NCBI GenBank assembly: GCA_965662335.1
Contig: CBFIGQ010000001.1
Span: 1 to 41,656 of the forward strand
Direction: 5' to 3'
Length of the DNA: 41,656 bases
From: Minisyncoccia bacterium
Lineage (GTDB): Bacteria; Patescibacteriota; Minisyncoccia; Phycocordibacterales; UBA9973
In this document: one piece after another, positions 1-41,656 of the stretch
Layout of the letters: every line of letters starts with the position of its first letter
How positions within the stretch are numbered: the stretch's first letter is position 1
Notes under the pieces: model-generated
Database searches by the model: none
What the model saw: only the letters and a program-made list of their open reading frames with translations
What the model was told of the DNA's origin: nothing
Program-made: the position numbers and the translations under genes

Positions 1-420
1 GGAGAGGTCGAGAATTGGTTTCTCTCCTGGGTATGCTTGGATCGTGATTGGGTTTGCACTGGTACCTTGCTGATCGTGGATCAAGAGGTGTGTCCCAGCA
101 TTTGCAGGGTTAGAGGCGGTGGAGCGATAGGTGCCGCCACGGAGATAGACGACATCTCCTGGAGCGAGGATGACGGAGGAGAGTTTAGAAAGAGACCAAG
201 GGGCAGAAATAGTGCCCGAAGCATTCGCAGATCCAGAAGGAGAAACATAGTATGTTGAACCAACTGCCTGTACTGTGTCGTATGACGCAAGACTAGCTCC
301 AACAAAAATCAAAAAACCGAGAAACAATCCATAGTGAACGACCGTGTGATGCGGTGTTTGGTGCCACTTACGATACCAAGCTAGATGTTTTACTAAGTGA
401 TTATGAAATTGTTTCATCAT
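1..420 (-). CDS. Secreted/surface right-handed beta-helix (pectate lyase-like, DUF1565-type) protein, N-terminal 140 aa; runs off the window edge
   Basis: Not in the ORF track; my translation from ATG at 420: MMKQFHNHLVKHLAWYRKWHQTPHHTVVHYGLFLGFLIFVGASLAS...TYYVSPSGSANASGTISAPW...LAPGDVVYLRGGTY...GTSANPITIQAYPGEKPILD. YYVSPSG, PGDxVYLRGGTY and PITIxAYPGExP are hallmarks of the start of parallel beta-helix proteins. Confidence 0.85.
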   Translation of the reverse strand, partial: MMKQFHNHLVKHLAWYRKWHQTPHHTVVHYGLFLGFLIFVGASLASYDTVQAVGSTYYVSPSGSANASGTISAPWSLSKLSSVILAPGDVVYLRGGTYRSTASNPANAGTHLLIHDQQGTSANPITIQAYPGEKPILDLS

Positions 421-533
421 GATTTGATTGTTACTACTAAAAAAATATTACTACAATCATGAGTGTATCAAGGACATTTGTCCTTTACAATATCGGACAG
501 TGGAAAAATCCTAGAATACTCTAGAATTCATTG

Positions 534-604
534 TCGGGGTGCAGGGAATCGAACCCTGCCCTCATGTTCCCAAAACATGTATACTACCGATATACTACAC
601 CCCG
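534..604 (-). tRNA. tRNA-Pro(TGG), CCA not encoded
   Basis: Reverse complement CGGGGTGTAGTATATCGGTAGTATACATGTTTTGGGAACATGAGGGCAGGGTTCGATTCCCTGCACCCCGA folds as a cloverleaf; anticodon arm CATGT-TTTGGGA-ACATG. Confidence 0.95.
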
Positions 605-651
605 ATTGGTTGTACGACGCATCATATCAGATACGCTACAATAAATAAAGA

Positions 652-1011
652 CTATTCGATATCAAATAGCTCAATGCTCGGATTTCCATTGCCCAATAGC
701 ACGACAATTGCCTTCGCATAATAAGATCGTATGCCGTGTGTAAGCGCATAATACTCACATGCACCCACGAATTTGCGGAGCTTATCACGAGAGAGATTCT
801 CTGCCGGATTAATAAAACCGCCCTTCTTCCCTGCTTTAACCTCAAAAAAGTGTATAGTAGAATTTTTTTTCGCAATAATATCTATCTCACCCCGCCCGAG
901 ATGCACATTTCTATCGAGTACCTTATACCCGTTTTGTGTTAAATGCGAGGCCGCAATGTCTTCCCCTTCCTTTCCCAGCTGTTGTGTTTTAGATGAAAAG
1001 ACACGAATCAT
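652..1011 (-). CDS. yraN: YraN family (UPF0102) PD-(D/E)XK nuclease
   Basis: LGKEGEDIAASHL..GYKVLDRN...GEIDIIAKK...FFEVK motifs; start trimmed to MIRVFSS at 1011. Confidence 0.9.
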   Translation of the reverse strand: MIRVFSSKTQQLGKEGEDIAASHLTQNGYKVLDRNVHLGRGEIDIIAKKNSTIHFFEVKAGKKGGFINPAENLSRDKLRKFVGACEYYALTHGIRSYYAKAIVVLLGNGNPSIELFDIE

Positions 1012-1140
1012 AAGACAATTGTACGCCAAAAAGTCGTCTTTTATCCCATTTTCACACAGAGTTATCCACAGATTGCTTAAAAAATAACAGCTTTTTCCCC
1101 ATAAACGACGCATATTGTCTAACAGACCAACTGTCAGACA

Positions 1141-1172
1141 ACAAAAAAGACCGAGAATTCGGTCTTTTTTGT
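1141..1172. terminator. Bidirectional intrinsic terminator downstream of tRNA-Gly
   Basis: ACAAAAAAGACCGA-GAAT-TCGGTCTTTTTTGT perfect inverted repeat with A/T tracts on both sides. Confidence 0.85.
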
Positions 1173-1176
1173 CTTG

Positions 1177-1247
1177 TGCAATCATGGGGAATCGGACCCC
1201 AACCTACTCGTTGGCAACGAGTCGTTCTACCACTAAACTATGACTGC
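1177..1247 (-). tRNA. tRNA-Gly(GCC), CCA not encoded
   Basis: Reverse complement GCAGTCATAGTTTAGTGGTAGAACGACTCGTTGCCAACGAGTAGGTTGGGGTCCGATTCCCCATGATTGCA; anticodon loop TTGCCAA; T-loop variant TCCGATT. Confidence 0.9.
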
Positions 1248-1894
1248 ATCTTTAGAGCACTCTCTATCCACTTACAAAGCTTCTTTTTCAAGCCGGTATT
1301 CGAGATTATACTCACAGCCACCCCATATTGCAACTCATCCCCTGTTATTTTCCCTTTTAGTTGTTGGTTTTTATAGAACTGCGTGTCATCTACCTGTAAT
1401 GCATTTGCCCAGAACTCTTTGCTTTTTCCTAGATCAGCAGACTGCGGGAGCGCAAGAGTTATGCGTACATCTGCACGCTTAATGCCTAAATATCGCTCAC
1501 AAAATTCTAAAAACAGTACCTGAATCTCCGATTTCCCTGAAGAAAGACGAATATAATGCTTACTTTTCATATCACCATGCCCCTCATACAGCAGTATCCC
1601 CTTCCAAAATTCGATTTCTTTGCTATATACATCGTACTGAGCTTGGGCTTCAGACTCTAAAAGTGCGTATGCATATTGGAGCTTCAAGCGACGCACGAGG
1701 TTTAGGTGTTTCATACAATCTGCAGCTTGCTTTCTATATTCCTCGGTATGTATAGCTCTAAGCCTAGATGAGAGCGTATCCGCACCGAGCCATCTTGAAA
1801 GTGTTGCACGTGAAACCCCTGTATCCCGTGCTATTTCTCGATATGTCCTTCCCTCCCGCCGTAACGCAAGTATCCTTTCTTTGTCCTTTCTCAT
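1238..1894 (-). CDS. N-terminal HTH plus degenerate LAGLIDADG-like domain protein next to tRNA
   Basis: ILALRREGRTYREIARDTGVSRATLSRWL is an HTH; the C-half ILLYEGHGDMK..IRLSS...LFLEF...FWANAL..QFYK...YGVA...KLCKWI resembles the CPR LYWxEGxK family; stop codon lies inside tRNA-Gly. Confidence 0.7.
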   Translation of the reverse strand: MRKDKERILALRREGRTYREIARDTGVSRATLSRWLGADTLSSRLRAIHTEEYRKQAADCMKHLNLVRRLKLQYAYALLESEAQAQYDVYSKEIEFWKGILLYEGHGDMKSKHYIRLSSGKSEIQVLFLEFCERYLGIKRADVRITLALPQSADLGKSKEFWANALQVDDTQFYKNQQLKGKITGDELQYGVAVSIISNTGLKKKLCKWIESALKMQS

Positions 1895-1959
1895 TATATA
1901 CAAGTATACCACATCGGTTTCTTTTGCAATAAAATAAGAGAATGCTATAGTTTAGCTAC

Positions 1960-2034
1960 GCACCTATGGTGAAATGGATATCACAGCGGTCTTCGGAACC
2001 GTTATTCTGGGTTCGAATCCTGGTAGGTGCACCA
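1960..2034 (+). tRNA. tRNA-Arg(TCG), with encoded CCA
   Basis: GCACCTA acceptor pairs with TAGGTGC, followed by ACCA; anticodon arm GCGGT-CTTCGGA-ACCGT; T-loop TTCGAAT; upstream TTGCAA-16-TATAGT promoter. Confidence 0.95.
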
Positions 2035-2044
2035 CAACAAATCT

Positions 2045-3553
2045 ATGGAAAAACTCAATACCAACTACGTACCGGAATTTGTTTCACATGTAACAGATCG
2101 GCTCCAAAAGGCAGGGTATGAAGCATACCTTGTGGGAGGATGTGTGCGAGACCTAGTTTTGGGTACAACACCAAAAGATTGGGACCTCACCACCAATGCA
2201 ACACCTGACCAGATACAAGCTACATTTCCAGAACTCAAGACAGTACATGAAAATGCCTTTGGCACAGTAACAGTGCTCAATATGCCACCGGAAGCTACTG
2301 AAGGTGCTTCACGTGAAACTCCTGATTCCAATAACATAGCTCAAATCACGACCTATCGCAGCGAAGGCGGTTACACAGACAGTCGTCACCCAGACCGTGT
2401 TTCATATGAAACAGATATTAGGAAGGATCTCGAGCGCCGAGACTTTACCATGAATGCCATAGCGTGGGATCCTATAAAAGACAGTATTATCGATATATTT
2501 GACGGTATAAAAGACATAAAGGACAAAATAATACGGTGTGTCCTTGATCCGAATACACGTTTCCAAGAAGACGCGCTTCGTATGCTCAGAGCTGTACGTT
2601 TTTCCACAACACTCTCGTTTGGTGTTTCATATGAAACACTGGAGGCTATTGGGGTTCACCATGGGCTCATACGAAATGTATCGGGCGAGCGTATTCGCGA
2701 TGAATTTCTTAAAATTATTGAGTCCGAAGCGCCAGCCTCAGGAGTTGACCTCCTTCACAAGACTGGTCTCCTCAGTCATATCATTCCAGAACTTCTCGAG
2801 GGTGTAGGATGCGAGCAGAAGGGAGCGCATATATATGACGTCTACCAACACCTTCTCCACGCCCTCCAGCATGCAGCAGACAAGGGCTTTCCTTTAGTAG
2901 TGCGCCTTGCGGCGCTATTTCATGATGTTGGCAAGCCCGCGACCCGTAGGTACGACCGCTCAAAGGATAAATACACTTTTTTTGGGCATGAGGTAGTAGG
3001 AGCTCGCATGACGCAAAAGATCCTTGAGAGGCTTCGTTTTGACCGTGAAACCGTTACACGTGTAACATCGCTTGTGCGAAACCACATGTTTTTCTCAGAT
3101 ACTGAGCAGATCACACTCTCAGCAGTACGACGCATTATCCAAAAGGTTGGAGCCGAGCACATCTGGGCGCTCATGGAGGTGCGAGAGTGTGACCGGGTAG
3201 GGATGAAAAAGGCCGAAGCTCCGTATCGCCTTCGCAAGTACCACGCTATGATCGAGGAGGCGCTCAGGGACCCTATCTCGGTAGGACAGCTCAAGATAGA
3301 CGGTGCCTACATGATAGAGGTGTTACACATGAAACCGGGACCCCGCATGGGCTGGATCCTCCATGCACTCCTTGAGGAAGTCCTCGAAGACCCGAGCCTC
3401 AACACCGTCGAGAAACTCTCAGAACGAGTCAAAGACCTCCAAGAACTCACCGATGCCGACCTGAAAAAGCTTGGCGAGAAGGGCAAGGAGAAAAAGGAAA
3501 TTACGGAACAAGAGGAAGTAAAGAAGCTCCGAAACAAGCACAACGTTAAGTAA
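2045..3553 (+). CDS. cca: CCA tRNA nucleotidyltransferase (class II) with HD domain
   Basis: YLVGGCVRD, DWDLTT, DLERRDFTMNA, RFQEDALRMLRAVRF, ERIRDE, LFHDVGKP, GHEVVGA. Confidence 0.95.
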   Translation: MEKLNTNYVPEFVSHVTDRLQKAGYEAYLVGGCVRDLVLGTTPKDWDLTTNATPDQIQATFPELKTVHENAFGTVTVLNMPPEATEGASRETPDSNNIAQITTYRSEGGYTDSRHPDRVSYETDIRKDLERRDFTMNAIAWDPIKDSIIDIFDGIKDIKDKIIRCVLDPNTRFQEDALRMLRAVRFSTTLSFGVSYETLEAIGVHHGLIRNVSGERIRDEFLKIIESEAPASGVDLLHKTGLLSHIIPELLEGVGCEQKGAHIYDVYQHLLHALQHAADKGFPLVVRLAALFHDVGKPATRRYDRSKDKYTFFGHEVVGARMTQKILERLRFDRETVTRVTSLVRNHMFFSDTEQITLSAVRRIIQKVGAEHIWALMEVRECDRVGMKKAEAPYRLRKYHAMIEEALRDPISVGQLKIDGAYMIEVLHMKPGPRMGWILHALLEEVLEDPSLNTVEKLSERVKDLQELTDADLKKLGEKGKEKKEITEQEEVKKLRNKHNVK

Positions 3554-3560
3554 TGAAGAG

Positions 3561-3610
3561 ATACTTAACTTAAGTTAAGTATTGATTTATTACTTAACAT
3601 AAGTTATACT
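3561..3610 (+). promoter_or_regulatory. sigma70 promoter with overlapping palindromic operator
   Basis: Perfect 22-bp palindrome ATACTTAACTTAAGTTAAGTAT (3561-3582); TTGATT (3582-87), 17 bp, TATACT (3605-10); second imperfect copy TACTTAACATAAGTTATAC in the spacer. Confidence 0.8.
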
Positions 3611-3616
3611 TATTCT

Positions 3617-3889
3617 ATGGAAAATAAGGACAAAAAAATGTTCTTTTCGACACCTGAAGTTGCAAAACTACTCAAAATATCACGAGTAGCAGTTTTTCAA
3701 AAGATTAAAAATGGTGTAGTAAAAGCTGAAAAAGTCGGCAGAAATTACCTTATTCCAAGAGAAGAGATTGAACAGTATCTTGATGGAAGTAAAAAACTCA
3801 CAGAAGAAGAGAAGGTTGAGGTAAAAAGGGCTGTTGAAAGAGCTATTAAGGAATATGGACAGGCTATACGAATGCTTGGGCGGGAATAG
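3617..3889 (+). CDS. Excisionase-like HTH_17 DNA-binding protein, putative antitoxin
   Basis: FFSTPEVAKLLKISRVAVFQKIKNGVVKAEKVGRNYLIP; C-terminal helix EYGQAIRMLG; abuts the Doc gene. Confidence 0.8.
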   Translation: MENKDKKMFFSTPEVAKLLKISRVAVFQKIKNGVVKAEKVGRNYLIPREEIEQYLDGSKKLTEEEKVEVKRAVERAIKEYGQAIRMLGRE

Positions 3890-4314
3890 TGTTTATGCGC
3901 ATCGAACCTTTAACAATTGAGGAAGTAAAACTCGTGGCACATGACCTTGCTCAAGCACACATGGAATGGGGTGAACCAATCCCTGATTTTTCAACACGCT
4001 ATCCTGATATCCTGGAGCGGTGTATTGCGGCACCACATCAGACATTTGGAGGTCAACTCTATAAAGGACTAATCAAAAAAGCTTCTATTTTATTCTATCT
4101 TTTGATCAAAAATCATCCTTTTCAAAACGGAAACAAGCGTATTGCAGTAACTACACTTCTTTACTTCCTCTACAAAAATAATGCATGGCTACAGATTGAT
4201 AACCAGCGTCTTTACAATTTTGCTCGATGGGTAGCTGAAAGCGATGCCACTCTCAAAGAAGCAACAGTGACAGCGATTCAAAAACTACTTGAAGACAACG
4301 TGGTGAAGAAATAA
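3889..4314 (+). CDS. doc: Fic/Doc family toxin (Doc-type)
   Basis: KASILFYLLIKNHPFQNGNKRIA carries the Doc-type HxFxxGNKR motif. Confidence 0.9.
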   Translation: MFMRIEPLTIEEVKLVAHDLAQAHMEWGEPIPDFSTRYPDILERCIAAPHQTFGGQLYKGLIKKASILFYLLIKNHPFQNGNKRIAVTTLLYFLYKNNAWLQIDNQRLYNFARWVAESDATLKEATVTAIQKLLEDNVVKK

Positions 4315-4323
4315 AAAAACCGC

Positions 4324-4776
4324 TCAGTTGAGCGGTGGAAAATCTTTCTGTATTGCGCTGCTTATGAAGTGCGAGATCGAAAGGTTATCTCTACGTATCC
4401 GTAATGTCGTTGATGACTTTCTTAATTCTTCTTCCGCCTTCTTTGCTTTGCGTATAGATCGCACTAACTCATATTCATAGATAGAAATGCGGTACATAAG
4501 CGCATTGAAGCTCTGATAGTTGACTGACGGCTTTTCAAAGATTCGGCGACATATATATGCATGGTTTGATTGAGTTATTAAGCCAGACTGTATACATTTC
4601 AAATCTTTAACCGTCATACCTTCAGATCGCTTAAATGTATTCCAATATAAGGACGTGTTATTGACTAGTACAACATATACATATGTAGCCAGAAGATCTA
4701 TGTGAGAGAATGACGGAAGTACAGAAATAAAGCTTCGTGCAACTCTATGCAAGCGCAGGTGTTGAGGATTGTTCAT
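4324..4776 (-). CDS. Hypothetical protein
   Basis: 150-aa ORF ending at hairpin ACCGCTCA/TGAGCGGT with a T-tract on the minus strand; no motif recognised. Confidence 0.5.
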   Translation of the reverse strand: MNNPQHLRLHRVARSFISVLPSFSHIDLLATYVYVVLVNNTSLYWNTFKRSEGMTVKDLKCIQSGLITQSNHAYICRRIFEKPSVNYQSFNALMYRISIYEYELVRSIRKAKKAEEELRKSSTTLRIRRDNLSISHFISSAIQKDFPPLN

Positions 4777-5052
4777 ACTGTGCTGTTTTCAGTACTCTAC
4801 TCCATTTCCTTTACAAAATAAAGAGGGTTTGGTAAAAATAAGAAAACCCCATTTAAATAAGATCTTATGGCGAAAAAGGACAAACGCACCAAAGTGCCCG
4901 TAACTGCACACGCAGGACTTCATGTACAGTATATCGACAAGAAGCTTCGTTCCGGATTTCAAAACCAGCATCAGCCCCGTATTAAAAAGCACTGTCGAAA
5001 ACGTGCTTAAAAAAGTAAGAAACAAAAATGCCCCGCTATAAGCGGGGCTTCG

Positions 5053-5325
5053 TTAGTTCAGTATTTCTTCTGGGATGTGTAGCGGTACATCAATGTGTAC
5101 GCCCGGTGGTATTGGCAGCGATTGCTTTACTTTTTTTGTTGCTGCAAATTTTAGCAATTGGTATCCGAAAGAGGGAACACAACAAATTAAAGAGACTATC
5201 CCTACTCCCCGTATCTCCTTTAGGTATGGAAACTCGGGGGTAGGAGCATTTACGATATAAAGACTAAGGCAAGATACCGCCACAACAAGGGCAATCAGCC
5301 GAAATAGACTTAAAAATGTTTGCAT
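5053..5325 (-). CDS. Small membrane protein, two TM helices
   Basis: Two hydrophobic segments; followed by the GCCCCGCT/AGCGGGGC hairpin at ~5030-5048. Confidence 0.55.
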   Translation of the reverse strand: MQTFLSLFRLIALVVAVSCLSLYIVNAPTPEFPYLKEIRGVGIVSLICCVPSFGYQLLKFAATKKVKQSLPIPPGVHIDVPLHIPEEILN

Positions 5326-5370
5326 ACAGGAGTTTTCCCTCACATTACCACACTAGCGGTATTTGTACAG

Positions 5371-6141
5371 CTATAGGTCTATTTTGAGGAGGACAGGGCA
5401 GTGGTCGCTGCCGTAGTACTCAGTGAGAGTTTTGAAGTCTTTCACTTTTTTAATGAGACTTGGTGAGACAAAGAAATAATCAATTCTCCAGCCCACATTG
5501 CGCTCGCGTGCATGGGAGTATTGGTCCCAGTAGGTATAGACGTCTCGTGCATCAGGATGCAGGTGCCGAAACACATCCACCCATCCTTTCTGTACGACTT
5601 TGTCCATCCATGCTCGCTCGACGGGGAGGAAGCCGACATGGGCTGCATTTTCTTTGGGGCGGGCGAGGTCTATCTCGGTGTGGGCGACATTCGCATCTCC
5701 GCACCAGATGACTGGCTTTTTCTTTTCGAGCTTAGTTATGTATTTCAAAAATTGTTCGTAAAAGGCGAGCTTGTACTCGAGGCGCTCGGGCGCTCCGCCG
5801 CCATTGGGAAAATAACAATTGATGAAATAAAATTTTTCGTATTCGCAGGTGATAGTGCGGCCTTCGTCATCAAGCCCGGGGAGTCCAATGCCATACGTTA
5901 CCTTGATCGGCTTTACTTTCGTATAGACACCAACACCGCTGTAGCCTTTTTTAACAGTAGGGGATGCAAAGTAACTCTCATACCCAAAGACATCGCGTAC
6001 CTCGATAGGGAGCTGGTCAGGAGTTGCCTTGGTCTCCTGCAGGCACAGTATGTCTGGATCAAAGTCTCGAAACAGCGGATCAAAATAGCCCTGCTTGGCA
6101 GTTGCACGCAGACCATTAGTGTTCCAGGAGATAAGTTTCAT
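5371..6141 (-). CDS. xth: Exodeoxyribonuclease III / AP endonuclease
   Basis: MKLISWNTNGLRA, LCLQETK, GYSGV, YFPNG, CGDANVAH, GWRIDYF, GSDHCPV. Confidence 0.97.
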   Translation of the reverse strand: MKLISWNTNGLRATAKQGYFDPLFRDFDPDILCLQETKATPDQLPIEVRDVFGYESYFASPTVKKGYSGVGVYTKVKPIKVTYGIGLPGLDDEGRTITCEYEKFYFINCYFPNGGGAPERLEYKLAFYEQFLKYITKLEKKKPVIWCGDANVAHTEIDLARPKENAAHVGFLPVERAWMDKVVQKGWVDVFRHLHPDARDVYTYWDQYSHARERNVGWRIDYFFVSPSLIKKVKDFKTLTEYYGSDHCPVLLKIDL

Positions 6142-6180
6142 TACCAGAGTATAACAAAACCCCTCCGAAGAGGGGGAGAA

Positions 6181-6513
6181 TTACAACAGATCTGAAATCG
6201 CTCGTTCCACAGATCCGAGACTTGGATCAGTTTCAATCAAGCACGTGAGCGACGTTGCTGCTGGTTTTACGGTATGTGGGTACTTTTTATATAAAGCAAT
6301 CATTTTTGCCTTCACAGACATTTTAATCACTTTAACCGTCCTCTCATTCATACCGTTCGCGAGCAGTGTGTCTGCGGTTGAATACAAAGAGACAAGATTC
6401 ATTGCCTCATACGCACCTGCATCATTTATCTTTTGAAAAAAATCCTGCAGTTTATTGATCAGTGCATCTGGGTCAGGCGTATTAACCGCCTCTAAAAACT
6501 TAGTAATTTGCAT
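6181..6513 (-). CDS. Hypothetical helical protein
   Basis: 110-aa ATG ORF with AT-rich upstream region; no motif recognised. Confidence 0.55.
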   Translation of the reverse strand: MQITKFLEAVNTPDPDALINKLQDFFQKINDAGAYEAMNLVSLYSTADTLLANGMNERTVKVIKMSVKAKMIALYKKYPHTVKPAATSLTCLIETDPSLGSVERAISDLL

Positions 6514-6793
6514 ACATATTTAATTTAAAAGAATACAAAATTGTTTATGTTTTTATTATATCATTTAAATGATAAAAAGTCAAGTATTTCACGCAAAAAG
6601 AAAAAGCCTTCAAAATGAAGACTTTTTATTATAGATAGGGATACCACAAGATTTTGACGAAAGAACGGGTGCATGATGCACAGTTGATGCACAGGGCATG
6701 GGCACAGCAGTGATGCCGTTTTGAAAAACAATATGGATTTATTAATGGACCGTTGTGTATATGATAGCCCCTGCATAAAAAGTATGCAAGAGG

Positions 6794-7702
6794 TTACTGT
6801 GATTTGCTGTGGAATTTCTTGTGTACTTCGCGGAGCTGCTTGTCGGTGATGTGGGTATAGACCTGAGTTGTGGCGATATTGGCATGGCCGAGCATCATTT
6901 GTACGGAACGGATGTCGGCACCATTACTGAGCAAGTTGGTCGCGAAGGAGTGCCGCAGTACGTGCGGGGTGACTTTCTTTGAGATGCCGGCCTTTATAGA
7001 GTACTCGCGGACGATGCGCTCAATAGAGCGGGGGGTGAGCCTTGAAGCCTCCTTGTTTTTGGCAATATTTACAAACATGGCTTCTTCCATATCCTTGCGA
7101 GCCTTCAGGTATGCTTTGATTGCAGTTCTCGCATCATCAGAAATGAATACAACACGAACCTTTTCACCCTTTCCGCGGATAGAAAACTCGTCTCGCGAAA
7201 GGTCGAGGTCACAGTTTAGCGAGCACAGCTCGGCAAGACGAAGCCCTGTCGAGAAAAAGAGTTCAAGGAGCGCCTTGTCGCGAAGTCCTTTGAGGGTTGA
7301 GAGGTCGGGAGACTTGAGGAGTCTATTGAGCTCATCAATAGAGATGAGATCGAGGTGGCGAGCGCCCACTTTTGCAAGCTCGATAATATCTGGTGCGACC
7401 GCATCAATGTTGCGTTTGCGGCAATACTTAAGGAATGACCGGAGTGCAATCATGTAGTAGTTTTGGGTATTCTTTTTCATGGTTGCCGCAGACTGCCCAC
7501 GGACTTTTACTCCAGGTGCGCGGTTGAGCCGGAGGCGAAACTCACGGAGGGTGTCTTCACTAATATCCTTCACCTTTTTGATCTGCATATCCTCGGCAAA
7601 ACGGGTGAGGTAATGGTCGTAGTTTTCAACGGTCTTGAGGGATCGACCTTTTTCTATCTCGATGTACTCGAGGAACTGACGCTTTGCGGTAGCAAACTCC
7701 AT
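6794..7702 (-). CDS. XerC/XerD-family tyrosine recombinase
   Basis: N-terminal SAM-like domain (FLEYIEIEKGRSLKTVENY); RDKALLELFFSTGLRLAEL, GKGEKVR, TPHVLRHSFATNLL, VQMMLGHANIATTQVYTH. Confidence 0.95.
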   Translation of the reverse strand: MEFATAKRQFLEYIEIEKGRSLKTVENYDHYLTRFAEDMQIKKVKDISEDTLREFRLRLNRAPGVKVRGQSAATMKKNTQNYYMIALRSFLKYCRKRNIDAVAPDIIELAKVGARHLDLISIDELNRLLKSPDLSTLKGLRDKALLELFFSTGLRLAELCSLNCDLDLSRDEFSIRGKGEKVRVVFISDDARTAIKAYLKARKDMEEAMFVNIAKNKEASRLTPRSIERIVREYSIKAGISKKVTPHVLRHSFATNLLSNGADIRSVQMMLGHANIATTQVYTHITDKQLREVHKKFHSKSQ

Positions 7703-7759
7703 ATATAGAGTATAGCGTGAAATATTGTGCGACATAAGAAAGTAGTTTTTATTCGGCTC

Positions 7760-7825
7760 GAAGATGACATATTTTTTCCGAAAACTCGCTTCGCTCAAAC
7801 AGTTCTCCAAAAATATGTCACCTTC
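7760..7825 (-). repeat. Long inverted repeat enclosing a GCGAAGC mini-hairpin (REP-like element)
   Basis: Minus strand GAAGGTGACATATTTTT...CTGTTTGAGCGAAGCGAGTT...AAAAATATGTCATCTTC; 17-bp arms with one G-T pair. Confidence 0.6.
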
Positions 7826-7883
7826 TCACCTCATAGGACTGGTCCTTGCTTTTTATAGATGGGTGTGGTATGATGTCTCTACT

Positions 7884-8141
7884 ATGTTATCAACGAAGAA
7901 AAAGCAGACAATCATCAAAAAGCACCAGGTTCACAAGTCTGACACTGGTTCTAAGAAGGTGCAGGTAGCTATGCTCACCGAAAAGATTGACCTTCTCGCA
8001 ACTCACCTCAAGAAACACAAGAAGGACAACCACTCTCGACGCGGACTTATCAAAATGGTAGCTGACCGACGTGGGCACCTCAAGGTTCTCGAGAAAACAA
8101 ATCCATCTCAGCACAAAGAAGCGCTCAAACTTATCAAATAA
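7884..8141 (+). CDS. rpsO: 30S ribosomal protein S15
   Basis: DTGS..VQVAMLT.KI..L..HLKKHKKDNHSRRGLIKMV. Confidence 0.97.
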   Translation: MLSTKKKQTIIKKHQVHKSDTGSKKVQVAMLTEKIDLLATHLKKHKKDNHSRRGLIKMVADRRGHLKVLEKTNPSQHKEALKLIK

Positions 8142-8168
8142 CACAGGCCCCGCTCGGGGCTTTTGTGT
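8141..8168 (+). terminator. Intrinsic terminator after rpsO
   Basis: GGCCCCG-CT-CGGGGCTTTT hairpin with T-tract. Confidence 0.75.
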
Positions 8169-8193
8169 ATCTATACGGTATACTTATTTTTAT

Positions 8194-8703
8194 ATGGCAA
8201 TTATCAAACACAAGGATCAGCGCGTCGGCATATTTATTGATGCACAAAATCTCTATCACACCGCAAAACACATCTACAAGCGCAAAGTAAACTTTGCAAA
8301 TATCGTCAAAGACGCACTTGCGGGTCGCTCGCTCGTGCGCGCCATCGCCTATGTGATCACCACTGAAAACGAAGATGAAAAGGCATTCCTGGGAGCACTC
8401 AACAAGAGTGGTATCGAAACCAAGAGCAAGGATCTCCAAATATTTTATGACGGCAGCAAAAAAGCTGACTGGGATATTGGTCTGGCTATCGACTGCGTTA
8501 CGATGGCGCCCAAGCTCGATGCGATTGTTATCGTGTCGGGAGACGGCGACTTTGTGCCGCTCTGTAGCTACCTACGCTATCACCATGGAGTGCAAGTAGA
8601 GGTCGCAACGTTTGGGCAAAGCGCATCGGCATCGCTTAAAAATGCAGCGGACGACTTTCTTGACTTATCAGCGCACGCAAAGAAATACCTCATCGGTTTT
8701 TAA
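8194..8703 (+). CDS. NYN domain (LabA/DUF88, PIN-like) protein
   Basis: VGIFIDAQNLY, KADWDIGLAID, IVSGDGDFVPL, LKNAADDFLDL. Confidence 0.92.
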   Translation: MAIIKHKDQRVGIFIDAQNLYHTAKHIYKRKVNFANIVKDALAGRSLVRAIAYVITTENEDEKAFLGALNKSGIETKSKDLQIFYDGSKKADWDIGLAIDCVTMAPKLDAIVIVSGDGDFVPLCSYLRYHHGVQVEVATFGQSASASLKNAADDFLDLSAHAKKYLIGF

Positions 8704-8706
8704 ACT

Positions 8707-9564
8707 ATGCCAGATACAGCGCCAAACGAAAACACCAATCGCCCCGTCATAGAGACCTATGAAGGCGACCTTTCGCTTGCAATGGACGCAACCGATGCAA
8801 AGGTAGTACAAGAACTCCTGGCGACCGCACGAAACAAAGAAAGTGCCGCAGTTGAGCGCGAGCATGTACGCAGACAGCGCGGATGGTATACAGCAGGGGG
8901 ATTTATCCTGCTTCTTCTTGCACTCCTCTCCCTTGGCTATGGTATCTACTACTACAAGCATCTCACTGTCCCCATCACCGAGCAGATAAAAGTCGGCGTC
9001 TTTCAGTCACTTGACCCGGTAGATACGAGCACCACAACGGTAGATCAGGCACTCGATGCAGCTCTCGCCCATACTGACCTCCCCGAAGGAAAGCCATTTC
9101 TGCTCCCACTCGTCACCGACAGCACAAGTCTCGCGCCACTCTCTGTAGAACAGGTGCTCTCCTATATACACGGCCCAACGAGCGAGCCGTTTATTGCAGC
9201 AAATTCTCTCGTGCGGCTCGGCGTACTCAACACCGGCACACAGGTTGCGCCCTTTATTATTTTTTCTGTACCTGATCCAGATATCGCGACTAAGGAATTT
9301 CTTATCGCAGAGCCAACACTCCTTGCAGACCTCGCTACTGGGCTGCGCATTGACCTCACTCGCCATCAGGAAGAAGTAGGGAAAGGGTTTGTTTCAAGTT
9401 ACATGTACAACCTTCCAGTGCGAAGTGTGCGCTCGCTCAACATTGATACTGGTGAAGAAACTCTCATCCTATACTATGGTTTTGCCAGTGACCACACCAT
9501 AGTTGCAGCAAGTAATCCAAGCATCCTCAAGGCAGTCTACGACACAATCATCCGTCAGCACTAG
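8707..9564 (+). CDS. Single-pass membrane protein, unknown function
   Basis: 285 aa; N-terminal IETYEGDL motif, one TM helix near aa 62-84. Confidence 0.75.
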   Translation: MPDTAPNENTNRPVIETYEGDLSLAMDATDAKVVQELLATARNKESAAVEREHVRRQRGWYTAGGFILLLLALLSLGYGIYYYKHLTVPITEQIKVGVFQSLDPVDTSTTTVDQALDAALAHTDLPEGKPFLLPLVTDSTSLAPLSVEQVLSYIHGPTSEPFIAANSLVRLGVLNTGTQVAPFIIFSVPDPDIATKEFLIAEPTLLADLATGLRIDLTRHQEEVGKGFVSSYMYNLPVRSVRSLNIDTGEETLILYYGFASDHTIVAASNPSILKAVYDTIIRQH

Positions 9565-9626
9565 GCATTTCTTTGACTGTGCAAAACTCCCTTGTGCATT
9601 CCCAATGGCGTGCTACTATAGCCCTG

Positions 9627-9980
9627 ATGAATATCACACACTACAAAGAAAAGCTGCTCGAAGAAAAGAAAACCTTGGAAGAAGAGCTCAGTACTATTGC
9701 GCTCTATAACACCGAAACCAACCTCTGGGAGGCAACCCCAGACCAGGACATGATGGGCGAAATAGATGACAATGATGCAGCAGATCGCTTTGAGGATTTT
9801 GAAAGTCGAAGTGGTATGGTAACGACACTTCAGTCACGACTTACCGATGTCGAAAAGTCACTCAAGAAAATAGAAGACGGCACCTACGGCATCTGTGAAG
9901 TAGGAGGGGAAAAGATAGAAGAAGCCCGCCTCGATGCAAATCCATCGGCAAAGACGTGCAAGGAACACATGAATGGATAA
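9627..9980 (+). CDS. DksA/TraR family protein
   Basis: Coiled coil with DxxDxA tip (DDNDAA); GTYGICEVGGEKIEEARLDANPSAKTCKEH is a degenerate Zn finger (CxxG...CxxH). Confidence 0.9.
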   Translation: MNITHYKEKLLEEKKTLEEELSTIALYNTETNLWEATPDQDMMGEIDDNDAADRFEDFESRSGMVTTLQSRLTDVEKSLKKIEDGTYGICEVGGEKIEEARLDANPSAKTCKEHMNG

Positions 9981-9982
9981 AG

Positions 9983-10007
9983 AAAACCCCCTTATTGGGG
10001 GGTTTTT
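9983..10007. terminator. Bidirectional terminator between convergent genes
   Basis: AAAACCCCC-TTATTG-GGGGGTTTT. Confidence 0.75.
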
Positions 10008-10783
10008 GTTGTTGCACTATTCCAAGAGATTTCAAACATCATTCGCATAAAGTCCGCTACAGCTTTATTTTGGATAATGACTGAATGAAGTCCGGCATCC
10101 CAGACTGTATATGATATAACATCTCCCCAAATTGATACGTTTACCTTGGGATCATATAGTTCTTTGGGTAAGAAGCGTATTTCTCGCATCTTAAATTTTG
10201 AATCCTTTACTTCCTCTGCTGAGTACCGACTCTCTGGTTGCAAAAGACGGGCAAACAGTTTCTTTTTCATGCGTTCTTCGCGATACTGTTTGAGCCTATC
10301 TCGAGCAACCGTGAAATACTGGGGATCTCCACCGAATCGAAGCACTTCACTACCCTTGGGTTGCTTGAGCGACCGATAAAATGTCTCAACGAAACCATCT
10401 TCGCCTTCAAGGTGCTCTATTTCTATCGGTTCTGCCCCAAGAGCAACAGGGAACAGTGCGGCGAGCTTGGGCGCAATGGTTTCAAATGAAGATTTCTTGA
10501 TCGCAATCTGGTTTTCTTCGTATGACAAGTAATTTTTGATCGACCTGGGGTGCTCAATATAGAAATTGCGCCGTTTGCCACTTGCCACTACTTTCAAGAC
10601 GCCGCGCTCAAGGAGCTGCTTGCAGGCGAGCTGGACGGACGAGCGGGGAAGAGCGAGTTCGTTGGTAATATCTTGAATCCCTGACATATTCTTTTTGAGC
10701 AGGAGCATGACGACCTGTGTTTGTGTTCTATCGAGTCCGATCTCAGATAGCGTCTGCCGTATTTCTTGGGGTATATTGAGCAT
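9992..10783 (-). CDS. TrmB-family transcriptional regulator (wHTH plus C-terminal PLD-like/effector domain)
   Basis: LSEIGL..wHTH LPRSSVQ..L.ERGVL; HLEGEDG; RMKKKLFARLL; IRFLP; IWGDVI; SVIIQNKAVADFMRMMFEISW. Confidence 0.85.
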   Translation of the reverse strand: MLNIPQEIRQTLSEIGLDRTQTQVVMLLLKKNMSGIQDITNELALPRSSVQLACKQLLERGVLKVVASGKRRNFYIEHPRSIKNYLSYEENQIAIKKSSFETIAPKLAALFPVALGAEPIEIEHLEGEDGFVETFYRSLKQPKGSEVLRFGGDPQYFTVARDRLKQYREERMKKKLFARLLQPESRYSAEEVKDSKFKMREIRFLPKELYDPKVNVSIWGDVISYTVWDAGLHSVIIQNKAVADFMRMMFEISWNSATTKTPQ

Positions 10784-10873
10784 AAAATGACAAATATTTT
10801 TGTTAAATGAGTAAAATATACTTAAAAATGCTTTTATATCAATATGATACCATTTTGTATATAACAAAGTATA

Positions 10874-10902
10874 TTGACATATCTATCCTAAGCTGGTATT
10901 CT
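10874..10902 (+). promoter_or_regulatory. Strong sigma70 promoter
   Basis: TTGACA (10874-79), 17 bp, TATTCT (10897-902) with TGn extension; predicted start ~10909. Confidence 0.8.
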
Positions 10903-10908
10903 GATCTC

Positions 10909-11370
10909 AGAACATTGAAATAAACCTTTTCGAGAGGCGACTACTGGGAACTTGAACCGACTTCCCGGTAGCCGCTTCTTGAGAAAGAAGCAGAAAATGG
11001 TTGTCGTCAGTCATTCGGCAATGTTTGCCTTACTTAGGTGGACGCGATAATCCCTCTTGGGATATCAAAGTAGGACTTGTTCCAAAAATGACTATTTCTT
11101 TAAAAGCAGGCCGGCGACCAACCGGCAAGTAGAACGTCAGTTCATCGCCAACTGAGCGGTGAATAGGTGAGAGGAGTTACGACTCCTCAAGAAGTGCCAC
11201 CGGCATATCCGAATGACTGACTCGAGAGCTGATCACTGTTCGAGGAGCAACTTTTGTTCCTTGCGCAGGGAACACTAGACGCGTCGACAAACTGGCACGT
11301 ATATACCTAGCGTGTTTTCAGTAATGAAAACAAAGGGTTCGGAGAAGCCGAAAAACGGCTTCTCCTTTCT
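10909..11370 (+). ncRNA. Putative large structured RNA or 5' leader of unknown family
   Basis: No plus-strand ORF of 60 aa or more; 24-bp hairpin 10927-10984 with G-U pairs on the plus strand; perfect 13-bp long-range helix 11006-11018/11209-11221; about eight further hairpins. Confidence 0.65.
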
Positions 11371-11437
11371 ATCAAAATCTTGAGCTAGTGTTCGAGGTTT
11401 TGTAGAGAATTGATCTTTAAACTTTAAAATAATAACG

Positions 11438-12364
11438 ATGAATACGACAAACGTTTCAGACAGCATGCAGTTTTCACTCGGGGTTGATCCTGTTGATCTT
11501 GAATGGGTCACCGTCCTAAAGAAAAAAATAGATGCACTTCCAAATGCAGAAGATTTCCGTGACGTACACATGATTTGCATTGAAAATAGTGCCAATGGCA
11601 ACCATTTGCAAAATGCATATGGCGTGACTATTGCAATGAATATGCTTCGGAAAGAGCCAAACGCAAAGATTCTTCTGTACGGCGTGTTGCCAATGGAATA
11701 CCTTCGCAGGAAAAAACCAGAGATCGATATTGTGCTCAAACACGACAATGTTCGGCTGATGGAAATTCCTTTCAGGTTCGAAGACCTGGCAACAGCATTT
11801 CAGAAACCGAATGAAGTTTCAATGCAAGGATACACGGCAACCGATGAAGCAAAGAAATACATCAGCCACATTTTCCACGACTTAAAGTATGTTCCAAACT
11901 GGGATACCCCAGCAGCATACGGAAACGCAAAGTTTCAAAGCATCATGGAGAAAGTGAAAGAGTATTTCCCAAGTTTCGCTCAATGCGAACCCGCGATCAT
12001 TATTGAATTTCTCAAGTCAGTCTCTGACTCCAGGGAAGAGGTAATGAAAGGAGTGAAGCTTTCCGGTGTGTACTGCGATGTAGAAGGTACGGTGCTTGTG
12101 GAAGGAAAAGTAAACGAGAAAGTAGTTGCAATGCTTGCGCGTTACGAAGGGCAAGGAAAAACTATTATGCTATGGAGCGATGGCGATATCAAGGTGCTCG
12201 CGGAAACGCTTGCAAACCTTGGCATCACTTACCCGCTTACAAGCAAGTTTGACCATGCAGGAGCGATTGCTGAGATCGTCATCGACGACCAGGATGAGTT
12301 CACCTTTGGGGCGCGCACCAAGATTGCCGCAGAAACCTTTCTCAGGGCTGCTGACATCGCGTAG
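11438..12364 (+). CDS. Hypothetical protein: receiver-like N-terminal region plus C-terminal HAD-like domain
   Basis: GVYCDVEGTVL (HAD motif I-like), IMLWSDG (motif II-like), EIVIDD (motif IV-like); YGVTIAMNMLRKEPNAKILLYG resembles a receiver alpha3-beta4 segment. Confidence 0.6.
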   Translation: MNTTNVSDSMQFSLGVDPVDLEWVTVLKKKIDALPNAEDFRDVHMICIENSANGNHLQNAYGVTIAMNMLRKEPNAKILLYGVLPMEYLRRKKPEIDIVLKHDNVRLMEIPFRFEDLATAFQKPNEVSMQGYTATDEAKKYISHIFHDLKYVPNWDTPAAYGNAKFQSIMEKVKEYFPSFAQCEPAIIIEFLKSVSDSREEVMKGVKLSGVYCDVEGTVLVEGKVNEKVVAMLARYEGQGKTIMLWSDGDIKVLAETLANLGITYPLTSKFDHAGAIAEIVIDDQDEFTFGARTKIAAETFLRAADIA

Positions 12365-12527
12365 TAAAAACGGACCGGTCTCACTTATATCTTCTTTTTC
12401 TAGAGAGGATCCGGTTGGCAACAGAAAGTACGTCTTCGGGCGGAAAAAGTGATTCACTGGCAAGTTCGCTTGCCTTTCTTTTTAAAACCAATAAGAAATT
12501 AATGGTTTTAAAAGGGAAGTAGTTTAA

Positions 12528-12555
12528 TTGACTATTTCTTATAAAATGTTATAAT
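12528..12555 (+). promoter_or_regulatory. sigma70 promoter
   Basis: TTGACT...TGTTATAAT upstream of 12571, just after a long hairpin at ~12474-12519. Confidence 0.65.
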
Positions 12556-12570
12556 AAAATTGATTAGAGT

Positions 12571-12867
12571 ATGACAAGAACGGTTACATCGTCCATCCTA
12601 TGGGCGATCGCAGTACTTGGCTTGATGGCGTTGGCGGGATATGCCGGATACTATGCAATGCACACGACTGGCCGCACGCAATCGGGCTGGGACATGTGCT
12701 TGTGCATAGTTGGCTTTTTATTTGTAATGGTATTGGACCTCAATGACTACAGAGGAGGGAACTGGCTGCCTAAAGTACTAGGCGTGCTAGCTATCCTCCT
12801 GGCAGTAATATTTGGGGTACATTACTTTGCAGGAGAAGCCGGCCTTAAAGCGCTGCTCGAATGGTAG
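12571..12867 (+). CDS. Small membrane protein, three TM helices
   Basis: Three hydrophobic segments in 98 aa. Confidence 0.75.
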   Translation: MTRTVTSSILWAIAVLGLMALAGYAGYYAMHTTGRTQSGWDMCLCIVGFLFVMVLDLNDYRGGNWLPKVLGVLAILLAVIFGVHYFAGEAGLKALLEW

Positions 12868-13001
12868 TATAGATAACCAAAAATATCTATAAGGTTTTTG
12901 CTGACACCTCATTGTAAAGTCGGCATCATTTTTGAGCTCTTAATACTTTTATTGAGGGTTCAAAATCGGAAATTTAGTTCTTTAACGTTAAAACTAAACG
13001 T

Positions 13002-13796
13002 ATGCTTTCATTGGAATCTTTTAAGGCAAAGGCCTTTGAACTGTTTGGAGCAGAAGAAGCGAAGATGACCTCTTCAGATCCAATTTCATTTCTTTATGCT
13101 CAAGAATGGAACATTCCGAATGGTTCGGCATTTCCTGAAGATGAGATGGCACGCATGAATGTGCGTCTCGATGACAGAGGGTGTTTCGGTAGAGCAGTAA
13201 AAGCTGCAGTTTTGGTTGAGAAATATTTTCCTGGTGAACAACTTATGTATGGAGAAGTGCTCGAGGATTTGCTCAGAGCAATGCTTCTCCAAGACATTAC
13301 ACCAGCGAACTGGCACGATGACACGTATATTGCTGAAATACTTCAGTATGAAAATCCGCACGCGATTATCGTATGCGGCAGCAAGCAATTTGATCCGCTC
13401 TTTCTTTCGCTCGATGCAACACCTGCACGGTGTAGGCATCCTCGAATAGCAGAGCACGATATATGGAACGGCTTATATGCCACATATCTGACAAGCTATG
13501 CAAACATTGTGGATTCTGAAAAAGGATCCGTGGAAAGTATTTCCATTTTGCGTATAGCAGAAAAGATGTGTCCTTCTCTAATACTTACACAAGAACTCAT
13601 AGCTTCTCGGCTTGGTATGCTTCAACTATTTCATGAATCAATTCCGATTCTTGAAGAAGTTGCAAAAAAGCGCACCGATGCAAAGATTTTATTTATTTTG
13701 TGGATGTTGACTGAGAAACCATACTATCGTGATCAAATTGTTACACTATACGACAAACAAATGCTCAATTTCTTAACCAAAATGTATGTAGTATGA
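13002..13796 (+). CDS. Putative transglutaminase-like (Cys-His-Asp) protein with helical/TPR-like C-terminus
   Basis: RGCFGRA ... PHAIIV ... QFDP order and spacing of a papain/transglutaminase-fold triad. Confidence 0.55.
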   Translation: MLSLESFKAKAFELFGAEEAKMTSSDPISFLYAQEWNIPNGSAFPEDEMARMNVRLDDRGCFGRAVKAAVLVEKYFPGEQLMYGEVLEDLLRAMLLQDITPANWHDDTYIAEILQYENPHAIIVCGSKQFDPLFLSLDATPARCRHPRIAEHDIWNGLYATYLTSYANIVDSEKGSVESISILRIAEKMCPSLILTQELIASRLGMLQLFHESIPILEEVAKKRTDAKILFILWMLTEKPYYRDQIVTLYDKQMLNFLTKMYVV

Positions 13797-13987
13797 CACG
13801 TTCGGACTTGTCACCCGCGATGCAGAAGGCATACGACGCCCTTCCACCCGAAGATGGAGCTGCCATGCTCAAGGACTGGGAAGCCCTACATAACGCAACT
13901 ATACGGGCTGCCATTTCTCAGGTTATGGCGCGCAACAATTCGCACAATGCAGGGAAGCATGTGCTGGAAGTGCAAAACAGAAATTAA
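13793..13987 (+). CDS. Small hypothetical protein
   Basis: ATGA overlap with the upstream gene (translational coupling), 64 aa. Confidence 0.6.
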   Translation: MTRSDLSPAMQKAYDALPPEDGAAMLKDWEALHNATIRAAISQVMARNNSHNAGKHVLEVQNRN

Positions 13988-14102
13988 TTCCCAAAGGAAT
14001 ACGGACGAGCCTATCAGTAAAATCGTCCACATTTTAGAGCTCATGAATAATTCGTGGTCTCTAAATGAAGTAATCTATTTGTTCATTTTTAAACTTAATA
14101 GC

Positions 14103-14333
14103 TTGAAAACAAAATCTGTAATCAAACGTGCAATGATCGCCCTTGTTTTGGGTGCACTACTCACAATTACCGGCGTAGAAGATCATGCTATGAATTTAGC
14201 ACTACGCGGAGAACCTGAATTTGCCGAGAATATATCGTTTCTTGATTATATTCCAGGAACCCTTGTTTTGGGACTTTTATTTTTCCTACTGTCTTTGTGT
14301 CTTACAACTAAAAAAGATGTTACGGAAAGATAG
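14103..14333 (+). CDS. Small membrane protein, two TM helices
   Basis: Probable TTG start at 14103 after the leader module; two hydrophobic segments. Confidence 0.55.
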   Translation: MKTKSVIKRAMIALVLGALLTITGVEDHAMNLALRGEPEFAENISFLDYIPGTLVLGLLFFLLSLCLTTKKDVTER

Positions 14334-14448
14334 GCACTACATAAATGGTTTTGCGTCATGGCAACCTTCGGGTTGCTTTCTTTATCAAGCTCGTATGGTA
14401 AGCGGGTTTGTAGAGAAATTTGATCTTTTCACAAATTAAAAAAACGAT

Positions 14449-14910
14449 ATGAAAAAAGGAACAATTATTTTCTTGATCATTTTACTGGCAATCGGCGGTG
14501 GGATGCTTTGGTATGACATTACAACCTATACCCCATGTGATGTTACACAACGGATATATTCCGAAAAGAACTTTTCGGATCTAAGGGTGACATTCAATCC
14601 CGAACTCTCAACAGTAGATTCGTTCCATGTTGGTGCTCTCTCCTGGGAAACGAGTTGTGTACAAGGAACACTCGAAGAAAATGCTTCCTGGATTGATTCA
14701 AGTTATAAAGTTCTTGCAAAACTAGTATCCCACCAGCCGGGCGGAAGTATCAGATTATCAATAACTATTGAGCATGACGCTATGTTTGGTTTTGATGAGT
14801 GCGAAACCCCCGGAAAGCTGTACATACCTGTCACAGTATACAGTGGAAACAGGGTGAAAATTTTTACACTCCGGTCGGACGGGCCAAAAATTAGAACAAC
14901 AAGAATGTAG
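14449..14910 (+). CDS. Membrane-anchored/exported hypothetical protein
   Basis: MKKGTIIFLIILLAIGGGMLWY signal-anchor. Confidence 0.75.
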   Translation: MKKGTIIFLIILLAIGGGMLWYDITTYTPCDVTQRIYSEKNFSDLRVTFNPELSTVDSFHVGALSWETSCVQGTLEENASWIDSSYKVLAKLVSHQPGGSIRLSITIEHDAMFGFDECETPGKLYIPVTVYSGNRVKIFTLRSDGPKIRTTRM

Positions 14911-14930
14911 CGGTAACCAAAAAAACATTT

Positions 14931-14956
14931 AAGCAACCCTCACCGGTTGCTTTTTT
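14931..14956 (+). terminator. Intrinsic terminator ending the accessory array
   Basis: AAGCAACC-CTCACC-GGTTGCTTTTTT. Confidence 0.8.
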
Positions 14957-14960
14957 AATT

Positions 14961-15326
14961 TTGTGGGCGCATAGTTTCACAGATGAAAAAGATTGTGAGG
15001 GAAAAGTCGGAAAGACATTTTCACAGAGGGTTGTAGAACTTGCACTCATGATCCCAAAGGGGAGAGTCACAACATATGGACATGTTGCACGAGCTGCAGG
15101 TGGGGGCGGACAAGCAGCGCGGAGCGTGACGGGGATTTTAGGAAAAGCATATGCTAGCGGAGAAACGAGAATTCCGTTTCACCGTATCGTATACGCCGGC
15201 GGCAAAGTGTGGACAAATGATGAGTACCGCGCAAAGCGCATGAAGCTCTACAAAGAAGAAGGTATTGAAATTAATCCAAAAGGGTACATCAAAAATTTTG
15301 AAGAAAAACTCTACGAATTTAACTAA
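14961..15326 (+). CDS. MGMT-family DNA-binding protein, alkyltransferase-like (no catalytic Cys); start uncertain
   Basis: IPKGRVTTYGHVA..AARSV; IPFHRIV instead of PCHRV; LYKEEGI. Confidence 0.85.
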   Translation: MWAHSFTDEKDCEGKVGKTFSQRVVELALMIPKGRVTTYGHVARAAGGGGQAARSVTGILGKAYASGETRIPFHRIVYAGGKVWTNDEYRAKRMKLYKEEGIEINPKGYIKNFEEKLYEFN

Positions 15327-15368
15327 TTGACTTTTGTGTGTAGCCGGGTAGAGTACATAAAAAACTAT

Positions 15369-15764
15369 ATGGATACATGTAACCCCACTACGGTTTTTAA
15401 TAGTATTTGTAACCTATATGGAAAGGGTAGTAAAACACCATTTTTCTTTTCACAAATTTTTGAAAGTGCTACATATATTGGTGTAGAAGTTGAGGTAGAT
15501 AAGGCTCCATACGGAAACCCTATATTTGCGATGCACCAGAAAAATGATGAAGCATACTTTACTGTGTTTCATCCAAGTCCCCAGAAACAGTATTATGAAG
15601 ATAAACTTCGTGAATACTTTGAGATCAAGTGCTCGTCTGAAGGAATACGTTATTCAATTGGATCATTTGTATATGCGAAACTAGAGGACAATACTATTGC
15701 TCACATTACCGTCTGGGAGGTCAAAACAATTTTCTACGTATTACGCGACTGGTTACTCGCCTGA
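15369..15764 (+). CDS. Hypothetical protein
   Basis: ATG at 15369; followed by the ACGCACCCG/CGGGTGCGT terminator (15780-15804). Confidence 0.55.
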   Translation: MDTCNPTTVFNSICNLYGKGSKTPFFFSQIFESATYIGVEVEVDKAPYGNPIFAMHQKNDEAYFTVFHPSPQKQYYEDKLREYFEIKCSSEGIRYSIGSFVYAKLEDNTIAHITVWEVKTIFYVLRDWLLA

Positions 15765-15853
15765 TACACTATTACTCGTACGCACCCGCTTCGGGTGCGT
15801 TTTTGTTTCACAATCTTTATCTTTTCTTTATCTCGGTTTTGTAAAATTGTTTC

Positions 15854-17362
15854 ATGGCGTTTTCGCGTATACAGAGCGCGCAGCTTTCGGGACTCGGAGC
15901 AACGGGCGTCGTCGTAGAAACTGATATCAATCGGGGACTTTATATGTTTCAGATCGTGGGACTCCCTGACAAAAGTGTAGAGGAAGCGCGAGAACGTGTG
16001 ATAAGTGCGCTTCGCAACAGTTGTGATATCAACCCCAAAGCCGCCAACCAAAAAGTCATAGTCTCGCTCTCTCCTGCAGAACTGCGCAAAGAAGGAGCGT
16101 ATGTTGACATCGCGATAGCGCTGGGATACTTGGTAGCAAATGAAACTATCACACTCGATGAAACAAGGCGGGTCTTTGTTGGAGAACTCGCGCTCAATGG
16201 AGAAGTGAGGCGGGTACGCGGAGTACTCTCTATCGGGCAATGGGCGATAGAGGAGGGCTACGCAGAACTCTACATACCAGAAGAAAATAAAAAAGAAGCA
16301 GCACTTCTTAGGGGTATATCTATTTTTCTTGTGCCAACACTCGAAAAGCTTGTTGCGCATATACAAGGAAGTGAAAGTCTAGAAACAGTAATTCCGTCAG
16401 AAGATAGTGAAGGCGCACCACTTCCAAGCGAGCTCGACTTTGCACACGTTCGAGGACAGCAGCAAGCAAAGCGTGCGCTCACCATCGCAGCGGCTGGTGG
16501 TCACAACATCGTCCTGTACGGACCGCCCGGTACGGGCAAGAGCATGCTTGCGAAGGCATTTCACGGCATACTCCCCAAACTCTCTACTTCGCACTTTTTG
16601 GAAGTCGCGCGCATCTACTCAAGCATCGGACTTGTTGAAGATGTGCTGCATCAGTATCCGCCGCTTCGCGCTCCGCACCACAGCGCATCGCACGTCGCAA
16701 TCATTGGGGGAGGAAGCACGTTGCGTCCTGGAGATATCACCCTCGCACACAACGGTGTCTTGTACCTCGACGAGTTTCCAGAATTTGATCGACGAGTCAT
16801 AGAGGCGCTACGCGAACCGATAGAGGATGGCTCTATCACCGTTGCGCGCGCAAAGGGAAGTGTGCGTTACCCAGCTCGATTTATTTTGCTTGCCTCGATG
16901 AACCCGTGTCCATGCGGGTATAGAGGAAGCGGTATCAAGCACTGCACATGCTCTGGTGCGGAAATTGCACGCTACAAAAAGAAACTCTCAGGACCTATCA
17001 TCGATCGCATCGATCTGTGGGTACCTGTTTCGCATGTTGCCTATGACTCGCTTTTAGAATCAATAGACACCCGAGAAAGTCCAGGGATTCAGAAAACAGT
17101 AGAAGCGGTGCGCGAGCAACAGTATAAGCGTGGCGCTATGCTCAATGGGTATCTCTCAAGTAAAGACGTACAGCAACATGCATCTCTTTCAAAAGAAGCT
17201 GAAGTGCAGCTTGAGGCCTACGCACACAAACTCAAGCTCTCACCTCGCTCATATATGCGCACCATAAAAGTTGCGCGCACTATCGCAGATCTTGAAGGCT
17301 CAGCAAACATCGAACTCGCACATATCCTCGAAGCACTTCAGTACCGTCCAAAACTTGAATAA
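15854..17362 (+). CDS. comM: ComM/YifB Mg-chelatase-like AAA+ ATPase
   Basis: IVGLPDKSVEEARERV, GELALNG, AAAGGHN, GPPGTGKS, RAPHHSAS, LAHNGVLYLDEFPEF, MNPCPCG, SGPIIDRID, ARTIADL. Confidence 0.96.
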   Translation: MAFSRIQSAQLSGLGATGVVVETDINRGLYMFQIVGLPDKSVEEARERVISALRNSCDINPKAANQKVIVSLSPAELRKEGAYVDIAIALGYLVANETITLDETRRVFVGELALNGEVRRVRGVLSIGQWAIEEGYAELYIPEENKKEAALLRGISIFLVPTLEKLVAHIQGSESLETVIPSEDSEGAPLPSELDFAHVRGQQQAKRALTIAAAGGHNIVLYGPPGTGKSMLAKAFHGILPKLSTSHFLEVARIYSSIGLVEDVLHQYPPLRAPHHSASHVAIIGGGSTLRPGDITLAHNGVLYLDEFPEFDRRVIEALREPIEDGSITVARAKGSVRYPARFILLASMNPCPCGYRGSGIKHCTCSGAEIARYKKKLSGPIIDRIDLWVPVSHVAYDSLLESIDTRESPGIQKTVEAVREQQYKRGAMLNGYLSSKDVQQHASLSKEAEVQLEAYAHKLKLSPRSYMRTIKVARTIADLEGSANIELAHILEALQYRPKLE

Positions 17363-17396
17363 AAAAAATCCCGGCGTGTGGTGCCAGGATTTCGTA

Positions 17397-18470
17397 TTAG
17401 AAGTGTGTACCTATACTAAAGGAAGCAAATGGATTGCGTGGTCCGTTTACAATCTTGAAGTGAAGATGAGGACCAGTTGAGAGACCAGAGTTCCCAGAGC
17501 GACCTATCTGTTGCCCCTTGGTTACGCGATCACCAACCGATACACCAACACTTGAGAGGTGGCCGTACAGTGTTTGTGACCCTGCTGGGTGCGTGATCAC
17601 GATATACTCACCATATCCACCATTGTACCCGCTACTCTTTGCAATAGTGACAACCCCATCTGCTGCAGCAACGACTGGTGTACCAACAGGCGCACCAAAG
17701 TCTACGGCATTTCCATCGTGGATACCTTGAGTGAGCACTGCGCCGTGAATTGGATCGCCATACACTGCTGATGCGCTTGACGTTGTTGTAGAAGATACCT
17801 TTGGTGAAGTCACCTCCTTTTTGTCTTCAGTACTTGTCTTTGGAGCGACCTTTGCAGGCACTTTTGCTTCTACTTTTTTAGGAGCGGCAAGGGGTTCTCC
17901 TTCGGGGATGACGAGTTCATCTCCAATTTTAATTGCATCTTCATCGACATCGTTGTATTTAAGGATGTCGTCTTTTTTTACATCGAACTTTGCCGCAATA
18001 CCTGAGAGCGTGTCGCCCTTTTTGATAGTGTATTCCACCCCACTCACCGGCAAGATGACGAGCTCATCTCCAATGGTTATTTTTGAGGTTTTTTCTGTAA
18101 GGTCATTTGCCCATCTAATCGTATTTACTGAAATACCAAACTTACTTGCAATACCTGAGAGCGTGTCGCCAGACTTAACGGTGTAGGTAGTAATGGCGAT
18201 TGAAGTGTCAGGAGTATCGTCTTGTGTAGAAGGAGAGAGTGAAGCTTGCTCAGTAGCATCAACATTGGCCTCTGTTTGAACGTCAACCGCAGACGAAGCG
18301 TCTTTAACTTCGACTACTTGCGCATCTGCAGCAGGAGCGATTTGATTCCAAATAACATGTCCGACCCCAAGGTTAATAAGTAGAAGGGGAAGAACGATTG
18401 AAAGAAAATGTGATCTGTTGTGGGCGCGTTTGGCCGGAGGCAAATCACTTGGGGATTGGTGTATTTCCAT
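17397..18470 (-). CDS. 2x LysM plus M23 metallopeptidase
   Basis: YTVKSGDTLSGIA twice; HDGNAVDF (HxxxD), YGHLS, STGPHLHF. Confidence 0.93.
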   Translation of the reverse strand: MEIHQSPSDLPPAKRAHNRSHFLSIVLPLLLINLGVGHVIWNQIAPAADAQVVEVKDASSAVDVQTEANVDATEQASLSPSTQDDTPDTSIAITTYTVKSGDTLSGIASKFGISVNTIRWANDLTEKTSKITIGDELVILPVSGVEYTIKKGDTLSGIAAKFDVKKDDILKYNDVDEDAIKIGDELVIPEGEPLAAPKKVEAKVPAKVAPKTSTEDKKEVTSPKVSSTTTSSASAVYGDPIHGAVLTQGIHDGNAVDFGAPVGTPVVAAADGVVTIAKSSGYNGGYGEYIVITHPAGSQTLYGHLSSVGVSVGDRVTKGQQIGRSGNSGLSTGPHLHFKIVNGPRNPFASFSIGTHF

Positions 18471-18682
18471 AGTGCTGTACCGATAATAATACCAAGCGGA
18501 CAACAAGAGTCTGTATAGCACAACTGCGTATACTATAAGTCAAGACATATTTCCCAAAAAACCATTACTTTTACTATATTGACGAGCAAATATATATATG
18601 ATGCTATAGAGTGATGTTGCAAAAGGCTTATAAAACAACGCTATTTTTGCTTTATCAATAAATCAGGTACACTCTAAACACT

Positions 18683-20584
18683 ATGGATTTCACTACAGGG
18701 CTTAACGATGCGCAGAAAAAGGCAGTGCTCACTACTGACGGACCACTCCTTATCGTCGCAGGGGCGGGTGCAGGCAAGACGAAAACAGTCATTCACCGTA
18801 TCGGATACCTCATCTCAAAAGGGGTGCGTCCGAGTGAGATACTCGCCGTAACCTTTACCAACAAAGCCGCGAAAGAAATGCGCGAACGAGCAGTCCAGAT
18901 GCTCGAAAGCGCTCCTGGATGTGAGGGTGAGGTACCGTTTGTCAGTACCTTTCACAGCCTCGGAGTGTATCTTTTGCGAAAATTTGGCGCATACAACGGA
19001 ACAGTTTCTCGTTTCACTATTCTCGATGACCAGGATACGATGTCGCTCATTAAAGAAGCACTTCAGTACCAAGGATACGATCCCAAACAGAACGATCCTC
19101 GCGGGATAAAAAACATGATTAGTAAAGCTGCGAATGCGTTTGTAGCTTCTGATGATCTTGAAACATCTGCAAACCCAACTCAGCGGCTCGCTGGGCGTGT
19201 ATGGCGCAGGTACAAAGAACTTAAGTACGCTCAAAAGGCGCTCGACTTCGACGACCTCCTCACCCAGACAGTAGAGCTTCTAGAACATGTCCCCGAAGCA
19301 AAAGTGTGGTGTCAGCAGACATGGAAATACATCCACATCGATGAGTATCAAGATACCAACGAAGTACAGTATCGTCTCGCCAAGCTCCTTGCGAGTGCCA
19401 CAAAAAACATATGCGTCGTCGGTGACTCAGACCAAAGCATTTATTCGTGGCGCGGGGCTAATATAAAAAATATCTTGGAGTTTGAGCGTGACTATCCAGA
19501 AGCAGGTGTGGTCGTGCTCGAAGAAAACTACCGCTCAACAAAAAATGTGCTTGCTGCTGCTAACGAAATCATTCAAAAAAATACCTTCCGTACGCCCAAA
19601 AATCTCTTTACCTCAAACCCAGGGGGAGAACTACTCTCAGTGTACGCAGCATACGACGAAGCGGATGAAGCAAACTTTATTGTCGAGCGCACTATTGAAC
19701 ACCTCGACCAAGGAGTACTGGCCTCTCATATAGCAGTACTCTTTCGTACCAACTTTCAGTCACGCGCCCTTGAAGAAGCATTTCTCTCCTACAAGATTCC
19801 GTATCAAGTACTCGGCGTTCGGTTCTTTGAACGAAAGGAGGTAAAAGATATCGTTTCATATATTCGCGCAGCGCTCAATCCAGATAGCCTCCTCGATCTT
19901 AAGCGCATTATCAATGTTCCCGCGCGCGGGATTGGAAAGGTAACTATTGCAAAAGTATTTGCAAAAGAACCTCTTTCAGGCAAAGCACTCATTTCTGTTG
20001 AGAAATTTTTTGCACTTCTTGATACGATTCGAAACTTTATTGCTACGCACACTGTTTCAGAAACAATTGCGTTCATTATTAAAGAAAGCGGAATGGATGT
20101 GTTTTATGCTGCTGAACCAGACGGAGAGGAACGCTTGGAAAACCTCGGAGAACTCGTGACCATCGCCACGCGCTACGATTCGCTCGATACACTCCTCGGC
20201 CTTGAGAAACTTGTCGAAGATGCGACACTTATGAGCGATCAAGACAACCTTGAAACTGCGCAAGGGGTAAAGCTCATGACTATCCATGCAGCAAAAGGAC
20301 TTGAATTTGATGTCGTATTTGTCAGTGGACTTGAACAAGGACTTTTCCCTCACGAGAGAGATGTAAAACAAACAGGTGCTGATGGCGAAGAAGAACGGCG
20401 CCTCATGTATGTCGCGCTCACCCGTGCACGCCAAAAACTCTATCTCACCTATGCAAGCATTCGAACAATATTTGGCATGCGAGATATGCGTATGCCGAGC
20501 GAATTTTTACTTGATATTCCAGAAGAAATAGTAGCCCGGGAGAGTCGGAGTGGAGAGGTAGGGTACGGAACAGTATTTCTTTAG
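18683..20584 (+). CDS. pcrA: UvrD/PcrA ATP-dependent DNA helicase
   Basis: AGAGAGKT, VTFTNKAA, DEYQDTN, VGDSDQSIYSWRGA, LEENYRS, MTIHAAKGLEF, EEERRLMYVALTRA. Confidence 0.97.
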   Translation: MDFTTGLNDAQKKAVLTTDGPLLIVAGAGAGKTKTVIHRIGYLISKGVRPSEILAVTFTNKAAKEMRERAVQMLESAPGCEGEVPFVSTFHSLGVYLLRKFGAYNGTVSRFTILDDQDTMSLIKEALQYQGYDPKQNDPRGIKNMISKAANAFVASDDLETSANPTQRLAGRVWRRYKELKYAQKALDFDDLLTQTVELLEHVPEAKVWCQQTWKYIHIDEYQDTNEVQYRLAKLLASATKNICVVGDSDQSIYSWRGANIKNILEFERDYPEAGVVVLEENYRSTKNVLAAANEIIQKNTFRTPKNLFTSNPGGELLSVYAAYDEADEANFIVERTIEHLDQGVLASHIAVLFRTNFQSRALEEAFLSYKIPYQVLGVRFFERKEVKDIVSYIRAALNPDSLLDLKRIINVPARGIGKVTIAKVFAKEPLSGKALISVEKFFALLDTIRNFIATHTVSETIAFIIKESGMDVFYAAEPDGEERLENLGELVTIATRYDSLDTLLGLEKLVEDATLMSDQDNLETAQGVKLMTIHAAKGLEFDVVFVSGLEQGLFPHERDVKQTGADGEEERRLMYVALTRARQKLYLTYASIRTIFGMRDMRMPSEFLLDIPEEIVARESRSGEVGYGTVFL

Positions 20585-20955
20585 TATGACGTACCAGTAC
20601 CAGGGTTAGAATCCAGCATGCCATCAGACTGCATTTCGACACAGTCCTCACCTACAATATACATACACTGTCCACCAGAACTATAGGAACCAAGGAGATA
20701 TGTACCATATACGTTATTGTTTGAATAAATACGCGCACTACCATTATAGATAAGCGCAAGCGTACTACTACCTGCTTGAGAATAATTGTTGATGTAGAGA
20801 AGAGTACTTCCACTACAGGTGCAATTAAATGAAGCAGTATGCATCCCGCCAAAGTATTGTCCTCCTGCAGCTTCGGTTTTAACGAGTACTGACGCAATAG
20901 CAAAGATTGCAGAAAGTGAGAGCAAAATAAAATGTTGTATTCGTCGTGTGGTCAT
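20581..20955 (-). CDS. Small secreted Cys-containing protein
   Basis: Signal peptide; FGG..CTCS...LLGSY...C....EDC...GTS. Confidence 0.75.
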   Translation of the reverse strand: MTTRRIQHFILLSLSAIFAIASVLVKTEAAGGQYFGGMHTASFNCTCSGSTLLYINNYSQAGSSTLALIYNGSARIYSNNNVYGTYLLGSYSSGGQCMYIVGEDCVEMQSDGMLDSNPGTGTSY

Positions 20956-21704
20956 TATTTGAGAAGGGCAGCAACATCGAGTAGTAGAGTGATGGTATTA
21001 CTTTCTCCGTTTGCATTCTTGACTTTGAGTATAGCACGCATGTACACGACCCCATTTGAGCGAGTAATAAGTCCGTCTCGTAAATTTGAAGCAAAGGCCG
21101 GTATAGATGCAGGGTTTGTGATTTGCGAACGCATTTTCTCAATGGTCGGAAAGGTAGGTATCGCAGTGAGTGAAGTACCATTTACTGAAGAAACAGTGGT
21201 AGCGACCGCTTCGCTTTCACTCGCAATGATTATCTGGTTGTTATAGGGAGTAAATCCAGAACCGGTCAGTGTAATACTTTGGGTGCGGCTCGTAATAATT
21301 TGCGGCGTCGCTGCTTGGAGAGAAACTGTCGTCGATATACCAGGTTGTTCTTGAGAAACAGGAGTTGTTGTGCGAGAGAGACGGTACAGTACCTTTCGGG
21401 TGAGTGGTCCGACTATCCCTGTTGGTGCGCTTAGCCCGGCTGGCGTCAGGGCTTCAAGCGCGTATTTGATTTGAAACTTATTTACCGCTGCCTGAGTTAG
21501 TGCTCCAAAATATGTTGATTCAAATCCTGGAGCTCCTGGACCACTTTGTGCAATACGAGTAGCCGGATCGCTGTTGAGTGCAATTTGTAATTCTTTGACA
21601 TCGAGACCTCTATCACCCAGACGAAGCGTGCGAGTTATCTCGGCATGGGTAAGACTTGGCACAAGAAGGGTGAAAGAGAGAATAGAGAGTACATATCGTT
21701 TCAT
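20955..21704 (-). CDS. Secreted peptidoglycan-binding (PG_binding_1-like) plus IPT/TIG domain protein
   Basis: Signal peptide; LRLGDRGLDVKELQIALN..YFGALTQAAVNKFQ..GIVGPLTR; ITLTGSGFT..VKNANGESN. Confidence 0.85.
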   Translation of the reverse strand: MKRYVLSILSFTLLVPSLTHAEITRTLRLGDRGLDVKELQIALNSDPATRIAQSGPGAPGFESTYFGALTQAAVNKFQIKYALEALTPAGLSAPTGIVGPLTRKVLYRLSRTTTPVSQEQPGISTTVSLQAATPQIITSRTQSITLTGSGFTPYNNQIIIASESEAVATTVSSVNGTSLTAIPTFPTIEKMRSQITNPASIPAFASNLRDGLITRSNGVVYMRAILKVKNANGESNTITLLLDVAALLK

Positions 21705-21740
21705 ATAGAAAGTATACCAAAATACGCTATAGTACTCTCT

Positions 21741-22526
21741 ATGCACGCAAAAAAATCTCTTGGCCAACACTTTCTCACCTCACAAAAAGCTATACACGAC
21801 ATGGTACAGGGCGCAAACGTGGGTCAAGGGGAACTCATTGTTGAAATAGGTCCTGGAAAAGGTGTACTCACCCGTGCACTCTTAGAAAGAGGGGCTCATG
21901 TCATTGCAATAGAAAAAGATAGAGACCTCATTCCTCTTCTCAATGAGAGCTTTACTGTAGAAATCGAGAACAAACAACTCACCCTGATAGAAGACGATGT
22001 GCTTGCGTGGACTCCTCCTCGCAATCCCTACAAACTCGTCGCCAATATTCCGTACTACATTACGGGGGCTATTTTAGAGAAATTCCTCTCATCTACATTT
22101 CAACCAAACACCCTCACTGTGCTGATTCAAAAAGAAGTGGCCGAGCGCATTGTTGCCAAAGACGGCAAAGAAAGCGTGCTCTCGATTGCGGTTGCAAGCT
22201 ATGGGGCCCCGCGCATCGTTTCAAAAGTACCAAAAGGCGCATTTGTACCTGCACCAAAGGTAGATAGCGCAGTACTGACTGTCGAGCACATTTCGCGAGA
22301 TTTTTTTCTCGATTGTGATGAAACGGTGTTCTTTGGAGTTGTAAAAGCTATGTTTGGCAAAAAGCGTAAGCAGATTGGCGGAAGTCTTGGTGATTATCTC
22401 AAAAATAAAGACTTGGCGAAGCATGTACTCGCCACACTCTCCATAGATCCGCGCACCCGCCCTGAAGATATACACCTTGGTACCTGGAAACTTCTCGCGC
22501 AACACGTAGCAGGCAGTGTACAATAG
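21741..22526 (+). CDS. rsmA: 16S rRNA m6,2A dimethyltransferase
   Basis: KKSLGQHFL, EIGPGKGVLT, IEKD, VANIPYYIT, QKEVAERI, FVPAPKVDSAV. Confidence 0.97.
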   Translation: MHAKKSLGQHFLTSQKAIHDMVQGANVGQGELIVEIGPGKGVLTRALLERGAHVIAIEKDRDLIPLLNESFTVEIENKQLTLIEDDVLAWTPPRNPYKLVANIPYYITGAILEKFLSSTFQPNTLTVLIQKEVAERIVAKDGKESVLSIAVASYGAPRIVSKVPKGAFVPAPKVDSAVLTVEHISRDFFLDCDETVFFGVVKAMFGKKRKQIGGSLGDYLKNKDLAKHVLATLSIDPRTRPEDIHLGTWKLLAQHVAGSVQ

Positions 22527-22532
22527 AGGAAC

Positions 22533-23417
22533 ATGCCTCCATCAAACAACCGTCCGAGTAAACAATTTATAAAACGCGGCTCAATAGCTATAGGGATAGT
22601 TGCACTCATTCTCATTGTGCAGACTGCGTGGTTCCAAAAACTTGTCTTTCATAGAGAGAAAAACCAAGTTGTGAGCCAGACAGTAGGGGACTACGTCGGC
22701 AAGGACACGAATGGCAACGGCGTCGCTGACTGGGAAGAGCGTCTGTGGGGACTTGATCCAAGTGTGCTGTACACAAACGGCGTCCCAAATGCACAAATCA
22801 TTGAGCAAAAAAAGAAATCGCTGGGAGTGCAAGAAGCCAATAGCGAGCCCCTCGACGACACGGATAGACTTGCTCGAGAGCTCTTTACACTCACGGCTGC
22901 ACTTGGGCAGTCAGACGACATAGACAAGCAAACACTCGCCGATATCGCTACCAAACTTGGAAATAGTGTTGATATTAAAGAAGTAAACAACCAATACTCC
23001 CTCAAAGACCTCACCGTTGTACCGACGACTCAAGCTTCACTGCAGACCTACCACGATCGTCTTAAGGCTGCATTTCTCAAATACAACCTCAATACTCCGG
23101 ATATTGAAATACTCGCAAACGCGCTCGACACCGAAGACACGAGCCAGCTCGAACAACTTAAACAGGCTGAGGTCGTATACCGATCTATCGCAAAAGATAT
23201 AAAAGCCATCCCTGTACCCGTCGGTCTTGCGAGCGCAGACCTCAACCTCGTAAATAGCTTTGCCGGTATTGGTATTTCGATGACGTACATGACCGAGCTT
23301 GATGACAACAGCCTGGCAGCACTTGTGGGACTTGCAATTTATAAAAATTACAATACCAAACTCACCACAGCGACTACTGCTATTACTGCATATTTCACAC
23401 AGTACGGTATACTATAA
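22533..23417 (+). CDS. Membrane-anchored protein with Ca-binding-like DxNxNGxxDWEE motif
   Basis: N-terminal TM; DTNGNGVADWEERLWGLDP (thrombospondin type 3-like). Confidence 0.75.
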   Translation: MPPSNNRPSKQFIKRGSIAIGIVALILIVQTAWFQKLVFHREKNQVVSQTVGDYVGKDTNGNGVADWEERLWGLDPSVLYTNGVPNAQIIEQKKKSLGVQEANSEPLDDTDRLARELFTLTAALGQSDDIDKQTLADIATKLGNSVDIKEVNNQYSLKDLTVVPTTQASLQTYHDRLKAAFLKYNLNTPDIEILANALDTEDTSQLEQLKQAEVVYRSIAKDIKAIPVPVGLASADLNLVNSFAGIGISMTYMTELDDNSLAALVGLAIYKNYNTKLTTATTAITAYFTQYGIL

Positions 23418-23425
23418 AGCGTCAA

Positions 23426-25768
23426 ATGAAACGAATCTTTTTTGTTGCCATAGTACTCATACTTATCACTCCAAGCATTTCACATGCAGCACCGTTGTGT
23501 TCCGACGGCTCTGCCGCTCCTGGCGGCAACATTTGTAACTGCGCCGTATCTGCGTCTATCGGAGGAAGTACTTTCACCCCAGGAGCATCATCGGGACTCA
23601 CTGGAAATTCTTTTGGGGGCATACAGTTTAGTGGTGTCGGAGGCGCTCTTGCAAGTTGTACCAACATTGGAGGTACTATTTGTAAGGCAGCAAGTAGCCT
23701 CTTTAGTGGAGTATCCTGCAATTCGCAAAGTAGTGGTACTGGTGCAGCAGAACAAAAAGTACCGACAAACGACAAAACCACGGCTGACAACACCCAAGCT
23801 ACTGCCAATGAAGAAGCAAAGACTACGCGCCGTGAACAGTGTCTCAACGGCGCAGCGTATGCCGTCGCAAAGACCGCACTCCAAAGCCTCTCAAACAAAA
23901 CACTCAACTGGATTCGTACCGGACTTGGCGGTAATCCATTTTACGTTCGTGATATCGACTCGTACTTAAATTCAGTAAAAAATGAAAAATTGTATTCATA
24001 CCTCCAAAGCGATGTTGTGCGTGACAACCCTATTTTTGGAAATGCACTTGAATCAGTCATAAAGCAGCAGGTGACTGGTTACACTGACAACGTATTCTCA
24101 AAGGTAATGAACACACCCGAAGCACTCCAATATCAAGCATTTCAAGATGACTTCACCAACGGGGGATGGGGAGCACTCCTTAATATGAACAACAACCCAG
24201 TTGGGGCGTATTTTAAGGCAGTTGATAAAGTGAGTTACCAGATAAACAATACTCAACAGAACATTCGAGATGAACTTCAGCAAGGTCAAGGCTTCCTCAG
24301 TATGCGCAAATGCGTAGAATACGACAATGCAAGCACTCCTTCTACGCTTTCTTCGACATATACTGCACCGACTAACTACGGAACACCTACTGCATCAAAC
24401 TCATGTAGCATTATTTACTCACAAAATTATCAGTCGTGCTGTACTACAGTGGGCGGGTCAGCAACCAACCAAACACAGTGCAATGCATACCTTCATGGAT
24501 ATCAAAGCAGTGTTACTTCTACCAGTATTACTAAACCAAAATGTGTTCGCTACGAAGTTGTGACTCCAGGTTCGCTTATCTCAAACCAACTCCAAGGCAT
24601 CACAAACTCTACTACAGAGGTACTTATAAACGCAGACCAAATCAATGAAGTACTCGGTTCATTCTTTGACCAGCTCATGAATCGTCTCTTTACCGACGGC
24701 GTCACTGGTGCAGGGCGTGGATCAACCAACACCTTTAGTAACGTCCCTGGTGGATTTGGTACCAACGTCGTCACCGGTACTAACGGTCAGACACTTGCAA
24801 GTGCGCAATCTTGCCAGACACCGCTCGGGTACAATGCGGCAACCGGAGGATTTAATGATGAGTTCGATATCAGTCGCCCCCAGCAACTCAAGGCAGTGAT
24901 CGAAACACAAAAGAGCTTCCTCACTCGCAGCCAAGATGCTCAGTACAAAATGCAGCAAGTAGTACCACTACTGGGCGCGCTCGACTACTGTATTCCAGGA
25001 CCAAACCCAACTCGAAACGAGGCGCTCAATGACAACGCTCAAACATTTGTATCCCTTCTTCAAGAAGTTACCTCAAAAGACAACAATATATTGGTAACAG
25101 TAAATCACATACTTGATCCGGGGCATGTACTATGTGGTATTTTCTCTAACAGTAGCAACTGTAGTAATGACACGTACACAGTAGGATATACTACGTCTCG
25201 CGTATCACTCTTTGATAAGGTTGACGGTCAAACGAAGCGTATCAGTGACCGCGCGTATCAAACAGGGAATAGTCCTACTGTGGTATCGAATTTCTTTAGT
25301 GATACACTCGCAGTTCTCAAAGCGCAAATAGAGAACCGCTACAGCGATCAAAATATCATTAATGCATTTGCCGCAGTTGCAAATACACAAGCAGAAAAGG
25401 ACTTTATTTCAGACCAAATGACTGACGCCATAAAACTCACTGGTAACCTCACCGGCTTTGCACAAGGAATAGCTGACTATAATGCTGCATACAATACTGA
25501 CATCCAAAATACTCAAGACGCGCTTGTAGAGCTCGAAGACATATACAACCAGATCCTTGGCATCGTTGGTCCTGCAAAGGCATACTATATATATGAAATG
25601 GCACACGCAGATATTCCGGTAACAATAAACCAATCCTGTCTTGATAACGCCTACAAACTTGATCCGCTTGGTCCAGGACTCCCACACCTAGAAAACATCA
25701 CCGCAAGCCCTATTCCAGAAATCCAAACGTCGGCAAACGCAAGCACGTATTTCTACAATAACCTATAA
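23426..25768 (+). CDS. Large secreted Cys-rich surface protein of the T4SS-like locus
   Basis: Signal peptide, many Cys; blocks TLNWIRTG..GNPFYV, DFTNGGW, NNPVGAY, ELQQGQGFLS.RKC, VVTPGS. Confidence 0.8.
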   Translation: MKRIFFVAIVLILITPSISHAAPLCSDGSAAPGGNICNCAVSASIGGSTFTPGASSGLTGNSFGGIQFSGVGGALASCTNIGGTICKAASSLFSGVSCNSQSSGTGAAEQKVPTNDKTTADNTQATANEEAKTTRREQCLNGAAYAVAKTALQSLSNKTLNWIRTGLGGNPFYVRDIDSYLNSVKNEKLYSYLQSDVVRDNPIFGNALESVIKQQVTGYTDNVFSKVMNTPEALQYQAFQDDFTNGGWGALLNMNNNPVGAYFKAVDKVSYQINNTQQNIRDELQQGQGFLSMRKCVEYDNASTPSTLSSTYTAPTNYGTPTASNSCSIIYSQNYQSCCTTVGGSATNQTQCNAYLHGYQSSVTSTSITKPKCVRYEVVTPGSLISNQLQGITNSTTEVLINADQINEVLGSFFDQLMNRLFTDGVTGAGRGSTNTFSNVPGGFGTNVVTGTNGQTLASAQSCQTPLGYNAATGGFNDEFDISRPQQLKAVIETQKSFLTRSQDAQYKMQQVVPLLGALDYCIPGPNPTRNEALNDNAQTFVSLLQEVTSKDNNILVTVNHILDPGHVLCGIFSNSSNCSNDTYTVGYTTSRVSLFDKVDGQTKRISDRAYQTGNSPTVVSNFFSDTLAVLKAQIENRYSDQNIINAFAAVANTQAEKDFISDQMTDAIKLTGNLTGFAQGIADYNAAYNTDIQNTQDALVELEDIYNQILGIVGPAKAYYIYEMAHADIPVTINQSCLDNAYKLDPLGPGLPHLENITASPIPEIQTSANASTYFYNNL

Positions 25769-25776
25769 TACTCACT

Positions 25777-26751
25777 ATGAAGCGCATCCTTACTATCATC
25801 CTCATCGTACTCCTCGTTACCGGTATCATACTCCTTGGTATGTGGTACTTTGGTCGCAAGAGCGCAGTGAAAAAGGGACAAGAAGCTCCAACGTTTCGAC
25901 AATTTTTAAGCGGCGAAACAACTGCAGACCTGCAACCAAGCACTCCTGGCAACCTTTCATCCGTCTTTGTTGATACCAACCTCACCAACCCAGCAGACGA
26001 GTCGGATACCCCTACTATTGGCACTCAATCAGCGGTATTCACTGGAAACTCTACGATCCTAAATACAAACAACACTTCCCAGAACGCAGGAGTCGGAGCA
26101 CCATCAAATCCTTCTTCACCTACTACTGGTGTTGGGGCGCCGAGCACTACACAAAACAACTCTGTGGTTACAGTGGATCCAACAACAGTCACCCCCGTAT
26201 CAGTGTCTCCTGTAGTTACTGGTCCCGAATGTACTGATGCAGATCTCAATATTCAGTTTCATGCAGACGATCTCGCCAAACTAAATGCTCTCCAAAACCG
26301 TTTCTACGCAATCTCACAAGTGCTACACACTGATGCAGATGTCGCCGTCGAGACAGGAAACCATGACAACTTTGCCGCAAAAGTTGCAGAAATAAACGGC
26401 CTGTACACCCAGTGCCGACAATACACCGTCGCATCAGCAAACACAAACACGGCAGCCCACGGCACTATCAGCGATCCTGTGTACCAAAAGCGCGTACCAA
26501 CTCCGTTTTGGCATGATGCAGCTCAAGCTAGTGAGGTGTTTATTGCAACACCAGGCTCATACGATGGAGTGCTCACCATTTTACCTACGGCACTCATGGA
26601 AACTTTGGTCAATCCAGCTACCTTTAATACATTTATTACTACACAGACAGGGTGCTCAGGAAACCCGGGACAGGGTTGTACTCCTGCAAACGCATCACTC
26701 CTCTTTGCACTACGCACACTCGAGCGATCTCTTCGCCTCAATATATGGTAA
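25777..26751 (+). CDS. Membrane-anchored protein with Thr/Pro/Ser-rich linker
   Basis: N-terminal TM, low-complexity stalk, Cys pairs. Confidence 0.75.
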   Translation: MKRILTIILIVLLVTGIILLGMWYFGRKSAVKKGQEAPTFRQFLSGETTADLQPSTPGNLSSVFVDTNLTNPADESDTPTIGTQSAVFTGNSTILNTNNTSQNAGVGAPSNPSSPTTGVGAPSTTQNNSVVTVDPTTVTPVSVSPVVTGPECTDADLNIQFHADDLAKLNALQNRFYAISQVLHTDADVAVETGNHDNFAAKVAEINGLYTQCRQYTVASANTNTAAHGTISDPVYQKRVPTPFWHDAAQASEVFIATPGSYDGVLTILPTALMETLVNPATFNTFITTQTGCSGNPGQGCTPANASLLFALRTLERSLRLNIW

Positions 26752-26781
26752 TACAGCATACACGCGTGATACACTGTACAG

Positions 26782-29700
26782 GTGCACGTACCATTTTCTA
26801 GGTATACATCATTTCTAAAAAAAGTATTTTCTCGCGTACCAACTGTGGCGCTTTTGGTATTTTTTGTTGTCCTCACCTTTGGCACGAGCAGGGTATTTGC
26901 GGTATATGACAACTATATACAACTGTTTAGTGGCGACCATCCTGTGGCAGGACTCTCTAAATATCAGCTTTTTAGCCCTGGTACCTCTACCCCTGATGTT
27001 AAATTTGATTTAAAAATGTCATTTAAATCGTTTAATTCTGACGCGAGTACCTCCAAAAAAATCGCATGGGATCACATTAGAGATTTAAGTAATAGTCAAT
27101 ATCTTTTTATTTTACGAGTGTGTAATACAAATGATACTACTGAAAGCCAGTGTTTGTTTGCAAAGATACCGTATGAAAAAGTTGCCCCAAATAATAGCCA
27201 AGATCTTACTCCTGCTATTTATCACTATCGATACGATTCTCAGTTTACTGGATTCCAGTCTATTGCTGGTACTCTACTGCCAACATGGACAAATGCGCTT
27301 CAAAACGACAGTTTTCATGTACTATTTCCTGTAACAAATTTTTTTGGTATTAACCCAAATGGAACACCGACAGCCAATACACCGGTATCCAATGTTATTG
27401 TGTTAGGCGATACGTCTACATACAAGGCAGATGCATGGTACTGTGCCGGAGAAGTTATCGGAGAAGACCTACCAACAGACCCCATCAATAATAATGTCAG
27501 ACTTTTTAATAATCTATGCGGTGACAATAGACCATACTTTAAAATCGCAGAGTCACAACCTTTTGGTATACCTCAGACCGCACTTGAAGCAGAGCAACAA
27601 ACCCCTGAGACAGTTGCTTCTGTAGATACCACCCCCTCAACAGGGAGTGATCTACCGAGTTGCGGAATTTTTAATGGAAGTGTCATGGGTTGTGTCGCGC
27701 AAATCATTTACTATCTCATTTATTGGCCAATATCTTGGTTCGCAGGAGTCATGGGCAACCTCTTTGACTTCTTTATGGGGTATTCACTCTCTGACGCATC
27801 GTACCGAGCTGAATTTGCAGTCGCAGGGTGGAGACTTATCCGCAACATCTCGAACATTTTCTTCATCCTCATACTGGTATGGACCGGTCTTTCTGCGGTG
27901 TTTAACACCCAAAAGTCGAATATGAAACGGGTAGTGACCCAGCTTATATTTAACGCACTTCTCATAAACTTTAGTCTCTTTGGGACGCGTGTGGTGATAG
28001 ATCTCTCCAATGTCGTCGCTCGAGTGTTCTACCACTCAGTACAGGTCTGCCAGGGAAAGTGTGTAGATGCCGATAACGATGGCGTTAATGATAATCCACT
28101 CACTATAGGAGGATACAAGTCAATATCTGCGAAAATAGTCGGGTCGTTTGAGCCACAAAAAATATTTGCAGCACAAACACTTGCCGCTACATCACAAGCT
28201 GGAAATGCTCAAAACACAAAACGGATAGACCTAGGGGACAGTGCGGGGTATTTTATTATTGTTTCACTTTTTGCAGCAGTTATTATGTTCTCGGCAGCTA
28301 TGATGTTTTGGAATGTGGCATTTATGTTCCTTGGGCGCGTCATTGGGCTCTACCTCGCGATGATATTTGCGCCGTTTGCGGTACTCACCCGCGGAGGCAT
28401 GCCCCTTGTGAGTGGTCTTAAGGAGCTCTCGTGGAGCACATGGACTGAGGAGCTCTTTAAATACGCAACACTTGCACCGATTTTCCTCTTCTTCCTCTAT
28501 ATCATTTCGTCATTTCTTGATACTGGCTTTCTCAGCCTCAGCCTTTTAGACTCAGGCAATCCGAGCTTTTTCACAAAAGTTATCTCGATTGCTGTTCCAA
28601 TGCTCATCGTGTACGTCATGATGCAACAAGGTGTCAGTATTGCGAGAAAATACGCTGGAACTATTGGAAATGGGGTGCAGAAACTCGCAATGGGTGTCAC
28701 TGGTGCCGCTGTCGGTGTGGCGGCTGGTGGAACAGCATTTATTGGAAGAAATGCTATTGGGCGCGGTCTAGGATGGTTTGGAAGTGGGGGTAAACAAACA
28801 GAAATAATTGATGGAAAAGAAGTCGAGACTACACGCGCTCAGCGCTGGGCAGCAAACGCTAATAATAGTTGGGGTGCCCGAATATTGAATAACACCTATA
28901 GTAAAACCCAAACTGGTTCATGGGATGCGAGAAATGTCGGCGGTTGGGCAGGCAAGGCAGGCGGCATGCTTGGAGGTAGTTTAGGGCTTAAAGATACATT
29001 CAGCGGATCGCTCGGGCTTGGAGCAGACAAAGCGCTCGGCAAAAAAGGCGAACCTGGAGGTAACGTAGCAATAGACAAGAAGCGTGCGGAGAAGCGTGCG
29101 GAGAAAGTCGCAAATCGCATGAAGACCAATCATCTCACCGACGACCAGGCAAAAGACGCAGCGGCAAAATACAAACACGACCAGGCAACGAAAGCAGGCG
29201 AAAATAATTGGCAAAACCATATTAGTGATGAAGACCTCGCTAAACAGTCAGAAGCGTATAAAAATTTTCAAACTATTATTGATCAAGCTCAACAACAAGC
29301 GGATCGTGCTCGTGCGTCAGGTAATACCGCAAGCGCTGCAAGGTATGATCAATTGGTTTCTCAAAGAAAAGCTGAACAATCAAATCAACTTGATAACGAA
29401 AAGAAAAAAATTGCAGGCCTTAAAACCAGTAACAATTCTCAGTACATGGACATAAAAAATAGTCTTATTGAGGAACTTAAGAAAGATGGAAAATATAAAG
29501 ACTCAGATGCATACAAGACAGCCAAAGGTGAGAAAGAGAAGACTCTCGGCAAATATAAAGTCAAAGACGCAAAGTCATTTGGTGCGATGATGCGAGCAGA
29601 GTATGCGGAGAACTACAAGAACCAGTCATTCTTCAGACGTATGCTTGACGAAGTCACTGATGGATCAAACATCGGCGCAACATTGGTTGGCGGCACTGTT

Positions 29701-30273
29701 GCAGCAATATTCCCTATACTTGCTCCTGCTGTCGGCGCGGCGCTCACCAGTGTCTTTACACAAGCAATAACGGGTACACCTTTCAGGAAACTAGATGGAA
29801 AGAATCATAGCAGTATCAACAGCAGGGCGCTCGGTAAGCTTATCAAAGACGCAACCACCAAAACAGGTAAGGGTGATGTACTTGTAGATATGGAAGCAAG
29901 ATTAGAGAAACACAAAGATATGCTTGCAGAAGCTCTTGGTCTTGGCTCATATGAAGATGTGGCAAAGCTTGCGGATGATAAGCTTGAAGAACTCATACTA
30001 CAAAAACAAGCTGCTCTCGAAGTTCAACGAGATCTCCATGATGAAGCTATCAAAACCGCTAAAGCAGCCAAGGATACCGTTGCCCAAGAAAAAGCGATTC
30101 TCGCCAAGAAGAAAGTGGAGCGTGAACTGTATAAACTTAACACTACTCCAGACAAAATTTATGATCTGCAAGAAAAGATCGATCGCCACAAAACTCAGGC
30201 AAAATGGAATGAAGATAATAAAAAGAAAGGTGGTGACGATGGAAGAAAACCTGATAAGGATAAGTCGAAATAG
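26782..30273 (+). CDS. VirB6/TrbL-like polytopic membrane protein with large N- and C-terminal extensions
   Basis: GWRLIRNISNIFFILIL, ALLINFSLFGTRVVIDLSN, RVIGLYLAMIFAPFA, Gly-rich post-TM segment, coiled-coil tail. Confidence 0.75.
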   Translation: MHVPFSRYTSFLKKVFSRVPTVALLVFFVVLTFGTSRVFAVYDNYIQLFSGDHPVAGLSKYQLFSPGTSTPDVKFDLKMSFKSFNSDASTSKKIAWDHIRDLSNSQYLFILRVCNTNDTTESQCLFAKIPYEKVAPNNSQDLTPAIYHYRYDSQFTGFQSIAGTLLPTWTNALQNDSFHVLFPVTNFFGINPNGTPTANTPVSNVIVLGDTSTYKADAWYCAGEVIGEDLPTDPINNNVRLFNNLCGDNRPYFKIAESQPFGIPQTALEAEQQTPETVASVDTTPSTGSDLPSCGIFNGSVMGCVAQIIYYLIYWPISWFAGVMGNLFDFFMGYSLSDASYRAEFAVAGWRLIRNISNIFFILILVWTGLSAVFNTQKSNMKRVVTQLIFNALLINFSLFGTRVVIDLSNVVARVFYHSVQVCQGKCVDADNDGVNDNPLTIGGYKSISAKIVGSFEPQKIFAAQTLAATSQAGNAQNTKRIDLGDSAGYFIIVSLFAAVIMFSAAMMFWNVAFMFLGRVIGLYLAMIFAPFAVLTRGGMPLVSGLKELSWSTWTEELFKYATLAPIFLFFLYIISSFLDTGFLSLSLLDSGNPSFFTKVISIAVPMLIVYVMMQQGVSIARKYAGTIGNGVQKLAMGVTGAAVGVAAGGTAFIGRNAIGRGLGWFGSGGKQTEIIDGKEVETTRAQRWAANANNSWGARILNNTYSKTQTGSWDARNVGGWAGKAGGMLGGSLGLKDTFSGSLGLGADKALGKKGEPGGNVAIDKKRAEKRAEKVANRMKTNHLTDDQAKDAAAKYKHDQATKAGENNWQNHISDEDLAKQSEAYKNFQTIIDQAQQQADRARASGNTASAARYDQLVSQRKAEQSNQLDNEKKKIAGLKTSNNSQYMDIKNSLIEELKKDGKYKDSDAYKTAKGEKEKTLGKYKVKDAKSFGAMMRAEYAENYKNQSFFRRMLDEVTDGSNIGATLVGGTVAAIFPILAPAVGAALTSVFTQAITGTPFRKLDGKNHSSINSRALGKLIKDATTKTGKGDVLVDMEARLEKHKDMLAEALGLGSYEDVAKLADDKLEELILQKQAALEVQRDLHDEAIKTAKAAKDTVAQEKAILAKKKVERELYKLNTTPDKIYDLQEKIDRHKTQAKWNEDNKKKGGDDGRKPDKDKSK

Positions 30274-30275
30274 TT

Positions 30276-30806
30276 ATGCAAGATGAATTAAAACCAATTG
30301 AAGAGACTGAGTTCGAAGACGCGTTTGCGCTTATTCCTGAGGAAATACAGGATTTCATGTGGAGTGATGAATTTGAATTCTTGCTCGACACTGCACAAAA
30401 AACACTTTCACTCACCGACCCCGAGAAGCAATTGATGCGCACTGTTTGCTATCGTATATTACTTAACCTTCGAAGTATGGAGCAAGAGGCAAAGAGAGTA
30501 CTCGCAGAAGGAACTGATCCTGAAAAAGCCCTAAAGATGTTCTATATTATAGATACTGAAATACTTGAACGAGCTCGCAATATCCTTGCAGAAACAGAAG
30601 ACGAAGAACTAGAGAGTGAAGAGAATGAAACAAATATCAAAGCTCCATCCCCGTCAGATATGATTACTCGCCTCAACCAATCCCTCACCGGTGCGACAAC
30701 TATTACTCCTACCAAGCGCGAGTATGGCAGCATTTCAAATAGTGATGGACCTAAAAAGGATTCTGCACCAACCATAGATCCCTACCGTGAAATACCGGAA
30801 CTGTAG
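30276..30806 (+). CDS. Acidic hypothetical protein with C-terminal DPYRE motif
   Basis: Helical N-domain, disordered tail ending IDPYREIPEL. Confidence 0.75.
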   Translation: MQDELKPIEETEFEDAFALIPEEIQDFMWSDEFEFLLDTAQKTLSLTDPEKQLMRTVCYRILLNLRSMEQEAKRVLAEGTDPEKALKMFYIIDTEILERARNILAETEDEELESEENETNIKAPSPSDMITRLNQSLTGATTITPTKREYGSISNSDGPKKDSAPTIDPYREIPEL

Positions 30807-30829
30807 GGAAGTGGGGTATACTATACCTA

Positions 30830-31228
30830 ATGCAATTCAAGGTCCCTCAATTTATTGATATCGAAGACAAGGTCTTTGGCCCGTTTACGTTCCACCAGTT
30901 CCTCTACCTCGCAGGAGGGGCAGGTTTTATCTATCTCTCCTTTAAACTCCTTCCTATCCTCATCGCACTCCTCATCGCGCCAATATTTCTCGCACTCTCA
31001 CTTGCGCTCACCTTTTACAAATACAATGATAAACCGTTCATAAACGTGCTCGAATCCTTCATTCGGTACTACTCCCGCTCAAAACTCTACCTCTGGCACA
31101 AACAAACTCCTCAAACACAGGCCCCAGTCGCTGTAGAAAAAAGTGCGCCACTTCGTGCTACACTCACAGAGAGTAAGCTCAAAACACTCTCCTTTAGTCT
31201 GGATACCATAGATCCAAATAAAAAATAG
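30830..31228 (+). CDS. PrgI family (VirB3-like) protein
   Basis: MQFKVPQFIDIEDKVFGPFTFHQF, two TMs, KPF..YLW. Confidence 0.88.
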   Translation: MQFKVPQFIDIEDKVFGPFTFHQFLYLAGGAGFIYLSFKLLPILIALLIAPIFLALSLALTFYKYNDKPFINVLESFIRYYSRSKLYLWHKQTPQTQAPVAVEKSAPLRATLTESKLKTLSFSLDTIDPNKK

Positions 31229-31229
31229 T

Positions 31230-31865
31230 ATGGCGACTCTCGGCACCCCCGCACAACAATTTGTCCCAGTAAAAGAAGTACGCGATGGTATCATCGTTAT
31301 GAAAGACGGCACGCTTGCTATGGCAGTCTTGGTGTCCTCGATAAACCTCTCACTCAAAAGCTATGATGAACAACGTGCGACCCTTATGCAGTTTCAAAAC
31401 TTCCTCAATACCCTTGATTTTCCTATCCAAATAGTCATCCAATCTCGCCGCTATGATGTGCGCCCGTATATCCTCACTCTCGAAAACCGTCTCAAAGAGC
31501 AGACCGAATCCCTGCTTCAGGTACAAACTCGTGAATATATTCAGTTCATTCAGAGCTTCACTGACCAAGTGAACATTATGCGCAAAACATTCTTTGTTGT
31601 TGTACCGTACACTCCACCTATCCTCAGCCAAGATAAAGGTATCTCAAAAGTACTTTCATTTTTAAATAAAAAGGCAACAACTACGACGCAGTCTGTCACT
31701 GAGTTTGAGGAGCAGCGTACACAACTTGAAGAGAGAGTATCTGTCGTGGAGCAAGGACTTACCCGTGTAGGACTGCGCGTCGCACAGCTCGGTACCGAAG
31801 AAGTGATCGAGCTACTGTACAAAACATTTAACCCTGGTGACACTACAAGTGAGGCAAAAGGATAA
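31230..31865 (+). CDS. TraC/VirB4 N-terminal-like accessory protein
   Basis: QQFVPVKEVRDGIIVMKDG, SINLSLKS.DEQ, FLNTLDFPIQI, lies between the PrgI and VirB4 genes. Confidence 0.75.
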   Translation: MATLGTPAQQFVPVKEVRDGIIVMKDGTLAMAVLVSSINLSLKSYDEQRATLMQFQNFLNTLDFPIQIVIQSRRYDVRPYILTLENRLKEQTESLLQVQTREYIQFIQSFTDQVNIMRKTFFVVVPYTPPILSQDKGISKVLSFLNKKATTTTQSVTEFEEQRTQLEERVSVVEQGLTRVGLRVAQLGTEEVIELLYKTFNPGDTTSEAKG

Positions 31866-31888
31866 TATATTGCTATACTAGTGTTGTA

Positions 31889-33697
31889 ATGGCACTCTTT
31901 GGATCAAAAGAAAAAAAAGAAGACAAAAAGCTTCCTATCCTTCCGAGTGAAGTATATGAGTGGGCGACTATGGAGCTTGCGGACAAAATTGCTCCCTCTG
32001 CTATCGAGATCACCCCAAAGAGTATGCGTATCGGCGACAAAACCGTACGCTCCTTCTTTGTTATCTCGTACCCTCGCTACCTCACGGACAACTGGTTCAC
32101 CCCTATCATCAACCTCGACAAAATATTTGACGTGGCTATCTACATCAACCCTATAGAAACCGCGGAGCTGCTCAAAAAGTTTCAAAAGAAAATTGCAGAG
32201 GTAGAAAGTCAGATCATTGTGCGTCAGCAAAAAGGACTCGTACGCGACCCTATGCTTGATACTGCATACCAAGACCTCGAAGAGCTCCGTGACAGCCTCA
32301 CCCAAGCACAGGAGAAAATGTTTACCGTTGGTTTTTATATTTCTATCTATGCCGATACTGAAAATGATCTTTTTCGCACTGAGAGCGAGATCAAGAGTAT
32401 GCTCGAGTCCAAAATGATCTATATAAAACCTGCACTGTTTCAAGAAGAAGACGGGTTTAAGACAGTCGTTCCGCTCGGCACTGACAAGCTCGGCATTACC
32501 CAGAAACTCAACTCAGAACCAATCTCGAGCATGTTTCCGTTTGTGTCGTTTGACCTCACGGGAGATAGCGGGATTTTATATGGCGTCAATCGCCACAATT
32601 CTTCTCTGGTGATTTTCGATCGGTTTTCGCTTGAAAACTACAACTCTATCATCTTTGCGAAGTCTGGAGCAGGTAAGAGTTATGCCACAAAGCTTGAGAT
32701 TATCCGCACACTTATGTTTGATACCGATGTGATTGTGATTGACCCCGAGCGCGAGTACGAGTACCTTGCCGAAGCAGTTGGTGGCCGCTACTTCAACATC
32801 TCACTCTCCTCTGACAACCATATTAACCCGTTTGACTTGCCTATTCCTCGTGTGGATGAGTCTCCTGCGGACGTACTTCGTAGCAACATCATCAACCTTG
32901 TTGGACTCTTTCGTATCATGCTTGGAGGACTGAGCCCAGAAGAAGACTCTATCATCGACCGCGCCATCACTGAGACGTATTCTCTCAAGGACATCACGGC
33001 AGAGAGCGACTTCGCAAGCATTGAGCCGCCCCTTCTCTCAGACTTTGAAATGGTGCTCACAGGTATGGAAGGAACTGAGAGCATCCTCCAGCGCCTTACA
33101 AAATACACTCATGGTTCATGGGCAACCTTCATCAACCAACCAACGAACGTTGATATCAATAAGAAATTTGTGGTCTTTTCAGTGCGCGACATGGAAGACG
33201 ACCTTAAGCCTGCCGCAATGTATATCGTGACTCACTTTATATGGAATGCAGTGCGAAAGGAGCTCAAGAAACGACTTCTCGTCGTTGACGAGGCGTGGTG
33301 GATGATGAAAAGTGACGATACGGCAAGCTTTTTGTACTCTATTGCAAAACGTGGCCGTAAATACTATCTCGGTCTTTGTACTATCACTCAGGACGTGGGC
33401 GACTTTATGAAAAGCCCGTACGGTGTCCCAATCGTCACCAACTCATCTATTCAGCTCCTCCTCAAACAATCTCCTTCAACCATGGACGTGCTCCAAAAAA
33501 CCTTTAACCTCACAGACGAAGAGAAGTTCCTCTTACTCGAATCAGGGGTCGGGGAGGGCATATTCTTTGCAGGACTTAAGCATGTCGCTATCAAAATCAT
33601 AGCCTCATACACTGAAGACCAGATCATCACAAGTGATCCAAGCCAGGTTATCTCCATTCGCAACGCAAAAAAGGAGTTTAGTGAACAAAATCGCTAA
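31889..33697 (+). CDS. virB4: VirB4/TraC-family type IV secretion ATPase
   Basis: Walker A AKSGAGKS, VIDPEREY, INPFD, Walker B VVDEAW, KRGRKY, ITQD. Confidence 0.9.
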   Translation: MALFGSKEKKEDKKLPILPSEVYEWATMELADKIAPSAIEITPKSMRIGDKTVRSFFVISYPRYLTDNWFTPIINLDKIFDVAIYINPIETAELLKKFQKKIAEVESQIIVRQQKGLVRDPMLDTAYQDLEELRDSLTQAQEKMFTVGFYISIYADTENDLFRTESEIKSMLESKMIYIKPALFQEEDGFKTVVPLGTDKLGITQKLNSEPISSMFPFVSFDLTGDSGILYGVNRHNSSLVIFDRFSLENYNSIIFAKSGAGKSYATKLEIIRTLMFDTDVIVIDPEREYEYLAEAVGGRYFNISLSSDNHINPFDLPIPRVDESPADVLRSNIINLVGLFRIMLGGLSPEEDSIIDRAITETYSLKDITAESDFASIEPPLLSDFEMVLTGMEGTESILQRLTKYTHGSWATFINQPTNVDINKKFVVFSVRDMEDDLKPAAMYIVTHFIWNAVRKELKKRLLVVDEAWWMMKSDDTASFLYSIAKRGRKYYLGLCTITQDVGDFMKSPYGVPIVTNSSIQLLLKQSPSTMDVLQKTFNLTDEEKFLLLESGVGEGIFFAGLKHVAIKIIASYTEDQIITSDPSQVISIRNAKKEFSEQNR

Positions 33698-33718
33698 CTT
33701 GTGCGCTATACTAGGAGC

Positions 33719-34663
33719 ATGAAATATATTTGTGCGCTACTCCTAGCACTTCTTATTATGGTTCCAATGGCGACCCATGCGCAGTACATTACCCCAGATC
33801 TCTCTCTTGAGATTATTCCACTCAACCCTGAACCAGGGCAAACAGTCACTATCACCGCAACGAGCTACAGTATCGATCTTTCGCAAGCAACACTTACTTG
33901 GATCTATAACGGCGTACAAGTCGCAAAGGCGCCTGGCAAGACCTCTATTGGTGTCGTTGCACCGAAAGCTGGTGCAACAGGGGTTGTAAGTGTCAGCGCT
34001 CAAGCGGTGGGAAGTACTGGCGCAAGTGCAAGTGTTGTACTGCGCCCGGCAAGTCTTGATCTCTTGTGGGAGGCAGCAGATGCATACACTCACCCGTTTT
34101 ACAAAGGGAAGGCTCTGCTTGCACCAAATGGACTCATTCGTTTCACCGCCATACCATCTCCAAGCGCCCCAAAAAGTCTCTCTTATACCTGGAGCCGCAA
34201 CGGCTCAGCGCTCCCTGATGACTCAGGGTACAACAAATCAAGTGTTGTGTTTGCACACAATGAATTTAATCCACAAGAATCGGTTGATGTCCAAACATCA
34301 GGGGGAGTATATACAGGCACGGGGACACTTCGGGTGACTCCTACCGATCCGACAGTGCTTGCATACCAGAGCAAGCGAGGGTTTATTGATTATGCGACCG
34401 GGTACAGCAATACTATCCGCTTTACCCAAAACGGTCTTGTGCTTCATTTCGAACCATTTTTCTTCTCAGTTGGACAAAGCGTACTCGCAAATCTCGGTTT
34501 TACTCTCTCCCTCAACGGTGAACCCGTTTCCACAACCACACCAAACGAAATTGGCCTCTCTCGTCCAAACACTGTTGGACAAAGCAAGCTTTCAGTATAT
34601 GTCTCGCCCTTTGCGCAAAGTTTGCAACACATAGAAAAAACATTTACCCTCCTTTTTAATTAA
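33719..34663 (+). CDS. Secreted Ig-like repeat protein
   Basis: Signal peptide (ATHA); PEPGQTVTITA..W; LDLLWEA..YTHPFYKGKAL; YTWSRNG. Confidence 0.75.
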   Translation: MKYICALLLALLIMVPMATHAQYITPDLSLEIIPLNPEPGQTVTITATSYSIDLSQATLTWIYNGVQVAKAPGKTSIGVVAPKAGATGVVSVSAQAVGSTGASASVVLRPASLDLLWEAADAYTHPFYKGKALLAPNGLIRFTAIPSPSAPKSLSYTWSRNGSALPDDSGYNKSSVVFAHNEFNPQESVDVQTSGGVYTGTGTLRVTPTDPTVLAYQSKRGFIDYATGYSNTIRFTQNGLVLHFEPFFFSVGQSVLANLGFTLSLNGEPVSTTTPNEIGLSRPNTVGQSKLSVYVSPFAQSLQHIEKTFTLLFN

Positions 34664-34665
34664 CC

Positions 34666-36192
34666 ATGAAAAAATTCCTCTACAGTCTCATCCTCCTTTT
34701 GATACTACTCCCTCAAACAAGAGCGTTTGCACAAGTCTCAAGTGATGGCACTATGTCATATAACTGGCCACTCGTTTCTGCGGGAGCAACCGGGCAGAGT
34801 GTACAACTTGGCGGTGCTATACATACAGACACCTATACTAATCCAACACCGATAGCAGAGCTTGAGATACGGCTCCATGTATCAGAAAATCCATTTTCTG
34901 ATACCCAGGCTGCACTCACCCTTGTTGGAGATCAGAGTCAAGTCGTTGGAAAGGTCTCATTGGACAGCGGCGCAGCAAGTGGAGTAGAGGCGGGGACAGG
35001 ACAATACTATTTTCAAGTATCGGGACTCAGTCCTGACAAAACATACTATTGTAGACAGGTAATTCTGCAAAAGGATACGCAAACGGTACTTGATGTAAAT
35101 AACAGTAACTGCAAGTTTGACGGTGGGCACGGCATCATTCCTGAGAATAGCAAACTTGCTCAAACCCTTGAAGACGAAAAGACGTACCACTTTCTTGCAC
35201 CACTTCCTGGACTCGACAAACTCTATGACCCGGATCTGTGCTATCAGAAAAAGTATGTTGAGCGCTCTATTCCAGAGAACTCCATCTGTGATGTGGGAGG
35301 ATTTGTGAGCTTTGTCTTTAAGCTTTTCATTGGGCTTTCTGCACTCGTGCTCGTACTGCGTATCATGTATGAAGGGTATCAGTATATTGTGACTGACGTA
35401 CCGTTCCTTAAGGCAAATGCGAAAAGTGATCTCATGACGGCACTCGCAGGGCTTTTGCTCGCACTTTCAGCATACGTCATCCTCAATACCATTAACCCTA
35501 AATTGGTGAATAATAGTTTTAGTATTAGTGGGGTGAATTTAGGGGTGGAAGAGTTTAAATTTAGTGGTTCGACAGAGTCGTATATTACAAAAAACGGTGT
35601 AAAAACAAAAGTTAACTCAATAAAATTAAAAGAGCTTCTTCCATACGCACAGAATGTGGAGTCAAAAACAGGTGTAAATGCATCTACAATATTAGCAATA
35701 CTTTGGATTGAGACGAGTTTTAATACAAAAGACGGTGACTGTGCATGGGATAAGCCCGGAGTTATGCCGACAGGAAATCCGCGTGATGACCAGTCTGCGT
35801 ACAAAGCAATTATCCAATCTATTCCAGGAGCAGGTCTTAATGACCATAAGGTTTCATGTGCAATACCTGGTGTTGGATGGGGTGGTGGTATGGGACCATC
35901 ACAACATATACCAACATATTGGAAAGCATATACTCCACAAATTAAACAAGCTTCGGGAAAAAATTTTGCAGATCCATGGGATTTGCAAGATGCCATTTAT
36001 GCTGTTGGTGTACATCTTGCACAAGATAATGGAAAAAACGATCCTCAAAATGCAGCATGTAAGTATTATAGTGGGCATACTTGCGGCACTGGCGCAAAAT
36101 ATACTTCTGGACCAAAGACTGGTCAATATGCAAATTTAGATTATCTCGCAAAATTTAACGCAGCACTTGCAGATATAAAATCAAAAATTTAA
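34666..36192 (+). CDS. FnIII-like plus pilin-like TM pair plus lytic transglycosylase fusion
   Basis: Signal peptide; SGLSPDKTYY; TM pair ending YVILNTINPKLV; SLT motifs AILWIETSF, GMGPSQHIPTYW, DPWDLQDAIYA, YYSG. Confidence 0.78.
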   Translation: MKKFLYSLILLLILLPQTRAFAQVSSDGTMSYNWPLVSAGATGQSVQLGGAIHTDTYTNPTPIAELEIRLHVSENPFSDTQAALTLVGDQSQVVGKVSLDSGAASGVEAGTGQYYFQVSGLSPDKTYYCRQVILQKDTQTVLDVNNSNCKFDGGHGIIPENSKLAQTLEDEKTYHFLAPLPGLDKLYDPDLCYQKKYVERSIPENSICDVGGFVSFVFKLFIGLSALVLVLRIMYEGYQYIVTDVPFLKANAKSDLMTALAGLLLALSAYVILNTINPKLVNNSFSISGVNLGVEEFKFSGSTESYITKNGVKTKVNSIKLKELLPYAQNVESKTGVNASTILAILWIETSFNTKDGDCAWDKPGVMPTGNPRDDQSAYKAIIQSIPGAGLNDHKVSCAIPGVGWGGGMGPSQHIPTYWKAYTPQIKQASGKNFADPWDLQDAIYAVGVHLAQDNGKNDPQNAACKYYSGHTCGTGAKYTSGPKTGQYANLDYLAKFNAALADIKSKI

Positions 36193-36215
36193 CAACATAT
36201 AGTACAATACTACTA

Positions 36216-37478
36216 ATGAAAAAAATTCTCCTTATTGTTCTCGGAGTACTCGTCCTAGCCGCTGGTGGCTGGTACTGGTATGCGAAAAAGCACCAGACTG
36301 CTCCAGGGGTACCTGCGGTCACTGACTTTGGAGCGTTCTTTCCGATTGGTGCAAATACTGCCCCCTCTATCGAGGGACAGCTTCAGTCTCCTGACAGTGT
36401 TGCCACTACAGATATACAACAGAAAAACTCTCCCTTTACCCAACTCAGCCCTGATGCGGTCGCTGGTTTCACCGCCTACACGTATATAGAAAAGGTGAAG
36501 GTCCTCTCAGATCCTAGCAACCCGAAGTCAAAAGTGATAGAACAGTCAGTACCTCACCATGTGGTGCGGTATGTATCTCGAGCAAATGGATACGTGTACG
36601 AGATAGTTGACGGGTCTATTCCGCTTCAGATCACCAATGTATACATTCCCAATATCTACGAAGCATCATTTGCGGACAACAATCAAACTGCAGTACTCAG
36701 ATTTTTGCGAGACGACCAGCAAACTATTGCTACCTATAGTGTACCTATTCCTCTTCCCAACCCAGATGGTACTCGTACCCAAAAGGAAGGAACATACTTT
36801 CCAGATAACATACTCCAACTAGCACCGTCTCCGAGTGGCGGCACGAGTATTGCACGCCTCACGAGTGACCCAACAAGCGCACTTCTTTCAATTACTAACT
36901 CTATAAATGCAAAAAAGGTTGATCTACTCCGTACACCATTTCGTGAATGGATACTTTCATGGGTTTCACCAAAAACATTGTATGTACAGACAAAGGCAAG
37001 CGCACAAGTTGCGGGATTTCTCTACAGTATAGACACAACTGAACGTAAACTAAGGAGAGTTCTCGGTAATATTAATGGCCTTACAACATCGGTAAGTCCA
37101 AGTGGTACTTATATACTCTATTCACAAAACTCAGGACAAGGTTTTGTTACCAAACTTTTTAATACTAAGACGAGCGCTACCCAGTCGTTAACGCTTAGCA
37201 TACTCCCAGAAAAGTGTGCTTGGTCATCTCTAGAAGATGTGTTTTGTGCAGGCACGACTACTCTAACTCCAGCAGTATACCCGGACGCATGGTATCAGGG
37301 CACAGTTTCCTTTTCAGACCAGCTCTACCATATCTATACCAAATCAGTTATCTACGACACACTCTATGACAACAGCGGGCAATCGTTTGATATGACCAAC
37401 CTACAGGTGAATGAAGATCAGCGGATACTCTATTTTATGGATAAGACGAGCGGAGTACTCTGGCAGTATCAGTACTAG
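36216..37478 (+). CDS. Membrane-anchored beta-propeller-like protein
   Basis: N-terminal TM; RYVSRANGYVYE, SPSGTYILYS, LPEKCAW, PDAWYQG..SFSDQL. Confidence 0.72.
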   Translation: MKKILLIVLGVLVLAAGGWYWYAKKHQTAPGVPAVTDFGAFFPIGANTAPSIEGQLQSPDSVATTDIQQKNSPFTQLSPDAVAGFTAYTYIEKVKVLSDPSNPKSKVIEQSVPHHVVRYVSRANGYVYEIVDGSIPLQITNVYIPNIYEASFADNNQTAVLRFLRDDQQTIATYSVPIPLPNPDGTRTQKEGTYFPDNILQLAPSPSGGTSIARLTSDPTSALLSITNSINAKKVDLLRTPFREWILSWVSPKTLYVQTKASAQVAGFLYSIDTTERKLRRVLGNINGLTTSVSPSGTYILYSQNSGQGFVTKLFNTKTSATQSLTLSILPEKCAWSSLEDVFCAGTTTLTPAVYPDAWYQGTVSFSDQLYHIYTKSVIYDTLYDNSGQSFDMTNLQVNEDQRILYFMDKTSGVLWQYQY

Positions 37479-38173
37479 ATTGTACGGAGTTTACGTCTAA
37501 AGTAGAGTTCTTGGCCGATAGAGAAGAGGTTGGTGATCACCCAATAGAGCGCGACCGCTGACGCAAGACGGGTTGCAATAAAGATAATGATGAGCGGGAG
37601 AATGTATTTTGTCTGCACTGACATACTCTTTGCAAACTGATTTTGGAAACTCTTATCATCACTTGCAGCTGGCTTTGGAGCAAGAAATGCCTGAAACCCT
37701 TGGGTGAGACCTGCGAGTATAGCGAACGGAATAAATGGCTTGGTGATATCAACAAGACCAAAGAGTGTGTCTTTGAGTCCATCAGTGCTCAGAAATGAGT
37801 ACAGATGCTCAGGCTGGTTTACTCCATGACTAAAGGTAAAGTAGAGCGCAAAAAGAATAGGGAGCTGGATCAAGAGATAGAGACACCCAGAGAATGGGTT
37901 AATTTTTTGTGTTTTATAAAGGGCGAATGTTTCCTTCGCTTCTTCTTCTTTGGAGAGTCCTTGGGCCTTGATTTCTGCGAGTTTCGGCTCGAGCGCGCGC
38001 ATACGGTACTGACTTACAATACTTTTCTTTGAGAGGGGAAGGAGAATAAATCGAATAAGGATAGTGAGAAGTATCACCGCAAACCCAACATCTTGCATGG
38101 TGACGTGTTGGGCGATAAATATGAGGGCGTTGTAGATAGGGTTATATAAAACAGTGTTCCAAAGTGTATGCAT
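37475..38173 (-). CDS. yidC: Membrane protein insertase YidC (short form)
   Basis: GFAVILLTILIRFILLPL, LYKTQKINPFSGCL..LIQLPIL, ALYWVITNLFSIGQ. Confidence 0.95.
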   Translation of the reverse strand: MHTLWNTVLYNPIYNALIFIAQHVTMQDVGFAVILLTILIRFILLPLSKKSIVSQYRMRALEPKLAEIKAQGLSKEEEAKETFALYKTQKINPFSGCLYLLIQLPILFALYFTFSHGVNQPEHLYSFLSTDGLKDTLFGLVDITKPFIPFAILAGLTQGFQAFLAPKPAASDDKSFQNQFAKSMSVQTKYILPLIIIFIATRLASAVALYWVITNLFSIGQELYFRRKLRTI

Positions 38174-38193
38174 CGCTCTATTGTACGCATCTA

Positions 38194-38484
38194 CTACGGA
38201 TTATCAACCCTTGGCTCATTTTTAGGGTGACAGCGCCCGATACGGTCTAGTGTTTTATAGAATGCCTTAGGAAACGGGTATTTTTTAAAACATGCCATAC
38301 CATATGCCGAGCACGTAGGATAAAAGATGCAACTAGGACGGGGGTAGAAGGGTAGAAACCTGAGTATCCCCTCAGAAGGCGAAAAGAGTGCTCTATAGAG
38401 CTGTATAACGAGTATAGAGATCTTATTTGGAAGCCTTGTGAGCCTTTGCCAAAAGGTCTGTCGTGAGTGTTTTGATGTCATCAT
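38194..38484 (-). CDS. yidD: Membrane protein insertion efficiency factor YidD; start uncertain
   Basis: LY...SP, CIFYPTCSAY, RIGRCHP; synteny. Confidence 0.9.
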   Translation of the reverse strand: MMTSKHSRQTFWQRLTRLPNKISILVIQLYRALFSPSEGILRFLPFYPRPSCIFYPTCSAYGMACFKKYPFPKAFYKTLDRIGRCHPKNEPRVDNP

Positions 38485-38752
38485 ACGAAAAGCTATAACT
38501 TTGCTTGGATACGTACACTATACCCTGAATGCGAGGTTTTTGGCTTTGAACTACCGCGTATATACGCCGGCGGAGCCTATTTCGGATGACTGCCTTCTTT
38601 TCAGCCTTACTACTCGTCACTACAGAGAAGGTGGTACCTGCTGAAGGGAGGAATTTAAGGGTCCCAAGGCGGTTAAAAACAACAAAAATCCCTTTATTTC
38701 CAAGGAATTCTGTGAATTTTTGACGAGAGAACCGCTCTGGTGAGGGGAGCAT
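38423..38752 (-). CDS. rnpA: Ribonuclease P protein component
   Basis: FSVVTSSKAEKKAVIRNRLRRR (RNR motif); lies between rpmH and yidD. Confidence 0.9.
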   Translation of the reverse strand: MLPSPERFSRQKFTEFLGNKGIFVVFNRLGTLKFLPSAGTTFSVVTSSKAEKKAVIRNRLRRRIYAVVQSQKPRIQGIVYVSKQSYSFSYDDIKTLTTDLLAKAHKASK

Positions 38753-38755
38753 GCG

Positions 38756-38890
38756 TTATACCGCTATTTTTGCGCGACCTTTGTGGCGACGAGCTTTAAG
38801 CACTTTTCGGCCTGAAGCACTAGCACTTCGAACGAGAAATCCGTGTGATTTTGCGCGTTTTCGCTTGTTTGGCTGGTATGTTTGTGACAT
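38756..38890 (-). CDS. rpmH: 50S ribosomal protein L34
   Basis: Below the ORF-track cutoff; my translation: [44 protein letters not shown]. Confidence 0.95.
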
Positions 38891-38967
38891 AAAAGTAGGC
38901 TTACTATACCCGAAAGTTCTCTATTAATCAAGGGTAGGGGTTTGGTACAATTAACAGTATTCACTTG

Positions 38968-39000
38968 TTATCCACACTTTCAACAAATCTGTGTGGATGC
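38968..39000. promoter_or_regulatory. DnaA boxes upstream of dnaA
   Basis: TTATCCACA 38968-76; degenerate inverted box TGTGGATGC 38992-39000. Confidence 0.8.
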
Positions 39001-39022
39001 GGTATGATAGTGATACTTATCC

Positions 39023-40366
39023 ATGCCTAGCACACACACACAACTTTGGAATACTTGTTTAGCTGAAATTGAGCCTCAAATCACCAAGGCAAACTTCACG
39101 ACCTGGTTTAAAAACACTGGTATTCACAAAGAAGAGGAGGGAATTATCTTTATTACAGTACCAAATGAATTTGTCCGAGAATGGATGATGACAAAGTATC
39201 AAAAACTTATCCTTAAAACGATTGTTGATCATCTCGACCACATTCGGGGTGTAGAATTCACTATCGGTTCACTTAAAAAAGAAGAGGAGCAGGTTCCACA
39301 ACCGCTCACTCCTTCCAACGAACTTCCTCTACAGAATGTATATATAAACAGGGATGATAACCTAAACCCTCGCTACACTTTTGATCGCTTTGTGGTCGGA
39401 CCGTTCAATGAGCTTGCGTATGCTGCAGCACAAGCCGTTGTTAAAAACCCGTCTGATGCGTATAATCCACTCTTTTTCTATAGTCCAAGTGGCCTCGGAA
39501 AAACTCACCTCATCCAAGCAGTTGGAAATGAAATAAAGCGTCTCTTTCCTGAAAAGCAAATATTCTATGTGACCGCAGAGAAATTTATGAACGACTATAC
39601 TACCTCTGTATTTAACAACAGAACAGCGCAGTTTCGTGAAAAATACCGTAAATTCGATGTTCTTATTATTGATGATATTCAATTTATATCAGGAAAGGAG
39701 CAGACCCAAAATGAACTCTTTCATTTATTTAATACACTCTACGAACAAGGCAAAAATATTATCTTTTCTTCTGATAAGCACCCTAACCACATCATTGGCC
39801 TTGAAGACCGTCTAAAAACTCGCTTTAACGCAGGGATGACTATTGATATCCAAGAACCAGATCTTGAGTCCCGTCTTGCAATTATCCGGGAAAAAAGTAT
39901 CCGACTTCCACATCCACTCGATCAGGAAGTATTAACCTATATTGCCAGTGTTGTTACAGGAAGTATTCGAGAACTTGAAGGAGTACTCAACATCATTAGT
40001 ATGCACGCAGAAGTAAAACAGAAACCAATCACACTCACCGAGGTAAAAAACCTTATAAAACATAGCATAAAGCCAAAAAAAGTAGTCTCTGTCGATACTG
40101 TGGTCAAACAAATCTCTGAATACTACAACCTTGACGAGAGTATTATCTATGAAAAAACGCGACGTAAAGAGGTAGTGAAGGCACGGCAAGTGATTATGTT
40201 CATTCTTCGTGAAGATTTTAATGAATCCTACCCATCAATCGGTTCAAAACTTGGCGGAAAAGATCATACTACTGTGATTCACTCCTACGAGAAAATTAAA
40301 AGTGAACTCTCGCGGGACGCATCTCTTATGAAAGAACTTGAAGATATCCGTATCATGTTTAAATGA
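39023..40366 (+). CDS. dnaA: Chromosomal replication initiator DnaA
   Basis: LNPRYTFDRFVVG, YNPLF, GLGKTHL, IIDDIQF, RELEG, GGKDHTTVIHS. Confidence 0.98.
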   Translation: MPSTHTQLWNTCLAEIEPQITKANFTTWFKNTGIHKEEEGIIFITVPNEFVREWMMTKYQKLILKTIVDHLDHIRGVEFTIGSLKKEEEQVPQPLTPSNELPLQNVYINRDDNLNPRYTFDRFVVGPFNELAYAAAQAVVKNPSDAYNPLFFYSPSGLGKTHLIQAVGNEIKRLFPEKQIFYVTAEKFMNDYTTSVFNNRTAQFREKYRKFDVLIIDDIQFISGKEQTQNELFHLFNTLYEQGKNIIFSSDKHPNHIIGLEDRLKTRFNAGMTIDIQEPDLESRLAIIREKSIRLPHPLDQEVLTYIASVVTGSIRELEGVLNIISMHAEVKQKPITLTEVKNLIKHSIKPKKVVSVDTVVKQISEYYNLDESIIYEKTRRKEVVKARQVIMFILREDFNESYPSIGSKLGGKDHTTVIHSYEKIKSELSRDASLMKELEDIRIMFK

Positions 40367-40551
40367 TGTGGAAAAAAATAGAATACGGTGTGAAAAACAT
40401 GAGGATAGAATATAGGTACAGAAACAACATTCACAGTACTCTATATTTAATCCCCACTACAGTATTTTGAAAAACTATTATAGATTAATACTATAATTCC
40501 TTTATCCACAATCCACAGCATATATAGTATGCGTTATATAAAAAGAAAAAT
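40367..40551. other. Probable oriC (dnaA-dnaN intergenic region)
   Basis: AT-rich; TGTGGAAAA 40367-75, TTATCCACA 40502-10 followed by ATCCACA. Confidence 0.75.
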
Positions 40552-41649
40552 ATGAAAGCGACGTGTGCCATAGAAAAACTAAAAAATGCCGTAAGTACTG
40601 CAGATAAAATGACAGGTAAAAATCTTACCCTTCCAGTACTCCACTCAATCCTCCTTGTAGCGCAAAAGACGAGTATTGTCATACGATCAACAAACCTTGC
40701 AGTAGGTATTGAGCTTGAAATCCCGGCAAAGGTTGAATTGGAAGGTAGTGTTGTTGTAAAAGGAGATATATTGACCCAGGTTTGTGCATCCCTAAATAGT
40801 GCACAAGAGGTAACTCTCTCTCTAGAAAATAATAACCTTACCCTCACTACTCTCACCCACACAACAACGATCACCTCACTCCCAAGTGATGAATTCCCAG
40901 TACTCCCTCAAGTAGAAGGAGATCAGTTTGAAATTAAAACTCCGATACTAGCAGATGGGATTAGATCTGTTTCCTTTGCAGCTGCAATCAGTGAAATAAA
41001 GCCAGAAATTGCGAGTGTGTATATATATGGCGAAGAAGGAACGCTCTATCTTGTTGCGACTGACTCATTTCGGCTTGCAGAGAAAAAAATTCAGAACAAA
41101 CATATTCCCGATATTTCAAAACTTCTTATTCCATTTAAGAATATTGGAGAACTACTGCGTGCTCTTGATGCGGCGGGAGATATGGTAGTTGTTTCATATA
41201 ATAAAAACCAAGTTTCAATACAAGGAAAAGGGGTATATTTCACTTCACGGCTTATTGATGGAGGATTCCCACCGTACCACCTCATAATTCCGAAAGAAGA
41301 AACGACAAAGGTGGTTGTTATGAAACAGGAACTCCTTAGTACACTCAAGCTTTCCAACATCTTTGCAGATAAATTTATGCAAGTGATGTTTACAGTTGAC
41401 CCTCACACAAAGAAACTTATTATCTCTTCAAAAAACAGTGATATTGGATCCTCAGAATCAGTAGTTGATGCTGTTATTCAAGGGAAAGATATTCAAGTTG
41501 TTTGTAACCTCAAGTATTTCCTTGATGTATTCCAGGCGCTTTCAGGAGATAGTGTCTCACTTTCTTTTACTGAACCAAACAAACCGATAGTTGTGCGAAG
41601 TGTATCAGATACGTCATTTTTATACCTCTTAATGCCGGCAAACCGCTAA
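40552..41649 (+). CDS. dnaN: DNA polymerase III beta sliding clamp
   Basis: LPVLHSIL, STNL, DEFP, VATDSFRLAE, SRLIDGGFPPY, YLLMP; follows dnaA. Confidence 0.97.
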   Translation: MKATCAIEKLKNAVSTADKMTGKNLTLPVLHSILLVAQKTSIVIRSTNLAVGIELEIPAKVELEGSVVVKGDILTQVCASLNSAQEVTLSLENNNLTLTTLTHTTTITSLPSDEFPVLPQVEGDQFEIKTPILADGIRSVSFAAAISEIKPEIASVYIYGEEGTLYLVATDSFRLAEKKIQNKHIPDISKLLIPFKNIGELLRALDAAGDMVVVSYNKNQVSIQGKGVYFTSRLIDGGFPPYHLIIPKEETTKVVVMKQELLSTLKLSNIFADKFMQVMFTVDPHTKKLIISSKNSDIGSSESVVDAVIQGKDIQVVCNLKYFLDVFQALSGDSVSLSFTEPNKPIVVRSVSDTSFLYLLMPANR

Positions 41650-41656
41650 TATGGGA

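Follow-up and report, generated by a model that had tools for sequence, protein, structure and literature searches.

The segment at positions 10909-11370 (+ strand) of the window, by which we mean the whole 41,656-nt stretch of DNA analyzed, probably (approximately 55%) encodes an independently acting RNA of a family of large modular structured non-coding RNAs that is absent from the catalogues. This RNA comprises approximately 462 nt, from its predicted start to the end of the U-rich tail of its terminator, and it would act in trans. The analysis shows its structure, conservation, covariation, genomic context and optional presence, whereas the transcript ends, control by the neighboring protein, the pseudoknot and the action in trans are inferred. 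The segment has the properties of a large structured non-coding RNA: it is longer than 200 nt and non-coding, several of its helices show compensatory changes, and unpaired letters are conserved. The initial annotation had proposed either a new large non-coding RNA or a complex regulatory leader. The first option is supported, as no Rfam family matched, homologues were found beside related regulators, covariation was detected in four helices and the stretch folds beyond shuffled sequences. The second option, in which the RNA would control the downstream array, is the less probable one.

A sigma-70-type promoter is located at positions 10874-10902 (+ strand), with a TTGACA -35 element, a 17-nt spacer and a TG-extended TATTCT -10 element. 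It shows 10 of the 12 consensus matches, so that the promoter read from the sequence earlier was confirmed, with a TG before the -10 element in addition. The predicted start, A10909, lies 7 nt past the -10 element. By eye, a TTGACA-type -35 element followed by a purine start recurs in the orthologous loci. The absence of a plus-strand open reading frame, which had also been claimed, was reproduced: positions 10909-11437 of the + strand hold only TTG-start frames of 32-43 aa. In a metatranscriptome run, a 185-nt contig (depth 4.3) covers positions 11045-11229, the core of the RNA, and no flanking gene. This one contig, from a kind of library in which DNA can also occur, is a weak hint of transcription.

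In the search with Rfam 15 (4227 models), nothing except three tRNAs reached the gathering score in the window. At E-values up to 10, only chance-level matches were obtained for positions 10750-11500 (E 0.46 or worse, 22.5 bits or less), and the best-scoring one reached 22.5 bits (E 0.93) against a gathering score of 90. No Rfam family covered the RNA in the loci of the relatives. Thus, the cmscan comparison suggested with the initial annotation matched no known family, and the absence, noted there, of visible signatures of RNase P, tmRNA, SRP or group II intron ends agrees with the lack of any Rfam match in the region. RNase P RNA (RF00010; C47, 117.9 bits) and tmRNA (RF00023; C54, 124.6 bits) are encoded elsewhere in the genome. 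SRP RNA (RF00169) and 6S RNA (RF00013) were not detected in the region at E up to 10, and the small-SRP and 6S models found no copy anywhere in the 98%-complete genome. Group I and group II introns, IscB/TnpB guide RNAs (HEARO) and retron non-coding RNA gave no Rfam match in the window, and the neighboring open reading frames contain no maturase, nuclease or reverse-transcriptase Pfam domain. Two pattern scans of viral contigs yielded 33 and 5 stretches, which proved to be unrelated when inspected; the recurrent one is without an Rfam family. With these two patterns, phage contigs thus gave no indication of the RNA. In the titles and beginnings of abstracts from the literature, such an RNA does not appear.

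The 467-nt stretch has a minimum free energy of -183.5 kcal/mol, compared with -128 ± 4.8 kcal/mol for 100 dinucleotide shuffles (z = -11.6), and none of the shuffles was as good. The opposite strand gave z = -6.5. A better-than-shuffled fold, proposed earlier as a check, is therefore present on both strands and is stronger on the + strand. G-U pairs account for 23 of the 171 pairs on the + strand (fold of 10909-11420). The RNAs of relatives also fold better than chance (z = -5.6 and -6.5). Most of the helices named in the initial annotation are contained in the minimum free energy structure: the 5' hairpin (as 10927-10985, with 26 pairs including 5 G-U pairs), the perfect 13-bp helix (11006-11018/11209-11221), the GUAA-tetraloop hairpin (11313-11332) and the 10-bp terminator-like hairpin (11341-11365), with which a terminator scan agrees. 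Four of the five named internal hairpins were also present. The fifth, TCAGTT/AACTGA, is replaced by a 9-bp hairpin at 11140-11164, in which AACTGA forms the loop. The outer helix suggested between 11001-06 and 11285-90 is not supported, being absent from both the minimum free energy and the centroid structures and having no partner, by eye, in the nearest homologue. In the segment 11222-11280, the minimum free energy structure and the comparative reading are at odds.

BLAST of the RNA against 40 relatives gave matches of 19-24 nt only. By DNA similarity alone, the RNA would have passed for an orphan, and finding homologues required a covariance model and the neighboring protein. With model R1, built on the domain closed by the 13-bp helix, a partial homologue was found in only 1 of 50 other genomes of the genus (G019), where it is accompanied by the same divergent regulator. 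Orthologues of the regulator were found in 19 of 401 genomes of the family and at 15 metagenome loci. Many of these loci carry a long non-coding stretch with shared modules, and the modules common to the related RNAs are a 5' hairpin of 21-29 bp, a small hairpin of 5 bp whose loop is conserved, a 3' domain bearing a GNRA-capped hairpin, and a terminator. Of 151 genomes of the family, 7 gave a match to model R2, which represents the 3' domain; some of these matches adjoin paralogues of the regulator. Within genus g18, R2 matched in 2 of 151 genomes, the same two that possess a regulator orthologue. No match was obtained in 150 other genomes sampled from the order, 149 of which belong to other families, and further R2 searches in two genera added no new instance. 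A search of genome contigs for related loci with a single protein gave one locus. The 308-aa protein encoded downstream of the RNA was tried as an anchor for related loci and was rejected, because no other genome among 201 possesses it. Homologues beside TrmB-like genes, with covariation in four helices, were thus found, in line with a check suggested in the initial annotation. All known members of the RNA family so far come from a single family of Nomurabacteria-like Patescibacteria.

The conserved 5' hairpin, P0, occupies positions 10927-10985 (+ strand) and was defined by folding and covariation; several of its 26 pairs are G-U pairs. In 8 sequences aligned with MAFFT, 94% of the cells were paired and changes on both sides were observed in 13 of 23 pairs, a level that 0 of 500 shuffles reached. 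The count rests on these 8 consistent rows (A7), which replaced a first MAFFT alignment of 16 5' hairpins in which several rows were one column off register and two (L048 and L049) were of another hairpin type. An alignment built with model R3 of the 5' hairpin (A8) was also set aside, as sense and antisense matches were mixed in it. With R3, the sense strand scores approximately 20 bits above the antisense strand.

The second conserved element, H2, is a 5-bp GC hairpin with a conserved 7-nt loop at positions 11110-11126 (+ strand). In 14 sequences (alignment A9), it was 80% paired despite three rows out of register, and 8 cells were changed on both sides. Its covariation score was 0.382 versus 0.172, and 0 of 500 shuffles were as high. 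A putative pseudoknot of only 3-5 bp would join the H2 loop to the 3' domain, through the loop bases CCA (11118-11120, + strand) and a UGG (11293-11295, + strand) in the A-rich entry of the domain. The three core pairs are kept in all 11 RNAs that have both halves. Compensatory double changes occur in L024 and L031, and one pair is added in L121.

The conserved 3' domain (11282-11340, + strand), delimited by the R2 matches, consists of the A-rich entry, a short closing helix (approximately 11296-99/11311-14) and the GNRA-capped hairpin at 11313-11332. The loops in relatives are GUAA, GCGA and GCAA. The letters of the junction are conserved, and the stems are variable. It is followed by an intrinsic-terminator-like hairpin of 10 bp with a 5-nt loop and a U-rich tail (11341-11371, + strand), identified by the terminator scan and by covariation. 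Across 13 rows, each of the 6 pairs of the GNRA hairpin had both partners changed in one row or more, and covariation was observed in 6 of 8 pairs of the terminator. Together, the two hairpins were 92.8% paired, with changes on both sides in 12 of 14 pairs; these counts lean towards the model structure, to which the alignment (A5) was fitted. The sets used for covariation are small (8-14 sequences), and the sequences are related.

A leader, or inter-cassette, module at positions 11366-11418 (+ strand) bounds the RNA and is not part of the RNA proper. It was recognized by folding and from its copies elsewhere. Its long hairpin (11373-11402) is lengthened by pairing of the terminator tail (11366-71) with 11403-08, and a conserved pyrimidine word follows the hairpin approximately 20 nt before the ATG at 11438. 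A second copy lies at approximately 14363-14430 and a variant at approximately 12890-12985. Approximately six copies are present genome-wide, and the module also occurs in relatives. By eye, the RNA and the leader hairpin behind it begin alike, in the manner of a flanking direct repeat. The pyrimidine word, which appeared in one pair of the promoter scan as a -35 element, was rejected as such, as its spacing to -10-like words is, by eye, not kept in relatives.

The part between the conserved ends differs among the relatives, spanning from approximately 200 to more than 900 nt. In the window, it contains a multi-stem domain (11006-11221, + strand), which in the minimum free energy fold is closed by the perfect 13-bp helix and encloses hairpins at 11023-43, 11046-66, 11089-11139, 11140-64, 11171-88 and 11194-11206. 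In relatives, the linker runs directly into the small GC hairpin. The 9-bp hairpin at 11140-11164 (+ strand) was recognized from the fold and by comparison with L014 and L047. By eye in three sequences, two relatives keep it with other stem letters, and the nearest relative has the same loop on a stem of different sequence. Covariation support is lacking for the 13-bp-closed domain, since no divergent homologue of it was found and the copies in public runs all agree to 99% or more. This domain, the most striking part of the RNA, is lineage-specific, which could not be seen from the single sequence; conservation resides in the 5' hairpin, in the small GC hairpin and in the 3' domain.

The divergent gene at positions 9995-10783 (- strand) encodes a regulator of 263 aa with a TrmBL2-like fold, composed of a winged helix, a long helix and a PLD-like C-terminal domain. 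The Pfam TrmB model scored 25.1 bits, just below the cut-off of 25.6. The structural model (pLDDT 81) matched 5bqt_A in Foldseek over its full length (E 8.7e-14, 267 columns), and a profile search of the PDB with the regulator returned winged-helix proteins only. The earlier designation of this neighbor as TrmB-type is therefore sound, the model matching TrmBL2 from end to end. TrmBL2 is an archaeal chromatin protein and global repressor, with which the regulator shares size, domain order and the full-length fold match. However, the two are only 13-14% identical, the TM-score is approximately 0.4 with the domains placed differently, and the regulator is bacterial and has several paralogues per genome. 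The regulator may control the promoter of the RNA.

In every locus read, the RNA is located between the promoter and open reading frames on the same strand. The genes downstream of it are unrelated ORFans, which differ and are shuffled between genomes, and the 308-aa gene is found in 1 of 201 genomes of the order, namely that of the window itself. In the closest relative (L046/L065), whose regulator is 80% identical, the same promoter is followed by the leader module and an open reading frame, without the RNA, and homologues of two of the downstream genes are driven from it. In L069 and L070, the RNA comes after a first small open reading frame and therefore lies between open reading frames. 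In its behavior, the RNA resembles a non-coding cassette that may be present or absent within a hypervariable array of small accessory genes. The units of the array are bounded by the conserved leader module or, in relatives, by hammerhead-like ribozymes: hammerhead-III-like sequences (RF00008) were found at cassette junctions of 6 related loci on the array strand, with 35-41 bits against a gathering score of 48.5. None was detected at positions 10750-11500 and 11300-16000 of the window. The hammerhead-like junctions suggest that array transcripts may be cut into units. Which side of the ComM gene the block of regulator and array occupies varies between genomes. Positions 6794-7810 hold a tyrosine recombinase gene; among 8 orthologue loci retrieved, 5 have its orthologue at a distance of 4-10 kb from the regulator. 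Across genera, the recombinase shows 57-73% identity, has a conserved neighborhood (integrase, NYN, DksA-like, ComM) and never adjoins the array.

The RNA might instead be a cis-acting attenuator or riboswitch-like leader, in which the 3' domain senses a ligand, a protein or an RNA and decides on read-through into the leader module and the accessory genes. Its position ahead of same-strand open reading frames in all loci read agrees with this, as does the arrangement of a conserved 3' domain, with constant junction letters and variable stems, directly before a terminator hairpin with a U-rich tail, that is, a sensor before its platform. The terminator tail can moreover pair with the word after the next hairpin, so that alternative structures are possible. 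However, the downstream genes are shuffled, unrelated ORFans that do not make up a functionally coherent set, one of them being present in a single genome of 201, and the closest relative expresses homologues of two such genes from the same promoter without the RNA. The RNA is also not at the 5' end of the unit in L069 and L070, and its middle of 200 to more than 900 nt is unlike known riboswitches; we know of none with a variable middle of this size. To look for a co-evolving antiterminator, the 5' arms of the 3' hairpin and of the terminator were compared. Their complementarity was no better within than between loci, with means of -5.29 kcal/mol and -5.01 kcal/mol, respectively (permutation p approximately 0.32; 8 loci, low power); L069, a near-duplicate of L070, was left out, as were L031, L039, L020 and the second match of L120, in which one hairpin was missing in register. 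The stand-alone RNA is favored over the attenuator, which we regard as possible but not probable.

Another explanation is that the element acts as DNA, its hairpins being recombination or insertion sites of a cassette system (integron-attC-like or Xer-site-like) or relics of a mobile element, and that the RNA fold is incidental. The content between the conserved modules does differ in close relatives, the regulator-plus-array block is found on either side of ComM, the RNA begins in a repeat-like manner by eye, and the recombinase gene is near. This explanation is nevertheless improbable: only the + strand shows frequent, conserved G-U pairs, the sense strand scores higher than the antisense strand by approximately 20 bits, the element is framed by a promoter and a terminator, the recombinase looks like a housekeeping Xer-type enzyme in conserved synteny away from the array, and by eye no attC-type core words were seen. 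A functionless spacer, whose hairpins accumulated by duplication in a recombination-prone region, would account for the hypervariable middle, the optional RNA and the sporadic distribution. We give this little credence too, as compensatory changes keep four helices and the long-range contact across genera, and the conserved unpaired letters and the GNRA loop point to selection on a three-dimensional fold. A divergent SRP or 6S RNA missed by the standard models is highly implausible. Formally, these two roles are unfilled in the genome, but even at E up to 10 the region matches neither model. A housekeeping RNA would be universal, and the sporadic distribution (7 of 151 and 2 of 151 genomes, and absence at the locus of the closest relative) thus argues against it.

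We therefore return to the large non-coding RNA acting on its own. Its transcription would begin at the strong promoter beside the TrmBL2-like winged-helix regulator and stop at its own terminator hairpin. The short loop-to-strand pseudoknot would tie the 5' elements, the long hairpin and the GC hairpin, to the 3' domain, leaving the stretch between the conserved ends free to vary; in the window, this stretch is filled by the multi-stem domain with its 13-bp closing helix. The RNA would be an optional cassette in an array whose units are each bounded by the same leader/terminator module, and the product would be a stable folded RNA that serves as a scaffold or as a partner of a protein or nucleic acid, not a sensor for the next gene. 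A more far-reaching proposal sees in the RNA one kind of cassette among those of a cassette-array system of candidate-phyla bacteria that has not been described before, in which the TrmBL2-like regulator and the strong promoter drive interchangeable coding and non-coding units bounded by the hairpin module or by cutting hammerheads. The RNA would then be a pseudoknot-clamped scaffold whose hypervariable middle gives lineage specificity, for example for a host, a phage or a partner molecule. We consider this proposal tentative and rather unlikely as a whole.

Patescibacteria have tiny, gene-dense genomes. A conserved, strongly folded non-coding RNA of half a kilobase behind one of the best promoters of the window therefore comes at a cost and probably has a use. 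Among bacteria, large structured RNAs that have no assigned role are rare, and several have proved to be ribozymes, protein scaffolds or self-assembling particles. The present family offers RNA biologists a new class to probe, and it marks a hypervariable accessory locus in candidate-phyla bacteria.

Several known systems share parts of this arrangement. Attenuating leaders and riboswitches such as the T-box also combine a promoter, a structured RNA with a conserved domain, a terminator and same-strand genes. In contrast to them, the RNA described here is optional, can sit between open reading frames and is not followed by genes that form a coherent regulated set; the loci compared gave no sign of a co-evolving antiterminator, and no Rfam leader or riboswitch matched. 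Integron cassette arrays likewise have a strong promoter beside a divergent conserved gene, followed by small, mostly ORFan units that are bounded by a conserved imperfect hairpin and whose order and content change between close relatives. However, the divergent gene here encodes a TrmBL2-like DNA-binding protein and not an integrase, the hairpins of the window carry strand-specific G-U pairs and are read as RNA, no attC core words were seen by eye, and the sole nearby recombinase is a conserved Xer-type gene 2-10 kb away. Type III hammerheads located between cistrons resemble the hammerhead-III-like sequences at the cassette junctions of the 6 related loci, although the scores of the latter are below the gathering score and the RNA and array of the window have the hairpin module instead.

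There is also a likeness to OLE, GOLLD, ROOL, the raiA motif and HEARO, which are large non-coding RNAs with many covarying stems, GNRA-type loops and long-range contacts, sporadic in distribution and often found in accessory or mobile contexts. Like them, the RNA of the window is several hundred nucleotides long, non-coding and lineage-restricted, with covarying stems, a GNRA loop and a long-range contact. It differs in that it does not match their Rfam models and in that its family is conserved at the two ends only, with a middle of approximately 200 to more than 900 nt. To our knowledge, these classes are not known to be associated with a TrmBL2-like regulator or a repeated leader module. 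The features that the present family adds are conserved ends that a long-range contact would join across a middle free to vary, a constant association with a TrmBL2-like DNA-binding protein, and a place in a shuffling array with ribozymes at some of its junctions.

The genome holding the window comprises 755 kb in 84 contigs and is 98% complete. An ORF scan of the window showed no credible ORF in the roughly 650 bases that separate the 263-aa regulator gene (9995-10783, minus strand) from a 308-aa ORF (11438-12364). A promoter with a TG-extended -10 element is located in this interval at 10874-10902 on the plus strand and matches 10 of 12 consensus letters; the predicted start, A10909, would lie 7 nt after the promoter. 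A hairpin/tail search detected a terminator-like 10-bp hairpin with a U-rich tail at 11341-11371 on the same strand. The MFE of the 467-nt stretch was -183.5 kcal/mol, far better than that of 100 dinucleotide shuffles (-128 ± 4.8; z -11.6), and the opposite strand gave z -6.5. G-U pairs account for 23 of the 171 pairs in the plus-strand fold of 10909-11420, and these would become A-C mismatches if the opposite strand folded. Most of the helices named in the initial annotation were recovered in the fold; two found no support. The RNA has a conserved, strand-specific, multi-helix fold, with a promoter before it and a terminator behind it.

The related RNAs share a common order: a 5' hairpin (P0), a purine-rich linker, a small hairpin (H2), a 3' domain that follows a variable stretch, and the terminator hairpin, all on the plus strand in the window. 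P0 (10927-10985 in the window) has 21-29 bp across relatives, and the linker lies between it and H2 in relatives. H2 (11110-11126) is a GC hairpin of 5 bp, and its loop, 7-9 nt long across relatives, is conserved. The 3' domain (11282-11340), after the variable stretch, consists of an A-rich entry, a short closing helix and a GNRA-capped hairpin (11313-11332), whose loop among relatives is GUAA, GCGA or GCAA, and AUAA in one relative. In four RNAs beside regulator paralogues (L031, L039, L121 and L122), another conserved 5' hairpin module, about 75-110 nt long, lies about 100 nt before P0; the window does not have it.

The paired changes sought after the initial annotation were observed in P0, H2, and the 3' hairpin with the terminator, in small sets of related sequences. 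For P0 (n=8; MAFFT alignment, structure supplied by the analyst), 94% of the cells were paired and both sides had changed in 13 of 23 pairs; none of 500 shuffles was as high, and slid controls gave 39-54%. For H2 (n=14; MAFFT alignment with 3 rows out of register), 80% were paired, with a covariation score of 0.382 versus 0.172 (0 of 500 shuffles). Across the 13 rows covering the terminator and the 3' hairpin, 92.8% were paired (56-67% in slid controls) and 12 of 14 pairs had changed on both sides; these rows were aligned to the model and are hence biased towards its structure. With the P0 model, the sense strand outscored the antisense strand by about 20 bits in each of the 10 loci listing both strands, and two distant relatives gave folding z values of -5.6 and -6.5. 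A conserved stretch with the exact 17 letters of H2 and its loop is also shared by about 20 phage contigs (among L079-L111) of roughly 50% G+C; it was rejected as a relative of the RNA, the context being unrelated and no Rfam family being matched.

The H2 loop bases CCA (11118-11120) are complementary to UGG (11293-11295) in the A-rich entry of the 3' domain. All three contact pairs are possible in each of the 11 RNAs having both parts. Only L024 has G at the first of these positions, and only L024 has C at the base facing it; the same holds for L031 at the third loop position, and L121 gains one further G-C pair. We propose that the H2 loop pairs with the 3' domain entry as a pseudoknot; with so short a helix and so few RNAs, this stays a proposal. 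If true, the two conserved ends would be clamped around the variable middle.

Most relatives have H2 immediately after the linker. The window carries an insertion of about 105 nt between the two, formed by one strand of a 13-bp helix (its 5' arm) together with three hairpins. On its 3' arm, this helix ends in a word that the two nearest homologues share. Thus, judged from this sequence comparison, the multi-stem domain singled out in the initial annotation is lineage-specific. In total length, the shortest of the RNAs has about 175 nt (L016), and the longest exceed 900 nt (L022, L023). Among public runs, the RNA was present in 20 of the 24 listed, from 10 studies. The sequences of four runs, when compared, agreed to at least 99%. 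Their one variant, G11110T, came from contigs of two runs (X17 and X10) and hits the closing pair of H2, which also varies among relatives. Since the copies are near-identical, they provide no covariation test for the domain closed by the 13-bp helix.

The regulator had been called TrmB-type, and this agrees with our searches. Its Pfam match was TrmB at 25.1 bits, slightly below the cut-off, and a PDB profile search returned winged-helix proteins only. A structural model from 9 orthologues (pLDDT 81) matched TrmBL2 along its entire length (E 8.7e-14), while PLD-like folds were matched by the C-terminal part. According to PMC3031468, TrmBL2 is a chromosomal protein that acts as a global repressor. 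The spacer between the regulator ATG and the RNA promoter (10784-10873) is AT-rich and contains a word repeated in direct orientation. Read by eye, this word is conserved in all orthologue loci and also in paralogue loci, where it overlaps the -35 element instead of lying next to it; the TrmBL2-like protein may use it as its operator.

BLAST of the RNA against 40 relatives gave nothing useful. Among 50 other genomes of the genus, a search with a covariance model of the 222-nt core yielded a single partial match; it lies in G019 and adjoins a regulator orthologue with the same promoter layout. A search anchored on the regulator recovered orthologues (44-80% identity) from 19 of 401 genomes in the family, from 10 of 121 in a smaller search, and from 15 metagenome contigs. 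In the DNA upstream of these genes, about half of the loci have extended non-coding sequence behind the promoter; in the rest, an ORF begins within about 150 nt of it. A model of the 3' domain also matched beside regulator paralogues of 20-25% identity (L031, L039, L120, L121, L122). Its matches, in 7 of 151 genomes of the family, 2 of 151 of genus g18 (exactly the two with the regulator orthologue) and 1 of 5 of g195, are lower bounds, since searches above 40 genomes used strict filters that lose weak matches. In the order sample it matched the window's own genome only, and none of the other 150 genomes (149 from other families). E-values from these home-made models are rough. The RNA is conserved, optional and linked to a TrmBL2-like regulator, and related RNAs adjoin both orthologues and paralogues of it.

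The genes behind the RNA form a cassette-like array of small ORFs, mostly without a family, whose order varies by genome; several of the following statements on context come from reading the printed sequence by eye. The 308-aa and 98-aa genes have homologues in L046 (64% and 56%) in a different order, whereas the homologue of the 264-aa gene is in L024. By eye, the first cassette after the promoter in L014, L069, L070 and L078, and perhaps in L018, encodes a conserved small protein (about 50-55 aa) whose C-terminal end is common to these loci; it has no counterpart in the window. After the RNA terminator, a leader module of a hairpin and a conserved word lies at 11366-11418 (+), and in the predicted fold the terminator tail pairs with the word behind the next hairpin, giving one long hairpin. 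A copy at about 14363-14430 precedes the ORF at 14449, and a variant at about 12890-12985 precedes that at 13002. The module has a covarying second hairpin and ends in a conserved pyrimidine word about 20-27 nt upstream of the next ATG. It also occurs between ORFs in relatives, with about six copies in the whole genome. At unit junctions of six related loci, hammerhead-III-like sequences were found on the array strand [L019 927-980 (-), L050 454-508 (-), L074 676-729 (-), L069 84-138 (-), L070 3618-3672 (+) and L120 2107-2161 (+)], scoring 34.9-41.2 bits (E 9e-6 to 5e-4), below the Rfam gathering score of 48.5; Rfam found none in the window RNA or array.

The block of regulator, RNA and array (9995-15764) lies between a DksA-like gene and ComM in the window, and beyond ComM in G286 (L124), L014 and L047. 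It has moved or been inverted inside a conserved neighbourhood (Xer-type integrase, NYN, DksA-like, ComM); the Xer-type recombinase (6794-7810) belongs to this neighbourhood and lies outside the array. At about 12455-12560, behind the 308-aa gene, a GC hairpin with a U-rich tail is followed, by eye, by a near-consensus promoter (TTGACT-16 nt-TATAAT) before the 98-aa ORF. Thus, the RNA and the 308-aa gene form one unit, and the array comprises more than one transcription unit.

Transcription would start at 10909 under the control of the TrmBL2-like protein, and termination or processing near 11366-11371 would leave a stable RNA of about 460 nt, whose compact fold the pseudoknot would stabilize together with a GNRA contact; the transcript evidence is from one contig. 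This RNA may act in its own right, a reading to which we assign a probability of about 0.55. It could instead be a cis attenuator controlling read-through into the genes behind it. However, in the closest relatives, L046 and L065 (no differences from each other in the stretch read; regulator 80% identical to that of the window), a transcript from the same promoter runs straight into the same type of leader module and then an ORF, so that a close relative expresses the same genes without the RNA. Moreover, the genes downstream of the RNA are unrelated between genomes, the RNA can occur inside the array (in L069 and L070 it follows a first small ORF), and an antiterminator test was negative. For these reasons we consider cis attenuation less likely and prefer a stand-alone RNA. 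Cis attenuation keeps some probability, because under either reading the 308-aa gene must be fed by read-through of the terminator.

In an Rfam 15 scan of the window, three tRNAs were the only matches at gathering score, and only chance matches appeared over the RNA at E up to 10. Rfam models placed RNase P RNA and tmRNA on other contigs of the genome, and the small-SRP and 6S models found no copy in the whole 98%-complete genome. SRP RNA and 6S RNA may be divergent in this lineage; the RNA was rejected as either, its distribution being far too sporadic. Pfam analysis of the neighbouring ORFs detected no nuclease, reverse transcriptase or maturase gene adjoining it, and the part of the literature covered by our search held no description of such an RNA. 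Large structured non-coding RNAs are familiar in bacteria as a kind; the family and the context described here are new.

What the first reader, a model, noticed from the sequence alone, without database searches (positions are those of the whole stretch)
11341..14430. Repeated two-hairpin plus boxA-like leader module in front of four genes of an orphan array
Seen four times: hairpin 1, an adjacent hairpin 2, then a boxA-like motif 10-20 nt before a start codon. Copies are 11341-11420 (TGATCTTTAA), 12899-12986 (AGTTCTTTAAC), 14003-14090 (TGTTCATTTTT) and 14360-14430 (TGATCTTTTC). A fifth boxA-like AGAACATTGAAA sits at the predicted transcript start (10909). Copies 1 and 4 share primary sequence (TTTCT(T)TATCAA...GGTTT(T)GTAGAGAA(A)T(T)TGATCTTT), a bulged T, and a hairpin 2 that would sequester the U-tract of terminator-like hairpin 1. 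Knowledge: rrn boxA (TGCTCTTTAACA) recruits NusB/NusE for antitermination. Inference: a modular cassette system in which each acquired gene carries its own antitermination/processing unit. With the regulator and the large leader RNA, this is my best candidate for an undescribed system.
Basis: partly seen in the sequence, partly recalled or inferred. Interest (0 to 1): 0.8.

Follow-up and report, generated by a model that had tools for sequence, protein, structure and literature searches.

The report
Portable hairpin-boxA leaders between genes
Each gene in a small island that only some strains of an ultra-small Nomurabacteria-type bacterium carry is preceded by the same three-part RNA signal (a stop-like hairpin, a conserved second hairpin, and a word like the boxA of ribosomal RNA operons), which probably lets one long transcript be read through, cut and expressed gene by gene.

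Summary
All four copies, plus a fifth at 12459-12534, belong to one RNA family: a GC-rich terminator-like hairpin (H1), directly followed by a conserved hairpin (H2), then a boxA-like motif 15-24 nt before the start codon.

- H2 is paired in 97.5% of cells. 14 of 18 pairs show double changes, and conserved U.G wobbles point to sense-strand RNA.
- The family occurs in 9 of 51 genomes of the genus and in 18 of 150 other genomes of the order. It was found in 0 of 150 sampled elsewhere in the phylum.
- It usually forms arrays in front of unrelated small genes.
- In relatives a type III hammerhead ribozyme sits exactly where H2 sits, before the same motif (6 of 8).
- The motif resembles this organism's own 16S and 23S leader boxA. 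nusB and nusG are present; rho was not found.
- The whole block 9981-14932 is missing from the majority form in two metagenomes and sits at another site in a related species. Cargo order differs between islands.

Best reading (0.45): a portable intercistronic unit that gives a 3' hairpin, a processing site and a Nus re-loading site. Function is untested. Three earlier notes of this scan describe similar modules in other CPR genomes.

The parts
9981..14932 (.). Strain-variable island: regulator, promoter, leader, five modules and six or seven small genes
   Evidence: In DNA contigs of two other metagenomes, 9980 joins 14933 with 8 other letters between. Depth of the joined form is 23.5 against about 8, and 6.9 against about 2.5. 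In G019 the homologous island sits after the ComM gene instead.
9992..10786 (-). Divergent winged-helix regulator (weak TrmB/MarR/Sta1-like N-terminus; C-terminal 190 aa unassigned)
   Evidence: Pfam TrmB E 1.4e-5, below its cut-off; NCBIfam Sta1 5.5e-5. Homologues lie next to module arrays in G019 (71%), G059 (80%), G009 and G066 (18-25%).
10874..10902 (+). Sigma70-type promoter of the island (TTGACA-17-TATTCT)
   Evidence: 10 of 12. The same layout is found in the G019, G066 and G009 islands.
10909..10920 (+). boxA-like element at the predicted transcript start (AGAACATTGAAA)
   Evidence: CAGAACATT(G/C)... is conserved at the same place in four islands. G019 has ACATTCTTTAAGAA. The G012 16S leader has ACATTGAAAAT where others have boxA.
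10905..11340 (+). Structured non-coding leader
   Evidence: -164 kcal/mol, z -7.2, 0 of 100 shuffles. No ORF of 60 aa or more; the only one of 40 aa or more fully inside is a 43-aa TTG frame at 11001-11132. No Rfam match. A metatranscriptome contig covers 11045-11229. The leaders of four islands do not align beyond their ends.
11341..11365 (+). m1 H1, terminator-like hairpin (10 bp, 7 GC, then TTTCTATC)
11366..11408 (+). m1 H2, conserved hairpin with bulged T
   Evidence: R1 73.4 bits and R2 62.2 bits; covariation
11410..11423 (+). m1 boxA-like motif TTGATCTTTAAACT, predicted unpaired; ATG at 11438
   Evidence: PWM 15.0; fold
11438..12364 (+). Cargo gene 1 (308 aa, rare lineage-restricted family)
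   Evidence: 17 homologues in the large protein search, all unnamed or 'hypothetical'. 64% identical to the third cargo of the G059 island.
12459..12474 (+). Fifth module H1, classic terminator (GGCAAGTTCGCTTGCC + TTTCTTTTT)
12478..12515 (+). Fifth module H2
   Evidence: R1 18.9 bits; R2 30.5 bits, E 2.5e-4, not in the training set; fold z -6.8
12528..12555 (+). Sigma70-type promoter (TTGACT-16-TATAAT) in place of the motif, in front of gene 12571-12867
   Evidence: 11 of 12
12571..12867 (+). Cargo gene 2 (98-aa membrane protein)
   Evidence: Homologues are the first cargo in G059 (56%) and G005 (40%), there behind H2 and motif.
12899..12925 (+). m2 H1 (7 bp, 13-nt loop)
   Evidence: The same hairpin, loop included, follows the homologous gene in G059.
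12930..12965 (+). m2 H2 (class C)
   Evidence: R2 35.0 bits, E 2e-5, not in the training set
12976..12986 (+). m2 boxA-like motif AGTTCTTTAAC; ATG at 13002
   Evidence: Shares TTCTTTAAC with the organism's 16S leader boxA
13002..13987 (+). Cargo genes 3 (264 aa) and 4 (64 aa, overlapping stop and start), no module between them
14003..14028 (+). m3 H1 with a conserved 14-nt loop
   Evidence: The same H1 type occurs in G012 (twice), G019, G066, G018 and G050. In the last two it stands in front of a hammerhead.
14034..14064 (+). m3 H2 (class B)
   Evidence: R2 30.9 bits, E 1.9e-4, not in the training set
14079..14092 (+). m3 motif TTGTTCATTTTTAA; start TTG 14103 or ATG 14133 (76-aa membrane protein)
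   Evidence: PWM 12.4
14360..14377 (+). m4 H1, terminator-like hairpin
14378..14417 (+). m4 H2 (class A)
   Evidence: R1 69.2 bits. 87% identical over 68 nt to a G019 copy that has different flanking genes.
14420..14433 (+). m4 motif TTGATCTTTTCACA; ATG at 14449 (153-aa gene 14449-14910)
   Evidence: PWM 16.3. A paralogue on contig C33 has a plain promoter and no module.
14931..14952 (+). Bidirectional terminator at the right edge of the island. It is the resident terminator of the gene 9573-9980 in the island-free form.

Best explanation
The modules are portable intercistronic RNA units of a mobile, strain-variable accessory island.

Proposed mechanism:
1. The island is transcribed from regulator-flanked sigma70 promoters. 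The first transcript begins with a boxA-like element.
2. Between cistrons, H1 gives the upstream message a 3' hairpin and looks like an intrinsic terminator.
3. H2 marks the 5' end of the next message. Inferred: it is a cleavage site for a host nuclease such as RNase III, or a protective 5' stem. In relatives a self-cleaving type III hammerhead takes its place.
4. The single-stranded motif that follows is an rrn-type boxA. Inferred: it re-loads NusB-S10 on the polymerase after the RNA has been cut, as the second boxA does in the 16S-23S spacer of rRNA operons. The next H1 is then read through and the next gene expressed.
5. Because the junctions stay conserved while cargo differs, they also serve as homology for swapping genes between islands.

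Shown: the family, its fold, its strand, its position, the hammerhead substitution, the likeness to the organism's own rrn boxA, the island's variability and the cargo shuffling.

Inferred: cleavage at H2, Nus binding and read-through.
For: Structure and strand
- One family with strong covariation and conserved U.G wobbles, so it acts as sense-strand RNA.
- H1 abuts H2 in 18 of 21 copies in the genus and 17 of 23 in the order, with unrelated H1 sequences.
- The motif is predicted unpaired.

Not a promoter
- Sigma70-like sites occur in 5 of 30 modules against 5.6 +/- 2.0 in shuffles.
- A true promoter sits upstream of H2 in G059, so H2 and the motif are transcribed there as a leader.

Hammerhead substitution
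- Type III hammerheads match in 9 of 51 genomes of the genus.
- 6 of the 8 good matches are followed at -2 to +6 nt by the same motif, and by eye at least four have a hairpin directly upstream. One lies inside the G009 array.

Likeness to boxA
- The organism's own 16S leader has CATTCTTTAACAAT and its 23S leader has GTTGTTTAACAA.
- Where the 190 nt shown upstream of 16S reach the promoter, leaders of the genus read promoter, hairpin, boxA (30 genomes shown).
- Order-level copies carry GTTCTTTRAAA upstream of ordinary SD sequences. The motif is therefore not an SD substitute. 16 of 23 copies have it against 2.4% of background windows.

Host factors
- nusB, nusG, RNase III, RNase Y and RNase J are present.

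Island behaviour
- Presence/absence and relocation of the island.
- Cargo order is shuffled, and the same cargo sits behind different H2 classes.

Specificity control
- 0 of 150 genomes outside the order match at E <= 0.001, against 14 of 150 inside it.

Published parallels (passages read)
- Clustered hammerheads flank single variable genes in prophage regions, presumably to cut long transcripts (PMC3088659).
- boxA within 50 nt of protein-coding starts is used by Nus factors (PMC5725501).
Against: - No RNA ends, cleavage, Nus binding or read-through were measured. The only RNA data are three short contigs.
- rho was not found in a genome that is 98% complete. From recall, not checked here: the rrn Nus complex mainly counters Rho and acts poorly on intrinsic terminators.
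- The genus variant of the motif (TTGTTCATTTAAAA) has a near-invariant TTG prefix and often an extra A. Neither is found in the rrn boxA. The PWM built from module motifs scores the 16S boxA at only 2.7.
- Many genomes of the genus have an rrn boxA without the C that the modules keep.
- The tight spacing to the start codon (15-24 nt after the TTGTTC) is not needed for antitermination and points to a role in translation.
- G042 has three H2 copies without the motif, and 2 of 8 hammerheads lack it.
- H2 is a plain hairpin with no ribozyme core. RNase III cleavage there is a guess.
- The covariation alignment is fitted to the model, and R1 and R2 include the motif columns, which biases the hits towards copies that have the motif.
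Confidence: 0.45

Rival explanations
1. It is an RNA leader, but not Nus-related. H2, or the cleaved hammerhead, is a 5' stabiliser, and the motif is a translation or stability element. It could be a standby or S1-type site, or the target of an island-specific factor. It would be needed because these genes are internal cistrons in an organism without SD/anti-SD pairing.
For: - The motif lies at a near-fixed 15-24 nt from the start codon.
- The genome has no SD signal, and the 16S tail lacks CCUCC.
- The motif has its own conserved TTG prefix that the rrn boxA lacks.
- In E. coli a boxA close to a start codon acts on translation (PMC5725501, passages read).
Against: - In other families of the order the same motif stands upstream of ordinary SD sequences.
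- It is rare in this genome (7 of 771 genes), so it is not the general initiation signal.
- Its core matches the rrn boxA of the same organism.
Confidence: 0.25
2. Each module holds an unconventional promoter. H1 is a true terminator and each gene is its own, nearly leaderless, transcription unit. The A-rich TAAAAT-like stretch 7-14 nt before the ATG would be the -10 element.
For: - TAAAAT-like hexamers lie 6-8 nt before many of the start codons.
- Genome-wide, TAnnnT peaks at -12 from starts, in 52 of 403 genes with an upstream gap of 40 nt or more. In-frame stop codons may inflate this count.
- H1 passes the terminator scan in m1, m4 and the fifth copy.
- The fifth copy does carry a real promoter.
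Against: - Sigma70-like sites are not enriched (5 of 30 against 5.6 +/- 2.0).
- There is no conserved -35. TTGTTC is 15-24 nt from the ATG, the wrong distance for a -35.
- A ribozyme or a covarying RNA hairpin just upstream of a promoter would have no function.
- In G059 a consensus promoter lies upstream of H2.
Confidence: 0.1
3. The modules are selfish mosaic intergenic repeats, like BOX or REP/BIME elements. They spread and recombine between gene junctions without a dedicated role in expression.
For: - Patchy distribution: 9 of 51 genomes in the genus and 18 of 150 in the order.
- Modular make-up, with H1 types, H2 classes and the motif combining freely.
- Earlier notes of this scan filed similar CPR hairpin repeats this way.
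Against: - In the arrays examined the copies point the same way as the genes and lie at a fixed distance before a start codon.
- Conserved wobble pairs are specific to one strand.
- A catalytic hammerhead can take the place of H2.
- In G000 all five copies lie in one island.
Confidence: 0.1
4. The modules are DNA-level recombination sites (attC-like) for site-specific capture of gene cassettes.
For: - An array of unrelated small genes is separated by conserved imperfect hairpins with a bulged base.
- Cargo is shuffled between islands.
- A tyrosine recombinase gene lies 2.2 kb to the left.
Against: - That recombinase scores as XerC/XerD (243 and 237 bits). It reaches only 118 bits on the integron-integrase model, whose cut-off is 265. 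The genome has only two tyrosine recombinases.
- No R''/R' boxes are visible (by eye only).
- A hammerhead can replace H2, and a promoter or SD follows the module, which points to an RNA role.
- Only loss of the whole island was seen in four runs. No single-cassette variants were seen.
Confidence: 0.05

Closest known systems
rrn operon antitermination signals (boxB hairpin, boxA, boxC; NusB, NusE/S10, NusA, NusG, SuhB)
   Same: - A hairpin is followed at once by a single-stranded boxA-like word.
- The word resembles the organism's own 16S and 23S leader boxA.
- It is repeated after each place where the transcript is, or may be, cut, as with the leader boxA and spacer boxA of rRNA operons.
   Different: - It precedes protein-coding genes, up to six times in one array.
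- No boxC was recognised.
- It follows a terminator-like hairpin.
- It has a TTG prefix of its own.
- The genome has no detectable rho.
- Binding was not tested.
boxA in 5' UTRs of protein-coding genes (suhB and others; PMC5725501, passages read)
   Same: A boxA within 50 nt upstream of a start codon is used by Nus factors outside rRNA.
   Different: There it is a single gene, autoregulated by translational repression followed by Rho termination. Here it is a repeated unit in a Rho-less organism, coupled to two hairpins.
Clustered hammerhead ribozymes flanking single, variable genes in prophage-like regions (PMC3088659, passages read)
   Same: - Variable genes are punctuated by RNA elements, presumably to cut a long transcript into single-gene messages.
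- A MarR-type regulator lies nearby in the Agrobacterium example.
- In relatives of this genome a type III hammerhead occupies the H2 position.
   Different: - In this window the element is a plain hairpin without a catalytic core.
- The boxA-like word and the abutting H1 are not described there.
- No phage genes were found here.
boxA upstream of CRISPR arrays, and the two-hairpin put RNA of phage HK022
   Same: These are uses of processive antitermination outside rRNA. put is a pair of adjacent hairpins that acts in cis.
   Different: - CRISPR boxA occurs once per array and works against Rho.
- put needs conserved hairpin sequences and no boxA. Here the H1 sequence is free.
Integron gene cassettes with attC sites
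   Same: Arrays of unrelated promoter-less small genes are separated by conserved imperfect hairpins with a bulged base, and cargo differs between relatives.
   Different: - Only a Xer-like recombinase is present.
- The element lies before, not after, its start codon at a fixed distance.
- It is followed by a boxA-like word, and a ribozyme can replace it.
BOX / REP-BIME mosaic intergenic repeats; plastid intercistronic expression elements (PMC2230500, abstract only)
   Same: These are modular hairpin-forming units at gene junctions. The plastid element marks processing into stable, translatable single-gene messages.
   Different: Here orientation and distance to the start codon are fixed, the fold covaries, and the unit is confined to accessory islands.

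Membership tests
rrn-type boxA (NusB-NusE site) | Sequence matches the boxA of the same organism's rRNA leaders | tested here: inconclusive
   m2 shares the 9-mer TTCTTTAAC with the 16S leader. m1, m3 and m4 share 6-7 of these positions. The module PWM scores the 16S boxA at only 2.7, because of the TTG prefix. Order-level copies read GTTCTTTRAAA.
rrn-type boxA (NusB-NusE site) | Single-stranded in the transcript, next to a hairpin | tested here: met
   Mostly unpaired in the predicted folds of m1-m4 (weak local pairs touch it in m3 and m4), and 1-14 nt after H2. The rrn leaders of the genus show the same order of hairpin then boxA.
rrn-type boxA (NusB-NusE site) | The Nus factor genes are present | tested here: met
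   NusB 117.7 bits and NusG 103.6 bits. S10, NusA and SuhB were not searched.
rrn-type boxA (NusB-NusE site) | Binds NusB-S10 and makes the polymerase resistant to termination | not testable with these tools
   Needs a binding assay and in vitro transcription. rho was not found.
Intrinsic terminator (H1) | GC-rich stem, short loop, T-run directly after | tested here: inconclusive
   Met for m1, m4 and the fifth copy. m2 and m3 have 13-14-nt loops and weaker T-runs, so the scan does not list them.
Hammerhead ribozyme (type III) for H2 | Catalytic core between three stems | tested here: not met
   No hammerhead match in the window region even at E <= 10, and none in G000. The hammerheads are in relatives, at the H2 position.
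Integron (attC plus IntI) | Integron integrase next to the array | tested here: not met
   The recombinase at 6794-7810 scores as XerD/XerC. It reaches 118 bits on the integron-integrase model, whose cut-off is 265.
Any described RNA family (Rfam 15) | Match at or near the gathering score | tested here: not met
   Only three tRNAs in the window. Nothing relevant at E <= 10 in 10700-15100. Nothing in 15 related loci.

The most novel reading that the evidence does not exclude
Rho-less ultra-small bacteria of this order run their mobile accessory islands like rRNA operons. A regulator-controlled transcript starts with a boxA and is cut between cistrons, by a hammerhead in some islands and at the H2 hairpin in others. 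H2 would then be a functional equivalent of the ribozyme: a dedicated nuclease site or, less likely, a new self-cleaving motif together with H1. After every cut a fresh boxA re-arms the polymerase with NusB-S10 so that it passes the next terminator hairpin. The same conserved junctions act as joints for shuffling cargo genes between islands.
Probability: 0.3. Interest if true: 0.85.

Novelty: new variant of a known kind. Interest (0 to 1): 0.68.

Why it matters
Little is known about how candidate-phyla bacteria express genes. This organism has no Shine-Dalgarno pairing and no detectable Rho.

A conserved, portable junction combines a terminator-like hairpin, a hairpin that a ribozyme can replace, and an rRNA-type boxA. 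It offers a concrete, testable model for three things:
- how polycistronic accessory genes are transcribed, separated and expressed;
- how Nus factors work outside rRNA and without Rho;
- what natural hammerheads between bacterial genes are for.

The module is also a practical marker. A covariance model finds strain-variable islands and their small, unannotated cargo genes across a whole order. The tripartite unit could also serve as an insulating part for building operons.

Tried and rejected
- Known RNA families. Rfam gave nothing beyond three tRNAs, at gathering on the window, at E <= 10 on 10700-15100 and at gathering on 15 related loci. One Rfam call repeated the window region by mistake.
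- TTGATC as a -35 hexamer. Rejected, because it lies 15-24 nt from the ATG.
- A sigma70 promoter inside the modules. Not enriched.
- Pairing of the motif with the unusual 16S 3' tail. Inspected by eye only: partial 5-7 nt matches at the wrong distance. Dropped.
- Viral origin. A degenerate H2-3'-arm plus motif pattern hit 50 IMG/VR contigs, about my own rough (uncomputed) estimate of the chance number, and model R2 confirmed 0 of 50. The regulator has no relative in viral contigs.
- Cargo annotation. PHROGs, PADLOC and NCBIfam gave nothing for the cargo.
- Leader RNA as one conserved structured family. Four leaders (417-486 nt) align only at their first ~20 nt and at the end, with no consensus fold.
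- Integron. Only a Xer-like recombinase is present.
- Sequencing runs. All four were contigs, so no RNA ends, strand or levels can be read. X20 is probably DNA. Parts of the island without RNA cover say nothing. No single-cassette gain or loss was seen, only the whole-island joint.
- Earlier notes of the scan. Look-ups by place and by sequence returned nothing.
- Literature. Searches found no description of this module. The four papers that hold boxA, hammerhead and Nus together are unrelated, or use an engineered ribozyme (PMC10250234, passages read). Supplementary files were not consulted, and the boxA lists of PMC5725501 are in them.
- Not attempted: structure prediction, complex prediction and atlas searches.

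Full report
**Setting.** The window is contig C1 of a 755-kb, 84-contig genome with 46.5% GC. Its closest named relative for the island regulator is a record titled 'MAG: Candidatus Nomurabacteria bacterium', which is genome G019 of the same genus. The genome shows no Shine-Dalgarno signal upstream of 771 ORF-based gene starts. Its 16S rRNA ends in GGATTAACTCAAATT instead of a CCTCC tail.

The four stretches each fold into two adjacent hairpins followed by an unpaired T-rich/A-rich word, with z-scores of -3.5 to -7.3 and 0 of 200 shuffles folding as well.
- H1 is GC-rich. In m1 and m4 it passes a terminator scan.
Behind the classic terminator 12459-12474 lies an H2 hairpin (12478-12515), and a near-consensus promoter (12528-12555, 11 of 12) stands where the motif would be.

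**One family, conserved as RNA.**
- blastn of 10868-14960 against 40 relatives hit only the modules, never the genes.
- A covariance model of H2 plus motif, built from m1, m4 and two relatives (R1), found 14 matches in 9 of 51 genomes of the genus, often two or more per contig.
- On 18 aligned copies, 97.5% of cells pair and 14 of 18 pairs changed on both sides. 0 of 500 shuffles reach this, and slid controls fall to 32-56% paired. The alignment is fitted to the model.
- Three positions keep U.G wobbles (15, 11 and 16 of 18). These would be A-C mismatches on the other strand, so the fold belongs to the strand that is co-oriented with the genes.
- The second model (R2) was trained without m2, m3 and the fifth copy. 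It finds them at 35.0, 30.9 and 30.5 bits. The three H2 'classes' (basal stems TATCAAAA/TTTTGTA, TTTTGAAA/TTTCAAAA, TATTCAG/TTGATA) are therefore compensated versions of one hairpin.
- R2 matches 18 of 150 other genomes drawn across the order at E <= 0.01 (14 at E <= 0.001), again in clusters. It matches 0 of 150 genomes drawn from the rest of the phylum at E <= 0.001. That result also serves as a specificity control.
- A perfect-stem hairpin with at least 3 GC pairs ends within a few bases of H2 in 18 of 21 genus copies and 17 of 23 order copies. Its sequences are otherwise unrelated.

**The motif.** In the genus it reads TTG(T/A)TC(A/T)TTTAAA. It starts 1-14 nt after H2, and the ATG follows 15-24 nt after the TTGTTC hexamer.
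- In other families of the order it reads (A/T)GTTCTTT(A/G)AAA and is followed by an ordinary SD and ATG. 16 of 23 copies have [GA]TTCTT[TC] there, against 2.4% of background windows. It is therefore not a replacement for the SD.
- The organism's own rRNA leaders carry CATTCTTTAACAAT (16S) and GTTGTTTAACAA (23S).
- Where the 190 nt shown upstream of 16S reach the promoter, the leaders of the genus read promoter, hairpin, boxA. The boxA is ATTCTTT(A/G)A(C/T)AAT, GTTGTTTGAAAAT or TGTTTTTTGAAAAT (30 genomes shown).
- m2 shares the 9-mer TTCTTTAAC with the organism's 16S boxA.
- The likeness is real but not complete. The modules keep a TTG prefix and a C that many rrn boxA of the genus lack, and a PWM built from the modules scores the 16S boxA at only 2.7.
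- In G000 the motif is rare. 7 of 771 genes have a PWM match of 11 or more within 60 nt upstream, against 1.2 +/- 1.1 in shuffles. Four of the five best sites in the genome lie 22-29 nt before a start codon.

**Not promoters.**
- Sigma70-like sites occur in 5 of 30 modules, against 5.6 +/- 2.0 in shuffles. One of the five is the true promoter of the fifth copy.
- In G059 a consensus promoter stands directly upstream of H2, so H2 and the motif form the 5' leader there.

**A ribozyme can take the place of H2.**
- The motif scan turned up a hammerhead core directly before the motif in G012. Rfam confirms a type III hammerhead there, at 41.1 bits and E 1.5e-7 in that stretch, below the gathering score of 48.5.
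- Across the genus the hammerhead model matches in 9 of 51 genomes.
- Of the 8 matches with E below 1e-7, 6 are followed at -2 to +6 nt by the same motif, and by eye at least four (G008, G018, G050 twice) have a hairpin directly upstream. In two cases that hairpin is the m3-type H1 with its conserved 14-nt loop. Two (G009, G054) lack the motif.
- The G009 ribozyme lies inside a six-module array.
- A ribozyme works only in RNA made from upstream. The junction is therefore transcribed through, and in those genomes it is cut between H1 and the motif.
- Perreault et al. (PMC3088659, passages read) described clustered hammerheads that flank single, non-constant genes in prophage regions, and proposed processing of long transcripts.

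**The surroundings: a mobile island.**
- In DNA contigs of two other metagenomes, position 9980 joins 14933 with eight other letters between. The joined form has about three times the depth of the island form. The block 9981-14932 is therefore optional within the species.
- In G019 the homologous island has the regulator at 71% identity, the same promoter layout, a leader and three modules. It lies after the ComM gene instead of between the DksA-like and ogt-like genes.
- Regulator homologues flank module arrays in G059, G009 and G066 too.
- Four islands share TTGAC(A/G)-17-(-10) followed by CAGAACATT(G/C). In G019 this reads ACATTCTTTAAGAA, close to the 16S boxA of G000.
- The 417-486-nt leaders that follow are strongly folded (G000: z -7.2). 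They do not align between island pairs, and G059 has none.

**Cargo is shuffled.**
- The 308-aa gene is first in G000 and third in G059 (64% identity). The 98-aa membrane protein is second in G000 and first in G059.
- The same cargo sits behind different H2 classes, behind a plain promoter, or, for the paralogue of the 153-aa gene on contig C33, without any module.
- The m2-type H1, loop included, follows the 98/99-aa gene in both G000 and G059, while the downstream genes differ. Breakpoints therefore fall within or just after the module.
- The cargo matches no family above a curated cut-off in Pfam, PHROGs, PADLOC or NCBIfam. Gene 1 has only 17 unnamed relatives in 5.8 billion proteins.

**Mechanism.** nusB, nusG, RNase III, RNase Y and RNase J are present. 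The Rho RNA-binding domain was not found in a genome that is 98% complete.
- The best-supported reading is an intercistronic unit. H1 ends and protects the upstream message. H2 or a hammerhead defines the 5' end of the next message. The boxA-like word re-loads NusB-S10 after the tether to an earlier boxA has been cut, as in the 16S-23S spacer. The next H1 is then passed.
- The idea of re-arming after each cut was voiced before in note e1-992383, and I reuse it.
- The steps from 'RNA junction with boxA-like word' to 'cleavage at H2' and 'Nus loading' are inference.
- The missing Rho, the motif's own TTG prefix and its tight spacing to the start codon keep a translation or stability reading alive (0.25). 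An unconventional promoter (0.10), selfish repeats (0.10) and attC-like sites (0.05) are less likely. For the last, the only nearby recombinase is Xer-like.

**Novelty.** No Rfam family matches. My searches of the paper library found no description of this module. boxA outside rRNA (PMC5725501) and gene-flanking hammerheads (PMC3088659) are known kinds. The fused, repeated H1 / H2-or-hammerhead / boxA junction in mobile islands of an order of candidate-phyla bacteria is a new variant that joins the two. This scan has noted similar modules before on other CPR genomes (e1-819742, e1-992383, e1-5093616). Those notes are not independent proof.

Noticed in passing
G000 contig C47 (L021 4440-4520); genome-wide: The 16S rRNA 3' tail reads GGATTAACTCAAATT and lacks the CCTCC anti-SD. 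No SD signal appears upstream of 771 gene starts. TAnnnT peaks at -12 from start codons, in 52 of 403 genes with an upstream gap of 40 nt or more. This may mean many leaderless mRNAs, although in-frame stop codons inflate the count.
   Followed up: partly
window 10905-11340: A 436-nt non-coding leader that is very stably folded (z -7.2) and matches no Rfam family. Islands in G019, G066 and G009 have leaders of 417-486 nt at the same place that do not align with it beyond the ends, and G059 has none. A metatranscriptome contig covers 11045-11229.
   Followed up: partly
window 14003-14028; L045, L049, L042, L086, L092: The m3-type H1 keeps its 14-nt loop (GCCTA..TAAAAT) and the AAAGGAAAAC-like stretch before it in at least six genomes. 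Its stem changes in a compensating way (GGACGA/TCGTCC to GGGCGA/TCGCCC). It looks more like a protein-binding hairpin than a mere terminator.
   Followed up: partly
window 12867-12893 and 14907-14933: The 27 nt after the stop codons of gene 2 and gene 6 are 74% alike (GTA..G.TAACCAAAAA...T.TAAG). The second copy ends exactly at the right edge of the island, so exchange may occur just upstream of H1 hairpins.
   Followed up: no
G000 contig C33 (L052 4960-5000 and 6880-6950): Two promoters share the palindromic TTGACAAAGTCAA -35 region. One drives a paralogue (77% nucleotide identity) of the 153-aa cargo gene without any module. The other is followed by the best boxA-like motif in the genome (PWM 18.5), with no hairpin.
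   Followed up: partly
G000 contig C47 (L170 1270-1360; 62209-63613): The 23S leader has a terminator-like hairpin with a T6 run about 25 nt before its boxA, which echoes the order of the module. nusB and the RNase III gene lie about 600 bp apart.
   Followed up: no
L044 (G042 contig C25) 4562-4621, 8399-8461, 8530-8589: Three H2 copies are not followed by the motif. GC-rich sequence follows instead. This may be a different downstream partner.
   Followed up: no
L049 7100-7164 (G019) and L051 6000-6058 (G012): In two modules the boxA-like motif is followed by a long, perfect hairpin of about 20 bp before the ORF. An earlier scan note (e1-992383) described the same extra hairpin behind hammerheads.
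   Followed up: no
window 9573-9980 and 6794-7810: The gene at the left edge of the island is a DksA/YteA-like RNA-polymerase-binding zinc-finger protein. A XerC/D-like recombinase lies 2.2 kb to the left and is one of only two tyrosine recombinases in the genome.
   Followed up: partly
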